Source: an uncultured Gammaproteobacteria bacterium (GTDB lineage: Bacteria > Pseudomonadota > Gammaproteobacteria > Poriferisulfidales > GCA-002705445). From it: a stretch of 57,067 nucleotides of DNA. Shown piece after piece: positions 1 through 57,067 of this stretch. The stretch is taken from contig CAJXAV010000005.1 of the NCBI GenBank assembly GCA_913050095.1, positions 1 to 57,067 of the forward strand. Direction: 5' to 3'. Position numbers and translations under genes: made by a program. Under the pieces are notes generated by a model, which ran no database searches, was not told the origin of the DNA, and saw only the letters and a program-made list of their open reading frames with translations. Numbering within the stretch: position 1 is the first letter of the stretch; the number at the start of each line of letters is the position of its first letter.

Positions 1-1
1 T

Positions 2-532
2 TAATTCTTTCATGCATGATTTAAATTCTAAATCTATTTTTTTATCAGTTTGTATCACTTCTAGAGCTTGATCAACTGATTTTCTCGCGTAAGAATCAAT
101 AGAGTTATGCAAAATTGTTGAGGTGCTATTGCCAAGATGCTCCAATGTTTTTAGGAGTGCAGGATCAATATTTTCATAATTTAATTTTAAAGATAGTCTA
201 GCTATTTTTTCCGCCTCATCTCCAACTCTTTCAAGATCAGTAATGATTCTTAAAATTACTATGATTGTTCTTAAATCAGTTGCAACAGGAGTTTGAAGAG
301 CTAATATTGTGTTGCATTTTTCATCTATATCGATTTCTAACTTATTAACCAAAAAGTCGTTTGTTGCAACCTTTTGAGATAATGAGCTCTCGTTATTTAT
401 TAGCCCGCGTAATGCATCTACATATGATGATTCTACTACCCCAGACATCTCAAGAGTTTTAGATTGTATCTCATTCATAGCTTCATCATAAGATCGTGAG
501 ATATGCCCAGTATTTCCTTGATTTTCTTTCAT
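2..532 (-). CDS. phoU: Phosphate signalling/transport regulator PhoU (3' end runs off the window)
   Basis: Not in the ORF track. Translated by hand from ATG at 532: MKENQGNTGHISRSYDEAM...KLEIDIDEKCNTILALQTPVATDLRTIIVILRIITDLERVGDEAEKIAR, containing the PhoU QxPVAxDLR and DLERxGD motifs. Adjacent to pstC. Confidence 0.93.
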   Translation of the reverse strand, partial: MKENQGNTGHISRSYDEAMNEIQSKTLEMSGVVESSYVDALRGLINNESSLSQKVATNDFLVNKLEIDIDEKCNTILALQTPVATDLRTIIVILRIITDLERVGDEAEKIARLSLKLNYENIDPALLKTLEHLGNSTSTILHNSIDSYARKSVDQALEVIQTDKKIDLEFKSCMKEL

Positions 533-557
533 CTCATTTTTTAATAATTAATTATTT

Positions 558-575
558 GTGTAATAAAACTGTAAC
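558..575 (+). promoter_or_regulatory. Pho box (PhoB site) between phoU and pstC
   Basis: GTGTAAT-AAAA-CTGTAAC versus the E. coli consensus CTGTCAT-AWAW-CTGTMAY (5/7 and 7/7 matches, 11-bp period), upstream of pstCAB. Confidence 0.7.
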
Positions 576-680
576 AAAATCATGTTTTAATCATTGTTAT
601 GATTTTTTAAATTATTTTTCATACTACTTTGTAAAAGAAAAAAAATCAAATAATACAAAAATTTAAGACAATTTTTTATA

Positions 681-1901
681 ATGAGCATCACATCAATATT
701 GTTAATTATAGGTTTATTTAGTATTTCCGGTTATTATGCCGGTCTTAAAAAATCTTTAGTTTTGAGAGAAAATAAAAAATTTCATTCTGCGCCAATATAT
801 CATGGTGCTTTACTAGCAATAAACTCATCTTTATCTTCGATTTTTTTTATAATTTCCTGGCTAATAATTGAAAAAAATTTTTATACAGACTTAGAGTCTT
901 TTAGAAACATACTTTATATAATTTCAATTATTATTTTTCTAACCGTGTCGCTATTAACTTTCAAGAAAATAAAGCATGATTTTCAAGCGAGGGATAATTT
1001 AGAAAAAATTATTCAATATTTTCTTCTTGTTTGTTCATTATTGGCGATATTAGTCACCATTGGTATTTTTCTTTCAGTCATTTTTGAATCAAACAAGTTC
1101 TTTGGTGTTATATCAATAACAGAATTTTTATTTGGCACGCACTGGAGCCCTCAAATGCCAATAAGAGAAGACCAAGCTGGTTCCTCTGGCGCTTTTGGAG
1201 CTGTTCCTTTATTCGCGGGAACTTTTCTAATTGCTTTTATTTCGATGTGTATAGCTGGTCCTATTGGATTAATGTCTGCCATATATTTATCTGAATATGC
1301 TTCTAAAAAAACCAGATCCATTGTAAAGCCTTTAACTGAAATTCTTGCAGGGATCCCGACTGTTGTTTATGGTTTCTTTGCTGTTGTTGTTGTTGCGCCG
1401 TTTATTAGGAATACAGGATCAAATTTTGGTATTGAGATAGCGTCTGAGAGTGCTCTTGCAGCAGGCTTGGTTATGGGAATAATGATTATCCCCTTTGTTT
1501 CCTCTATATCGGATGATGTTATAAACTCTGTACCGCAAAATTTAAAAAATGGTTCTCTTGGAGTTGGTGCCACTAAATCAGAAACAATAAAAAAAGTTAT
1601 TATTCCCGCTGCTCTTCCTGGAATAATAGGAGGTTTACTTTTAGCGGTATCAAGAGCAATTGGTGAAACCATGATTGTTGTGATGGCTGCTGGGATGTCG
1701 GCAAATTTGACAGCTAATCCGTTTGAAGCAGTCACAACTGTAACAGTTCAAATAGTTGTTTTACTAGTTGGCGATCAAGAATTTGATAGTCCAAAAACAT
1801 TAGCAGCTTTCGCACTTGGATTAGTACTTTTTATTATTACATTAATACTTAACTATATAGCTCTTCACGTAGTTAGAAAATATAGAGAACAGTATGAATA
1901 A
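681..1901 (+). CDS. pstC: Phosphate ABC transporter permease PstC
   Basis: Motifs AIYLSEYA, EILAGIPTVVYGFFA, SRAIGETMIV; first of permease-permease-ATPase. Confidence 0.95.
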   Translation: MSITSILLIIGLFSISGYYAGLKKSLVLRENKKFHSAPIYHGALLAINSSLSSIFFIISWLIIEKNFYTDLESFRNILYIISIIIFLTVSLLTFKKIKHDFQARDNLEKIIQYFLLVCSLLAILVTIGIFLSVIFESNKFFGVISITEFLFGTHWSPQMPIREDQAGSSGAFGAVPLFAGTFLIAFISMCIAGPIGLMSAIYLSEYASKKTRSIVKPLTEILAGIPTVVYGFFAVVVVAPFIRNTGSNFGIEIASESALAAGLVMGIMIIPFVSSISDDVINSVPQNLKNGSLGVGATKSETIKKVIIPAALPGIIGGLLLAVSRAIGETMIVVMAAGMSANLTANPFEAVTTVTVQIVVLLVGDQEFDSPKTLAAFALGLVLFIITLILNYIALHVVRKYREQYE

Positions 1902-3153
1902 TTTGAAAGCAAGACTGGCAAAAGAAAGAAGATTCCGACTATATGGAATTTTATCTATTGCTTTAGCACTTACTCTTCTTTCAATACTATTTATAAGTAT
2001 TTTTTCTCAAGGTTACACAGCATTTCAAGAAACAAAAATACAGCTCGACATAAATTTTGAACAAAGTGTTTTAGATCCAAAAAAAACAAAGGATTGGGAT
2101 GTTGTTAAAAAAGCAAATTTCAATATATTAATCAAAAATTCAATAAATGAGTTATTCCCAGATGTGTCGGGTAGAAGCCAAAAAAGGAAACTTAAAAAGT
2201 TAATTAGTACATCTGGTGAATATCAATTAAGAAATTATATAAAAAATAATATAGAGGCAATTGGTACTACTAAAAAAATGTGGTTATTAGCTGATGATGA
2301 TGTCGATATGCTTATAAAGGGTCATATAAACAGATCACTTCCTGAGAATGAAAGAAGAATTGATAATGATGAATTAAAGTGGATTGAGGTTCTAGAAACA
2401 AAAAAAATAATTAAAAAATTTTTTAATAAAACCTTTTTCACAAGTGGTGATTCTGCTGAGTCAGAGCAATCTGGTATATTAGGTGCGTTATTGGGGTCAC
2501 TTTTTGCTCTCAGTATTACCTTAATTATATCTTTTCCAATTGGGATAGCGACAGCAATTTATTTAGAAGAATTCGCCCCAAAAAATAATAAATTTATTGA
2601 TTTTATTGAGGTTAATATAAATAATCTTGCTGCAGTTCCTTCAATAATATTTGGCTTATTAGGCTTAGCAATATTTTTAAACTTTTTTGAGTTGCCGAGA
2701 TCAGCGCCACTTGTTGGTGGCATGGTTCTTTCACTAATGACACTTCCTACTATTATAATTTCTAGTAGAGTATCAATGAAGGCTGTTCCGCCTTCGATCA
2801 AAGAAGGTGCTTTGGGTGTTGGTGCATCAGAAATTCAAGCTGTGTTTCATCATGTTGTTCCAGTAGCAATTCCTGGTATGTTAACTGGAACAATTATTGG
2901 CATGGCAAGAGCTTTAGGAGAAAGCGCTCCCCTATTAGTAATAGGTATGGTTGCTTTTATAGTTGATATACCTCAATCGGTGACTGATCCAGCCACAGCA
3001 TTACCTATTCAGATTTACCTATGGGCTGACACACCTGAAAGAGGTTTTGTAGAAAGAACCTCTGCAGCTATTATCGTTTTACTAATTTTTCTGATTTTAA
3101 TGAATAGTCTAGCTGTTTATTTAAGACAAAGATTTGAAAAAGATATTAACTGA
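1894..3153 (+). CDS. pstA: Phosphate ABC transporter permease PstA with long N-terminal soluble insert (DUF3333-like)
   Basis: Motifs AIYLEEFAP, NINNLAAVPSIIFGLLGL, ARALGESAPLL; overlaps pstC. Confidence 0.95.
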   Translation: MNNLKARLAKERRFRLYGILSIALALTLLSILFISIFSQGYTAFQETKIQLDINFEQSVLDPKKTKDWDVVKKANFNILIKNSINELFPDVSGRSQKRKLKKLISTSGEYQLRNYIKNNIEAIGTTKKMWLLADDDVDMLIKGHINRSLPENERRIDNDELKWIEVLETKKIIKKFFNKTFFTSGDSAESEQSGILGALLGSLFALSITLIISFPIGIATAIYLEEFAPKNNKFIDFIEVNINNLAAVPSIIFGLLGLAIFLNFFELPRSAPLVGGMVLSLMTLPTIIISSRVSMKAVPPSIKEGALGVGASEIQAVFHHVVPVAIPGMLTGTIIGMARALGESAPLLVIGMVAFIVDIPQSVTDPATALPIQIYLWADTPERGFVERTSAAIIVLLIFLILMNSLAVYLRQRFEKDIN

Positions 3154-3171
3154 TGGCATAGCAAATAAAAT

Positions 3172-4044
3172 ATGTATAATACAGACGTAATGAATGATAA
3201 TAAAAATATAATTGATAGCGACGACTTAATTAGCCAAACCCCTTCTAAACTGGATAATGCAAAAACAGTTGGAAATATTCACGTTGAAGATCCTCGAATA
3301 ATCGCTAAAAATATAAATGTATACTATGACAATAAAATTGCTATAAATAACGTAAGTATTGATATTGGTAAAAATGAAGTTCTCGCTATGATTGGTCCAT
3401 CGGGGTGTGGTAAGTCAACTTTTTTAAGATGCTTTAACAGAATGAATGATACGATTGAGAGTTGTATAGTTGAAGGTGAGTTATATTTAGATAATGAAAA
3501 TATCTTGGATAAAAAAACAGATGTCGTTCCACTTAGGGCAAAAGTAGGTATGGTTTTTCAAAAGCCTAACCCTTTCCCAAAATCTGTTTATGATAATGTT
3601 GCATATGGCCCAAAAATTCACGGGATGGCTAAAAATAAAATTGAATTAGATGAAATAGTTATAAAAAGTTTAGAAAAAGCTGGGCTTTATGAAGAAGTAA
3701 AAGATAGATTAGATACTCCTGGCACAAGTTTATCTGGAGGCCAACAACAACGTTTGTGCATCGCAAGAACAATTGCTGTTAACCCAGAAGTTATTCTTAT
3801 GGATGAACCTTGCTCAGCTCTTGACCCAATTGCAACTGCAAGAATTGAAGAGCTAATATACGAATTAAAAGAGAATTTTACAATTATTATTGTTACGCAT
3901 TCTATGCAACAAGCTGCTAGGGTTTCACAAAGGACCGCCTATTTTCATTTGGGTAGTCTAATCGAAGTAGGTTCTACTGATAAAATCTTCACAACACCAC
4001 AGCACAAATTGACAGAATCGTATATTACAGGAAGATTCGGCTAA
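3172..4044 (+). CDS. pstB: Phosphate ABC transporter ATPase PstB
   Basis: Walker [46 protein letters not shown]-terminal YITGRFG. The start may be the ATG at 3190. Confidence 0.97.
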
Positions 4045-4056
4045 ATTCGCAAAAAA

Positions 4057-5358
4057 TTATGTTTTTGGAAATACGCAAGTAAATTTACTACCTTCATTAA
4101 TAGCGCTTTCTATTTCTAATTTTCCATCGTGCCTATTTATTATATGTTTAACAATTGACAGGCCTAAGCCAGTTCCACCGTGTTCCCTGGAACGTCCCTT
4201 ATCAATTCTATAGAACCTCTCGGTTAATCTATCAACTGATTCTTCAGGAATACCTGCACCATAATCTTTAATATAAAATTCAACTTGATTTTCGTTTCTG
4301 GCAAGGTAATTTATTTCTATTTGAATATTTTTTCCAGAATAAGCAATAGCATTTGATAATAAATTTATTAACGCGCTATATATCTCTTCATATGATCCTT
4401 TAATAAAAATATCATTATCAGATAGTACAGTTACATTATTCTTATTTTTTAAAGCTTCTGGCTTACATGCTGTTTTAATTTCGTTCGCCATAGTTTTAAG
4501 ATTAATTTGAGAAAAATCCTTATCTGGTATATCTGTCGATTGAAGTTTAGTAAGTTTTAAAAGGTCACTTATAAGAATATCCATTCTTTTTGATTGCTTA
4601 AGCATTTCTGAAATTATATCATCATCAACATATCCATCATCAGAAAAACTCAATGTCTCAAGGTATCCAAATATTACAGTTAAAGGAGTTTTTAGCTCAT
4701 GAGAAACATTTGCGATAAAATCTCTTCTCATTTTATCAAGTTGATCAGATTCAGAAACATCTCTAAAAGTTAGGAGATTCCTGTCTTCGCCATAAGGAAC
4801 CATAAAACATTTTATTGTTAGGTCATACTTTAACGGTGAGATAAAATTGATAGATGATCCTACTTTATTTTTTTTTATAAATCCTGCAAATGATGGGTTT
4901 CTGATCATATGCGCTATTGGCTTGCCAATATCTATCTCTTTTAATGATAAAATTTTTACCGCAGCTTTGTTAAACCATTCTGTTTCAAAATTCTTATTCA
5001 CTACTACAATAGCATCAGGCATTGATTCACTTAATTCCTCAAATCTTTTTTCTAATGCTAATAATTTTTCCTGAACTATATTATGATTTTTAAAATCAGA
5101 ATTAACTTTTGATACAAGATTTTGATGTTTTTGATGGTATGTGCTTGATTTATTTATTTTAAAATTATAAAGCCATTTCTCAAAAATATAATTTGTATAA
5201 AGAATATATATTATAAAAATACTTAACGAGAAAATCAGACTGTATAAAAATTGATTAAATAAATGACCGATTACTAGTCCGGCTACTATCAATAATATTA
5301 ATTTTATTAGATCACTTGTAACCGAATAATTTTTAAGTTTATTATCCTGATCATTCAT
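4057..5358 (-). CDS. phoR: Phosphate regulon sensor histidine kinase PhoR
   Basis: PAS region, RRDFIANVSHELKTPLTVI H-box, ERFYRIDKGRSR..GGTGLGLSIVKH; downstream of phoB. Confidence 0.93.
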   Translation of the reverse strand: MNDQDNKLKNYSVTSDLIKLILLIVAGLVIGHLFNQFLYSLIFSLSIFIIYILYTNYIFEKWLYNFKINKSSTYHQKHQNLVSKVNSDFKNHNIVQEKLLALEKRFEELSESMPDAIVVVNKNFETEWFNKAAVKILSLKEIDIGKPIAHMIRNPSFAGFIKKNKVGSSINFISPLKYDLTIKCFMVPYGEDRNLLTFRDVSESDQLDKMRRDFIANVSHELKTPLTVIFGYLETLSFSDDGYVDDDIISEMLKQSKRMDILISDLLKLTKLQSTDIPDKDFSQINLKTMANEIKTACKPEALKNKNNVTVLSDNDIFIKGSYEEIYSALINLLSNAIAYSGKNIQIEINYLARNENQVEFYIKDYGAGIPEESVDRLTERFYRIDKGRSREHGGTGLGLSIVKHIINRHDGKLEIESAINEGSKFTCVFPKT

Positions 5359-5400
5359 AAATTCATTATATATTAAGTAAAGAAATAATATGTATTTTTT

Positions 5401-6081
5401 TTAATTAGACATCCTGTACCCAGCACCTCTAACAGTTTGAATACACTTAGAAGAATTAGAAACAAATGATTTTCTTAGTCTCAAGATATGAACATCTACT
5501 GTCCTTTCTTCAACATATATATTCCTACCCCAAACTAAATCTAGGAGTTGAGATCTACTAAATACTCTTTCTGGATGAGTCATAAAAAAATGCAGCAACT
5601 TAAATTCTGTTGGCCCTAATTCTACATTGCTATCTCCATCTGTAACTTTATGGGTCATTGGATTTAATGTGATATTTCCATATTTGACGACTTCCATATC
5701 CTTTTGAGGCGCCGTCCTTCTTAACAAGGCTTTAATTCTTGCTACAAGTTCTTTTGGAGAAAATGGCTTGGTAACATAATCGTCTGCGCCAGATTCTAGG
5801 CCTAACACTTTATCAGACTCGTCTGATTTTGCTGTTAACATAATTATTGGTATATCTTTTATTTCGCTAGATGATCTTATAAGTCTAGATATTTCAATTC
5901 CTTGTTTGCCTGGCAACATCCAATCCAAAAGAATTAAATTAATTTCATTTTCCTTAAGTGCGTCTAAAGCAGAATTACTGTCCTCAGCTTCTAAAATCTC
6001 AAAACCATTATTTTTTAAATTAAAACAAAGCATCTCTCTTACTGCTTTCTCATCCTCAATTATTAGAATTTTTGCTGCCAT
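5401..6081 (-). CDS. phoB: Phosphate regulon response regulator PhoB
   Basis: LLDWMLPG, GADDYVTKPFSPKEL, LGPTEFKLLHFFMTHPERVFSR, ERTVDVHILRLRK. Confidence 0.96.
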   Translation of the reverse strand: MAAKILIIEDEKAVREMLCFNLKNNGFEILEAEDSNSALDALKENEINLILLDWMLPGKQGIEISRLIRSSSEIKDIPIIMLTAKSDESDKVLGLESGADDYVTKPFSPKELVARIKALLRRTAPQKDMEVVKYGNITLNPMTHKVTDGDSNVELGPTEFKLLHFFMTHPERVFSRSQLLDLVWGRNIYVEERTVDVHILRLRKSFVSNSSKCIQTVRGAGYRMSN

Positions 6082-6185
6082 TATATTTATAGCCTTTTTT
6101 TTCAGTCTGCTTTAATATCATATTAAAACATATATATTAAGAAAATATTAAAATATTAAAGAAATATTAAATATAGGGGGCTTAT

Positions 6186-7550
6186 ATGGAATCATTATCA
6201 AATATATTTTCTACGCTTGGAGGAATAGCATGGGGCCCTTACATGCTCGCTTTTATTGCTTTTACCGGACTATATTTAACAATTGGCTTGAAATTTATGC
6301 CGATTATGAAAATTTCTTATGGCCTAAAACTCCTTAAAGCAAAACCAGATGATAAAGAGAAAGGAGAAATTCCTGCGCGTTCTGCTTTGTTTACTGCTAT
6401 GTCAGCTACTGTTGGCACAGGTAATATTGCAGGTGTTGCAACAGCTATAGCGCTAGGTGGCCCAGGTGCTATATTTTGGATGTGGGTAATGGGCTTTGTT
6501 GGAATGGCGACAAAATATGGAGAGGCAGTATTGGCGGTCAAGTATAGAGAAACAGATTCAAATGGTTCTTATGTTGGTGGCCCAATGTATTATATAAAAA
6601 ACGGGCTTGGCGAAAAATGGAAATGGCTTGGTTTTTTATTTGCATTATTTGGAACTATTGCTGCTTTTGGAATTGGCAATATGGTGCAATCAAACACAGT
6701 TGCAAATCAATTGCAAAATACTTTAAATGTTGAACCGCTTGTAACTGGGATAATTATAGCTTTTATAGCCGGCTTAGTAATTATTGGGGGTGTTAAAAGA
6801 ATAAGCGCATTTGCTACTACTCTTGTTCCTTTGATGGCGCTGCTATATATAATATCAGCATTAATAATAGTCTTAATGAACTTTAATCAAGTTCCAGCAG
6901 CATTTGGAATTATTATTGATAGTGCATTTAATGGGACAGCTGCAACTGGCGGATTTGCAGGAGCGACAGTTTTAATGGCAATAAGATTTGGAATCGCGCG
7001 AGGTGTTTTTTCAAATGAGGCGGGATTAGGTAGCGCGCCAATTGCTCATGCTGCAGCCAAAACAAATAGCCCAGTTAAGCAAGGTACAATTGCAATGTTA
7101 GGGACATTTTTCGATACAATTATTATCTGCTCTCTTACAGCTTTAGTTATTGTAATCAGTGGTGCATGGCAAAGTGGAGATAACGGTGCAGTACTGACTT
7201 CAAATGCATTTGTTTTTGGTTTGTCATCTATAGGCGAATCAATTATAACAATTTCGCTAATATTATTTGCCTTTACTACAATAATTGGTTGGAGCTACTA
7301 CGGAGAAAGGTGTTCAGCCTATATATTTGGCACAAAAGCAATTATGCCTTACAGAATATTATGGCTTCTTTCAATAGTTCTTGGAGCGTATGCGTTAAAT
7401 TTAGGAGGAACAACTGCAGAAAGCGTTAACCTAATTTGGCTAATAGCAGACGTAATGAACGGCTTTATGGCTATACCAAATTTAATAGCATTGGTATTAT
7501 TAAGTCCTGTAATATTTAAGTTATCTAAAGAATATTTTACAAGGAAATAA
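6186..7550 (+). CDS. Alanine/glycine:cation symporter (AgcS/AlsT family)
   Basis: ATVGTGNIAGVATAIALGGPGAIFWMW, GGPMYYI, RGVFSNEAGLGSAPIAHA. Confidence 0.93.
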   Translation: MESLSNIFSTLGGIAWGPYMLAFIAFTGLYLTIGLKFMPIMKISYGLKLLKAKPDDKEKGEIPARSALFTAMSATVGTGNIAGVATAIALGGPGAIFWMWVMGFVGMATKYGEAVLAVKYRETDSNGSYVGGPMYYIKNGLGEKWKWLGFLFALFGTIAAFGIGNMVQSNTVANQLQNTLNVEPLVTGIIIAFIAGLVIIGGVKRISAFATTLVPLMALLYIISALIIVLMNFNQVPAAFGIIIDSAFNGTAATGGFAGATVLMAIRFGIARGVFSNEAGLGSAPIAHAAAKTNSPVKQGTIAMLGTFFDTIIICSLTALVIVISGAWQSGDNGAVLTSNAFVFGLSSIGESIITISLILFAFTTIIGWSYYGERCSAYIFGTKAIMPYRILWLLSIVLGAYALNLGGTTAESVNLIWLIADVMNGFMAIPNLIALVLLSPVIFKLSKEYFTRK

Positions 7551-7554
7551 TTTA

Positions 7555-8418
7555 GTGAATAAAAAAAATTTAGCAAAGATTGCAATGAAAGATGTTGCAA
7601 TTGCAATCTCTGAAGATCTTGGAACTGGAGATATAACTACTAGCCTACTAGGAAAAGATAAAAATAAACTATCAATAGCTTTTGTAAAATCAAATGAAGA
7701 CGCAATACTTTGTGGAAAGATATGGTTCAATAGCACATTTAAATATATTCAAAAAAAATATGGGGGGACATTAAAAATAACATGGCTAAAAAATGATGGC
7801 GACAAAATAAAGAAAGGAGAAAAAATATGTCGAATAGAAGCACCTTTAAGAACTTTATTAATATCTGAAAGAGTAGCGCTCAATTTTATACAATTTTTAA
7901 GTGGAATATCATCTAAGACAAAACTCTACTCTGAAAAGATAAAAAATAGAAAGGTAAAATTACTAGATACGAGGAAAACAATTCCAGGATTACGAGTATC
8001 ACAAAAATATGCTGTTACATGTGGTAATGGGTTTAACCATAGGCACGGACTTTATGACCAAATATTAATAAAAGAAAATCATATAACTAATAAATCTCAA
8101 CCATATGAAGATTTTCTTAAAAAAATCAATAAGAATACTTCTTTTAGAAAAGTTTCAATAGAAGTTGAAACTCTTAAAGATTTACGAATCCTTGTAAATT
8201 ATAAACCTAAAAATATCTTGCTAGATAATTTCAGTTTACCAAACATCAAAAAAGCCACTAAAATAATTAACAAAAGAATTACATCAATTGAAGTATCTGG
8301 AAATATAAGTCTTAAAAATATTGAAAAATATTCACATCTTAATATTGATTTCATATCTATTGGTGATTTAACTAAAAATATTGAATCTATTGATTTTTCA
8401 ATGCTTATAGAAAAATAA
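7555..8418 (+). CDS. nadC: Nicotinate-nucleotide pyrophosphorylase (quinolinate phosphoribosyltransferase)
   Basis: EDLGTGDIT, ERVALNF, DTRKTIPGLR, NHRHGLYD, IKENH, LLDNF, EVSGNI. Confidence 0.95.
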   Translation: MNKKNLAKIAMKDVAIAISEDLGTGDITTSLLGKDKNKLSIAFVKSNEDAILCGKIWFNSTFKYIQKKYGGTLKITWLKNDGDKIKKGEKICRIEAPLRTLLISERVALNFIQFLSGISSKTKLYSEKIKNRKVKLLDTRKTIPGLRVSQKYAVTCGNGFNHRHGLYDQILIKENHITNKSQPYEDFLKKINKNTSFRKVSIEVETLKDLRILVNYKPKNILLDNFSLPNIKKATKIINKRITSIEVSGNISLKNIEKYSHLNIDFISIGDLTKNIESIDFSMLIEK

Positions 8419-8445
8419 AACTAATATATCCAAGCCTTTGCATGC

Positions 8446-8473
8446 TTGACATTTTTTTTATCACCTTTAAAAT
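8446..8473 (+). promoter_or_regulatory. Sigma70-type promoter for the TonB receptor gene
   Basis: TTGACA (8446-8451), 16-bp spacer, TAAAAT (8468-8473). Confidence 0.6.
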
Positions 8474-8545
8474 TAAACTCTGCTGGAACAAGTACAAAAA
8501 GAGTTGTACTAACGTAGGCATTAATAATTTTTAGGTAAATTTATT

Positions 8546-10420
8546 ATGATACGTTTTAGTTCAATTTTAACCATCTATTTATTTTCAAATATTGCATTTG
8601 CATATAGCGATGAAGTCCCATTAATTTATATTTCACCTAACCCTAGTAATATTTTACTAGATAACTACTCTGGCAACGTAGAAACTATAAAATTAAGTAA
8701 AAAAAATATAAATTTTTCGCTATCAGATATTTTAAAAAATAAAACTAGTTTGTCGCTAAGTCAATCAGGAGGAATTGCGAGCCAAAATCAGTTAAGAATT
8801 AGAGGTGGTGAAGCAAACCATGTGCTAGTTTTGATTGATGGTATAGAAGTAAATGATGCAGCATCAGGATCCGAATATGATTTTTCACATTTATTTTTAT
8901 TCAATATTAGCGAAATTGAAATTCTAAGAGGTGCTTACAGTAATGTTCATGGTACTGATGCAATGAATGGTGTCATAAATATTAAAACTATAAATTCAAA
9001 TGCAGCTAATTTAACCACAGGAAGTAATAATACAAGTATTAAAAATTATTCAATAAAAGGTGAAAATAAAGTTTTTCAATATGGAGTAGATCTTAATTTA
9101 CTTGAATCTAGTGGAGTTGATACAAGTGGTTCATCAGGTGACAGGAATAGATATGAAAATGATAATATTAAGTTAAATATAAAATCAATAAATCATAATT
9201 TTACAATTCTCTATTTTGATATTTACAGACAAAATGATAGGGATGCATTTGGGAACGTCTCTGATAACCAAAAAGCTACAACTGATATAAATCAGATATA
9301 CTCTAAATATGAATATAGTAAAATGCTTTCAAAAAATATTTATTCAAAACAGGGTTTGCAATATTCTATAAATAAGAATTTAGACTCAAGTCCAAGTAAT
9401 GGGAAGTGGGAGTCAATTACACAGTCCGAAAAATTTAAAATTTTTTCTAACACGTCTATAAGTCTCAAGAATATATTAAAATCAACATATACCCCAACTG
9501 TAAGTTTTGGCTTTGAATATGAGAAAATAAATTTTACTCAGTTGATAGAAGACGATACTTATGGAGATGGAAATCAAATGCAAAAAGAATACAGCGGTTC
9601 CTTTAGTGCAGAACTAATATATCCTATTAATAATTTTCAATTTGATTTATCAGCTAGAAGAACTATAAATCAAAAATTTTCTAATAACAATACACATAGA
9701 GCTGGAATAACTTATATATTAGATAATGGTAAAGTTTTTTTTAATCATTCTACAGCTTTTAAAAATCCAACTTTTACTGAGAGATACGGTTATTATGCTG
9801 GTACATTTAATGGTAACGAAGATCTTAAACCTGAAAGCACTCGTCAATATGAGCTAGGTTATTCGTACAATATTTTTGACAATAATATAAATATTAGTCA
9901 GACATATTATAATATGAAGCTTAAAAACGAGATAAATGGTTTTGTAAGCGATGAAAATGGAAGTTATACAGCTAAGAATATGGGGAATAGGAGTCATAGG
10001 AGAGGACTAGAAACGAAAATTAATTATGATATAAACAAAACGACTAATTTATCTATATCACACGATTACGTTGACTCAACACAATTTAATGCAACTAATA
10101 GCACTCAAGAACAAGAAGTTAGAAGACCAAAAAATATAATAAATATTAATTATAATAAAATAATTAATAACAACATAAACATAAATACAAATTTATTTTA
10201 TTCATCAAAAATTAAAGATACAGATTTTAGCTCATATCCTTCAGTAACAAAACATCTTAGTGATTATTATTTACTTAATACTACAATAAATTTTGATTTA
10301 GATAATACCAATAAAGTATCAGTTATATTCAAAAATATATTTAATCGCGACTATGAAGAAGTTTATGGGTACCATTCACCTGGTTTTGAGATGTTGTTAA
10401 ATTACAAAAGAAGTTTTTAA
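8546..10420 (+). CDS. TonB-dependent outer-membrane receptor, BtuB-like (substrate uncertain, possibly cobalamin)
   Basis: Signal peptide, plug motifs RIRGGEANHVLVLIDG and IEILRGA..GVINI, LKPE motif, KNIFNRDY and C-terminal Phe. Confidence 0.85.
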   Translation: MIRFSSILTIYLFSNIAFAYSDEVPLIYISPNPSNILLDNYSGNVETIKLSKKNINFSLSDILKNKTSLSLSQSGGIASQNQLRIRGGEANHVLVLIDGIEVNDAASGSEYDFSHLFLFNISEIEILRGAYSNVHGTDAMNGVINIKTINSNAANLTTGSNNTSIKNYSIKGENKVFQYGVDLNLLESSGVDTSGSSGDRNRYENDNIKLNIKSINHNFTILYFDIYRQNDRDAFGNVSDNQKATTDINQIYSKYEYSKMLSKNIYSKQGLQYSINKNLDSSPSNGKWESITQSEKFKIFSNTSISLKNILKSTYTPTVSFGFEYEKINFTQLIEDDTYGDGNQMQKEYSGSFSAELIYPINNFQFDLSARRTINQKFSNNNTHRAGITYILDNGKVFFNHSTAFKNPTFTERYGYYAGTFNGNEDLKPESTRQYELGYSYNIFDNNINISQTYYNMKLKNEINGFVSDENGSYTAKNMGNRSHRRGLETKINYDINKTTNLSISHDYVDSTQFNATNSTQEQEVRRPKNIININYNKIINNNININTNLFYSSKIKDTDFSSYPSVTKHLSDYYLLNTTINFDLDNTNKVSVIFKNIFNRDYEEVYGYHSPGFEMLLNYKRSF

Positions 10421-10427
10421 TTGAATT

Positions 10428-10769
10428 TCAATCAGGAATTTTGAAAATTATTTTATCGACAGAATCGTCAATTTTATAAAATTTTATGTTGTCAGGTTTG
10501 ATCTTAATTTGTTTGTCAGCGTTATTTAAAATGATACTTACTTGGTTTTTATCACTAACACTTAAAATTCCTAAATTTTGATTATTATCTCCTTTTAGAA
10601 TTATTTTTTTTGCTGCGATTGTATTGGCTGTTATCTTATAATCACCTAGCATTCCAGTTTTGATTGCAGAATTATATATTAATGCTGCAGCCATAATTAA
10701 TATAACAAATTTAAGAGTACCAATTTGTTTTTCTAACTTTTCAAATTTTTCTTCATTATTATCTTTCAT
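10428..10769 (-). CDS. Hypothetical membrane-anchored protein
   Basis: 113 aa with one hydrophobic segment (FVILIMAAALIY); 3 bp downstream of the HAD gene on the same strand. Confidence 0.7.
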   Translation of the reverse strand: MKDNNEEKFEKLEKQIGTLKFVILIMAAALIYNSAIKTGMLGDYKITANTIAAKKIILKGDNNQNLGILSVSDKNQVSIILNNADKQIKIKPDNIKFYKIDDSVDKIIFKIPD

Positions 10770-10772
10770 AAC

Positions 10773-11453
10773 TTATTTAAATTTTTCTAAAACCTCAGTT
10801 ATCTCATTAAAATTCTTGATTATGTATTTTTTATTAGCTTTCTTTTCTGGCTCATTATTATGATTTATCCAAATATAATTCATATTTACAGATATTGCAC
10901 CGATTATATCCTTTTCATAACTATCGCCCACATGTATTATTTCTGAGGGTTTGCATTTTGCAATCCCCATTACAGCTTCAAATATTTCTTTTCTTGGCTT
11001 CATATGGCCAACTTCTGATGCTTTTACTTCGAAATCAAAATAATTTTTAATTCCTATTGCTTCCAATGATGCATTTCCATTAGTTATAGTTCCTATCAAA
11101 TATTTATTTTTTAAAATATTCAATACTTTTTCGACATTATCAAATAATGTAACCTTATTTCTATACTTCATAAAATATTGAAATGCATTTTCAGGCATAG
11201 CATCTTCAAGTTTATAAATATTTTTTAAATTATTATAGGCTTGGATTCTTACTTTTGTTAGATCATGTTTAATACTTGGATTATCATATGATGTTTTTTT
11301 TACAAATTCTCTCATCTGCTCTATTGAAAAATTTTGATATATTATAGGATAATTTATTTTTAACCACTCATGAAATCTAATTTCTGCTTTTGAAATTACT
11401 GGCTTAATACTCCATAGAGTATCATCTAAGTCAAAGGTAATACATTTAATCAT
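10773..11453 (-). CDS. HAD-superfamily hydrolase (YigB/YjjG-like)
   Basis: FDLDDTLW motif I, TNGNA, KP..IF, HVGDS..DI.GA. Confidence 0.9.
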   Translation of the reverse strand: MIKCITFDLDDTLWSIKPVISKAEIRFHEWLKINYPIIYQNFSIEQMREFVKKTSYDNPSIKHDLTKVRIQAYNNLKNIYKLEDAMPENAFQYFMKYRNKVTLFDNVEKVLNILKNKYLIGTITNGNASLEAIGIKNYFDFEVKASEVGHMKPRKEIFEAVMGIAKCKPSEIIHVGDSYEKDIIGAISVNMNYIWINHNNEPEKKANKKYIIKNFNEITEVLEKFK

Positions 11454-11460
11454 ATTTATT

Positions 11461-12345
11461 TTAATCCGTTAAAATTTTTTTAAGGCTCTCATATTTTTCT
11501 GAGGTTCTCTCCACTATATCTTTTGGTAGCTCTGGTGGAGGCATTGAGTCATTCCAGGATATACTTTTTACATAATCTCTTATAAATTGCTTATCTAAAC
11601 TAGGAGGACTTATTCCTTCTTGGTAACTATCTAAAATCCAAAACCTTGATGAATCTGAAGTTAACAATTCATCCATTAATACTAAATTTCCTTCTTTAGA
11701 TAATCCAAACTCAAATTTAGTATCTGCCAAAATTATATTTTTTTTTATTAAATGCTTATCAGCTAAGTTAAATATTTTAATACTTATATCTTTTATTTTA
11801 TTTGAAATATCTAAACCAATTTTGTCTGCCATGTCTTTAAAACTTATATTAATATCGTGATCTCCTATTTCTGCTTTTGATGATGGCGTATAAATTAGAT
11901 CTGGAAGCTTAGAAGCCATTTTCAAATTTTCAGGCAAATTTATATCGCATATTGATCCTTTAGATAAATAATCTGAATATCCTGATCCTATCAGATAACT
12001 TCTAACAATAGATTCCACTGGTAATGCTTTTAATTTTTTTGCTATTATAAATCTCCCCTCTATTTCATTAAACTCTTCATTTGTTAAATTTATGTTATCT
12101 ATATTTAAAGGGCTTGTATGATTTTCTATTAAATTTTCAAATTTCTTAAACCAAAAATTTGAAACCTGATTTAATATTATTCCTTTATTTGGGATTGGTG
12201 TTGGTAGAATTACATCAAATACTGAAACTCTATCTGTAGCAACTATTAATATATTTTCATTATCTATTTCGTAAACATCCCTAACCTTTCCTTGGTAGAT
12301 TTTTTTCAAGCTTGTTAAGTTAGATGTATGTAATATATTTTTCAT
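11461..12345 (-). CDS. purC: SAICAR synthetase
   Basis: GKVRDVY, ATDRVSVFD, LADTKFEFG, DSSRFW, DKQFIRD. Confidence 0.96.
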   Translation of the reverse strand: MKNILHTSNLTSLKKIYQGKVRDVYEIDNENILIVATDRVSVFDVILPTPIPNKGIILNQVSNFWFKKFENLIENHTSPLNIDNINLTNEEFNEIEGRFIIAKKLKALPVESIVRSYLIGSGYSDYLSKGSICDINLPENLKMASKLPDLIYTPSSKAEIGDHDINISFKDMADKIGLDISNKIKDISIKIFNLADKHLIKKNIILADTKFEFGLSKEGNLVLMDELLTSDSSRFWILDSYQEGISPPSLDKQFIRDYVKSISWNDSMPPPELPKDIVERTSEKYESLKKILTD

Positions 12346-12397
12346 AAATTAAAGTTTTTAATATTTTTAAGTAAATTTTAGGTCTATAGATAGCTTA

Positions 12398-12406
12398 TGA
12401 TATAAT
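12398..12406 (+). promoter_or_regulatory. Extended -10 promoter element for purE
   Basis: TG-A-TATAAT about 40 bp upstream of purE; SD GAGG before the ATG. Confidence 0.45.
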
Positions 12407-12442
12407 TACTATAATAACATATTTACGAACAGAGGAAATATT

Positions 12443-12937
12443 ATGGCTGATAGTGACAAACCAATTGTAGGTGTTGTAATGGGCAGTGACAGCGATTGGC
12501 CTATTATGAAACATGCTACAGAAATTTTAGAGGAGTTTGGCGTTATATATGAAGCAAAGGTTGTATCTGCTCACAGAACCCCAGATACAATGTATGAATA
12601 TGCTGAAACAGCTAAAAATAGAGGCATTAAATGTATTATTGCTGGTGCAGGTGGTGCAGCTCATTTACCAGGAATGATTGCTTCAAAAACAGAAATACCT
12701 GTGCTTGGGGTGCCTGTACACACTAAATACCTAAAGGGAAAAGATTCACTTATTTCAATTGTTCAAATGCCAAAAGGCATACCAGTTGCAACATTTGCAA
12801 TAGGAGAAGCTGGTGCTTCAAATGCCGCACTTTTTGCAATATCAGTTATATCAAATAACGATCAAGCATTAAGCAAAAAACTTTTAAATTTTAGAGAAAC
12901 ACAAAGAAAAATAGTACTAAAGAAAAAACTTAAATAA
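12443..12937 (+). CDS. purE: N5-CAIR mutase
   Basis: [39 protein letters not shown]. Confidence 0.97.
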
Positions 12938-12949
12938 ATACATACATAA

Positions 12950-14077
12950 ATGAGAAATAAAAATTTAATTGCCATGTTAGGTGGCGGGCAACTCGGTTTA
13001 ATGTTTACTGAAAAAGCTCAAATGATGGGTGAAGAAGTTTTGGTTCTTGATCCTGATAAAGACTGCCCAGCAGGAAAAATTGCAAATAAGTTTATTAATG
13101 CAGAATTTACCGATTCAAAAGCATTAGAAACTGTAATTAATTATTGTGAAGTGTGCACAACAGAATTTGAAAATATCCCGTATAAAACACTTGAATTATT
13201 GGAAAAAAATATTGAGGTATTTCCAAACTCGAATTCTCTTAAAATAACTCAAAATAGAATATTAGAAAAAGAATTTTTGAAAGAACAAGGAATACCAACT
13301 ACAGAATATTATAAGATAAATTCAAAGCAAGAATTATACACTCTTGAGAAAATTAAAAATTGGCCTTATATATTAAAAACAAGTACTTTTGGTTATGACG
13401 GCAAGGGGCAAGTAATTGTAAATAATTTTGAAGAGCTAAAAAATGCCTATAAAAAACTTAATGTAACAAGTTTTGTTTTGGAGAAAAAAGTTAATTTAAA
13501 AAAAGAAATATCACAGGTTGCCGCATGTTATAAAGAAAAAGTGATTTATTTACCTATAAGTGAAAATATACACGTAAATAATATCTTGCATAAATCTCTT
13601 ATACCTGCGGATATCAATGATAAAATAAATAAAAGTGTGCAAACTATTACTGAAAAAATTTGTGTTAGCTTAAATTATACCGGTATTATCTGCATTGAAT
13701 TTTTTATAGATGATAAAAATAATGTTTTAGTAAATGAAATTGCTCCAAGAACTCATAATAGCGGTCATTATTCTATAGAGGGTTGTAATATATCTCAGTT
13801 TGAGCATCAAGTAAGAATATTAAAAAATCTTCCACCCCAAGATTCGCATCTAAAATATAATTCTGTAATGCTAAATTTACTAGGTGACCTATGGGAAAAT
13901 AAATCTCTCGACTTAAATTTTGGAAATAATAAGGATATTTTTTTACATCTATACAATAAAACTATTGCTAAAAAAGGAAGGAAAATGGGACACTTTACTG
14001 TAGTTGACAAGTTTCTAAATTCTGCGAATGTAAAAGCTGATAAATTATATAACTCTCTAAAAAATGAAAAATTATAA
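12950..14077 (+). CDS. purK: N5-CAIR synthetase
   Basis: GGGQLG, TTEFENI, GYDGKGQ, NEIAPRTHNSGH, GRKMGH. Confidence 0.96.
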   Translation: MRNKNLIAMLGGGQLGLMFTEKAQMMGEEVLVLDPDKDCPAGKIANKFINAEFTDSKALETVINYCEVCTTEFENIPYKTLELLEKNIEVFPNSNSLKITQNRILEKEFLKEQGIPTTEYYKINSKQELYTLEKIKNWPYILKTSTFGYDGKGQVIVNNFEELKNAYKKLNVTSFVLEKKVNLKKEISQVAACYKEKVIYLPISENIHVNNILHKSLIPADINDKINKSVQTITEKICVSLNYTGIICIEFFIDDKNNVLVNEIAPRTHNSGHYSIEGCNISQFEHQVRILKNLPPQDSHLKYNSVMLNLLGDLWENKSLDLNFGNNKDIFLHLYNKTIAKKGRKMGHFTVVDKFLNSANVKADKLYNSLKNEKL

Positions 14078-15050
14078 TTGTCTATTAGTTTCTTATAATG
14101 AAAAAGTTCATAAAGTTGATCTTATAACAAGAAATTTTAAAGAAGTAAAAAAAAATCATGTTCTTGTAAAAGTAAAATATTCAGGCCTTAATTATAAAGA
14201 TGCTCTATCTATAACCGGTAAATCTAAAATTATTAGAAAACCAAGCCTCACACCTGGTTTAGATTTATCAGGGGTCGTGCAGATAAGTAACTCAAAAAAA
14301 TTTATAAAAGGCGATAAAGTTCTTGCCACTGGTGCTGGATTAGGAGAAATTATCAATGGTGGGTTGTCTGAATATGTATATGTACCTGCTGATATTCTTA
14401 CAAAGATACCAACTAACCTTAATCTATTAAGCACAATGCAAATTGGAACTGCAGGTTTTACAGCCGCTATCGCAATTGAAAAAATGCTACTAAATAAACA
14501 AAACGCTAAACAAGGTCCTATTATAATCTCAGGTGCAACTGGTGGTGTTGGTAGTATATCTATTAATATACTTAAAAATATGGGCTACAAAACAATAGCA
14601 GTCACAAGAAAAACATCATCTAAAAATTATCTTAAATCCATAGGTGCTGACGAGATTATAAAATATAATTCTAATTTTAATGAAAAAATTTTGAATAAAG
14701 AAATGTTTGCTGGTGGCATAGATAATGTTGGTGGAGAAGTCCTTGATTGGATAATTAAAAGTACATCGCAAAATGGCAATATTGTTACTATTGGTATGGC
14801 AATGGATTCAAAATTAAACACCTCTGTTATTCCATTTATATTAAGGGGTGTAAATTTATTAGGTGTATCTTCAACAAACTATCCTAACGACAAAAGAATA
14901 TATATATGGAAAAAGTTATCTAAAATCTATAAGCCAACAAAATTAAATATTATTAGCAGTAATATAATAGAATTAAAAAATGCTATTAAATTTTCAAAAA
15001 AAATTGTATCAGGAAAGAATATTGGAAGAATTATTGTAAAAATGTATTAA
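14064..15050 (+). CDS. acuI: YhdH/AcuI-family oxidoreductase (probable acryloyl-CoA reductase)
   Basis: [37 protein letters not shown]. Confidence 0.82.
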
Positions 15051-17068
15051 CTTGCAGTATTTTGGTCTGATTTTGAAAAAATAAATTCTTTAATTTTTTT
15101 AATTTCGTCTCTTATTTGTGAAGCTTCTTCAAACTCCAGATTTGTAGCATGACCATACATTTTTTTTTCAAGTTTTTTTATTTTTTTCATCGCAATTGAA
15201 GGGCTAATATTTGTATATTCATTGAGAAACTCATTATCAATATACTTTTTATCATTTTTTTCATATGATTCCGCCTCCATAATATCTGGTATGGATTTAC
15301 TTACACCTTTTGGCTTGATGTTATTTTTTTTATTATGTGAAATTTGCTTTTCTCTTCTTCTCTCTGTCTCTGCTATTGTTCTTTTTATCGATCCAGTAAT
15401 ATTATCAGCATATAAAATCGCTTTACCATTAATATTTCTAGCTGCTCTTCCAATAGTTTGTATTAATGATCTGTCCGATCTTAAAAAACCTTCTTTGTCT
15501 GCATCTAAAATAGCTACTAATGATACTTCAGGAATGTCTAACCCTTCTCTTAATAAATTTATACCTACTAAAACATCAAATTCTCCTAGCCTTAATCCTC
15601 GTATTATTTCTACTCTCTGAACTGTATCTATATCAGAGTGTAGATATTTTACCTTTATATTGTGCTCTTGAAGATAGCTTGATAAATCTTCTGACATTCT
15701 TTTTGTCAATGTTGTTACTAAGACCCTTTCATTTTTTTTCACAGTATTTGATATCTCGCTCAATAAATCATCAACTTGTGTTGATGCGGGCCTAACTTCA
15801 ATTTCTGGATCTATTAACCCTGTTGGTCTTACTACCTGTTCTGCCACTTGATCAGATTTATCAAACTCATAATCACCTGGTGTAGCTGATACATATATTA
15901 ATTGTGGAGATAATGTTTCAAACTCGGCAAATTGAAGAGGTCTATTATCTAATGCGGATGGAAGTCTGAAACCAAAATCTACCAATGTTTGCTTTCTTGA
16001 CCTGTCTCCTAAATACATACCTCTAAATTGTGGCACAGTAACATGACTTTCATCCATAATCATTAAAGCATTTGATGGCAAGTAGTCTATTAAACAAGGT
16101 GGGGCCTCACCTGGGCTTCTACCTGAAAGATATCTTGAATAATTTTCTATTCCAGAACAGTATCCGATTTCTTTTATCATTTCTAAATCAAATTTAGTTC
16201 TTTCTTCAAGTCTTTGGGCTTCAACAAGTTTGTTTTCGGATCTAAATTTTTTTAAGGTCAATTCTAATTCAATACCGATATCATCAATGGCTTTTAAAAG
16301 AACTTCTCGCGGTGTGACATAATGAGTCTTTGGATAAATTGTAAGCCTAGGCACAACTTTTATTATCTCACCTGTTAGGTAATCAAAATAACTTAGTTTT
16401 TCAATTTCATCCCCGAACAATTCTATTCTTACCGCTTCATTTTCTGAGTCTGCAGGATGAACGTCAATAATATCGCCATTTACTCTAAATGTTCCTCTTT
16501 TTAATTCAGTTTGGTTTCGAGTATATTGTATTTCTGCAAGCCTTCTTAAAATTTTTCTTTGGTCAATAATTTCTCCTCTGGAAAGATGAAGAACCATTTC
16601 TTGATATGACTTAGCATCCCCAAGACCATATATTGATGAAACGGAAGCTACAATAATTGTGTCGGATCTTTCAAATAAAGCTTTGGTGGCAGATAGTCTC
16701 ATCTGCTCGATATGCTCATTAATAGCTGCGTCTTTTTCAATATAACTATCTTTTGCTGGTACATATGCTTCCGGTTGGTAATAATCATAATATGAAACAA
16801 AATATTCGACTGCATTTTTTGGAAAATACTCTTTCATTTCCCCATAAAGCTGAGCTGCTAAGGTTTTATTTGGGGCAAGAACAATAGTTGGTCTTTGTAA
16901 TTTATCTATAATATTAGCAACTGTGAAAGTTTTTCCAGAACCTGTCACTCCGAGCAGCACTTGTGAGCTCAAACCGGAATCCAAACCTTCTATTAATTTG
17001 CTAATTGCTTCTGGTTGATCTCCAGAAGGCTTATACTTAGAAATTAAATTAAATTTTTTTTTGTTCAT
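15047..17068 (-). CDS. uvrB: Excinuclease ABC subunit B
   Basis: [38 protein letters not shown]. Confidence 0.98.
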
Positions 17069-17162
17069 ATATATATAAAAAAATTGTTTTTAATCAAAAA
17101 TAAGCTATGATTCTAGATTAGAATATCATAATATCCAAGTAAGTTTATATAATACATTTAAT

Positions 17163-18341
17163 ATGAAGCTCTCAAAGAGGATCTCGAAGACAAAAACTTC
17201 CGCTACTATTGCGATGAGTATGAAGGCCCGTGAATTAATTGCGCAGGGCAAAGATATTATATCCTTAAGTGCTGGTGAACCTGATTTTGATACACCTGAG
17301 CATATAAAAAAAGCAGCAATTAAATCGATTAAATCAGGCAACACAAAATATACTCCTGTAGATGGCATGTTACCTTTAAAAAAGGCTATCGTTAAAAAAT
17401 TTACAAATGAAAATAAATTAGATTATTCTGAGGACCAAATTTTAGTTTCTGCAGGTTGCAAACAAAGTATTTATAATTTATGCCAAGCAACTCTTGATGA
17501 GGGTGATGAAGTTTTAATACCATCACCATATTGGGTCTCGTATCCTGAAATAGTTAAATTATCAGACGCAGTTCCAGTATTTATAGAAACAAATAGCGAC
17601 ACAGATTTTAAAGTAACAGGAAAAATGCTTGAAAAACACATTACAAGTAAAACAAAAATGCTTTTATTAAACAGCCCATCTAACCCCTCTGGATTTGTTT
17701 ATAGTGAGGCTGATCTTAAAGATATTGGTAATATTTTAAAAAAACACCCTGAAATTATTATTGCTTCCGATGATATATACGAACATATAATATTTAGTAA
17801 AAAAAATTTCACCAATATATTAAATGTATGTCCAGAATTATATGATCAAACAATTATCTTAAATGGTGTTTCAAAAGCTTATGCAATGACAGGATGGAGA
17901 ATTGGATATGCAGCTGGTAACAAGAAAATAATTGGCGCTATGAAAAAAATTCAATCTCAAAGTACATCATGCACTTGTTCCGTTTCTCAGTCAGCTGCTA
18001 TAGAAGCTTTACAAGGTAATAAAGATGAAGTTGATATAATGGTTAAGCAATATCAAGAAAGGTCTGAGTTTTTACACAGCGAATTGAATGAAATTGATGG
18101 TATAGAGTATAAGAAGCCAGAAGGTTCATTTTATGCTTTTGTAAATGTTAATGGATTAATTGATAAGCTTGAAGGTATAAAAGATGATTTTGATCTAGCA
18201 GAATATTTTTTAAATGAGGCGAATGTTGCAGTGGTTCCTGGTACAGCATTTGGATCTAAAAACCATATAAGAATATCTTTTGCAACAAGCTTAGAAAATC
18301 TTGAAAAAGCAGTAGACAGAATTAAATCCTTACTAATTTAA
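17163..18341 (+). CDS. PLP-dependent class I aminotransferase (aspartate aminotransferase type)
   Basis: GEPDFDTP, NSPSNPSG, DDIY, SKAYAMTGWRIG; divergent from uvrB. Confidence 0.93.
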   Translation: MKLSKRISKTKTSATIAMSMKARELIAQGKDIISLSAGEPDFDTPEHIKKAAIKSIKSGNTKYTPVDGMLPLKKAIVKKFTNENKLDYSEDQILVSAGCKQSIYNLCQATLDEGDEVLIPSPYWVSYPEIVKLSDAVPVFIETNSDTDFKVTGKMLEKHITSKTKMLLLNSPSNPSGFVYSEADLKDIGNILKKHPEIIIASDDIYEHIIFSKKNFTNILNVCPELYDQTIILNGVSKAYAMTGWRIGYAAGNKKIIGAMKKIQSQSTSCTCSVSQSAAIEALQGNKDEVDIMVKQYQERSEFLHSELNEIDGIEYKKPEGSFYAFVNVNGLIDKLEGIKDDFDLAEYFLNEANVAVVPGTAFGSKNHIRISFATSLENLEKAVDRIKSLLI

Positions 18342-19115
18342 TCTCAAAATCTGATCATATACTCCATCCCACAATAAAATACGCTTTTCTATTGCTCTAA
18401 TAGCATATAAAATTGCTTCATCATATTTTTCTTGGCTACTATCACAAGAATATTCAAATAGCTTTAGTGATAATGGGCCATGTCTTGAGCTATCAATTTC
18501 AATATGCCTTTTAATATATGATCTAAGTTTAGAATAATTTTTATTATTATTATCAATTTTAATTAAAATTTTTGAAAACATATCTGGTATTGTAGTCTCT
18601 CTTCCATATGTAAATATAGCAGCAGTATTACAAAAACTTTTTGAATACAAACAATCAAAAGTATTTTCTATAAATTCTAGGCTAGGTTTTGGTATATTTA
18701 GATTTTCACTGTTTTCGAATTTTGTATTAGAATAATCAATATTATTTATGAAATTATTAATCTCAGACGTATCAGCACCAATATCACTCATTGCCATAAT
18801 ATATAGATCAAAATGTGAAAAATAATTATTATCATCATCATAATCAGATTCCTCAGAAAGTATTATTTCATTGATAAGATGTGCAATACCATTTCTAGTA
18901 TATTTGCTTGGCTTCCATGGATAATTTGATGGGCACACAAAATTTTGAAGGCACTTAACAATACTCATAAAGTCCCATACTGCATAAACATGATGACTCA
19001 TAAAAATTTTTAATTCGTTTTCTGTAAAATTATTTCCAATTTCAAATAATTTATGTGTATTCAATTCTTGAATTTTTTTTTGTAGTAAATAAAAATTTTT
19101 GGTATTTTTTTTCAT
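18333..19115 (-). CDS. DUF3050-family protein (heme-oxygenase-like fold)
   Basis: FMSHHVYAVWDFMSIVKCLQ, LINEIILSEESD, SHFDLY, FTYGRE..IP.MF, RHIEID..HG. Confidence 0.8.
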   Translation of the reverse strand: MKKNTKNFYLLQKKIQELNTHKLFEIGNNFTENELKIFMSHHVYAVWDFMSIVKCLQNFVCPSNYPWKPSKYTRNGIAHLINEIILSEESDYDDDNNYFSHFDLYIMAMSDIGADTSEINNFINNIDYSNTKFENSENLNIPKPSLEFIENTFDCLYSKSFCNTAAIFTYGRETTIPDMFSKILIKIDNNNKNYSKLRSYIKRHIEIDSSRHGPLSLKLFEYSCDSSQEKYDEAILYAIRAIEKRILLWDGVYDQILRLN

Positions 19116-19190
19116 ATGAGATATTTTAATGATTTTTTATTTTTTGTATATATCCAAAATTTCATATATGTATAGAATATATTTATTAAT

Positions 19191-20090
19191 TCAATTATCT
19201 AATGATATTCCCAAGAAATCTTTCATATGTTTATAACTTTGGTTCGTTGCTTTTTGACTATGTCCTATTGTATGGCCCTCTACCGACTGGATATCCATGA
19301 AACTATCAAAACTATGATACGCGCCTTTTAAAATATGTAATATATAATTTTCTGGCTTGGTTGTAAGCATTTTTTCACATCTTTTTGATGGGGTCCATGA
19401 ATCTCTATCACCAATTATTATCATAAGCTTTGTATGAGATGTATTTATTTTTGTATAATGTCCAGAGCACCACGGACTAAATGCTATTGCATTTTTAAAA
19501 GGATTTTTATTATTTCCCATTGAGGCATATAAAGAATCAAGAACAGCTGTCGCTCCATGAGAAAAACCAAAAATAGATATATAGTCTTTATTAATATGAT
19601 TATAATTTTTTTGTACGTATTCTTTTGTAGTATGAGCATCTATTGCTCTTTGAAATGTTGGTACTCTATAATAATCCTTGCAAACGCTATCAACGCCTCT
19701 TGGTCTTAGACTATCAATCGTAATAAACATGTATTTCCACGAAATAAATTTTCTAGCCCAATTTAACTGTCTTCCCATTATGCCGTTACATCCATGAAGA
19801 TCTATTATGGCTTTTTTTGCCTTGAAGTCTTTTGGTTGAAAAATTATTAAATTTACTTCTGATGTTTTTTTTGTATATTCAATTTTAATTTGATAGTCAC
19901 TTTTGATATTTTCATCATATTCTGTTTCCATTAATTTTTTCCATATTTTTAAGCTATCATTGGCTATTACATCTTTTACTATTAATTTTTCATGAGTATG
20001 TTGCATTAATAATTCATCTTTCAAAGACAAATTATGAGCATATAAATCACTTATATTTAAAACAAGAATTATTAAGATATATTTTTTCAT
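19191..20090 (-). CDS. Secreted dienelactone-hydrolase-family alpha/beta hydrolase
   Basis: N-terminal signal-like segment, LHGCNG, nucleophile elbow GFSHG, GDRDSWTP, GAYHSFD. Confidence 0.8.
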   Translation of the reverse strand: MKKYILIILVLNISDLYAHNLSLKDELLMQHTHEKLIVKDVIANDSLKIWKKLMETEYDENIKSDYQIKIEYTKKTSEVNLIIFQPKDFKAKKAIIDLHGCNGIMGRQLNWARKFISWKYMFITIDSLRPRGVDSVCKDYYRVPTFQRAIDAHTTKEYVQKNYNHINKDYISIFGFSHGATAVLDSLYASMGNNKNPFKNAIAFSPWCSGHYTKINTSHTKLMIIIGDRDSWTPSKRCEKMLTTKPENYILHILKGAYHSFDSFMDIQSVEGHTIGHSQKATNQSYKHMKDFLGISLDN

Positions 20091-20167
20091 TGATTTTTAC
20101 CTAATTTTAAGAATAACATTATGAATATTACAAAAAATAAGTATAATATCTTATTCAAAAATTATAT

Positions 20168-20243
20168 TCCCCTGTAGCTCAGTTGGTAGAGCGGGTGACT
20201 GTTAATCACTAGGTCGGCGGTTCGAGCCCGTCCGGGGGAGCCA
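20168..20243 (+). tRNA. tRNA-Asn (GTT)
   Basis: 76 nt: acceptor stem TCCCCTG/CGGGGGA, D arm GCTCAGTTGGTAGAGC, anticodon arm GGTGA-CT-GTT-AA-TCACT, T loop TTCGAGC, encoded CCA; TATAAT at 20142-20147. Confidence 0.98.
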
Positions 20244-20270
20244 TCATTTAACTAATCAAAATTTTATAAT

Positions 20271-21152
20271 TTATATATCTAAACTTTTTAAATAATTCTT
20301 AAGTTCTTTTGATAACTCTTCATGGTTTAAACCATATTCTATTGAAGCTTTTAAAAAATCAAGTTTATTACCACAATCAAATCTTTTTCCTTTAAATTCA
20401 TAAGCATATACTTTCTCGATATCAATTTGTCTTGCTATCGCGTCTGTCAATTGTATTTCGCCACCCAGCCCCTGGACTGTGTCCTCCAATATATCGAAAA
20501 TTGACGGTTTTAATATATATCTTCCTACAACACCCATATCGCTTGGCGCATCTTCTTTATTTGGTTTTTCAACTATATTTACCAATTCCCAGTCATTATC
20601 TTTATTTTTATGACCGTCTATTACTCCATATTTATTTAAATTTTCGGTTTTGACCTTTTCCACAGCAAGAATACTTGAATTAATTACTTCATATTTATTT
20701 ACCATTTGCGACAAACAACCCTCTTCTGAAGATAAAATCATGTCATCTGCTAATATAACTGCAAAAGGGTTGTCTCCTACAGCAGGCTTAGCACATAAAA
20801 CTGCATGCCCTAATCCTAAAGGCTGATGTTGTCTTATATAAATACACTTTATGTTACTTGGTATTATATTTTTGATAAGATCAAGTTCCTTCATCTTCTT
20901 TTTTCTTTCTAGCTCGGTCTCAATCTCATAAGCTTTATCAAAATGATTCTGAATACTAGTTTTATTTCTTCCAGTTATAAAAACCATAATTTCTATACCA
21001 GCGTCTATTGCTTCTTCTACTGCGTATTGAATTAAGGGCTTATCTACTATCGGTAACATTTCTTTTGGGCTTGCCTTAGTTGCTGGTAGAAATCTAGTTC
21101 CCATTCCTGCAACTGGAAATACAGCAATTTTTGGTTTTATATTTTTTTTCAT
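20271..21152 (-). CDS. galU: UTP--glucose-1-phosphate uridylyltransferase
   Basis: AVFPVAGMGTRFLPATKASPKEMLPIVDKP, LGLGHAV, GGEIQLTDAI. Confidence 0.97.
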   Translation of the reverse strand: MKKNIKPKIAVFPVAGMGTRFLPATKASPKEMLPIVDKPLIQYAVEEAIDAGIEIMVFITGRNKTSIQNHFDKAYEIETELERKKKMKELDLIKNIIPSNIKCIYIRQHQPLGLGHAVLCAKPAVGDNPFAVILADDMILSSEEGCLSQMVNKYEVINSSILAVEKVKTENLNKYGVIDGHKNKDNDWELVNIVEKPNKEDAPSDMGVVGRYILKPSIFDILEDTVQGLGGEIQLTDAIARQIDIEKVYAYEFKGKRFDCGNKLDFLKASIEYGLNHEELSKELKNYLKSLDI

Positions 21153-21159
21153 AAATTTT

Positions 21160-21876
21160 TTAGAGAGCCTTATAAAATTTATCTTTTATGTTTTTTAAAG
21201 AAGCTAATGGGTCAATACTATCTAATACAGGTCTACCTACAACAATATAATCTGCTCCATTTTTTGCAGCAATTTCAGGCGTTACAATACGTTTTTGGTC
21301 ATTATTATTATTTTCAGATAATCTTATGCCTGGGCAAACACATATGAAATTCTTTGGATATTTTTCTTTGATTGCTTTAGCTTCTGATGCAGAACAAACT
21401 ACGCCATTCAAATTTGAATGATAACATTGATCTGTCATGCTCAATACCTGTTCTTTAACATTATTAGCGTAACCTATTTCTTTTATATCTTTATCATCCA
21501 ATGATGTCAGAATTGTTACCCCCAAGACTAGAGTGTCAAAATTATTTTGTTTTATTTCATTCATAACATTTTTCATCATATTTGTGCCGCCACTAGAATG
21601 AATATTCATCATCCATACACCTAATTTTGCTGCTGCTACAGATGATTTTATGGCTGTGGTATTTATATCATGAAATTTAAGATCTAGGAAAATTTTATAC
21701 CCTAAATGATGAAGCTTTTTTATTATATTTGGACCATAACTTACAAATAGTTCTAATCCGACTTTTAAAGCACATAATTTTGGACTAAGTTTTTTTGCTA
21801 TTGATAAAGCTTTTTCTTCATTATCACAATCTAAAGCTACAATAATTTTTGGCATGTTACTTTCTTCAAACGACAT
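21160..21876 (-). CDS. pyrF: Orotidine-5'-phosphate decarboxylase
   Basis: IIVALD, KVGLELF, FLDLKFHDI, PGIR, VVGRP. Confidence 0.96.
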   Translation of the reverse strand: MSFEESNMPKIIVALDCDNEEKALSIAKKLSPKLCALKVGLELFVSYGPNIIKKLHHLGYKIFLDLKFHDINTTAIKSSVAAAKLGVWMMNIHSSGGTNMMKNVMNEIKQNNFDTLVLGVTILTSLDDKDIKEIGYANNVKEQVLSMTDQCYHSNLNGVVCSASEAKAIKEKYPKNFICVCPGIRLSENNNNDQKRIVTPEIAAKNGADYIVVGRPVLDSIDPLASLKNIKDKFYKAL

Positions 21877-23062
21877 AGTGATCAGTCTTATGTTTATTTA
21901 AGATTTTCCTTTTTATTGATGACCAGTTCTGGCAACTTGGGCATTGCCAGTAATGCGTAATACTTTTAAATCCGCAATTTATACATTCGTGAGTAGATTC
22001 TTTCGCCTTGTAGGAATCTAAGCATTTTTTAATGTTATTTAAGCTTTTATTATCAAATGCTATTTTATTTTTATCTATTAGATCAAGATATTCAGATAAC
22101 TGAGTTAAAGTTGCATTACCCTTGCGAAATTCTTCTTCATATAGGTTTGTTATATCAATATTACTTATCTCATCTTTACTTTCAGAATTTAAATATGAGT
22201 ACAAATCTATAGGATTAGCCACATCTGATATATTTTTTATAAATGTAAAAAAGTTTTCTTTTCTTTCAAGTGAGTTGTATGTATTTTTGAGTTTCTTGAT
22301 AACTAAATATGAGTTTTCTTCATAATTTTCATATACAAAGAGGTACCTTTTTAGTGCACTAGAAAAATCTCTATTTAAAAAGTATAAATCACCTTGCAGC
22401 ATTGAAGCTCGAAAAGAATTTTTATTACAATTTAATGCCTTATTAATATACTTTTTTGCTTTCTCACTTCTTTCATGGGTTGGTGCGATTAACTCTAATT
22501 CTGCTAATTCACAATAATAATGAGATAATATATCTGAATAATCTTTTTTATTAATTGATTGTATCTTTGTTGTAATTTCAATTGCTTTCTTCCAGTCTTT
22601 TTCACTTTCGTATATTTCTTTAAGATAATTTAATATTTCAGCAGGAGAATCAACTTCCGAAGATAATCTTGATAAGATAAGTTCGGCCCTATCTAGAAAA
22701 CCTGCTTTTAAGAAATCTTTTGCTAATTCTAGAGAACATTCATTTTTAAAATCAGGTTTTAACTCAGGTCTCGCAATTAAATTTTGGTGTATTCTAATAG
22801 CTCTATCAACTTCTCCTCTATTTCTAAATAAATTTCCAAGAATAATATGTGTTTCTGCTGTGTCTTGGTTTAATCCCACCATTGACATAAATTTATCTAA
22901 AGCTTTATCATGTTGCTCTGATAATAAATAATTCATACTTTGTAAATATTCCAAAGGAATTGAATCTTTTTTTTTCTTGTAAAATGACTTTACCGATATA
23001 TAGAATAGTATCGCTGAAACTATTATTATCACTAAAATTATTGTTGAAATTGCAATATACAT
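21866..23062 (-). CDS. lapB: LPS assembly protein B (TPR repeats plus C-terminal rubredoxin)
   Basis: LGNLFRNRGEVDRAIRIHQNL, C-terminal CINCGF...WQCPSCQNW; synteny ihfB-lapA-lapB-pyrF. Confidence 0.93.
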   Translation of the reverse strand: MYIAISTIILVIIIVSAILFYISVKSFYKKKKDSIPLEYLQSMNYLLSEQHDKALDKFMSMVGLNQDTAETHIILGNLFRNRGEVDRAIRIHQNLIARPELKPDFKNECSLELAKDFLKAGFLDRAELILSRLSSEVDSPAEILNYLKEIYESEKDWKKAIEITTKIQSINKKDYSDILSHYYCELAELELIAPTHERSEKAKKYINKALNCNKNSFRASMLQGDLYFLNRDFSSALKRYLFVYENYEENSYLVIKKLKNTYNSLERKENFFTFIKNISDVANPIDLYSYLNSESKDEISNIDITNLYEEEFRKGNATLTQLSEYLDLIDKNKIAFDNKSLNNIKKCLDSYKAKESTHECINCGFKSITHYWQCPSCQNWSSIKRKILNKHKTDHYVV

Positions 23063-23065
23063 TTT

Positions 23066-23356
23066 TTACTCTTGTATTGGAATTCTTCTTAAATTTTGAA
23101 CTTCTTTATTGATCAGGTCATGATCTTTCTTTAATTTTTTATATTTCTTTCTCATGCTTAACAATAAACCAATCAAAAAAAATAAAGATATAAGCACGCC
23201 AAAAATCATTGCTATAAATAGTGCTACTCCAAATGGAATTTCAGAAAACTGTATGATATTAAAATCTATTGTATAGGGAATATTGTTATAATAAACAACT
23301 ACAACGCTGATTACGCTCATTAATATTGCTAAAATTAAAGATAAAATTCTAAACAT
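23066..23356 (-). CDS. lapA: LPS assembly protein A
   Basis: Two TM segments and C-terminal EVQNLRRIP; lies between ihfB and lapB. Confidence 0.8.
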   Translation of the reverse strand: MFRILSLILAILMSVISVVVVYYNNIPYTIDFNIIQFSEIPFGVALFIAMIFGVLISLFFLIGLLLSMRKKYKKLKKDHDLINKEVQNLRRIPIQE

Positions 23357-23400
23357 ACAATTAAAATATTATTCATATATATACTATTATATGTTTTTTA

Positions 23401-23715
23401 TTAATCTATGTCCTGTGAATTATTTATTCTATTTCGTAAAACCTTACCAGGCTTAAAATGAGCTGCATTTTTCCCTGGTAATGATACTGAGTCACCTGTT
23501 TTAGGATTTCTGCCTATTCTTGGCTTCCTAAAATGCACGGAGAAGCTGCCAAACCCTCTAACCTCTGTTCTATCGCCCTGAGATAATGAATCTATAATTT
23601 TTTCAATTAATGTTTTGACTGAAAGCTCAACATCTTTATTACCAAGTTGAGGTAATTTTGCTGAAATTTTATCGATTAATTCAGATTTTGTTATAGATTC
23701 TCTTTTTTCATCCAT
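23401..23715 (-). CDS. ihfB: Integration host factor beta subunit
   Basis: TKSELI, EVRGFGSFS, GRNPKTG, HFKPGK; follows rpsA. Confidence 0.96.
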   Translation of the reverse strand: MDEKRESITKSELIDKISAKLPQLGNKDVELSVKTLIEKIIDSLSQGDRTEVRGFGSFSVHFRKPRIGRNPKTGDSVSLPGKNAAHFKPGKVLRNRINNSQDID

Positions 23716-23752
23716 AGCGACTTTCCTAAAAATTTATATCAATCGTAGAGCA

Positions 23753-25411
23753 TTATTTATCTATATGTTCTTTTAATATATCCCCTAGAGAACTTCCAAC
23801 TGATTCATTATTTTTATTATACTCATCTAATGCCTGGTCCTCATTTTTCTTAACCAACGCTTTCATAGATAAGTTTATTGATTGATTTTTTTTATCAATA
23901 TTGATTATCATTAAATCTAATTCTTCACCTTCTTGCATTGAATCAACATTTTTATCATCGGCTAACTCTGATAATTTTAGAGTCCCAGAAACATCATCGT
24001 TTAACATAATTGTTAAAGATTTAGGTGTTTTTTCTATTATTTTACCAGTAACTTTTGAACCTTTTTGGTTGGACTGTATATATTCTTGAAATTTATTAAC
24101 TGTTAGCTGCTTCACACCTAGCGAAATCCTTTCTCGATCAGTATCAGCCGAAATTAAAACTGTTTTTAATTCATCACCTTTTTTATAGTTTCTTACAGCA
24201 ACATCTCCGCTTTCTGTCCAAGATAAATCAGATAGATGCACTAAACCATCTATTCCATCATCTAGACCTATAAATATACCGAAATCTGTTATAGATTTTA
24301 TTTTTCCAGATATAATTTCTCCAACTTCATGGCTATCAATAAATTTTGTCCATGGGTTTGGCAAGCATTGTTTAATTCCTAAGGATATTCTTCTTCTTTC
24401 TGGGTCTATATCTAATATCATAACTTCAATTTCTTGCCCAATAGTCACCAACTTTTCAGGATTTGCATTTTTGTTAGTCCAATCCATCTCTGAAACATGT
24501 ACTAGACCTTCTACTCCATTATGTATTTCTACAAAGCAACCATAGTCTGCGATATTAGTGATTTTTCCCTTTAATTTTGATCCTTCTGGGTGAGCCTTGC
24601 TAATTTCAAACCATGGATCTTCATTAAGTTGTTTTAATCCCAGAGAGACTCTTGTTTTTTCTTTGTCAAATTTTAAAACTTTAACTTCTATTTCGTCTCC
24701 AATGTTTATAAGTTCCGATGGATGCCTAACTCTTTTCCATGCCATATCTGTAATATGCAATAATCCATCGACACCACCTAAATCTAGAAATGCACCATAG
24801 TCAGTTATATTTTTAACAATTCCTTTAACAATTGATCCTTCTTCTAAGTTTGATATTAGCTCATCTCTTTCTTCGCTATTTTCGGATTCTAGTACAGCTT
24901 TTCTGGAAACAACAACATTATTTCTTTTTTTGTCTATTTTAATAACTATAAATTCTAAATCTTTTCCTTCCAAATAAGTTGTTTCTCTAACTGGCCTAAC
25001 ATCAACTAAAGAACCGGGTAGAAATGCCTTAATATCGGCTAAATCAACTGTGAAACCACCTTTAACCTTGCCTGTAATCCTACCTTCTAAAATTTTCTTT
25101 TCTTCAAAAGCTTCTGATAGTGAAACCCAAGCTCTTGCTTTTTTTGCTTTTTCTCTTGATAACTTCGTCTCTCCGAAACCATCTTCTATTGCATCTACAG
25201 TCACTTCAACAGTGTCGCCTTCCTGAACTTCTACTTTTCCATCAAAACCTATAAATTGATCAATTGGAATCATACCTTCAGATTTAAGACCTGCATTTAC
25301 AATAACTAAATCTTTTTTTACATCGATAACAGTGCCCATTACAATGGCTCCTGCCTTAACTTGAAGTTTAGAAATACTTTCTTCTAATAAAATTGAAAAA
25401 TCTTCACTCAT
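23753..25411 (-). CDS. rpsA: 30S ribosomal protein S1
   Basis: Repeated S1 domains ([51 protein letters not shown]). Confidence 0.98.
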
Positions 25412-26093
25412 ATATTTTACGTTTTCTCTTATTTATAATGTTTATAGTTTTATCAAATACCTCAGATACACTAATATCACTTGTGTCTATAATTACTGCA
25501 TCTTTAGCTGGCATTAGAGGAGAATTAATTCTCTCCATGTCAGCCTTATCTCTTAACATAAGTTTATGTATGAGGTTCGGCAAGTTAGCACTAATTCCTT
25601 GATCTTTCAACTGATTTAATCGCCTTTCTGCCCTTTTTTCAACTGAGGCAGTCAAATAAAACTTAATATTTGCTTCTCTAAAGACTTTTGTGCCCATATC
25701 TCTTCCATCTGCTACCAAGCCAGAGCCATCTAGATAATTTCTCTGATAAACTTCCAGCATATCTCTTGCACGCTTATCTTTTGCTATTTTAGAAGCTAAA
25801 ATCGCAACCTGCTCTGTTCTTATCTTCTCAGAATAATCCTCGCCATTGACAAATATTTGAAATTTCTGCCCTTTAATATATTTAAAATCAATAATAATAT
25901 CATTCGTCCATTGGTCTAAATTTTCTAAAACCGTGTCAAAATTATTATTTTTTTCATATAGCTTTAAAGCCAAAGATCTATATAAAGATCCACTATCTAA
26001 ATATTTATAACCAAACTTTTCGGCAACCATCATAGCTATTGTTCCTTTACCAACTCCGCTAGGTCCATCAAAAGTTATTATGTTTGAGCTCAA
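25404..26093 (-). CDS. cmk: Cytidylate kinase
   Basis: [26 protein letters not shown]; between aroA and rpsA. Confidence 0.96.
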
Positions 26094-27400
26094 ATAACTC
26101 TCCTATCAATATTTAAACCTATATCTTTAGTTAACTTGAAAAAATCTGGAAATGAGGTTGAAACGTTTTCTGTATTCATAATTGTCATAGTTCCTTTAGA
26201 AACTAAACCTGCTATTGCGAACGACATGGCAATTCTATGGTCGCTGAAACTATCAATAACAGCACCACTAATTTTACCTCCTGTAATATCAATGCCGTCA
26301 TGATATAACTTGTTTTCAATTTTACATTTTTTTAAACCTTCAGACATTGCATATAATCTATCACTTTCTTTATGCCTTAATTCTTCTGCATTTCTAAGTA
26401 TTGTTTTCCCTTCAGCTAAAGATGCCGCAATAAATATTATTGGAAATTCATCTATAGCACTTGCTATATAATTACTTGGAATTTTAATACCATTTAGCTT
26501 TGAAGATTTAACATTAATATCACCTACTTGCTCTGGACCATAATTTTTAAGATTACTAATTTCAATTTCAGCACCCATCATTTTAAGTATTTCTAAACCG
26601 CCAATTCTTAATTTATTCAAACCAATATTTTTGAGTGTTATTTTTGAGTTTTTAGAAATTAGACATCCTACAATTATGAACATTGCTGATGAAATGTCTC
26701 CGGGGACATCAATATCTTTAGATAATAAAGCATTTCTGGGATTTACAGTTACCATATTATTATTATTCTCAATATTTCCACCAAGAAAATTTATTATGTT
26801 TTCTGTATGATCTCTGGTAGAAATATTTTCTATAATACTAGTATTATCTCTTGCATATAAACTTGCTAAAATTATGGATGATTTAATTTGAGCGCTATCA
26901 ATTGGCATTTTATATTCAATTGCTGATATTTTTTTTGAAGGTTTTATAATTATTGGAGATGTTCCTTTGCTTGAAGTCTTAATATTTGCTCCCATTAGTG
27001 TTAATGGAGAAGAAATTCTTTCCATTGGCCTACTGCTTAATGAATCATCACCTATTAATTCACTAGAAAAATTTTGAGCACTAAGTAATCCACATAGTAA
27101 CCTCATGCTTGTACCAGAGTTTCCACAATTCAACTTATTTTTTGGTTTCAATAATCCATACAGTCCTTTACCGTGAACAGTATATGAATTATCTTTATTC
27201 CTATTAATAACGACACCTAGCATTTTAAAGATTTCTAATGTAGCCAAGCAATCATCAGACTCTAATAAACCTGTGATATTTCCAACTCCTTCAGAAATAG
27301 ATAATAAAATCAGTGATCTATGAGAAATTGATTTGTCACCAGGGACGTGGGTTATTCCGCTTATGCTATCTGATGGATTTACTATAAACTGTTCTGGCAT
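26090..27400 (-). CDS. aroA: EPSP synthase (class II-like)
   Basis: PGDKSISHR, GNSGTSMRL, SAQIKS, RDHTE, ELRHKESDR, DHRIAMSF. Confidence 0.97.
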   Translation of the reverse strand: MPEQFIVNPSDSISGITHVPGDKSISHRSLILLSISEGVGNITGLLESDDCLATLEIFKMLGVVINRNKDNSYTVHGKGLYGLLKPKNKLNCGNSGTSMRLLCGLLSAQNFSSELIGDDSLSSRPMERISSPLTLMGANIKTSSKGTSPIIIKPSKKISAIEYKMPIDSAQIKSSIILASLYARDNTSIIENISTRDHTENIINFLGGNIENNNNMVTVNPRNALLSKDIDVPGDISSAMFIIVGCLISKNSKITLKNIGLNKLRIGGLEILKMMGAEIEISNLKNYGPEQVGDINVKSSKLNGIKIPSNYIASAIDEFPIIFIAASLAEGKTILRNAEELRHKESDRLYAMSEGLKKCKIENKLYHDGIDITGGKISGAVIDSFSDHRIAMSFAIAGLVSKGTMTIMNTENVSTSFPDFFKLTKDIGLNIDRRVI

Positions 27401-27401
27401 G

Positions 27402-28292
27402 TTATTTAAGGGGTTTGGATTTTTTTAGGTAAGATATTAGCTCATCAGTATCTTTTTTATTTATCAAAAGTTTTAGTTTCTCTAACTCCAAAATATAATT
27501 ATCTAAGAAATTTTGGATTTGAGAACTGTTAGATGAAAAAATATTTGCCCAAGCTTCTGCATCACTATTTGCAATTCTTAGCATATCTGAAAGGCTTCCT
27601 TTATTTGGATAAGCCCAAGGAAAGTCTTGAAAATTATAATTCTTAGAGTCTTTCAAAATTTTTGATAAAGAAAATGAAATAAAATGAGGCACATGACTAA
27701 ATGCAGCCAATATTTCATCATGATCATAATCATTTATTTTAGATACATTACAATCTATTGATTTCCAAAAATCATTTATACATTCAAAATTTTTATTATT
27801 TGTAGTTATTAATTTATTTTTTGTAAGGGGACTAACTAATACGGTTGCATTTTTAAATAGATCAGCTTGAGAATTTTTAATACCATAATTTTCTGTTCCA
27901 GCCATGGGGTGAGAAAAAATAAAATTATTTATATTTTCAATGTCATTATCTTTAAAATATTTTTTTATTATATTTTTTGTACTTAATGTATCAGTAAATA
28001 TTTTCTCCGTATTAAAAAAATTACTTGCTGAATCAAGTATTTTATTAATTTCTTTTACAGGAACACAAAAAATTATAATATCAGATTTTTGAATAGAATT
28101 TTTTAGATTATATTCAATCTCGTCTACATAATCTTTTTTTATCGCATAGTCCATTACTTCTTCATTCGAATCATGGCCAATAATTTTTTCATATTTTTTG
28201 CCATCTTTAAGAGTCCTACACAAGGATGCACCAATTAAACCTAATCCTATAACTAAAATATTTTTGTTAGATTTTTTTAATTTATTAGACAT
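27402..28292 (-). CDS. tyrA: Prephenate/cyclohexadienyl dehydrogenase
   Basis: GLGLIG Rossmann motif, SHPMAGTE, HD...SHVPH. Start placed at the ATG at 28292 just after the pheA stop (ORF track 28325). Confidence 0.88.
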   Translation of the reverse strand: MSNKLKKSNKNILVIGLGLIGASLCRTLKDGKKYEKIIGHDSNEEVMDYAIKKDYVDEIEYNLKNSIQKSDIIIFCVPVKEINKILDSASNFFNTEKIFTDTLSTKNIIKKYFKDNDIENINNFIFSHPMAGTENYGIKNSQADLFKNATVLVSPLTKNKLITTNNKNFECINDFWKSIDCNVSKINDYDHDEILAAFSHVPHFISFSLSKILKDSKNYNFQDFPWAYPNKGSLSDMLRIANSDAEAWANIFSSNSSQIQNFLDNYILELEKLKLLINKKDTDELISYLKKSKPLK

Positions 28293-28293
28293 T

Positions 28294-29376
28294 TTATTTT
28301 CGATGTGCAGCTGGGTATGAGCCAAGAAATCTGTATAAGCTAGCTTCTTCTTTTATTGCATCATTTGCTTTTTGTAATGATTTATCTTTAATATGGCCAT
28401 CCAAATCTAAATAAAATATATATTCCCAGTTATTATGTTTTGAAGGCCTTGATTCAATTCTAGTCATGCTTACATTATGTTTTGATAGCGGCTCTAATAA
28501 TCCATATAGAGCGCCAGAGTTATTTTTTGTAGAGACAATAATACTTGTTTTGTCGTTACCTGATGGCTCTGTGTCTCTATCACCTATAACTAAAAATCTT
28601 GTTGAATTATTGAGATTGTCTTCAATATTTTTACTAATGATATTTAATTTATATATCTCAGAGGCAGCTTCACTTGCGATTGCAGCAGTTTTTTCTTCCT
28701 TGGACGCAATTAATGCTGCTTCAGCATTAGATGAAGAATTAATCTTCTCGCACTCAGGCATATTTTTCTCAATCCATTCTTTGCACTGCGAAAAGGACTG
28801 TGGATGCGCATAAAGCTTCTTTATATTATTTAATTTTTCTGACGAAGATAAAATATTGTGATGTATAGATATTTCTATTTCACCAGAAATTTTAAGCGAA
28901 GATTTCATAAACATATCTAGGGTCGATGAAACTATACCTTGAGTTGAATTTTCTACTGGGACAACACCATAATGGGAGTCTCTTTTTTCAACAGAAGAAA
29001 ACACTTCATCTACAGAAACGTGTGGGATTGATAATACAGATTTACCGAAATGATTTTGGGTTGCTTGTTGTGTATATGTGCCCTTAGGTCCAAGATATGA
29101 AACTTTTAAAGGTGCTTCTAATGATAAACATGAAGACATAATCTCTCTATAAAGCTTTACAATATTTTCATTTGACAAAGGACCTTTATTCAGTTCTTTT
29201 ATGCGTCTTAAAACTTTTGCTTCTCGCTCAGGATTATAAAAATTATCTATAGGTTCATTTTTTTCTTTTTCCTTAGATATATTTACTGCTTCCTGAGCTC
29301 TTTGGTTTAAAAGAGATATAATTTCTTCATCTAAAGAATCTATTTTTTTCCTAATTTTTTTTATATCTTCACTCAT
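28294..29376 (-). CDS. pheA: Chorismate mutase / prephenate dehydratase (P-protein)
   Basis: N-terminal RKKIDSLD CM domain, YLGPKGTY, VVPVENS, NSTRFLVI, ACT domain IESRPS. Confidence 0.96.
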   Translation of the reverse strand: MSEDIKKIRKKIDSLDEEIISLLNQRAQEAVNISKEKEKNEPIDNFYNPEREAKVLRRIKELNKGPLSNENIVKLYREIMSSCLSLEAPLKVSYLGPKGTYTQQATQNHFGKSVLSIPHVSVDEVFSSVEKRDSHYGVVPVENSTQGIVSSTLDMFMKSSLKISGEIEISIHHNILSSSEKLNNIKKLYAHPQSFSQCKEWIEKNMPECEKINSSSNAEAALIASKEEKTAAIASEAASEIYKLNIISKNIEDNLNNSTRFLVIGDRDTEPSGNDKTSIIVSTKNNSGALYGLLEPLSKHNVSMTRIESRPSKHNNWEYIFYLDLDGHIKDKSLQKANDAIKEEASLYRFLGSYPAAHRK

Positions 29377-29391
29377 AATAAATTTTTTTTA

Positions 29392-31944
29392 TTACTCAAT
29401 TTTATCTTCTTCAACTTTTTCTATTTGTGATAATTTCTCATTTTTACCCATTTTTTGCAATTTAACTCCTTGCGTATTTCTTCCTAATTGTCTTATATCC
29501 TTAATAAAAGTTCTTACTAAAGTACCATGATCTGTTATCAACATTAAATCATCATTTTCATTAACTTTTAAAGCGCCAACAACTTTTCCATTTCGATCAG
29601 ATGTTTTAACAGCAATATTGCCTTTTCCTGACCTTTTCTGTATTGAAAATTCATTTAATCCAGTTCTTTTTCCATATCCATTTTCTGTTGCAATCAAAAT
29701 ATCATCTGCGTCATCTTGATCACTAGTAATCATGCTTATAACACTATGGTCTTTACCTAAAGTAATACCTTTAACTCCAGCCGCACTTCTTCCAACACAT
29801 GTGACATCAATTTCATTAAATCTAATTGCTTTACCTGCGCTTGAAAATAACATTATTTGCTTTTTACCATTGGTAACACATGCCTCTATTAAACTATCTC
29901 CATCCTTTAAATTTATTGCTATCAAACCAGAAGATCTAGGTCTTGAAAAGTCAGACAATTTTGTCTTTTTTATAATTCCATTACTTGTTGCCATTAAAAC
30001 ATATAGATTTTCATCATAACTACTTATCTTTTCAATAGCCGTGATTTTTTCAAATTGCGCGAGTGAAAGAATATTCACAATTGCTTTTCCTTTTGCAGAC
30101 CTTCCTGATTGGGGAATGTCATAAACTTTAAGCCAATAAACTTTTCCTAGGCTTGAAAAGCATAAAATCGTATCGTGAGAATTTGCTACAAAAAGTTTCT
30201 CAATAAAATCCTCATCTTTAACTTTAGCCGCAATCTTACCCCTCCCGCCTCTTTTTTGGGAACTATAAGAATCTACTGGTTGGGCTTTTACGTAGCCAGC
30301 ATTTGACAATGTGACGACTAAATCTTCTTCTTTAGTTAAATCTTCTTTTGAGAAACTTACAAATTTTTTAAATTGCGTTTTTCTTTCGTCACCATAAACT
30401 TTTTTTATTTCCTTTAGCTCCTCTCTTATTAAATCCATTAAAATTTTATTATCACTTAAAATCAACTGATATTTTTTAATAGAATCTATGAGCTCTTTAT
30501 AATCTAACAATATTTTATCTTGTTCTAGCGCAGTTAGCCTGCTTAATTTCATCTCTAATATTGCTTGCGCCTGATTTTCTGATAACAAATATTTATCTTT
30601 TTGCAATCCTAATCCGTCACTTAAGTCTTCAGGTTTTGTTAAGGAACCTTTTGATGAATCAAGCATTTTTAATATTAGTCCAGCATTCCATTTCTTAGAT
30701 AAAAGCTTTGATTTAGCATCATTAGAATTTTTTGAATTCTTGATTAAATTAATAATTTCATCAATGTTTGAGAGTGCTACAGCTAGACCTTCAAGGATAT
30801 GAGCTTTCTCTCTTGCTTTTCTCAATTCAAATATAGTTCTTCTTGTAACTATTTCTTTTCTATGTTCAATAAAAGCAATTAATATTTCTCTAAGATTTAC
30901 TGTTTTTGGTTTGCCATCGATTAGTGCGACCATATTGATACTAAAAGATGTTCTCATTTGTGTTTGCTGAAATAAATTATTCAAAAGCACTTCTGACATT
31001 TCAGATTTTTTTAATTCAATAACAATTCTCATTCCGTCTTTATCTGACTCGTCTCTTAACTCAGAAATACCTTCGAGTTTTTTATCCCTTACAAGTTCTG
31101 CAATTTTTTCTATCAGGCGAGCTTTATTTACTTGATAAGGTAGTTCTGTAACTATGATTTTTTCTCTAGAATTTTTTTTATCTGTTTCTATATGAGTTTG
31201 TGCCTGCATAATTACCCTGCCCTTTCCATTTTTATAAGCAGATTCAATACCGTTCGTATCGTTTTTTTCTGTAGTAATTATTCCTGCAGTTGGAAAGTCA
31301 GGTCCAGGTATGAATTTCATTAGTTCGTTTATTGACATTTCTGGTTTCTTACTGAGTTCTATCACAGCATCAATAACTTCTGTTAAATTATGTGGAGGAA
31401 TATTTGTTGCCATACCAACAGCAATACCAGATGATCCATTTACAAGTAAATTTGGAACTCTTGTTGGAAGAACTACTGGTTCGATTTCTGTTTCATCATA
31501 ATTTGGTCTGAAGTCTACAGTTTCTTTATCTAAATCAGAAAGAAGCTCATGTGATAATTTTGCCATCCTCACTTCTGTGTATCTCATTGCAGCAGGAGAA
31601 TCTCCATCTATAGACCCAAAATTTCCCTGGCCATCAACAAGAATATATCTCATAGAAAAATCCTGAGCCATTCTTACAATTGTATCGTATGCGGCAGTGT
31701 CGCCATGTGGATGGTATTTACCTATAACGTCACCAACAACTCTTGCTGATTTTTTATAAGGTTTATTTGAATAATTACCCATTGAATCCATTGCGTATAA
31801 AACTCTACGATGAACAGGTTTTAAACCATCTCTTATATCTGGCAAAGCTCTGCCAATAATTACGCTCATCGCATAATCTAAATACGCTTCTTTTGTTTCT
31901 TTTTCTATAGGAACTGGTTTAAGTTCTTTTGCAAAATCTACCAT
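29392..31944 (-). CDS. gyrA: DNA gyrase subunit A
   Basis: [27 protein letters not shown], GyrA box QKRGGRG. Confidence 0.98.
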
Positions 31945-31980
31945 TTTGACTCTATAAATTAACTAATTGGAATGAGTTAT

Positions 31981-31989
31981 ATTCTAGCA
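31981..31989 (-). promoter_or_regulatory. Extended -10 element upstream of gyrA
   Basis: Minus strand TG-C-TAGAAT about 40 bp before the gyrA start. Confidence 0.4.
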
Positions 31990-32086
31990 TGACAAGGCTT
32001 TTTTCACTAGATTAACAGTAAAAAAATGGTTAAAAATAGACGCTCATATTAATGATAATATCGAATATTTATTATAGTATTAACAG

Positions 32087-32785
32087 ATGAATATAGACAA
32101 TAAAGAAGTACAAAAATTTAATGATATTTCTTATAGCTGGTGGGATCCAGAAGGCCCATTTAAACCCCTTCATATGCTTAATCCGGTAAGGACTAATTTT
32201 ATTAAAAAAAGAGTAAATATTCAAAACAAATCAATTATAGACGTAGGTTGTGGTGGTGGACTGCTATGCGAAAATTTATCAACAGATAATAACATAGTCA
32301 AAGGCATTGATATGTCAAAAGATGCAATAGAAATAGCAAAAGCACATCAAACTATAAAAAATTTGAATATAGATTATCAAAATACTAGCCTTGAAGAACT
32401 AATAAAAGAAACAAACAAAAAATATGACGTCCTAACCTGCTTAGAGCTTGTTGAACATGTGCCAAATCCGGAGAAGCTAATTAGTGATTGCGTAAAAATA
32501 ACTAAAAAAAATTCAGATTTATTTTTTTCAACTCTTAACAGGAATTTAACCTCATATTTGATATCTATTATAGGAGCGGAATATATATTAAATATCTTAC
32601 CAAAAGGAACTCATGACTATAAATCATTTATTAAGCCTTCCGAATTTTGTGAAATTTTAAGAAAACATTCTTTGGAGGTAATAAGTATTAAAGGTATTAG
32701 TTTAAATATATTTAGTAAAAAGTTTTTTGAGTCTAGTAATCCAAATATTAACTATATTTTGCATTGTAGAAAAATAAATGATTAA
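32087..32785 (+). CDS. ubiG: Ubiquinone biosynthesis O-methyltransferase
   Basis: WWDPEGPFKPLHMLNPVR, DVGCGGG, LPKGTHDY..FIKPSE; divergent from gyrA. Confidence 0.96.
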   Translation: MNIDNKEVQKFNDISYSWWDPEGPFKPLHMLNPVRTNFIKKRVNIQNKSIIDVGCGGGLLCENLSTDNNIVKGIDMSKDAIEIAKAHQTIKNLNIDYQNTSLEELIKETNKKYDVLTCLELVEHVPNPEKLISDCVKITKKNSDLFFSTLNRNLTSYLISIIGAEYILNILPKGTHDYKSFIKPSEFCEILRKHSLEVISIKGISLNIFSKKFFESSNPNINYILHCRKIND

Positions 32786-33437
32786 AAATAAAATAGATGC
32801 AATGCTTTTTGATTTTGACGGTACTCTTGCAGATACATCCCAAGATATGGTTAATTGTTTGAATATATTATTAAAAAAAAAATCACAAGTTTCCGCTAAC
32901 ATAACAGAAGCAAAAAATTTTATTTCAAAAGGTGCTGGTGGCCTTATCGATTTTTCTATGCCAAACCTTGATAAAGAAGAAAGAAATATTTATATAAAAG
33001 AATATTTAAAAATATATGAAAATAATTTTTTCGTTAAAACACACTTGTTTCATGGTGTCACTGATATTATTGAGTTACTCGTATCAAAAAACTATAAATG
33101 GGGAATAGTTACGAACAAACCTGGTTTTCTTGTTAACCCCATAATTAAAAAATTAGATTTTAAATATCCTCCAGATTGTGTAGTCGCTGGTGACACATTA
33201 AGTGTTAAAAAACCAAATCCTGAGCCCTTATTGCATGCTTCTAAGATGATCTCCTGTAGTCCTTCAGCATGTGTGTATATTGGTGATGATATGCGTGATA
33301 TTGAAGCTGCTAAGGCAGCAAATATGTTTTCCATTGCAGCTTCATATGGATTTATAAAAAATAAAAATACTATAAAAGAATGGGGAAGTGATCTTATAAT
33401 CAATTCCCCATTGGATTTAAAAAAACTTATTCTTTAA
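32778..33437 (+). CDS. HAD phosphatase, phosphoglycolate phosphatase / MupP-like
   Basis: FDFDGTLAD, VTNKP, KKPNPEPL, YIGDD.RDI; conserved ubiG neighbour. Confidence 0.88.
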   Translation: MIKNKIDAMLFDFDGTLADTSQDMVNCLNILLKKKSQVSANITEAKNFISKGAGGLIDFSMPNLDKEERNIYIKEYLKIYENNFFVKTHLFHGVTDIIELLVSKNYKWGIVTNKPGFLVNPIIKKLDFKYPPDCVVAGDTLSVKKPNPEPLLHASKMISCSPSACVYIGDDMRDIEAAKAANMFSIAASYGFIKNKNTIKEWGSDLIINSPLDLKKLIL

Positions 33438-33438
33438 T

Positions 33439-34857
33439 CTAAGATAAATTTAACGCTTGAACGATTTCTTCTGTTGTTTTCTTTGCGTCACCCAATAACA
33501 TCATTGTTTTGTCTCTGAAAAATAAGTCATTATCAACACCAGCATAGCCAGATGCCATTGATCTTTTCAAGAACAAAGTAGTAGCTGCTTTCTCAACATC
33601 TAGAATCGGCATGCCGTATATTGGGCTTTGAGGATCTGTTTTTGCTAATGGATTTGTTACATCATTCGCGCCTATAACAAAGGCTACATCAGCAGTTGCA
33701 AATTCATGATTAATTTCTTCAAGCTCAAAAACTTCATCATATGGAACATTTGCTTCAGCCAATAAAACATTCATGTGACCAGGCATTCTTCCTGCAACAG
33801 GGTGAATAGCGTACCTAACTTCAACTCCTTTTTCTTTAAGAATATCACACATTTCTCTTAATGCGTGTTGTGCTTGCGAAACAGCCATACCATAACCCGG
33901 AACAATAATTACCTTTTGAGCATTGCCCATGATAAATGACGCATCATCTGCACTTCCTTGCTTAACATTACCTTTTGGTTGCGCTGCAGCTGAAGCCACA
34001 TCATCACTATCGCCACCAAAACCACCTAATAAGACACTTACTATTGATCTATTCATGCCTTTACACATGATATAACTAAGAATAGCACCAGAAGAACCTA
34101 CTAGAGCACCTGTGATAATTAAAGCAGTATTTTGCAATGTAAAACCAATACCGCATGCTGCCCAACCAGAATAAGAGTTTAACATTGAAACTACAACTGG
34201 CATGTCAGCTCCACCGATTGGTAGAACAACCAAGAAACCTATAAAGAATGATAACCCTACAATTGCCCAAAAATATTGTTCAGTAGTTGCATTCATTGGA
34301 TCAACTGCTGTCATATATATTAAACCTAAAATACCTAAAAATATTATAAGATTGATTAAATGCTGACCCTTAAATACTAATGGATTTCCACTAACTAAAC
34401 CTTGGAGTTTTGCAAACGCAATAACTGATCCAGAAAATGTTATAGCTCCAATTGCTAAACCTAAACTCATTTCTATCATACTGCCAGTACTTATTATTCC
34501 GCCTTCAAAAAATGCAGCAGGATTTTTATATGCACCAATAGCAACAAAGACAGCTGCTAAACCAACTAAGCTATGAAATGCAGCTACTAATTGTGGAAGT
34601 GCTGTCATGCTAATTTTTCTAGCAAGTACGGATCCGAAAAGACCACCTATTGCAACTGCTATAATTATATTCGTGTAACTTGATAAATCTAAGCCAGATC
34701 CTGCTCCATAAAGAGTAGTTGCTACAGCTATTGTCATTCCAAGCATTCCATAAGTATTTCCTTTTCTAGCTGATACAGGAGAGGAGAGACCTTTTAATGC
34801 TAGGATAAAAAGTACACCAGAAAGAAGATATGCAAAACCAATTATTGTTGTATTCAT
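33439..34857 (-). CDS. pntB: NAD(P) transhydrogenase beta subunit
   Basis: PQLVAAFHSLVG, IGGADMPVV, PGYGMA, HPVAGRMPGHMNVLLAEA. Confidence 0.97.
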   Translation of the reverse strand: MNTTIIGFAYLLSGVLFILALKGLSSPVSARKGNTYGMLGMTIAVATTLYGAGSGLDLSSYTNIIIAVAIGGLFGSVLARKISMTALPQLVAAFHSLVGLAAVFVAIGAYKNPAAFFEGGIISTGSMIEMSLGLAIGAITFSGSVIAFAKLQGLVSGNPLVFKGQHLINLIIFLGILGLIYMTAVDPMNATTEQYFWAIVGLSFFIGFLVVLPIGGADMPVVVSMLNSYSGWAACGIGFTLQNTALIITGALVGSSGAILSYIMCKGMNRSIVSVLLGGFGGDSDDVASAAAQPKGNVKQGSADDASFIMGNAQKVIIVPGYGMAVSQAQHALREMCDILKEKGVEVRYAIHPVAGRMPGHMNVLLAEANVPYDEVFELEEINHEFATADVAFVIGANDVTNPLAKTDPQSPIYGMPILDVEKAATTLFLKRSMASGYAGVDNDLFFRDKTMMLLGDAKKTTEEIVQALNLS

Positions 34858-34871
34858 TTATATTTACCTAT

Positions 34872-35156
34872 TTATTTTTTCTTTTTAAACATTGCTAACA
34901 TTCTTTGTGCAACCATAAAACCGCCAAAAATATTTACGGATGCTAAAAGAACAGCGATTAATCCCATTGTGCTAGATAAATCAATAATACCTTTACTAGC
35001 TACTGCGGCAATAAGGCCTCCAACGATGATTACTGATGATATTGCATTTGTTACAGCTAATAGAGGCGAATGCAATGCAGGAGTAACACCCCATACAACA
35101 TAAAATCCTACAAAAACTGATAATACAAAAATTGAAAACAAACTTAAAAAATCCAT
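34872..35156 (-). CDS. pntAB: NAD(P) transhydrogenase alpha-2 (membrane) subunit
   Basis: VTPALHSPL, TNAISS, NIFGGF...RMLAMF. Confidence 0.93.
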   Translation of the reverse strand: MDFLSLFSIFVLSVFVGFYVVWGVTPALHSPLLAVTNAISSVIIVGGLIAAVASKGIIDLSSTMGLIAVLLASVNIFGGFMVAQRMLAMFKKKK

Positions 35157-36307
35157 TATGAAACTCCTTTAACGATTTCACTTACGATACTGCCATCTTT
35201 AGTAACTAAAGTATTTTTTACTGTCTCATCTTCCCAATCAAGCTCTAATTTTTTTGTTTCACTATTTACATGCGGGGAAAGAAAGTTGAGTAAATTTTTT
35301 GCAAACAAAGTACTTGCGTCTTTTGGTAACTCACCAGGTAAATTATCAAATCCAACAATCTTCACTCCGTCAGCATTAAAAATTTCGTTTCTCTTGGTCA
35401 ACTCGCAGTTACCGCCCATTTCTGCAGCCAAATCAACTACAACTGATCCTGTTCTCATTGAGCTTACCATCTCAGCTGTTACTAATTTTGGAGCGGGTCT
35501 TCCAGGTATTAAAGCAGTTGTAATTACAATATCTTGGTCTTTGATGTGCTTTTTAATAACTTCTTGTTCTTTTTTCTTATATTCTTCAGTCATTTCTTTA
35601 GCATAACCACCAGATGTTTCTGCTTCTTTCATAGCCTCTTCATCTACAATAAGAAATTTTCCGCCTAAACTCTCAACCTGCTCTTTTGTTGCTGCTCTTA
35701 CATCATAAGCTGTAACAATCGCCCCCATTCTTTTTGCGGTTGCAATTGCTTGTAATCCTGCGACACCAACACCCATTATAAAAACTTTTGCTGGAGCTAC
35801 AGTTCCTGCAGCTGTCATCATCATTGGAAATGCGCTATTAAAACTACTTGCTCCTTTAATTACCGCCTGATAACCAGATAAATTTGACTGTGATGATAAT
35901 ACATCCATAGACTGTGCTCTTGTAATTCTTGGCATTAAATCCATTGCAAAAGTTGTTAATGAAGCTTTTGCATATTCTTCGGAATCTTTCTTTGAAACTA
36001 AAGCAGACATATGAGAAAGCACCATAGCATCTTTTTTACACATTGCGATTTCATTTATTTCATCATTTGATGTCATTAAACGCTGTATTTTAAATACTAT
36101 ATCTGCATCACTTAGTGTGGATTTTGTATCAGAAGCAATATTAGCTCCTGAATCTTTAAATATTTCGTCTGTAAAACCAGAATTAATTCCTGCTCCGCTT
36201 TCTACTGTTACATCAAAGCCCATTGCAGTAAATTTTTTAACTACTTCTGGAGAAGCCGCAACTCTTGTCTCTCCAGCCCTGTTTTCTTTTGGAATTGAAA
36301 TTTTCAT
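35156..36307 (-). CDS. pntAA: NAD(P) transhydrogenase alpha-1 (domain I) subunit
   Basis: ETRVAASP, PRITRAQSMDVLSSQ, GVGVAGL, ITTALIPGRPAP. Confidence 0.95.
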   Translation of the reverse strand: MKISIPKENRAGETRVAASPEVVKKFTAMGFDVTVESGAGINSGFTDEIFKDSGANIASDTKSTLSDADIVFKIQRLMTSNDEINEIAMCKKDAMVLSHMSALVSKKDSEEYAKASLTTFAMDLMPRITRAQSMDVLSSQSNLSGYQAVIKGASSFNSAFPMMMTAAGTVAPAKVFIMGVGVAGLQAIATAKRMGAIVTAYDVRAATKEQVESLGGKFLIVDEEAMKEAETSGGYAKEMTEEYKKKEQEVIKKHIKDQDIVITTALIPGRPAPKLVTAEMVSSMRTGSVVVDLAAEMGGNCELTKRNEIFNADGVKIVGFDNLPGELPKDASTLFAKNLLNFLSPHVNSETKKLELDWEDETVKNTLVTKDGSIVSEIVKGVS

Positions 36308-36438
36308 GTTATTACCGTTTGTTTTTAATAATTATTTGAACTGATGGTACGACAATATATTCTAATATTCAGGAATACTCAAGAAAAAATACCCAAAATG
36401 GGCTATAAAATTAGTAAATTTTACAAAAACCTTTCTTT

Positions 36439-37074
36439 TTAATGGATATTTTCCTGATTATATTCTTCTATTTTATCAGTTTCAGCGTTTGTGCTTTTCT
36501 CATCAATTTCAGTTGTTTCTAATAATCCAAGCTGGCGCTTTTCTTGCTCTGTAAGCTCTATTATATCATCTAATTTTGGTAATTGACTTAAAGAAACCAA
36601 GTTATGAGAGTTAAGAAACTCTTTTGTTGTTCCAAAAATTGCTGGCTTACCAGGTACATCTTTGTACCCCAAAATTTTTATCCATTCTCTTTCTAGAAGT
36701 GTTTTTATTATATTACTGCTAACGCTTACTCCTCTTACAGACTCAATTTCTGTTCTAGTAATCGGCTGTTTGTATATTATTAACGCCAATGTTTCCATTA
36801 AGGCTCTAGAGTATTTCTGGGGCTTTTCTGGATAGAACTTAGAAACCCACTCATTACAATCTTCTGACACTTGGAATCTAAATCCTGTTGATACCTTTTT
36901 TAGCATAACCCCGCTATTAATATACTTATCTTGAATTTCATTAATTGACTCTTCAATAATTTTAATAGAAATATTTTCCTCTTCAAAAAAATTTCTAATT
37001 TCTTTTAATGAAATTGGAGAAGAAGATGAAAACAACAGAGCTTCAATAATTTTTTTTATTTCATTTTTTTCCAA
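36439..37074 (-). CDS. scpB: SMC-Scp complex subunit ScpB
   Basis: IEALLF, YSRALMETLALIIYKQPITR.EIE..RGV; TTG start with GAGGT SD. Confidence 0.95.
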   Translation of the reverse strand: MEKNEIKKIIEALLFSSSSPISLKEIRNFFEEENISIKIIEESINEIQDKYINSGVMLKKVSTGFRFQVSEDCNEWVSKFYPEKPQKYSRALMETLALIIYKQPITRTEIESVRGVSVSSNIIKTLLEREWIKILGYKDVPGKPAIFGTTKEFLNSHNLVSLSQLPKLDDIIELTEQEKRQLGLLETTEIDEKSTNAETDKIEEYNQENIH

Positions 37075-37100
37075 AATATCACCTCAAACTTATTTTTTAA

Positions 37101-37913
37101 TTATTTAAGTTTTACAAAAATCGTTGAATTATTATTTGCTTGCACACAATCAATTAATGCAAGCTTAATTAATTCTAAAATCGCAAGAAAAGAAACTATT
37201 AATCCTGATTTTCCTTCTTTAGCATCCAACAATATCTTAAAGTCAATATAATCATCATTATCAAGTACATTTAAAATTTTTGTCATTTTTTCTCTAACTG
37301 ATAAAAATTCTTTCTTTACATCATGAGGGGTTAAAAATTTTGTTTGCTCCATTAATTTATGAAAAACAATTACAAGTTTTTCTAGATCAATTTGCTGATA
37401 TATTTCTTCTTTTTTTACGGTTTCGTATTGAATTTTTTCTATCAAATAAAAATCTCTATCAACTCTTGGTATAGCTTCTATATTATGACTAGCTTTTTTA
37501 TATCTTTCGTACTCCTGAAGCCTTCTTATTAATTCAGCTCTTGGATCATCTTCCTCATCTCCATTTTCATCGATTACTGGTAATAATAATTTTGATTTTA
37601 TTTCTGCTAAAGTCGCAGCCATAAGCATGTATTCTGCAGCTAATTCAAGTTTCAGCTCATGCATGAGATCAATATACTGAATATATTGCTCTGTTATCTT
37701 AGCTATTGGCAACTCGAGAATATCAAGGTTTTGACTCTTTATTAAGTACAGAAGAAGATCTAAAGGCCCCTCAAATGACTCAAGGACGACTTCTAATGCA
37801 TCCGGTGGCAGATACAAATCCTTTGGTATGTTTAAATATGGCTCTCCTTTTACATAAGCTAGAGGGATATTGATTTTTTCTAAATCTTTTGGCTCCTCAG
37901 TTTTAATCACCAT
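37101..37913 (-). CDS. scpA: Segregation and condensation protein ScpA
   Basis: FEGPLDLLLYLI, AAEYMLMAATLAEIKS, FLAILEL. Confidence 0.95.
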   Translation of the reverse strand: MVIKTEEPKDLEKINIPLAYVKGEPYLNIPKDLYLPPDALEVVLESFEGPLDLLLYLIKSQNLDILELPIAKITEQYIQYIDLMHELKLELAAEYMLMAATLAEIKSKLLLPVIDENGDEEDDPRAELIRRLQEYERYKKASHNIEAIPRVDRDFYLIEKIQYETVKKEEIYQQIDLEKLVIVFHKLMEQTKFLTPHDVKKEFLSVREKMTKILNVLDNDDYIDFKILLDAKEGKSGLIVSFLAILELIKLALIDCVQANNNSTIFVKLK

Positions 37914-38001
37914 ATATCCAGAATGTATTAATTGTAGTTAATATATTATATCATCATATAGTGTGAACTTAACACTTTTCTAATTTATTTGAGGTCTTAT
38001 T

Positions 38002-38604
38002 TTGAAAGCATTTATTGATTTTATTCCTGTCTTTTTATTTTTTATTTCATATGTTTTTTATACTGATATACCAATAAGTTACATCAATGATATAAATAAT
38101 ATTTTAAATACTGATTTAAGCGAAAAGAAATCAAGTGGTATATTTTTTGCAACTTTAGTCCTAATGATTACTTATTCACTTCAATTTTTTATTCTTTTCT
38201 TATTCAAGCAAGCAAAAAAAATACATTATGTAACACTAGGAATAATATTAATTGCCGGCTTAAGCACATTGTATTTTAAAAATCCTTTTTTTATTAAGAT
38301 TAAGCCATCAATTGTATACTGGGGTTTTGCGCTTTTTTTCATTTTTAATGAATTTTTTAGAAAAGAAAATATGATAAAAACACTTCTTCAAGAACAAATA
38401 AATCTTGATAAAAGTCAATGGAAGATACTTTCAAATTCATGGATTGTTTTTTTTATAGTGTGTGGCCTATTAAATTTGTACGTAGCAAATTACTATTCCG
38501 AAGAAAAATGGGTTGAGTTTAAATTTTATATTTTAGGAATAGCGCTTCCGATAGCATTCATTATATTAAATGGAATATATGTAGGAATAAATGCAAAAAA
38601 ATAA
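38002..38604 (+). CDS. yciB: Inner membrane protein YciB/IspZ
   Basis: FIDFIP, FIKIKPSIVYW, NLYVA..WVEFK; TTG start with GAGGT SD. Confidence 0.88.
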   Translation: MKAFIDFIPVFLFFISYVFYTDIPISYINDINNILNTDLSEKKSSGIFFATLVLMITYSLQFFILFLFKQAKKIHYVTLGIILIAGLSTLYFKNPFFIKIKPSIVYWGFALFFIFNEFFRKENMIKTLLQEQINLDKSQWKILSNSWIVFFIVCGLLNLYVANYYSEEKWVEFKFYILGIALPIAFIILNGIYVGINAKK

Positions 38605-38615
38605 AATTGAGGAGA

Positions 38616-39332
38616 TTATTCTTCTAAATCAGAAGTAAGATCAGAATCTTTAATATTTCCGTCTGAAATCTCAAATTCTCTTTCCTCGAGATAAGCATCT
38701 CTATATAAAGTATATTTATCTTTAGAGATTTCGCCAGCGATATCTTCTTTGGCTAATAAATTTGATCTTGAATCAACTGTATTCACACCGACCATTATAT
38801 TTCTAAATGACACATCATCAAGCCATGCTAAAGGGTTCAAATACATTGATACAATTCTTCCAGGCATATCTCTTAAACTACTTGATCCTAAAAGAGGTAA
38901 AACTATATATGGGCCAGGTCCGGAGCCAAATTTACCAAGAGTTTGCCCTAAGTCCTCGGGAGCATGTTTAAGCCCAATATAAGAGGCTACATCTATTAAT
39001 CCACCAATACCAACTGTTGAATTAATTGCTAATCTTCCTACAGATGTTGCAAATTGTTGTGACTTACCTTGGAGTAAATTATTTATAGCATTATCAATTT
39101 CATTAAGATTAGAGAAGAAGTTAGTTACACTGTCTTTAATTGGCTCAGGTGTTACTGCTTCATAGCCTTTCGCCAAAGGTTTTAAGAATACTGCGTCGAC
39201 GCCATCGTTAAAAGCAAAAACAGGTTTGTTGACAGCTTGCCATGGGTCAGCCAATGAGTTGCTTGTATATGAAGCGCAACCGCTTAATACTAAAGACATG
39301 AACCCAACAACTAAAATCTTAAAATTCCTCAT
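38616..39332 (-). CDS. mlaA: MlaA/VacJ lipoprotein
   Basis: Lipobox LSGC, DPW..N...FAFN, INSTVGIGGLIDVA, EDLGQTLG, GPYIVLPLLG. Confidence 0.94.
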   Translation of the reverse strand: MRNFKILVVGFMSLVLSGCASYTSNSLADPWQAVNKPVFAFNDGVDAVFLKPLAKGYEAVTPEPIKDSVTNFFSNLNEIDNAINNLLQGKSQQFATSVGRLAINSTVGIGGLIDVASYIGLKHAPEDLGQTLGKFGSGPGPYIVLPLLGSSSLRDMPGRIVSMYLNPLAWLDDVSFRNIMVGVNTVDSRSNLLAKEDIAGEISKDKYTLYRDAYLEEREFEISDGNIKDSDLTSDLEE

Positions 39333-39417
39333 TTCGTCTCCTATATTATTATGCTATGTAAGACTCCTCAATCTTACTTCCTATTATGATATGCCTGATA
39401 GAAAAATAAGTACAGTA

Positions 39418-40629
39418 TTACTTTTTCGACCTATTTTTTAATCTTAACGCATTCAAGGCTATAAATCCTTGAGCATCTTTATGGTTATAAGCACCCTCAT
39501 CATCATCAAAAGTTGCTAAGTTTGAGTTATACAAACTATCATTTTCTGATTTTCTTCCATTTATAATTATATTACCCTTATAGAGAGAGAGCTTAACAAA
39601 ACCATTTACAACTTTTTGAGTTTCATCTATGAGTTTCTGTATATTTTCTCTTTCAGGGCTCCACCAGAAACCGTTATAAATAATATTTGCATACTTTGGC
39701 ATTAATTCAGTTTTCAAATGTGCCACTTCTCTGTCTAATGTTATAGACTCAATTGCTCTTCTAGCTTGTAAAATAATTGTTCCGCCTGGCGTCTCGTAAC
39801 AGCCTCTTGATTTCATTCCTACAAATCTATTTTCAACTATATCTAGTCTACCAATAGCGTGTTTTGCTCCTAAATCGTTCAGAGATTCCAAAATATTTGC
39901 AGGCGACATTTTGTTACCGTTTAATGCAATTGGATCTCCTTGAAAAAATTCAATTTCTAATTCTTCAGCTTCGTCTGGCGCATTTTTTGGTGAAGACGTC
40001 CATCTCCACATATCTTCAGGTGGTGACGACCATGGATTTTCTAACACTTTTCCTTCATAAGATATGTGTAATAAGTTGGCATCCATTGAATATGGTGGTG
40101 TATTTTTTTTATCCATATCTACTGGAATATTATTTGCGGCTGCATAAGATAATAATTTATCTCTTGAATTTAAATCCCACTCTCTCCAAGGCGCAATAAT
40201 ATTTATATTAGGGTTTAATGAATATGCTGCTAGCTCAAATCTGACCTGATCATTTCCCTTGCCAGTTGCTCCATGAGATATTGCATCGGCATCACATTCT
40301 TTTGCAACTTCAATTAATTTTTTTGATATTAAAGGTCTAGCTATAGCAGTTCCTAATAGATACTGCTCTTCATATAGTGTATTTCCTCTGAACATTGGGA
40401 AGATATATTCCTTGGTAAATTCTTCTTTCAAATCATCAAGAAAAATTTGGTTAACACCCAATTCCTTTGCTCTTTTTTTTGCAGAATCTATTTCACCTTT
40501 CTGGCCTAAATCTGCAGTGTATGTTATCACCTCACATTTATAATTCTCTTGAAGCCACTTAACGATAATCGAAGTATCTAAGCCACCAGAATAAGCCAAT
40601 ACTACTTTTTTAATATTATTTTTATTCAT
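39418..40629 (-). CDS. argG: Argininosuccinate synthase
   Basis: [44 protein letters not shown]. Start placed at 40629 (ORF track 40653 overlaps grxD). Confidence 0.97.
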
Positions 40630-40636
40630 ACTTTTT

Positions 40637-40951
40637 TTAAGAAGTTGCCTCATCTATCATTTTTTTCAATTCTCCTTTTTCATGGAGCTCCAAAGTAATA
40701 TCACATCCGCCAATCAATTCTCCACTAATATAAACTTGTGGAAATGTTGGCCAATCGGCAAATTTCGGGAGATTTTGAAAAATCTCAGGGTCCATCAATA
40801 TATTTACGTATGCAAACTCAACCCCACATTGTTTTAATGCTTCAGCTGTTCTGCTTGAAAAGCCACATTGAGGCATCTGAGGTGTGCCTTTCATATAAAT
40901 AATTACCTTGTTGTTTTCTACCTGCTCTTTTATTCTATCTAAAACATCCAT
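40637..40951 (-). CDS. grxD: Monothiol glutaredoxin Grx4
   Basis: YMKGTP..PQCGFS, WPTFPQ, GGCDI. Confidence 0.96.
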
Positions 40952-40981
40952 AAAATGATTTCTCCTTAAAAAAACTAAAAA

Positions 40982-42745
40982 TTAGTACAAATTCTTTTGC
41001 AACCATAGCTCGGTTGCTGCAGCATGCCAAAGCTTATTTCCATCAATCGCAGTTTTATGCTCATTTGGTTGCTTTAACAATTTATCTATATAATCTTTAT
41101 TATATAGATTTCTATTATAACATTCACTAGAGTTAAGAATATCATAAACAAAATCATAATATTCACCTCTAATAAACTTTAATGCAGGCATTGGGAAATA
41201 GCCTTTTTTTCTTGAGATAATTTCATTAGGTAGCAGATTATCAGAGATATCTTTTAAAAGTTTTTTTCCATTCCTTTTAAGATGCATATTTGCATCTATA
41301 TTTGAAGATAGCTCAATTAATTTATGATCTAAAAATGGAACCCTTGCTTCCAAACCCCAGGCCATTGTCATATTATCCACCCTTTTTACAGGATCATCTA
41401 CAACCAATGTTGTGATATCAAAATTTAGGACGTTCCTCAATAAACTTTTTGAACCAATATCTTTAAAATTTTTTTCTATCATTTTTAAAGAAAAATCTTC
41501 ATCAAAATTTATATTTAAAAAACTTTTCATCTCATCATTACTTCTATCAAAATAATGTTTTGCAAAATTTTTATGATGATTTTTCTCTAAAGCAATATTT
41601 TGATACCAAAAATATCCAGCAAACGCTTCATCAGCACCCTGGCCAGATAACACCACCTTCACTTCTTTGCTTACCAATTCAGAAAGCATAAAAAAAGCAA
41701 TTGCATCCTGTGCCACCATCGGTTCAGACATAGACTTAAAAGCATCTGGTAATTTATGTAACACGGAATCATTATTAATTATAAATTTTTTATGATTTGT
41801 ATTAAATTTTTCTACTACTTGATCTGAAAAATAAAACTCACTTCCTTTTTCTTCTTGGTCATCATCAAAACCAATACTATACGTTTTTAAATTAGGGAAT
41901 TTATCTTTTGCTAAAGCGACAATTAGACTTGAATCCAAACCACCTGATAATAGAACGCCAACATCTGTATCTGATGCTGACAATCTCTTGTCAATTGATT
42001 CTTTTAAAGTTTTTTTTGTAAGATATAAAGCTTCTTTTTCGTCTGTAATATAATTATTTTTGTTTAAATTATCTAAGCTCCAATATTTTTTAAATAAGAT
42101 TTTTTTATTTTCATCAATGGTCAAATAATGACCTGGTGGTACTTTTTTTATATTCTTAAAAATTGTATTAGGTGCAGGTACTACAGCATGAAGTGTAAAA
42201 TGCATATGTAAAGATTCTGGGTCCAATTGAAGATCAATATCTTTTTTTACAATAATTGATTGCAAGGTTGAGCCAAACCTAAAAAAATTTTTTTCATCAG
42301 CATAATATAAAGGTTTAACGCCAAATCTATCCCTTGCTAAAAAAAGTTTTCTTTCTCTGTTATCCCAAATTGCTATTGCAAAGTCTCCCTCAAATCTACT
42401 CAAAGATTCAGGCCCCCATTCTTTATAAGATTTTAGAACAACTTCTGTGTCACCATTTGTCTTAAACGAGTGTCCAATTTTTATAAGTTCAGCTCTTAAT
42501 TCAATATAATTATATATACAACCATTATAAACCATGCTTAATTCCGCTTCGTCGTCTTCAAATGGTTGATTAGAGGCACTTGATAAATCAATTATTGATA
42601 GCCTTGAATGCCCAAGAATAATATGATCTTTAACGACAAAACCCGAATAATCTGGACCCCTTGACTTTATTTTATCCAAGAGTAATTCAAAATTATCCTT
42701 TGAAGGTTTTTCATTAAAAAGATACTCGCCTACTATTCCGCACAT
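40982..42745 (-). CDS. Asparagine-synthase-family Ntn amidotransferase, most like N-acetylglutaminylglutamine amidotransferase (AsnO)
   Basis: N-terminal MCGI, RGPD, LLSGGLDSS; subfamily-like motifs SEPMVAQD, SGQGADE.FAGY.WY, VDDPVKRVDNMTMAWGLEARVPFLDH. Confidence 0.85.
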   Translation of the reverse strand: MCGIVGEYLFNEKPSKDNFELLLDKIKSRGPDYSGFVVKDHIILGHSRLSIIDLSSASNQPFEDDEAELSMVYNGCIYNYIELRAELIKIGHSFKTNGDTEVVLKSYKEWGPESLSRFEGDFAIAIWDNRERKLFLARDRFGVKPLYYADEKNFFRFGSTLQSIIVKKDIDLQLDPESLHMHFTLHAVVPAPNTIFKNIKKVPPGHYLTIDENKKILFKKYWSLDNLNKNNYITDEKEALYLTKKTLKESIDKRLSASDTDVGVLLSGGLDSSLIVALAKDKFPNLKTYSIGFDDDQEEKGSEFYFSDQVVEKFNTNHKKFIINNDSVLHKLPDAFKSMSEPMVAQDAIAFFMLSELVSKEVKVVLSGQGADEAFAGYFWYQNIALEKNHHKNFAKHYFDRSNDEMKSFLNINFDEDFSLKMIEKNFKDIGSKSLLRNVLNFDITTLVVDDPVKRVDNMTMAWGLEARVPFLDHKLIELSSNIDANMHLKRNGKKLLKDISDNLLPNEIISRKKGYFPMPALKFIRGEYYDFVYDILNSSECYNRNLYNKDYIDKLLKQPNEHKTAIDGNKLWHAAATELWLQKNLY

Positions 42746-42781
42746 TGTATAATTATAACAACATTATTTATAAAAATTCAC

Positions 42782-43837
42782 ATGAAAACAGAATTGTTAA
42801 AAAATAAAATTATTGAATGGAGCGAAGAATTAGGTTTTGATGGTATTGGTTTTACAGATATACATCTTAAAGAAGATGAGGCGCATTTATTAAATTGGCT
42901 TAAAAATAAATTCCATGGGGAAATGTACTACATGGAAAAACATGGGACAAAAAGGTCGCGCCCAGATAAATTAATGCCAGGAGCTATAAGAGTAATATCG
43001 TTTAGAATGAATTATTTAAACAATAATACCTACGAATCTGAAAAGGTTTTAAATAATAAAAACTTAGCATATATCTCAAGGTATGCTTTGGGAAATGACT
43101 ATCATTCAGAGATGAGAAATCGTCTTCATATAATTGCAAAAAAAATCAATAATGAAATAAAAGATTTTAAATATAGAGCCTTTGTAGATTCAGCACCAGT
43201 ATTAGAAAAAGCAATAGCTCAAAAAGCAGGTTTAGGCTGGATTGGAAAAAATACTCTTTTAATAAATAAAAAAAATGGCTCATATTTTTTTTTAGGAGAA
43301 ATATATACAAACATTGATTTTGAAACTGATGAAAAGTCAGAAAGTTATTGTGGAGATTGCAATAAATGCATCACAACCTGCCCGACAAATGCAATTATAG
43401 CCCCTCATGTGCTTGATGCAAAAAAATGTATAGCGTATTTAACAATCGAACTTAAGGGCACCATACCAAAAAAATACAGAGATAGTATAGGAAATAGAGT
43501 TTTTGGGTGCGATGATTGTCAAATTGTATGCCCATGGAATAGATTTAGTTCAGAAACAAAGATCGAGGAATTTGGTCATAACAATAAACTTGATTCCGCT
43601 TCTTTAATTAGTTTATTTAATTGGAGCGAAAAAGAATTCAAAGAAAATACAAAAAATACACCTATTAACAGGATATCTTATTTTCAGTGGCTCAGAAATA
43701 TATCAATAGGTTTAGGTAACTCAAATAAAAGTGTTGATGTGCTTGACTGCCTTGAAAAGAAAAAAAATATTTCAAACGATTCTTTATTGATTGAACATAT
43801 TGATTGGGCTATAAGTAAACAAAAAAAAATTAACTAA
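42782..43837 (+). CDS. queG: Epoxyqueuosine reductase
   Basis: ISRYALGNDYH, VDSAPVLEK, GLGWIGKN, CGDCNKCITTCPT, GCDDCQIVCPWN. Confidence 0.96.
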   Translation: MKTELLKNKIIEWSEELGFDGIGFTDIHLKEDEAHLLNWLKNKFHGEMYYMEKHGTKRSRPDKLMPGAIRVISFRMNYLNNNTYESEKVLNNKNLAYISRYALGNDYHSEMRNRLHIIAKKINNEIKDFKYRAFVDSAPVLEKAIAQKAGLGWIGKNTLLINKKNGSYFFLGEIYTNIDFETDEKSESYCGDCNKCITTCPTNAIIAPHVLDAKKCIAYLTIELKGTIPKKYRDSIGNRVFGCDDCQIVCPWNRFSSETKIEEFGHNNKLDSASLISLFNWSEKEFKENTKNTPINRISYFQWLRNISIGLGNSNKSVDVLDCLEKKKNISNDSLLIEHIDWAISKQKKIN

Positions 43838-45458
43838 GGTATTTCTTAATCAAAACATCTTTTTGCTTTTTATTTTTCATTTTAGAATTTTTTATACTTT
43901 TATATATATCATTTGCTTTAATTTTTCCAATTTCTACTGCCCATTGATCAAAAGAATTTACATTCGATAAAAGGCCTAAAATATAAGTTTTATGCTCATA
44001 AAAAGATAATAGAATGCCAAGTGTTTCAGGAGACATATCCTTTAAAAGTATAGCATTGGTTGGCTTATTACCCTTTAACATTAGATTTTTAACAACAAGT
44101 TTTTTATCTAAATCTAAAGTCGAAAACTTATGATCATAAAGCTTTAAAGCTTCTTCTTTTGTAAAGCCATTATTTAATATTTCAATATGGCTTAGATAAT
44201 TTGAAAATAATTTATCATGATTATCTTGACTGCCAGAATCAGTTTTGCATGAAATTATAAAATCCGATGGAATAAAAGTTTTTCCTTGATGAAGTAACTG
44301 ATAAAAAGAATGCTGTGAGCAATTGCCTGTTGCACCCCAAATTATGTTCCCACTTATATTTTTAAGATTTTTTCCATTTTTATCTACAGATTTTCCATTA
44401 CTCTCCATCTCTAATTGCTGTAAATGCTCTTTAAGAAATCTCAACCTATAGTTATATGGCAATACTAAATGAGTTTGAGCATAAAAGAATCTTGTGTAAT
44501 AAAAAGATAAAAGCGCCATTATTACAGGAATATTTTTATCATAATCCTTTTGAGTAAAATGCTTATCTCCTATTCTTGCACCCTCTAAAAACTTAGAAAA
44601 ATTACTATACCCAACCGCAATAATTAAGCCAATGCTTACTCCGGTCCACAAAGAATACCTACCGCCAATCCAATCCCATAGCTTTATAATACAGTCTTTT
44701 TTGATTCCAAATTTTAAAGCAGAATTATAATTTTCTGTAACGGCTATAAAATTTTTCATAATATCTTTATTAGTGTTATTTTTTCTGAGCCATTTTTTTA
44801 CTTTTCTTGCATTTTCAAGAGTTTCAACCGTTTTAAAACTTTTAGATACTAAAATAAATAAAGTTGTGTCCTTATTTAAGTTTAATAATATGTCGTTTGA
44901 TTCGGTAGAATCTAAGTTTGAAATAAAATGTAAATTAATATTTTTAGCAGAATAGTTTTTTAATGACTCATATATCATTTTTATACCATAATAAGAACCT
45001 CCAGTTCCTATTGAAACCACATCTGTAAAATTTTTATTTTTAAAAGATTTTCTTTTTCCAGAATTTATTTCATTTGAAATTTTTTTTAATAATGCTTTAT
45101 GTTTTTTTATGTCTTCTTTTGTATCACGATCTAATTTATAAAAAGTTCCTCGCATTGCTGGATGCAAAGCTTGGCGTTTTTCTGAGATATTTACTATTTC
45201 TCCAGAACATAAGCTTTTAAAATTTCCTTTTACATCTATTATTTCGACAAGTTTTGTTAAATTTTTAATAGTTTTTGAATCTATTATATTTCTTGAGTAA
45301 TCAAAAAAAATATTTTCTGTGTCTATATTAAAAATTTCTCTAGAATTTTTTTTTTTTAATTTATCACTAGCTTTCGTGCATCGTAATGCGTCTTTTTTTA
45401 TTTTTTGAATTTGAGATAAGAAAATTTTATTCATTTTTCTTAAGAAGTATTTATACAA
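43830..45458 (-). CDS. pgi: Glucose-6-phosphate isomerase
   Basis: SKSFKT.ET, WIGGRYSLW, QQLEMESNGK, QHSFYQLLHQG, FDQW.VE.GK. The start may be 45434. Confidence 0.93.
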   Translation of the reverse strand: MYKYFLRKMNKIFLSQIQKIKKDALRCTKASDKLKKKNSREIFNIDTENIFFDYSRNIIDSKTIKNLTKLVEIIDVKGNFKSLCSGEIVNISEKRQALHPAMRGTFYKLDRDTKEDIKKHKALLKKISNEINSGKRKSFKNKNFTDVVSIGTGGSYYGIKMIYESLKNYSAKNINLHFISNLDSTESNDILLNLNKDTTLFILVSKSFKTVETLENARKVKKWLRKNNTNKDIMKNFIAVTENYNSALKFGIKKDCIIKLWDWIGGRYSLWTGVSIGLIIAVGYSNFSKFLEGARIGDKHFTQKDYDKNIPVIMALLSFYYTRFFYAQTHLVLPYNYRLRFLKEHLQQLEMESNGKSVDKNGKNLKNISGNIIWGATGNCSQHSFYQLLHQGKTFIPSDFIISCKTDSGSQDNHDKLFSNYLSHIEILNNGFTKEEALKLYDHKFSTLDLDKKLVVKNLMLKGNKPTNAILLKDMSPETLGILLSFYEHKTYILGLLSNVNSFDQWAVEIGKIKANDIYKSIKNSKMKNKKQKDVLIKKYLS

Positions 45459-45831
45459 GCTGCATTGCTATACTTGCTGTTTTCTTAATGATGTTATTGT
45501 TAGTATCAAAATATACTAATACTGGCTTATGATTTTTTACTTGATTCTCCGGAACATCTATATATGAACATATAACTAATTTATCTCCTGGATTAGCTTT
45601 GTGTGCAGCTGCCCCATTTACAGATATTATTCCGCTGCCAGGCTGAGCTAAGATTGTATAAGTAGAAAACCTTTCTCCATTTGTAACATTATAGATATCT
45701 ATTTTTTCGTATTCATGTATTGAAGCCTCAGCAAGAATATCACTGTCAATGGCGCAGGACCCGTCATAATCTAATTCCGAGTGAGTTACATGAGCACCAT
45801 GCAATTTTGATTTTAGAAAAGTGAGCGTCAT
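45451..45831 (-). CDS. panD: Aspartate 1-decarboxylase proenzyme
   Basis: KSKLH...YDGS cleavage site, NGERFSTY, NGAAA. Start placed at 45831. Confidence 0.95.
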   Translation of the reverse strand: MTLTFLKSKLHGAHVTHSELDYDGSCAIDSDILAEASIHEYEKIDIYNVTNGERFSTYTILAQPGSGIISVNGAAAHKANPGDKLVICSYIDVPENQVKNHKPVLVYFDTNNNIIKKTASIAMQLV

Positions 45832-45862
45832 ATTTTTACCTTTATGCAATTAAGTTAAATTC

Positions 45863-46699
45863 TTATAAATTTGTCTTAGATTTTACAATAATGTTATCTA
45901 TTAGCCTTACATTACCCAAATATCCAGCTATAAGTGCTATTAGATCATTATCATTTGCTTGCTGCAATGTTTTTAAATCTCTGAATGTAAAATATTCAAT
46001 CTCAATGGGTAATTGCTCAAAAATTTCGTAAATTTTATCTTTTATTTGATCTAATGGGACGTTATCTGCATAAAGTATTGCTGATAACTGTAAAGCCTTA
46101 TAAATTTCAGAAGCCATTTTTTTTTGTTCTGCAGTTAATAAACTGTTTCTTGAGCTTAAAGCCAATCCACTCCCTTTCTCTCGAATCGTTGGAGATGTGA
46201 TAATTTTAATATTATAATTATATATTTCAATCAACTCTTTTATAACAAAAATTTGTTGATAGTCTTTTTCGCCAAGGATTATATTTTTTGGGTTAACGAT
46301 TTGAAATAATCTATGAACAATATCCATGACAGCAAGAAAATGTCCTTTTCTATACTTTCCACAAAGATCATTTGTTAAATACTTTGGCTCAAATTTCGCA
46401 TCAAAAGGGCTAGAATTATTTTCTATATCATCTTTGCATGGATTTAATAAATAGTTAACACCCGCTTTTTCAAGCTTATAGATATCTTCATCTAGTGTTA
46501 TTGGGTAAGAATCAAAATCTTTTTTGTTTGTAAATTGGTTTTTATTTACGTATATACTCACGCATATATTTTTAGAATTTTTTTTTGCTGTATTAATTAA
46601 AGATAAATGCCCCTCGTGAAGATTTCCCATAGTAGGTACAAATGATTCAATATCTAATTGTGAATTACAAAATTCATTAATTGAGTTAAAAATTTTCAT
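45863..46699 (-). CDS. panC: Pantoate--beta-alanine ligase
   Basis: FVPTMGNLHEGH, GEKDYQQ, GLALSSRN, RLIDN. Confidence 0.96.
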   Translation of the reverse strand: MKIFNSINEFCNSQLDIESFVPTMGNLHEGHLSLINTAKKNSKNICVSIYVNKNQFTNKKDFDSYPITLDEDIYKLEKAGVNYLLNPCKDDIENNSSPFDAKFEPKYLTNDLCGKYRKGHFLAVMDIVHRLFQIVNPKNIILGEKDYQQIFVIKELIEIYNYNIKIITSPTIREKGSGLALSSRNSLLTAEQKKMASEIYKALQLSAILYADNVPLDQIKDKIYEIFEQLPIEIEYFTFRDLKTLQQANDNDLIALIAGYLGNVRLIDNIIVKSKTNL

Positions 46700-47463
46700 T
46701 AATTTTTTATATTTTTAACATAATTATAAAATTCTTTAATAGCATCTTTTATGCTTATAGAGCCTGTCAAATAATTCTTAGAAAATTTTGGGGGGTTGCT
46801 AGATATACCAATTACGTCATAAAGGACTTGAACCTGGCCATCGCAAAATTTCCCAGAACCAATTCCTATAACAGGCACTTTTAAAGTATCAGAAATTAAT
46901 TTAGATAATTTCTCATCAACACATTCTAGTAGAATTAGATCTACGCCTAAATTATCCAATAAAATTGCTTGCTCTAGAATACTATTATATTCATTTGAAC
47001 TTTTTCCATAAACTTTAACATCTTCCTTACTTAAAGCATATTGAGGCAAATATCCTAAGTGACAACAAACTGGAATTTCTTTAGAAATTAATTTTTTTAC
47101 AACATCTATGTGATCTTTTTTAAACTCTATTTTTACAATATCTGCATCACAGTCTAATAATTTTGTAGCATTTTTAATAGCTATTGCTGAATCTTCATAA
47201 GAGTCTTTTGGCATATCCGACATTAAAATAAAATTATTTTTATTTTTTGCAACACATGATGTGTGATAAATGGACTCATTTAGTGTGACGTTATGGGTAT
47301 TATGATCACCCATGATTACCATTCCCAAAGAATCTCCTACAAGGACTATATCAATATTTAATTCATCTAATATTTTACTAAACGAGGCATCATAACAAGT
47401 AACGCAAGCGATCTGTTCTTGTTTTTTTTTAAATTCTAAAAGTTTTCTTCTAATTTTACTCAT
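46699..47463 (-). CDS. panB: Ketopantoate hydroxymethyltransferase
   Basis: TCYDASF, LVGDSLGM, VIGIGSG..CDGQVQV. Confidence 0.95.
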   Translation of the reverse strand: MSKIRRKLLEFKKKQEQIACVTCYDASFSKILDELNIDIVLVGDSLGMVIMGDHNTHNVTLNESIYHTSCVAKNKNNFILMSDMPKDSYEDSAIAIKNATKLLDCDADIVKIEFKKDHIDVVKKLISKEIPVCCHLGYLPQYALSKEDVKVYGKSSNEYNSILEQAILLDNLGVDLILLECVDEKLSKLISDTLKVPVIGIGSGKFCDGQVQVLYDVIGISSNPPKFSKNYLTGSISIKDAIKEFYNYVKNIKN

Positions 47464-48112
47464 TTATTATACTAGCCATAGGATTAAAATAATGCTTACC
47501 TTTATCTATAGAATAAATTTTTTCTAATAAATTTTGATAATCTACTTTGTTGTTTACAAAATCAATATCCTCTGCATTAACTATTAGCAAAGGAGACCCT
47601 TCATAGTTATTAAAAAATTTTAAATACATTGAGTTTAGTTTTTCAAGATAGCTATCTGTAATATATTTTTCAAAGCTCCTTCCTCTTTTTTTTATTCTTT
47701 TAATTAATATATCAATTGGTGCTTGCAAATAAATTAAAAGATCTGGCTTTGGTATATCTACAGTCATATAAGAATATAATTGATCATATAAGTCGTACTC
47801 TTCGTTATTAAGTGTGACTTGTGCAAATAGCCTATCTTTTTGAAGCATAAAATCTGAAACTCTTGTTTTATCGAAGATATCTTGCTGTTTTAACGCTTGA
47901 ACCTGCCTTGTTCTTGTTAATAAGAAATAAAGTTGCGTTTGCAAAGATACTTCTCTCTGGTTTTTATAGAATTTTGACAAAAAGGGATTATCGTCAACAT
48001 TTTCCAATATTAAGTCTGCATCCCATTCTAAAGATAGTTTATTTGCTAGACTGGTTTTTCCGACGCCTATAGGCCCCTCAATTACAATATATTTAGAAGT
48101 AATGTCTTTCAT
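47456..48112 (-). CDS. Deoxynucleoside kinase family protein
   Basis: IVIEGPIGVGKTSL, NPFL..FY, KDRLFA, PDLLIYLQAP; between folK and panB. Confidence 0.9.
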   Translation of the reverse strand: MKDITSKYIVIEGPIGVGKTSLANKLSLEWDADLILENVDDNPFLSKFYKNQREVSLQTQLYFLLTRTRQVQALKQQDIFDKTRVSDFMLQKDRLFAQVTLNNEEYDLYDQLYSYMTVDIPKPDLLIYLQAPIDILIKRIKKRGRSFEKYITDSYLEKLNSMYLKFFNNYEGSPLLIVNAEDIDFVNNKVDYQNLLEKIYSIDKGKHYFNPMASIINE

Positions 48113-48621
48113 TTTTTTTCAATTTTTTTTATATCGTTATACAAACAATTATTTATTAAATCTTTAGCAAATCCTTGATTTGGTATATTTATGTCCGGAG
48201 TTATATCTATCAAAGGCAATAATACAAAGGCTCTTTGATATGCATTACTGTGCGGTATTGTCAAAATATCAGATTCGTAAGTTAAGTCACCGTAAACAAT
48301 GATATCAAGATCAATTATTCTCTCAGACCATCTTGTCGAACTTTTTACTCTCCCCATTGAAGATTCAATATCTTTTAATGATGATAATATAACTTCTGGT
48401 GATTCACCACTTTTAAACATAGCTACAATATTTATATAATTGTTCTGATTTTGCGGTCCCATTGGAGCGCTTTCATAGAAGTTAGATATTTTCATACTAT
48501 CAAAATTATCTAAATGAGAAAGAGCTTCAATTGCCCTTTCAATTTGAACAAAAGGTTCATTTAGATTACTTCCTACACCAATATATAAATCTTTAATATT
48601 TTCTTTTATTTCTTCTGTCAT
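48109..48621 (-). CDS. folK: 2-amino-4-hydroxy-6-hydroxymethyldihydropteridine pyrophosphokinase
   Basis: YIGVGSNL, RW.ERIIDLDI, LTIPH, RAFVLLPL. Confidence 0.95.
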   Translation of the reverse strand: MTEEIKENIKDLYIGVGSNLNEPFVQIERAIEALSHLDNFDSMKISNFYESAPMGPQNQNNYINIVAMFKSGESPEVILSSLKDIESSMGRVKSSTRWSERIIDLDIIVYGDLTYESDILTIPHSNAYQRAFVLLPLIDITPDINIPNQGFAKDLINNCLYNDIKKIEKK

Positions 48622-49840
48622 TAAAGTTTCTGCCTTTATCTCTCTTTTTATTTACTACATTTTTTTGAATCTCATACCAATGATCTGCAAATCTTTTTAG
48701 ATCGTCATTTATTAAGGACCTAATATAAAAAAAATCATATGCCGCTCTAAATTTACTAAAGCCAGTTAGATAACTAGCATTTCTTTTACTTAAATTTAAA
48801 AAACTACTTTGTAAAGACCATATAGAAAAGATGGTTGACTGAAAAAAATCTGGTATCGCAATAAATTTTGACTGATCATGGATAACTTTTTTAAATAGTT
48901 CATCCATAGTTTTTGAATTTGAAAAATTCTCTTCTAATTCTTGAAAATACGGCCAAAGGAAGACTGCATATATAAATGATGGATTCACATGCAGACCATC
49001 ATTAATTCGAGAATCAGTATTTTTTATAGCTGCAATTATAAAGTCGTTGTAAATTTCATTGTTTAATAAAATTTTGTATGTAAATGGAAACAAATATTTT
49101 AATAAATCTAATTCTCTCAATTTTTTATAGCCATCTACCCCACTTCCTGAATGCATAATTTTTAATATTTCATCAAATAATCTATATGGAGAAACATCAT
49201 TAATCATGTGTGACATTTTCAAAATTGCTTCTTTGCATTCTTTTGTTAATTTTAAATTAAGTTTAGATTCAAACCGAACAGCTCTTAGCATTCTGACAGG
49301 GTCTTCTTGATAGCTAATTGATGGCTTTTTTATCAACCTTAGTTTTTTTTGGTTTATATCATTCAATCCATTTACATAGTCATGAAGAATCTGACTATCC
49401 AAATCCAGATATAACGAATTAATTGTAAAGTCTCTTCTAAAAGCGTCCTGACTTATACTTCCATATATATTATCTCTTTTAATCATACCTTTTACTTTCT
49501 TGAATTTTTTTTGGTTAATCTTATTTTTTACATCAGATCTAAATGTACTTACCTCAAAATATTTTTTTTCTGAAACATAAACATGAACTATTTTAAATCT
49601 CCTGCCAATAATTTTTGCATGTTTAAATAATTTACAAATCTCAGAAGGGCTAGCATCTGTTGCTATATCAAAATCTTTTGGTGCTTTTCCAAGAAGGATA
49701 TCTCTTATGCAGCCGCCAACTACAAATGCCTGATAACCGTTATTAATTAAAGAGTCTGAAATCAAGTAGACATCAGGATCAATGTCTTTCTTGAAAATTC
49801 CATGATCTTCTTTGGGGTATTGTTCTAAATGCTTTGTCAT
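48593..49840 (-). CDS. pcnB: Poly(A) polymerase I
   Basis: VGGCIRD..KDFDIAT, PAP signature IIGRRFKIVHV, RRDFTIN, EDPVRMLRA, FRAAYDF; upstream of folK. Confidence 0.93.
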   Translation of the reverse strand: MTKHLEQYPKEDHGIFKKDIDPDVYLISDSLINNGYQAFVVGGCIRDILLGKAPKDFDIATDASPSEICKLFKHAKIIGRRFKIVHVYVSEKKYFEVSTFRSDVKNKINQKKFKKVKGMIKRDNIYGSISQDAFRRDFTINSLYLDLDSQILHDYVNGLNDINQKKLRLIKKPSISYQEDPVRMLRAVRFESKLNLKLTKECKEAILKMSHMINDVSPYRLFDEILKIMHSGSGVDGYKKLRELDLLKYLFPFTYKILLNNEIYNDFIIAAIKNTDSRINDGLHVNPSFIYAVFLWPYFQELEENFSNSKTMDELFKKVIHDQSKFIAIPDFFQSTIFSIWSLQSSFLNLSKRNASYLTGFSKFRAAYDFFYIRSLINDDLKRFADHWYEIQKNVVNKKRDKGRNFNDRRNKRKY

Positions 49841-49917
49841 ATTTTCATAAAAATAATTATGTCATATGATATATCAAATATCAGCACATATCACTTTAAG
49901 AATACTTTTTCAAAATA

Positions 49918-50493
49918 CTATAGAAAATCTTTTGTAAGCTCTGATCTAACCCTCTCGTGCAATATACATGATGATTCATATTCTCTATGATTTACACCAA
50001 TTGAAACAGGACTACCTTCTTTAAAATCTTTAATTTGATTTTTATCAAATTCCCATCTTAAAAAATGAACTGCAGAAGTTTTTGTTTCGTCTTCTCTTTC
50101 CAAATCCTCGTCTGCTATTGGATAAACAGGTTCACTGTTTCCAATTTTTATCCAAATATTTTTCTCAACCCCTTTTAGTTTTTGTAATTTTTCTTTTCTT
50201 TCTAAAATGTCAGTATATTCAATTAACATTGTAGCCTTAAGATTATTCCCATCAGGTATTAAAGGATTATATGTATCTAATTCATCTTGAATTAATTCTG
50301 CTTCAAATATTTTTTCTATTCTAAGCATCTCTTGAATTTGATATTTTATTGTTAAGGAATTCTCAAAAAGTAAATTTATATTTGAGCCTAATAAAATTGA
50401 TCTATTTTTTTTTATATCTAATACTTCTTGTTTAAAATTTTTCCTAGCGATAGAGTATTCTTCGAGTTTATATAAATCATCTTTTTTTAACAT
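49918..50493 (-). CDS. DUF3501-family protein
   Basis: FEN..TI.YQIQEMLRIEKIFE, YNPLIPDG.NLKATMLIEY, KTSAVHFLR; third gene of the rubrerythrin cluster. Confidence 0.85.
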   Translation of the reverse strand: MLKKDDLYKLEEYSIARKNFKQEVLDIKKNRSILLGSNINLLFENSLTIKYQIQEMLRIEKIFEAELIQDELDTYNPLIPDGNNLKATMLIEYTDILERKEKLQKLKGVEKNIWIKIGNSEPVYPIADEDLEREDETKTSAVHFLRWEFDKNQIKDFKEGSPVSIGVNHREYESSCILHERVRSELTKDFL

Positions 50494-50511
50494 AGTATTT
50501 CTCCAGATCTT

Positions 50512-51876
50512 TTAAATTTCATATGCAGATTTAAGTATTGAAATTGGATGAAGCTTTATATCAATTGTATTACTATTCAATTCATTACCAATATGTTTTG
50601 CGGCCATGGGGCAATCGCTAGTAAATATTTTATAATTATCTTTTTTTATTTTTGAAATTATAGGCTTTCTGATCTTCACAGAATTCTCAAATGATTCTAA
50701 TTTTATTGCGTACGTTCCATCATGTCCTGAGCATCTCTCAATCATAGTAATTTCAGAGTCTGGTATCTTTGATAATATTGATTTTGTTTTAGGACCAAAA
50801 TTTTGTACTCTTTGATGACATGCAGTTTGATAAACTATCTTTCCAGATGATTTTTTAAAATTATTATTAAATAAACCTTCTTCGTCACGTAAATTTAGGT
50901 ACTCAAATGGGTCAAATATATTTCTTTGAACAAGTTCCACGTCTTTGTCATCTGGAAATAACAGTGGCAGTTCTTGCTTAAACATTAATACACATGATGG
51001 TACTGGTGAAACAATATCATACCCATTTTTTATAGCTTCCACTAAATTGGGAATATTTTTATTCTTTAACTCTTCTACAGATTTTAAATCACCGAGTTCT
51101 AACTTTGGCATTCCGCAGCAATTTTCTCTTTCTAAAACTTCTGTTTTAATATTATTGTGCGTAAATACTTTTATTAAATCTTCTGCTATATCAGGAGTAC
51201 TACTTTTACAATAGCATGAAGCAAATAGTTTTACTTTTCCTTTGGTTTTATTTGTACAAGTAATATTGATTTTTGATTTTTTATTTATTAAATTTGATAT
51301 CCTTTGCAAATTATTAGATACCATTTTTGGGAGATCAGCACTTCTATGTATTTTTAAATTTTTCTCTAAAAAAATTCTTGCGATTTTTATCGAAAATAAA
51401 TAATTTATAAAATTTGAAATTATAGGTTTTGATAGGATCCTGAATACAGTATCTGTTGAACTAAGGATGTAATTTCTTAATTTAATTATTTTTCTAGTAT
51501 CTTTTTGTTGATTTCTAAATTTTTCAGCTTTTGCCCTTAACATTAAATGTGGAAAATCTATTGCCCATTCATGTGGCGGCACATATGGACATTTTGTTTG
51601 GTAACATAAATCACATAAATAACATTCGTTTACAACCTTTTCAAAATCCTTTTGATCTACAGATTCTAAGTCAAAGTTTTTTGACTCATCAATTAAATCA
51701 AATAACGTTGGAAATGCTTGGCATAAGCTCACACACCTTCTGCAGCCATGACAAGCTTCAAATACTCGGGTCAACTCAGCATTAATTAATTCTTTATTAA
51801 AAAAATCTGCTTCTTTCCATCTTATTGCATGTCTTGTTGGCGCAGATAAGCCACCTTCTGTAAAACTTACAGCCAT
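50512..51876 (-). CDS. Fe-S oxidoreductase with 4Fe-4S motifs and CCG domains (GlpC/HdrB-like), rubrerythrin-associated
   Basis: CHGCRRCVSLC, CYLCDLC..KCPYVPPH, CCGMP, ERCSGHDG, SDCP. Start placed at MAVSF (51876), which has a GGAG SD (ORF track 51912). Confidence 0.88.
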   Translation of the reverse strand: MAVSFTEGGLSAPTRHAIRWKEADFFNKELINAELTRVFEACHGCRRCVSLCQAFPTLFDLIDESKNFDLESVDQKDFEKVVNECYLCDLCYQTKCPYVPPHEWAIDFPHLMLRAKAEKFRNQQKDTRKIIKLRNYILSSTDTVFRILSKPIISNFINYLFSIKIARIFLEKNLKIHRSADLPKMVSNNLQRISNLINKKSKINITCTNKTKGKVKLFASCYCKSSTPDIAEDLIKVFTHNNIKTEVLERENCCGMPKLELGDLKSVEELKNKNIPNLVEAIKNGYDIVSPVPSCVLMFKQELPLLFPDDKDVELVQRNIFDPFEYLNLRDEEGLFNNNFKKSSGKIVYQTACHQRVQNFGPKTKSILSKIPDSEITMIERCSGHDGTYAIKLESFENSVKIRKPIISKIKKDNYKIFTSDCPMAAKHIGNELNSNTIDIKLHPISILKSAYEI

Positions 51877-51934
51877 TTTTTCTCCACTCTTTATAATTAA
51901 TATAAGAAACATCCATGTTTCTTTAATATTTAAA

Positions 51935-52351
51935 CTAAGCTACTTCGTCTAATGCCTTTTGGAATCTATTAGCGTGAGACCTTTCGGCTTTTGCTAAAGT
52001 TTCAAACCAATCAGCTATTTCATCAAAGCCTTCATCTCTTGCTGATTTAGCCATTCCTGGGTACATATCTGTATACTCATGTGTCTCACCTGCAATAGCT
52101 GTTTCTAAATTAGCTATTGTATCCCCAAAAGGTTTTCCTGTAGCAGGATCACCACAATCCTCAAGATACTCTAAGTGTCCGTGAGCATGGCCTGTTTCTC
52201 CTTCTGCAGTTGATCTAAATACAGCTGCAACATCGTTATATCCCTCTACATCTGCTTTTGCTGCAAAATAAAGATATCTCCTGTTAGCTTGTGACTCACC
52301 TGCAAATGCATCTTGCAAGTTCTTTTCTGTTTTTGAACCTTTTAAATCCAT
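51935..52351 (-). CDS. Rubrerythrin, short form without a rubredoxin domain
   Basis: AFAGESQANRRYLYFA, EGETGHA, GETHEYTDMYPGMA, AERSHA; 138 aa, no C-terminal CxxC. Confidence 0.95.
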   Translation of the reverse strand: MDLKGSKTEKNLQDAFAGESQANRRYLYFAAKADVEGYNDVAAVFRSTAEGETGHAHGHLEYLEDCGDPATGKPFGDTIANLETAIAGETHEYTDMYPGMAKSARDEGFDEIADWFETLAKAERSHANRFQKALDEVA

Positions 52352-52412
52352 GATTTTCTCCTAAAATTTATAAACTTCATCTTCGATTATCCATCTAATA
52401 CTTATTGAAACA

Positions 52413-52450
52413 ATAAGTTTAAAGCTATATTATATATAGAAAATATCTAT
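52413..52450. promoter_or_regulatory. OxyR binding site in the divergent rubrerythrin/oxyR promoter
   Basis: ATAA(52413)...CTAT(52425)-N7-ATAG(52436)-N7-CTAT(52447): three of the four tetramers of ATAG-N7-CTAT-N7-ATAG-N7-CTAT are exact and correctly spaced. Confidence 0.7.
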
Positions 52451-52482
52451 TAATAAAAATTTAAGATAAGATTTACAAATAT

Positions 52483-53400
52483 ATGAATATTAGAGATCTA
52501 GAATATTTAATTGCAGTTGCAAAGCACAATAGCTTTATTAAAGCTTCGGAAGAATGTCATGTATCTCAGCCCACATTAAGCGGCCAGATAAAAAAATTAG
52601 AAGATAATCTTGGAGCACAAATTTTTGAAAGAACAACAAAAAGAGTTTCTGTTACAAATTTTGGTAAGGAAATTATAAAAAAAGCTAAAACAATTATCGA
52701 CAAAACCGATGAAATAAAAAATTTATCGTCTGATTATAAAAATCCCTGGCACCAACCTATTAAAATCGGAGTTATACCATCATTAGGCCCATACTTAATA
52801 CCCAACTTTCTTGTAAATTTAAGAAAAAATAATAAAAATTCTAAAATTTATATTGATGAAGATATTACAGAAAATATTACTGAAAAACTTGACAGCAGAG
52901 AACTAGATGCAATTTTATTGGCAACAGATATTGATAAAGAAAAATTTGAACAAATAGAACTATTTGAAGAACCATTTTGGGTAGCTTACACAAAAAATAA
53001 TAAGCTTGATGAACTCGATGAAATAAAAACAGGTGATTTAGATTTAAATCATTTATTGCTATTGTCTGATGGACATTGTCTAAGAGACCAAATTATGGAA
53101 ATTTGGGAAGCATATGATAAGAATAATAATATTTTATCTGAATATGACACTAAAGCATCGAGCTTAGAAACACTTATTAATTTAGTAGCAGTAGGTGAAG
53201 GTTTCACATTTGTTCCGGCATTAGCATTACAATCAGCATGGACGACTGACAAAGGAATACAAGTTAGAAAGTTGAAACATAAAAAAGCGTATCGAAAAAT
53301 ACGTTTAGTTTTTAGAAAAAATTATTATAAGAAAAATTTATTAATTGAGTTATCTAGAACAATTATAGATTTTCTACCAAATACAGTAGCAAAATTATAA
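52483..53400 (+). CDS. oxyR: Hydrogen peroxide sensor OxyR (LysR family); resolving Cys position is Trp
   Basis: MNIRDLEYL, CHVSQPTLSGQIKKLE, GVIPSLGPYL, LLLLSDGHCLRDQ, SLETL..LVA. Confidence 0.9.
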   Translation: MNIRDLEYLIAVAKHNSFIKASEECHVSQPTLSGQIKKLEDNLGAQIFERTTKRVSVTNFGKEIIKKAKTIIDKTDEIKNLSSDYKNPWHQPIKIGVIPSLGPYLIPNFLVNLRKNNKNSKIYIDEDITENITEKLDSRELDAILLATDIDKEKFEQIELFEEPFWVAYTKNNKLDELDEIKTGDLDLNHLLLLSDGHCLRDQIMEIWEAYDKNNNILSEYDTKASSLETLINLVAVGEGFTFVPALALQSAWTTDKGIQVRKLKHKKAYRKIRLVFRKNYYKKNLLIELSRTIIDFLPNTVAKL

Positions 53401-53877
53401 CGACTGCTGTTTTTCCATATCTAATAATATTTTTTTTATATATATGGACTCTATATTTGATTTAATTCCTTTTTTTGAAAACCCTCCAATATTATTTTTT
53501 CCAACAACTCTATGACAAGGTATTAATAAATTTAAAGGGTTATTCTTGCAAGCGTTGCCAACTGGTCTTGGGTGAGAATTACATTTTTTTGCAACCTCAA
53601 AATAACTAATAGTTTCTCCATAAGGAATTTTTATAACTTCTTTTAAAACTTCTCTCTGATAATCGCTTCCAAACAAAAAAAATGGTACGTCGAATTTTTT
53701 TAGCTTTTTTTTGAAATAAAATTTTAACTGCACGTAAAGTTCTTTGTTTATAAAATTTTTAGGTTTTATTTCTGGCCTATTTTGTATAAACCTTAATTCA
53801 GAAATTTTATCATTATAAGATCTAGTACCTATTGTCCCAATTGGACTTAGGAAAACCATCTCATAAATATTAGACAT
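53395..53877 (-). CDS. ogt: Methylated-DNA--protein-cysteine methyltransferase
   Basis: IPYGETISY, R.VGNAC..NP, active site IPCHRVV. Confidence 0.92.
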   Translation of the reverse strand: MSNIYEMVFLSPIGTIGTRSYNDKISELRFIQNRPEIKPKNFINKELYVQLKFYFKKKLKKFDVPFFLFGSDYQREVLKEVIKIPYGETISYFEVAKKCNSHPRPVGNACKNNPLNLLIPCHRVVGKNNIGGFSKKGIKSNIESIYIKKILLDMEKQQSL

Positions 53878-53885
53878 TTTTTAAA

Positions 53886-54236
53886 TTATTTTTTAGTGGT
53901 GAGTTTTTCTTTAATTCTAGCTGCTTTACCAGTAAGCTCTCGGAGATAGTACAACTTAGAACGTCTTACTTTACCTCTTCTTTTAAGCTCAATACCTGCA
54001 ATTAATGGGCTATGAGTTTGAAATACTCTTTCTACGCCTTCACCATGTGAAATTTTTCTGACTGTGAACGAAGAATTTACACCTCGATTTTTTACAGCTA
54101 TTACAACACCTTCAAAGGCTTGTAGTCTTTCTCTTTCGCCCTCTTTTACTCTTACTTGCACAACAATGTCATCACCTGGAGAAAACTCAGGTACTGATTT
54201 TAGCTGCTCTTTATTAATTTCATCTATAATATTCAT
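53886..54236 (-). CDS. rplS: 50S ribosomal protein L19
   Basis: [40 protein letters not shown]. Confidence 0.98.
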
Positions 54237-54280
54237 AGTCTATCTCTGTTAGAGAACAGATGATATCTTCTGTTGGGCTT

Positions 54281-54979
54281 TTATGAAAGCTTTTTTTTAA
54301 TTAAATCGCTTCTTTTGTTGTTTGTAACAAATATTGACTGTTTTTTTCTCCATTTTTTTATTTCTTCATGATTACCACTGAGTAATACATCTGGTACTCT
54401 CAAGTTTTCCACCATTTCGGGTCGAGTATAATGCGGGTATTCTAAATAGCCATTTTCAAAGGACTCATCTTTATTAGAGTCTTTATGACCCAAAACACCG
54501 GGAATCATTCTGGCAATTGCATCAATTACAACACACGCAGCAATTTCTCCACCACTTAAAACATAATCACCAATTGACCATTCCTCATCAACTTCTAAAT
54601 CAATAAATCTCTGATCCACCCCTTCATACCTTCCGGCTATAAGGATTAAATTATGGTTGTCAGCAGTATCTTTTATAACTTCTTGGTCAATCTTTTTCCC
54701 TTTTGGAGAAAGATAAATACATTTATAATTTTCTAATTTTGACTTTGCATATCTAGTTGCTTCAATTAATGGTTTTGCCTGAATAACCATACCTGGGCCG
54801 CCGCCATATGGTTTATCATCAATATATCCATTTTTATCAGAAAATTTTCTAAGATCTATTGATTCAATATTTATTAAAGATTTATTTTGGCCATTTTTTA
54901 AAACTCCATAATTAATAAAATCATTTATTAATTTAGGAAAGACAGATATGACGAATATTTGTTTAATATCGTTACTCAT
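54281..54979 (-). CDS. trmD: tRNA (guanine-N1)-methyltransferase
   Basis: DDKPYGGGPGMV, GRYEGVDQR, SIGDYVLSGGE, LEYPHYTRP. Confidence 0.97.
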   Translation of the reverse strand: MSNDIKQIFVISVFPKLINDFINYGVLKNGQNKSLINIESIDLRKFSDKNGYIDDKPYGGGPGMVIQAKPLIEATRYAKSKLENYKCIYLSPKGKKIDQEVIKDTADNHNLILIAGRYEGVDQRFIDLEVDEEWSIGDYVLSGGEIAACVVIDAIARMIPGVLGHKDSNKDESFENGYLEYPHYTRPEMVENLRVPDVLLSGNHEEIKKWRKKQSIFVTNNKRSDLIKKKLS

Positions 54980-55478
54980 AATAAATATTATTAATTATTA
55001 TTTTTTTATCTTTTAAAGAAATTTTCTTTATAGATTCTCCATACAAATAAGGTATAAGATATTCTTTATTACCTTGAATTACTAAAACATCATTAGATCC
55101 TGTTTCAATTATATCACTTACTACACCAATTTTATCATCATTTTCTAAGTAAACTTCAAGCCCGATCAGTTCTTCCCAGTAAAATTGATTTACTTCAAGT
55201 TCATCTAATTGATCATTCTCAATGTATAAATATTTACCTATATATTTTTCTAATTCTTCTCGTGAATTATAATTTTCAAATTTAATTTTGATATTTTTAT
55301 CAAAAATAATTTTTTCGACTTTTAATTGAATGTAGTTATTTTCTTCATTTGATATAAAGAAATAACTGTATTTTGAGAATTTTTCTGGTGTTTCTGAATA
55401 AGAATAGATTTTAAGCCATCCTTTTAAACCCTGATGTGCTTGAATTTTTGCAATTAAAATTTTTTTTGAATCTGACAA
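54972..55478 (-). CDS. rimM: Ribosome maturation factor RimM
   Basis: GLKGWLKI, FYWEELIG, ETGSNDVLVI, LIPY; between rpsP and trmD; TTG start. Confidence 0.93.
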   Translation of the reverse strand: MSDSKKILIAKIQAHQGLKGWLKIYSYSETPEKFSKYSYFFISNEENNYIQLKVEKIIFDKNIKIKFENYNSREELEKYIGKYLYIENDQLDELEVNQFYWEELIGLEVYLENDDKIGVVSDIIETGSNDVLVIQGNKEYLIPYLYGESIKKISLKDKKIIINNIYYE

Positions 55479-55488
55479 GTCTTTTATT

Positions 55489-55725
55489 TTAAGCTTGCTT
55501 TAATAACTTAGAAACCCTTTCAGATGTCTGTGCACCTACCGATATCCAATAATCAATTCTTTCTTGATTGATATGCAGCTTTATCTCCTGACCAGTTGCC
55601 ATAGGATTGAAGAATCCTAATCTTTCTATGTAACCACTACCTCTTCTTTTTCTAGAATCAGTTGCTACTAAATGATAGAAAGGCTTTTTCTTGGCGCCAC
55701 CTCTTGATAATCTTATTTTTACCAT
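55489..55725 (-). CDS. rpsP: 30S ribosomal protein S16
   Basis: [34 protein letters not shown]. Start placed at 55725. Confidence 0.97.
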
Positions 55726-55815
55726 ATTAACAAATCGCTCTTCGACATATTTTTTTAGAATGGGTATTCTACTTGAAAACATACTAATAAGTAAAGATTA
55801 TACTTTATCAAAGTG

Positions 55816-55821
55816 TATAAT
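55816..55821 (+). promoter_or_regulatory. -10 element of the host tRNA-Leu promoter
   Basis: TATAAT 10 bp upstream of the tRNA 5' end; no convincing -35. Confidence 0.5.
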
Positions 55822-55831
55822 ATTCCAAAAT

Positions 55832-55870
55832 GCCGCTGTGGTGGAATTGGTAGACACGTCGGATTCAAAA
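55832..55870 (+). pseudogene. 5' half of host tRNA-Leu(CAA), truncated after the anticodon loop (probable att junction)
   Basis: GCCGCTG-TG-GTGGAATTGGTAGACAC-G-TCGGA-TT-CAA-AA, then GTATTC instead of the TCCGA needed to close the anticodon stem. No variable arm, T arm or CAGCGGC acceptor strand in the rest of the window. Confidence 0.88.
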
Positions 55871-55933
55871 GTATTCATATATCCTTTGTTTTACTCTACA
55901 ACCTTTTACATACAACATTCTTAGTTAATAATG

Positions 55934-55972
55934 GACTCGGACTCTACTCGGACCCTTGCTGACCGACTCGGT
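55934..55972 (+). repeat. ACTCGG direct repeats (candidate integrase arm-type sites)
   Basis: ACTCGGAC at 55935 and 55946 (11-bp period) and ACTCGG at 55966; GC-rich patch in an AT-rich background. Confidence 0.6.
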
Positions 55973-56011
55973 AACGTAAATGGTCTGAGTTTAAAAAGAA
56001 ATAAGAAGTTC

Positions 56012-56093
56012 TAGTCGTGGTCGGACTCGAACCGACATGTCTTGCGACAAGGGTTTTTGAGACCCTCATGTATACCAATTCCATCACACGACC
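56012..56093 (-). tRNA. tRNA-Leu (CAA), element-borne, no encoded CCA
   Basis: Minus strand GGTCGTG-TG-ATGGAATTGGTATACAT-G-AGGGT-CT-CAA-AA-ACCCT-TGTCGCAAGACAT-GTCGG-TTCGAGT-CCGAC-CACGACT-A: all stems pair, long variable arm, discriminator A, followed by GAA rather than CCA. Confidence 0.93.
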
Positions 56094-56145
56094 AGATGAT
56101 TTTATTTTATCAGTCAAAGTTGTTTGTTACTAGATGGTTAAAACA

Positions 56146-56655
56146 TTAATTACTACCAAATAGTCTCCAGTTAATCTGAGTTACCATTAACCACATATAA
56201 AATAATGCCTCTAATATTAAAATGAACCATACAAAAAAAACATGTATGTCATTTCTATCCAGAAAATCCTTTGTTAACATTGTAATTGGAACTATTGAGA
56301 GAAAGTATAAAACCCCCAATATATTTTTAAAAATAGATGGTTCAAAGTTTCTTAAATACTCTTCTTTCGCCTTATTTTTTTTTGCTTGTTTTTGGTCAAC
56401 AATATAAGAAATATTTTTCGGTTTATCGTTTACCCATATTGCTTTAAATTCTGTCCCATCAGGGAAACTTATTTTTCCTTCACCGCACATTTTATCATTT
56501 TCCCAATTTCCTGAATAAAATGTCCCTGGAGATATTTCTGTTTTAAGATGCCAACCTTCTTTATTTTTGTTTGTAACCGTAAAATAATTATTCTCTTTAC
56601 GAAGTAATTTTATTTTTTCAGTTAAATAATCTTCAAGGTTTATTTGTGTTTTCAT
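56146..56655 (-). CDS. Hypothetical membrane protein with MORN-like repeat
   Basis: FYSGNWENDKMCGEGKISFPDGTEFKAIWVNDK matches the MORN pattern; two C-terminal hydrophobic helices. Confidence 0.72.
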   Translation of the reverse strand: MKTQINLEDYLTEKIKLLRKENNYFTVTNKNKEGWHLKTEISPGTFYSGNWENDKMCGEGKISFPDGTEFKAIWVNDKPKNISYIVDQKQAKKNKAKEEYLRNFEPSIFKNILGVLYFLSIVPITMLTKDFLDRNDIHVFFVWFILILEALFYMWLMVTQINWRLFGSN

Positions 56656-57065
56656 TTCTTTTCACATTTGTGCATTTCTAATCGACCCGTTTTCATGCCC
56701 CAACTAGCAAATTTATCAACTGTATTTAGTTTCCAATAATACTTTTTTCCTTTATTACTTGTATAACTACCTATAACTAAGTTTTCTGTTGATTCTCTTG
56801 GAGTTCTGTATTCAAAATCACCTTCATAAAATGAATCTATGTTAACCCAATTAAGAGGATCACCATAAGTATGTTGTGCATACTCACCGATTGCCTTAGG
56901 ATAGAATCCTGCTGCAAAATCATTAATTTGCTTTTTAACAATACTACTTTCTTTACCACTAACATTAAGGATACTTAATCTAGCATTTTCATCAAAGAAT
57001 GACTTTTCTCTAGATCCTTTACTACTAATATCATCATCCCAAGTTATTACCTGACCATTACTTAT
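56652..57065 (-). CDS. Hypothetical protein (5' end beyond the window)
   Basis: Open frame translated by hand: ...ISNGQVITWDDDISSKGSREKSFFDENARLS...KYYWKLNTVDKFASWGMKTGRLEMHKCEKK*. Its TGA overlaps the next ATG (ATGA coupling). Confidence 0.72.
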   Translation of the reverse strand: MSNGQVITWDDDISSKGSREKSFFDENARLSILNVSGKESSIVKKQINDFAAGFYPKAIGEYAQHTYGDPLNWVNIDSFYEGDFEYRTPRESTENLVIGSYTSNKGKKYYWKLNTVDKFASWGMKTGRLEMHKCEKK

Positions 57066-57067
57066 AA

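What the first reader, a model, noticed from the sequence alone, without database searches (positions are those of the whole stretch)
55832..56093. Integrated element breaks host tRNA-Leu(CAA) at the anticodon loop and carries its own same-anticodon replacement
Seen: the host tRNA-Leu is intact from its 5' end through the 7-nt loop TTCAAAA (55864-55870) and then stops, so the gene is not rebuilt. About 140 bp further on, the opposite strand has a complete tRNA-Leu with the same CAA anticodon but different stems. Established: tyrosine integrases often cross over in the 7-nt anticodon loop, but attP normally supplies the 3' half so the host tRNA is restored. Disrupt-and-complement integration (tRNA-dependent lysogeny) has been described for some actinobacterial phages. 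Inference: this is such a system in a streamlined proteobacterium, with a minimal att core and an element that supplies the UUG-decoding tRNA while integrated. I do not know of a described case in this lineage.
Basis: partly seen in the sequence, partly recalled or inferred. Interest (0 to 1): 0.88.

Follow-up and report, generated by a model that had tools for sequence, protein, structure and literature searches.

The report
Mobile element splits tRNA, brings replacement
A small integrating DNA element has cut this marine bacterium's leucine tRNA gene in two at the anticodon loop and carries its own working copy of the same tRNA, a trick already known from some phages but seen here in tiny, mostly integrase-less elements of a different bacterial group.

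Summary
The host tRNA-Leu(CAA) next to rpsP stops after its anticodon loop (55832-55870). A complete 82-84 nt tRNA-Leu(CAA) with different stems lies 141 bp on, on the other strand.

The window is a whole contig of a ~1.1 Mb, 30% GC marine gammaproteobacterium and ends 1.2 kb past the break. The far junction and any integrase are therefore not visible here.

Comparative data supply them:
- A congener (G014) and metagenome contigs (L136, L137) hold the other junction, an element arm, (G)ATTCAAAA and the host 3' half. No intact host tRNA is present there.
- Three metagenome contigs hold the autonomous form: a divergent tyrosine integrase, then the same variant tRNA, then an attP whose only match to the host tRNA is the 7-9 nt anticodon loop.
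- The two variant-tRNA alleles differ by four compensatory stem pairs.
- In G014 the orphaned host 3' half is decaying.

The copy in this window has cargo genes where the integrase should be. It is best read as an integrase-less derivative in a tRNA-seeded island.

The mechanism matches tRNA-dependent lysogeny (actinophages, 2024) and the disrupt-and-replace integration reported for SAR11 pelagiphages (2018). It is a new variant, not a new kind. In one relative (G003) the tRNA is restored, so restoration here is not excluded.

The parts
55489..55725 (-). rpsP (ribosomal protein S16), the last conserved host gene before the tRNA site
   Evidence: ORF. It is 88-91% identical to relatives' S16. 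Synteny rplS-trmD-rimM-rpsP-tRNA-Leu is seen.
55786..55831 (+). Upstream (promoter) region of the host tRNA-Leu(CAA) gene
   Evidence: Conserved in relatives. The last 21 nt plus the 5' half form the 60-bp exact direct repeat in G003. Its role as a promoter is inferred.
55832..55870 (+). 5' half of the host-type tRNA-Leu(CAA): acceptor 5' strand, D arm, 5' strand of the anticodon stem and the anticodon loop. This is the attL host side.
   Evidence: 39 of 39 identical to the canonical 87-nt gene of G003/G010. No tRNA is called here by ARAGORN.
55864..55870 (+). Common core TTCAAAA (the anticodon loop), the inferred crossover region
   Evidence: It is the only stretch shared by attB, attL, attR and attP.
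55871..56011 (+). Element arm (P' arm), 141 bp, with direct repeats CTCGGAC at 55936 and 55947 and CCGACTCGG at 55963 (putative arm-type integrase sites) and the motif AACCTTTT at 55900
   Evidence: The arm is 92-95% identical in L138 and L132 and 85% in L136. The first ~52 bp are homologous to the arm in G003. Equivalent arms in L129 and L131 flank an attP next to an integrase. The binding function is inferred.
56012..56093 (-). Element-borne variant tRNA-Leu(CAA), allele A: G1-U72, A73, long variable arm with a GCAA loop
   Evidence: ARAGORN. Rfam tRNA 53.3 bits. Cloverleaf MFE -25.8 kcal/mol. 12 identical copies were found. Allele B differs at 14 positions, including 4 pairs changed on both sides and none on one side.
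56146..56655 (-). Cargo ORF, 169 aa, with a MORN repeat and C-terminal hydrophobic segments. It occupies the place held by the integrase in the autonomous form.
   Evidence: Pfam MORN at E 6.4e-07. An 81% DNA match exists at G010:C7:319-736. No integrase remnant is present.
56652..57067 (-). Cargo ORF cut by the contig end (137 aa seen), no family
   Evidence: The last 258 bp are identical to contigs of four public runs that diverge before 56810.

Best explanation
Window 55832-56094 is the left junction (attL) of a small site-specific integrative element. The element inserted into the 7-nt anticodon loop of the host tRNA-Leu(CAA) gene next to rpsP.

The autonomous form of this element family encodes a divergent tyrosine integrase. 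Directly downstream on the same strand lies its own tRNA-Leu(CAA), and 110-150 bp further an attP. The attP arms carry paired arm-type repeats, and its only match to the host tRNA is TTCAAAA or (G)ATTCAAAA.

Recombination therefore leaves the host 5' half at one end and the host 3' half at the other, and neither is completed by element DNA. The element's tRNA, which sits just inside attL, takes over the CAA anticodon.

In this genome the integrase position is taken by a MORN-repeat ORF. The copy is thus most likely a non-autonomous, possibly fixed, derivative in an island seeded at this tRNA. Its far end lies in an assembly gap, together with tRNA-Arg(CCT).

Shown: the sequence anatomy of all four att forms, the integrase family membership and the compensatory evolution of the tRNA. 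Inferred: that the integrase catalyses the event, that the variant tRNA is expressed and charged with leucine, and that no intact host copy lies in the gap.
For: 1. The break is exactly after the anticodon loop, and 10 of 12 relatives' alignments stop at 55870.

2. The other junction exists.
- G014:C10:3786-3843 is the host 3' part (positions 30-87, 95% identical) preceded by an element arm.
- L136 has the 5' half, the variant tRNA and a 100%-identical 3' part on one 4.6-kb contig. L137 has the variant tRNA, an arm, GGATTCAAAA and the 3' half, followed by tRNA-Arg(CCT).
- ARAGORN finds no host-type tRNA-Leu(CAA) in any of the 13 metagenome loci or in the G014 locus.

3. attP with an integrase exists.
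- In L129, L131 and L133 an ORF of 411, 386+ and 401 aa ends 8-36 bp before the variant tRNA. It matches PHROG_1 integrase at E 3.5e-16.
- Its family has 970 hits at E<=1e-3.
- A 50-sequence alignment has invariant R242, K274, R346 and Y378, and 38 of 50 members match PF00589.
- Downstream lie P arm, core and P' arm, with the same arm repeat on both sides: AATCGGACAC twice in L129 and GTGGACAC twice in L131/L133.

4. Across 16 copies of the variant tRNA, the nearest upstream core is preceded by the host 5' half in 7 and by an element arm in 7. Two are cut by a contig start.

5. Variant tRNA alleles A and B differ at 14 positions. Eight of these form 4 double compensatory pairs. No pair changed on one side only, and all 24 pairs are standard in both alleles.

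6. The orphaned host 3' part in G014 carries 3 substitutions in 58 nt, and two of them break stems. The intact gene is 100% identical in 6 species.

7. L127 and L134 keep about 200 and 155 bp of the integrase 3' end next to the variant tRNA, which shows decay from the autonomous form.

8. The junction is bridged by independent metagenome contigs.
Against: - In G000 itself no 3' half, no P arm and no integrase of this family were found. The contig ends 1.2 kb past the break, so nothing beyond attL is seen.
- G003 has the same break and a homologous arm but an intact tRNA 870 bp on, rebuilt through a 60-bp exact direct repeat, and it has no variant tRNA. Restoring variants of the system therefore exist.
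- No sigma-70-like promoter was found on the minus strand upstream of the variant tRNA, and no RNA data were examined.
- tRNA-Leu(UAA) is present on C28 and may read UUG by wobble (general knowledge). Dependence on the variant tRNA is therefore not shown.
- Pfam itself does not recognise the three integrases directly.
- No relative of the integrase or of the other element ORFs was found in IMG/VR or in the phage collection. What kind of replicon the autonomous element is remains open.
Confidence: 0.75

Rival explanations
1. Restoring integration. The element in G000 carries a copy of the tRNA's promoter and 5' half at its far end, as in G003. An intact host-type tRNA-Leu(CAA) would then lie in the unassembled gap, and the variant tRNA would be a redundant passenger.
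For: G003 has the 5' half with the same break, a homologous first ~52 bp of arm, an 870-bp insert, and then a 60-bp exact repeat followed by an intact tRNA. G000's gap also hides tRNA-Arg(CCT), which follows tRNA-Leu(CAA) in 8 of 8 relatives' loci examined. Absence of the 3' half from the assembly is therefore uninformative.
Against: The G003 insert has no variant tRNA. Every contig that carries the G000-type arm plus the variant tRNA and also reaches a right junction has a non-restoring arm-core-3' half (L136, L137). G014 shows the same. The variant tRNA is always within 111-152 bp of a core, or about 325 bp in L130. That fits a functional link rather than chance cargo.
Confidence: 0.13
2. 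Relic of island turnover without a dedicated system. The 5' half is debris of old integrations or deletions in a hypervariable island, and the variant tRNA is simply a horizontally acquired second tRNA gene that happened to land nearby.
For: The region from rpsP to tRNA-Met is variable in all relatives, with 10-14 kb lacking homology. Extra tRNA halves occur in G003, G008:C6 and L136. No mobile gene is present in the G000, G014, L136 or L137 copies.
Against: The break is at the same nucleotide in independent genomes. The arms carry paired repeats. The same tRNA sits beside an integrase and a complete attP in L129, L131 and L133. Integrase 3' remnants adjoin the tRNA in L127 and L134.
Confidence: 0.07
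3. Assembly chimera at 55870 in this draft genome.
For: The break lies 1.2 kb from a contig end. The last 258 bp of the contig occur in another context in four public runs.
Against: L138, L136 and L132 are independent metagenome contigs that carry the same joint. G003 shares the break and the first ~52 bp beyond it.
Confidence: 0.03

Closest known systems
tRNA-dependent lysogeny of actinobacteriophages (Fionnbharth and other K4 and L cluster phages; Guerrero-Bustamante & Hatfull 2024, PMC10865867; I read the abstract and Discussion)
   Same: A tyrosine integrase acts on an attB inside a host tRNA gene. The common core is only about 10 bp, so the tRNA is not rebuilt. [quoted passage not shown] Pairs of arm-type sites flank the attP core.
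   Different: The host is a streamlined marine gammaproteobacterium. The target is tRNA-Leu(CAA), and the core equals the 7-nt anticodon loop. No phage genes were seen in the 6.2 kb of the autonomous form. Most copies are 0.45-2 kb, lack an integrase, are often tandem, and keep the tRNA. Requirement of the tRNA for survival is untested here.
Integration of HTVC019P-type pelagiphages into SAR11 tRNA genes (Zhao et al. 2018, 10.1101/410191; I read the abstract, passages and section 11)
   Same: The setting is a marine, streamlined host. The gene order is integrase, then phage tRNA-Leu, then attP. For HTVC019P, 025P, 119P and 200P the host tRNA is split in the middle, not complemented, and 'the tRNA gene in the phage is likely used instead'. 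Sister phages restore the tRNA through a 5'-end core, which parallels G003.
   Different: Those are about 40-kb podoviruses of Alphaproteobacteria that target tRNA-Cys, Leu(TAG), Leu(TAA) and Arg. The integrase here shows no BLASTP similarity to that of HTVC011P. The tRNA is only 73% identical. The att core sequences of that paper are in supplements I could not open.
Tycheposons and tRNA-seeded genomic islands of Prochlorococcus (Hackl et al. 2020 preprint, 10.1101/2020.12.28.424599; I read passages only)
   Same: Small cargo-carrying elements with tyrosine recombinases are specific for one tRNA. They show tandem integrations separated by partial tRNAs, leave degenerate remnants, and grow an island next to the tRNA in a streamlined marine bacterium.
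   Different: In the passages read, the island tRNA stays full length and the elements are flanked by partial tRNA repeats of about 40 nt. Here the tRNA is split and replaced by an element-borne gene. The relationship between the integrases was not tested.
Classical tRNA-restoring integrative elements (attP carries the 3' or 5' part of the tRNA; Williams 2002, recalled and cited in the tycheposon text)
   Same: Crossover is in the anticodon loop of a tRNA gene, and the att sites have lambda-like arms.
   Different: The identity block is 7-9 nt instead of several tens of nt, so no functional tRNA forms at either junction in G014, L136 or L137.

Membership tests
tRNA-dependent lysogeny (disrupt-and-complement integration) | [quoted passage not shown] | tested here: met
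   The shared stretch is TTCAAAA to GATTCAAAA. ARAGORN finds no host-type tRNA in G014, L136 or L137. In G000 only attL can be seen.
tRNA-dependent lysogeny (disrupt-and-complement integration) | [quoted passage not shown] | tested here: met
   The variant tRNA-Leu has the same CAA anticodon, scores 53.3 bits in Rfam, and shows compensatory changes between its alleles.
tRNA-dependent lysogeny (disrupt-and-complement integration) | An element-encoded tyrosine integrase mediates the recombination | tested here: inconclusive
   An integrase gene lies beside the tRNA and attP in L129, L131 and L133 (PHROG_1 at 3.5e-16; invariant R-K-R-Y; 38 of 50 relatives match PF00589). None was found in G000 or in 40 relatives. 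Catalysis was not tested.
tRNA-dependent lysogeny (disrupt-and-complement integration) | The element tRNA is required for survival of the integrant (the host tRNA is essential) | not testable with these tools
   UUG makes up 11.5% of Leu codons. tRNA-Leu(UAA) is present and may read UUG. This needs genetics.
tRNA-dependent lysogeny (disrupt-and-complement integration) | The carrier is a temperate phage | tested here: inconclusive
   Apart from the integrase and a resolvase, none of the other 6 ORFs of L129 and L131 scanned matched a PHROG. Nothing was found in IMG/VR or the phage collection. The longest contig is only 6.2 kb.
HTVC019P-type pelagiphage integration module | Gene order integrase, tRNA, attP | tested here: met
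   Seen in L129, L131 and L133 and in the HTVC011P record.
HTVC019P-type pelagiphage integration module | Integrase homologous to the pelagiphage integrases, and a phage RNA polymerase after attP | tested here: not met
   BLASTP against the HTVC011P integrase gave E 1.6. The ORFs after attP are an RHH-like 80-aa ORF and a 196-aa ORF with no family.
Tycheposon-like tRNA-island elements | Tandem or degenerate elements accumulate next to one tRNA and are separated by partial tRNA or att copies | tested here: met
   G014 has P-core-P' followed by arm-core-3' half. L130 has two variant tRNAs 1.5 kb apart. L136 has two 3' parts. L132 and L135 have hybrid arms.
Tycheposon-like tRNA-island elements | The island tRNA stays full length after integration | tested here: not met
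   The host tRNA is split in G014, L136 and L137. It is met only in G003.
Tycheposon-like tRNA-island elements | The integrase belongs to the tycheposon tyrosine-recombinase clade | not tested
   No tycheposon integrase sequence was at hand.

The most novel reading that the evidence does not exclude
The autonomous element is not a phage. It is a few-kb integrative replicon with an integrase, a resolvase and a possible rolling-circle Rep. It takes the host's tRNA-Leu(CAA) hostage. Once it has inserted, deletions can remove everything except its tRNA, so the tRNA anchors att-flanked, integrase-less cassettes with interchangeable cargo (MORN-repeat and secreted proteins). These cassettes pile up in tandem and can be moved in trans. 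The result would be an integron-like cassette array seeded in an anticodon loop, ending in permanent replacement of a host tRNA gene by a mobile-element allele, as in G014.
Probability: 0.3. Interest if true: 0.75.

Novelty: new variant of a known kind. Interest (0 to 1): 0.58.

Why it matters
Integration that breaks a tRNA gene and pays for it with an element-borne copy was named only in 2024 for actinophages. Its authors asked how widespread it is. A 2018 preprint had noted the same outcome for SAR11 podophages.

This locus, with its relatives and 13 metagenome contigs, extends the principle in three ways:
- It operates in another abundant, genome-streamlined marine lineage.
- It uses the smallest possible core, the anticodon loop itself.
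- The carriers are very small elements that mostly have lost their integrase but never their tRNA.

That gives a concrete route by which a mobile element's tRNA allele can replace the host's for good. It also shows a way in which tRNA-seeded flexible islands can be built from cassettes.

There is a practical lesson too. A genome with 'one tRNA-Leu(CAA)' may be running on a foreign gene.

Tried and rejected
- Far junction in G000. Regex and blastn searches for the 3' half, for the acceptor 3' end and for six P-arm sequences found nothing in the other 38 contigs. tRNA-Arg(CCT), the usual neighbour, is also unassembled, so this says nothing either way.

- Integrases by Pfam. PF00589 finds only two ORFs of 300-330 aa in G000. 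The same two types are present in the other 16 family genomes where assembled, and I take them to be Xer-like housekeeping genes (an inference). G007:C2 has one 408-aa ORF and G002:C4 has one weak hit, neither at this locus. The element's own integrase escapes Pfam, so this search was blind to it. A protein search with it found 0 of 41 genomes.

- Viral origin of the variant tRNA.
  - A D-arm/anticodon-arm pattern hit two large phage contigs, L123 and L124. Their tRNA-Leu(CAA) genes differ elsewhere, so I rejected them as generic.
  - The T-arm/acceptor pattern found 0 IMG/VR contigs.
  - The best hit in the phage collection is the HTVC011P tRNA at 73% identity. This is a lead to the literature, not evidence of homology of the elements.
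  - L140, the only IMG/VR integrase hit (29% over about 100 aa), has no tRNA.

- Public runs. All four runs laid are Logan contigs and are fragmented. No record bridges 55870 with 31 or more letters on both sides. Parts of 55904-56800 are without cover in X2-X4. I draw no conclusion from these holes. One 435-nt record of X3 matches 55488-55870 with 1 difference and runs on for 52 letters unlike the window. This could be an empty-site or other allele, but its letters were not shown.

- Function of the element ORFs. The PDB sequence search with the integrase gave nothing meaningful. The search for homologous proteins found only the query's own cluster. ORF196 of L131 has only an Atlas lead to a Rep family, PF23343, carried by 17% of one cluster.

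- Promoter scan. No sigma-70-like site lies upstream of the variant tRNA, so co-transcription with the upstream ORF is only a guess.

- Structure prediction, complex prediction and RNA-model building were not used.

- Print searches were only. The supplements of 10.1101/410191 (Table S2 and Fig. S2, with the att cores) were not opened and may show closer parallels.
Full report
**What is in the window**

The window is the whole of contig C5 of a 1.08-Mb, 39-contig draft genome with about 30% G+C, rated 96% complete. The S16 protein of its closest relatives comes from records deposited as uncultured gammaproteobacterial SAGs and MAGs, several labelled 'Thiothrix sp.'. The organism is therefore a streamlined marine gammaproteobacterium, not SAR11.

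Downstream of rplS-trmD-rimM-rpsP lies 55832-55870. This stretch is identical over 39 of 39 nt to the start of the 87-nt tRNA-Leu(CAA) that follows rpsP in relatives. It ends with the anticodon loop TTCAAAA.

After 141 bp of unrelated DNA, ARAGORN calls a full tRNA-Leu(caa) at 56011-56094 on the minus strand. Rfam scores it 53.3 bits. Then come two minus-strand ORFs, a 169-aa MORN-repeat protein and a 137-aa fragment cut by the contig end.

**Is the break real?**

In 10 of 12 relatives' rpsP loci the blastn match to the window ends at 55870 to the nucleotide. Independent metagenome contigs carry the same joint:
- L138 matches 55603-56139 at 95.7%.
- L136 matches 55795-56139 at 91.9%.
- L132 carries the same element arm.

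I reject an assembly chimera. Public-run contigs were too fragmented to add anything.

**What the genome itself cannot show**

Genome-wide ARAGORN finds 23 tRNAs. One reads CAA (the variant), and there is no tRNA-Arg(CCT). No 3' half of the host gene, no element P arm and no integrase of the element's family were found in the other contigs.

In relatives the gene order is as follows:
- rpsP
- tRNA-Leu(CAA)
- 0-3 kb
- tRNA-Arg(CCT), present in 8 of 8 loci with enough sequence
- 10-14 kb of variable DNA
- tRNA-Met
- a conserved block that corresponds to the start of G000 contig C12

The whole stretch beyond 57067 is thus an assembly gap in a hypervariable island. Absence of the far junction from the assembly carries no weight.

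**The other junction, found elsewhere**

In G014, a congener whose rpsP region is about 71% identical, one contig runs from rpsP to tRNA-Arg(CCT). It holds no host-type tRNA-Leu(CAA). It does hold:
- an 80%-identical variant tRNA on the minus strand, at 2538-2621;
- at 3786-3843, the host 3' part (positions 30-87), directly preceded by element DNA ending in GGATTCAAAA.

That 3' part has 3 substitutions. Two of them break the variable-arm and T stems. The intact gene, by contrast, is 100% identical in six species of the genus. The orphan half is decaying.

I scanned metagenome contigs with a pattern from the variant tRNA's T arm and acceptor, which returned 13 loci.
- L136 has the host 5' half (38-76), the variant tRNA (218-301, minus strand) and a 100%-identical 3' part (2146-2201) on one contig. 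Its two junctions share only ATTCAAAA.
- L137 has the G000-type arm and tRNA, then 1.6 kb of cargo, then arm-GGATTCAAAA-3' half, then tRNA-Arg(CCT).

ARAGORN finds the variant in 12 of the 13 loci (L132 is cut at its end). It finds an intact host-type gene in none.

**The autonomous form**

In L129, L131 and L133 an ORF of 411, 386+ (cut) and 401 aa ends just before the variant tRNA, on the same strand.
- Pfam does not recognise it, but PHROG_1 'integrase' does, at E 3.5e-16.
- A profile search finds 970 relatives at E<=1e-3.
- A 50-sequence alignment has invariant R242, K274, R346 and Y378. I take these to be the catalytic set of tyrosine recombinases; that assignment is recalled.
- 38 of the 50 members match PF00589.

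Between 110 and 150 bp beyond the tRNA lies a complete attP:
- a P arm with two direct repeats (AATCGGACAC in L129, GTGGACAC in L131/L133);
- the core GATTCAAAA or TTTTCAAAA;
- a P' arm with the same repeats.

Outside the core there is no similarity to the host tRNA. L129 also encodes a resolvase (PF00239, E 1.9e-41). L131 has an RHH-like ORF, judged by eye, and a 196-aa ORF with a weak Atlas lead to a Rep family. No phage structural gene is seen. The longest contig is only 6.2 kb, and nothing related turned up in IMG/VR or the phage collection.

**The variant tRNA is under selection**

Fourteen full-length copies fall into two alleles.
- Allele A has 12 identical copies. These include G000, the integrase-bearing L131 and L133, and contigs whose host flank is only about 85% identical to G000 over 261 nt.
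- Allele B has 2 copies, in G014 and L129.

The alleles differ at 14 positions. Eight of them form four base pairs changed on both sides: 2:80, 10:26, 28:44 and 29:43 in the 82-nt numbering. No pair is changed on one side only. The remaining differences lie in the variable-arm tetraloop and the T loop. All 24 pairs are standard in both alleles, and both fold to the same cloverleaf. Discriminator A73, G18G19 and a long variable arm are present. That these are leucine identity features is recalled.

**Decay and accretion**

The gene order places the integrase next to the tRNA. In G000, G014, L135, L136, L137 and L138 that place is taken by unrelated cargo ORFs, which include MORN-repeat and secreted-looking proteins. 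L127 and L134 keep about 200 and 155 bp of the integrase 3' end. In L127 the whole insert is about 450 bp, little more than the tRNA.

Across 16 copies of the variant tRNA, the nearest upstream core is preceded by the host 5' half in 7 and by an element P arm in 7. Two are cut by a contig start. In L132, L135 and the second copy of L130 the two arms carry different repeat types. That is what tandem insertion of a second element into an existing junction would give. True attPs have matching repeats on both arms. L136 has a second, 91%-identical 3' part 2.2 kb further on, and G008 has an extra 3' part at a contig start. The site is a hot spot where small elements accumulate and erode.

**The counter-example**

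G003 has the same break and a homologous first ~52 bp of arm. After 870 bp, however, comes a 60-bp exact repeat (21 nt upstream plus the 39-nt 5' half) running into an intact tRNA, and there is no variant tRNA. Restoring relatives of the system therefore exist, just as Zhao et al. describe restoring and non-restoring sister pelagiphages.

For G000 I rate restoration at about 13%. Its arm and tRNA module is the one found with non-restoring right junctions in L136 and L137.

**Family tally**

Among 17 genomes of the family:
- 11 have the full host-type gene.
- G000 has only the 5' half.
- G014 has only the 3' part.
- 4 incomplete genomes (73-92% complete) show neither.
- The variant tRNA is in 2 of 17 (G000 and G014).

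**Mechanism, and what is inferred**

Shown by sequence:
- all four att forms, with a 7-9 nt common core equal to the anticodon loop;
- an integrase gene beside the tRNA and attP;
- paired arm repeats;
- a conserved, compensating replacement tRNA;
- decay of the orphaned host halves.

Inferred:
- strand exchange by this integrase within TTCAAAA;
- expression and leucylation of the variant tRNA. No promoter was found by a simple scan. Co-transcription with the upstream gene is a guess;
- benefit to the host. UUG makes up 11.5% of leucine codons in 602 long ORFs, but tRNA-Leu(UAA) on C28 may also read it. That point is general knowledge and was not tested.

**Comparison with what is known**

tRNA-dependent lysogeny (PMC10865867; abstract and Discussion read) is defined by two features: a short common core that does not rebuild the tRNA, and a phage tRNA of the same isotype that is required for lysogen survival. 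The first feature is met here. An element tRNA of the same isotype is also present, but whether it is required is untestable with these tools, and whether the carrier is a phage is open.

Zhao et al. (10.1101/410191; abstract, passages and section 11 read) report that in SAR11 the host tRNA-Cys or tRNA-Leu is split by HTVC019P, 025P, 119P and 200P, and that the phage tRNA 'is likely used instead'. The gene order there is also integrase, tRNA, attP. So the idea is not new for marine streamlined bacteria. The integrase here is unrelated by BLASTP to that of HTVC011P.

The tycheposon preprint (10.1101/2020.12.28.424599; passages read) describes tandem and degenerate small elements at island tRNAs. 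In the passages read, the tRNA there stays whole.

A listing shows that the term is also used for Sinorhizobium prophages; I saw the start of that abstract only.

**Verdict**

For this genome I put it at about 75%.

It is a new variant of a known kind. What is new is the host lineage and target, a core reduced to the anticodon loop, and carriers that are tiny, mostly integrase-less and tandem, yet always keep the tRNA.

Noticed in passing
window 56810-57067: The last 258 bp of the contig are identical to contigs of four public runs (records of 649-3415 nt) that diverge from the window just before 56810. This may be a recombination joint inside the cargo ORF, a repeat that broke the assembly, or a chimeric contig tip.
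   Followed up: partly
L002 (G003:C2) 2016-3010: G003 has the same break after TTCAAAA, an 870-bp insert with two small minus-strand ORFs, and then a 60-bp exact direct repeat (21 nt upstream plus the 5' half) leading into an intact tRNA-Leu(CAA). This is a restoring variant at the same site, without the variant tRNA.
   Followed up: partly
G008:C6:59-116 and L136 4375-4432: Extra, diverged 3' parts of tRNA-Leu(CAA) (93% and 91% identical) lie deeper in the island. They are probably right junctions of older integrations.
   Followed up: no
L129 (oriented) 3262-3867; L131 847-1437 and 347-589: The integrase-bearing contigs also encode a serine resolvase/invertase (PF00239), a 196-aa ORF with an HUH-like HYHCNLH stretch and an Atlas lead to a Rep family, and an RHH-like 80-aa ORF. 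These hint at a small replicon rather than a tailed phage.
   Followed up: partly
G000:C12:1-20 versus L031 and L034: Contig C12 starts a few bases into tRNA-Met(CAT), the far boundary of the variable island in relatives. The C5 end and the C12 start are probably the two sides of one unassembled island that also holds tRNA-Arg(CCT).
   Followed up: partly
L125 (G007:C2:15400-35399), about 9970-10350: A 408-aa integrase-like ORF (PF00589, 36.9 bits) sits in a 5.7-kb insert between blocks that in G000 lie next to the tRNA-Ser genes of C28 and C25. This looks like a second tRNA-linked island site in the family.
   Followed up: no
L138 (oriented) 231-269: In a contig 97.8% identical to G000 in the host flank, the orphan 5' half carries one substitution (G to A at tRNA position 9). 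This could be early decay or an error.
   Followed up: no
window 56146-56655; L136 1371-1895; L033 6285-8378: MORN-repeat proteins recur as cargo in this island in different genomes. Pfam confirmed this only for the window ORF; the others were judged by eye.
   Followed up: no
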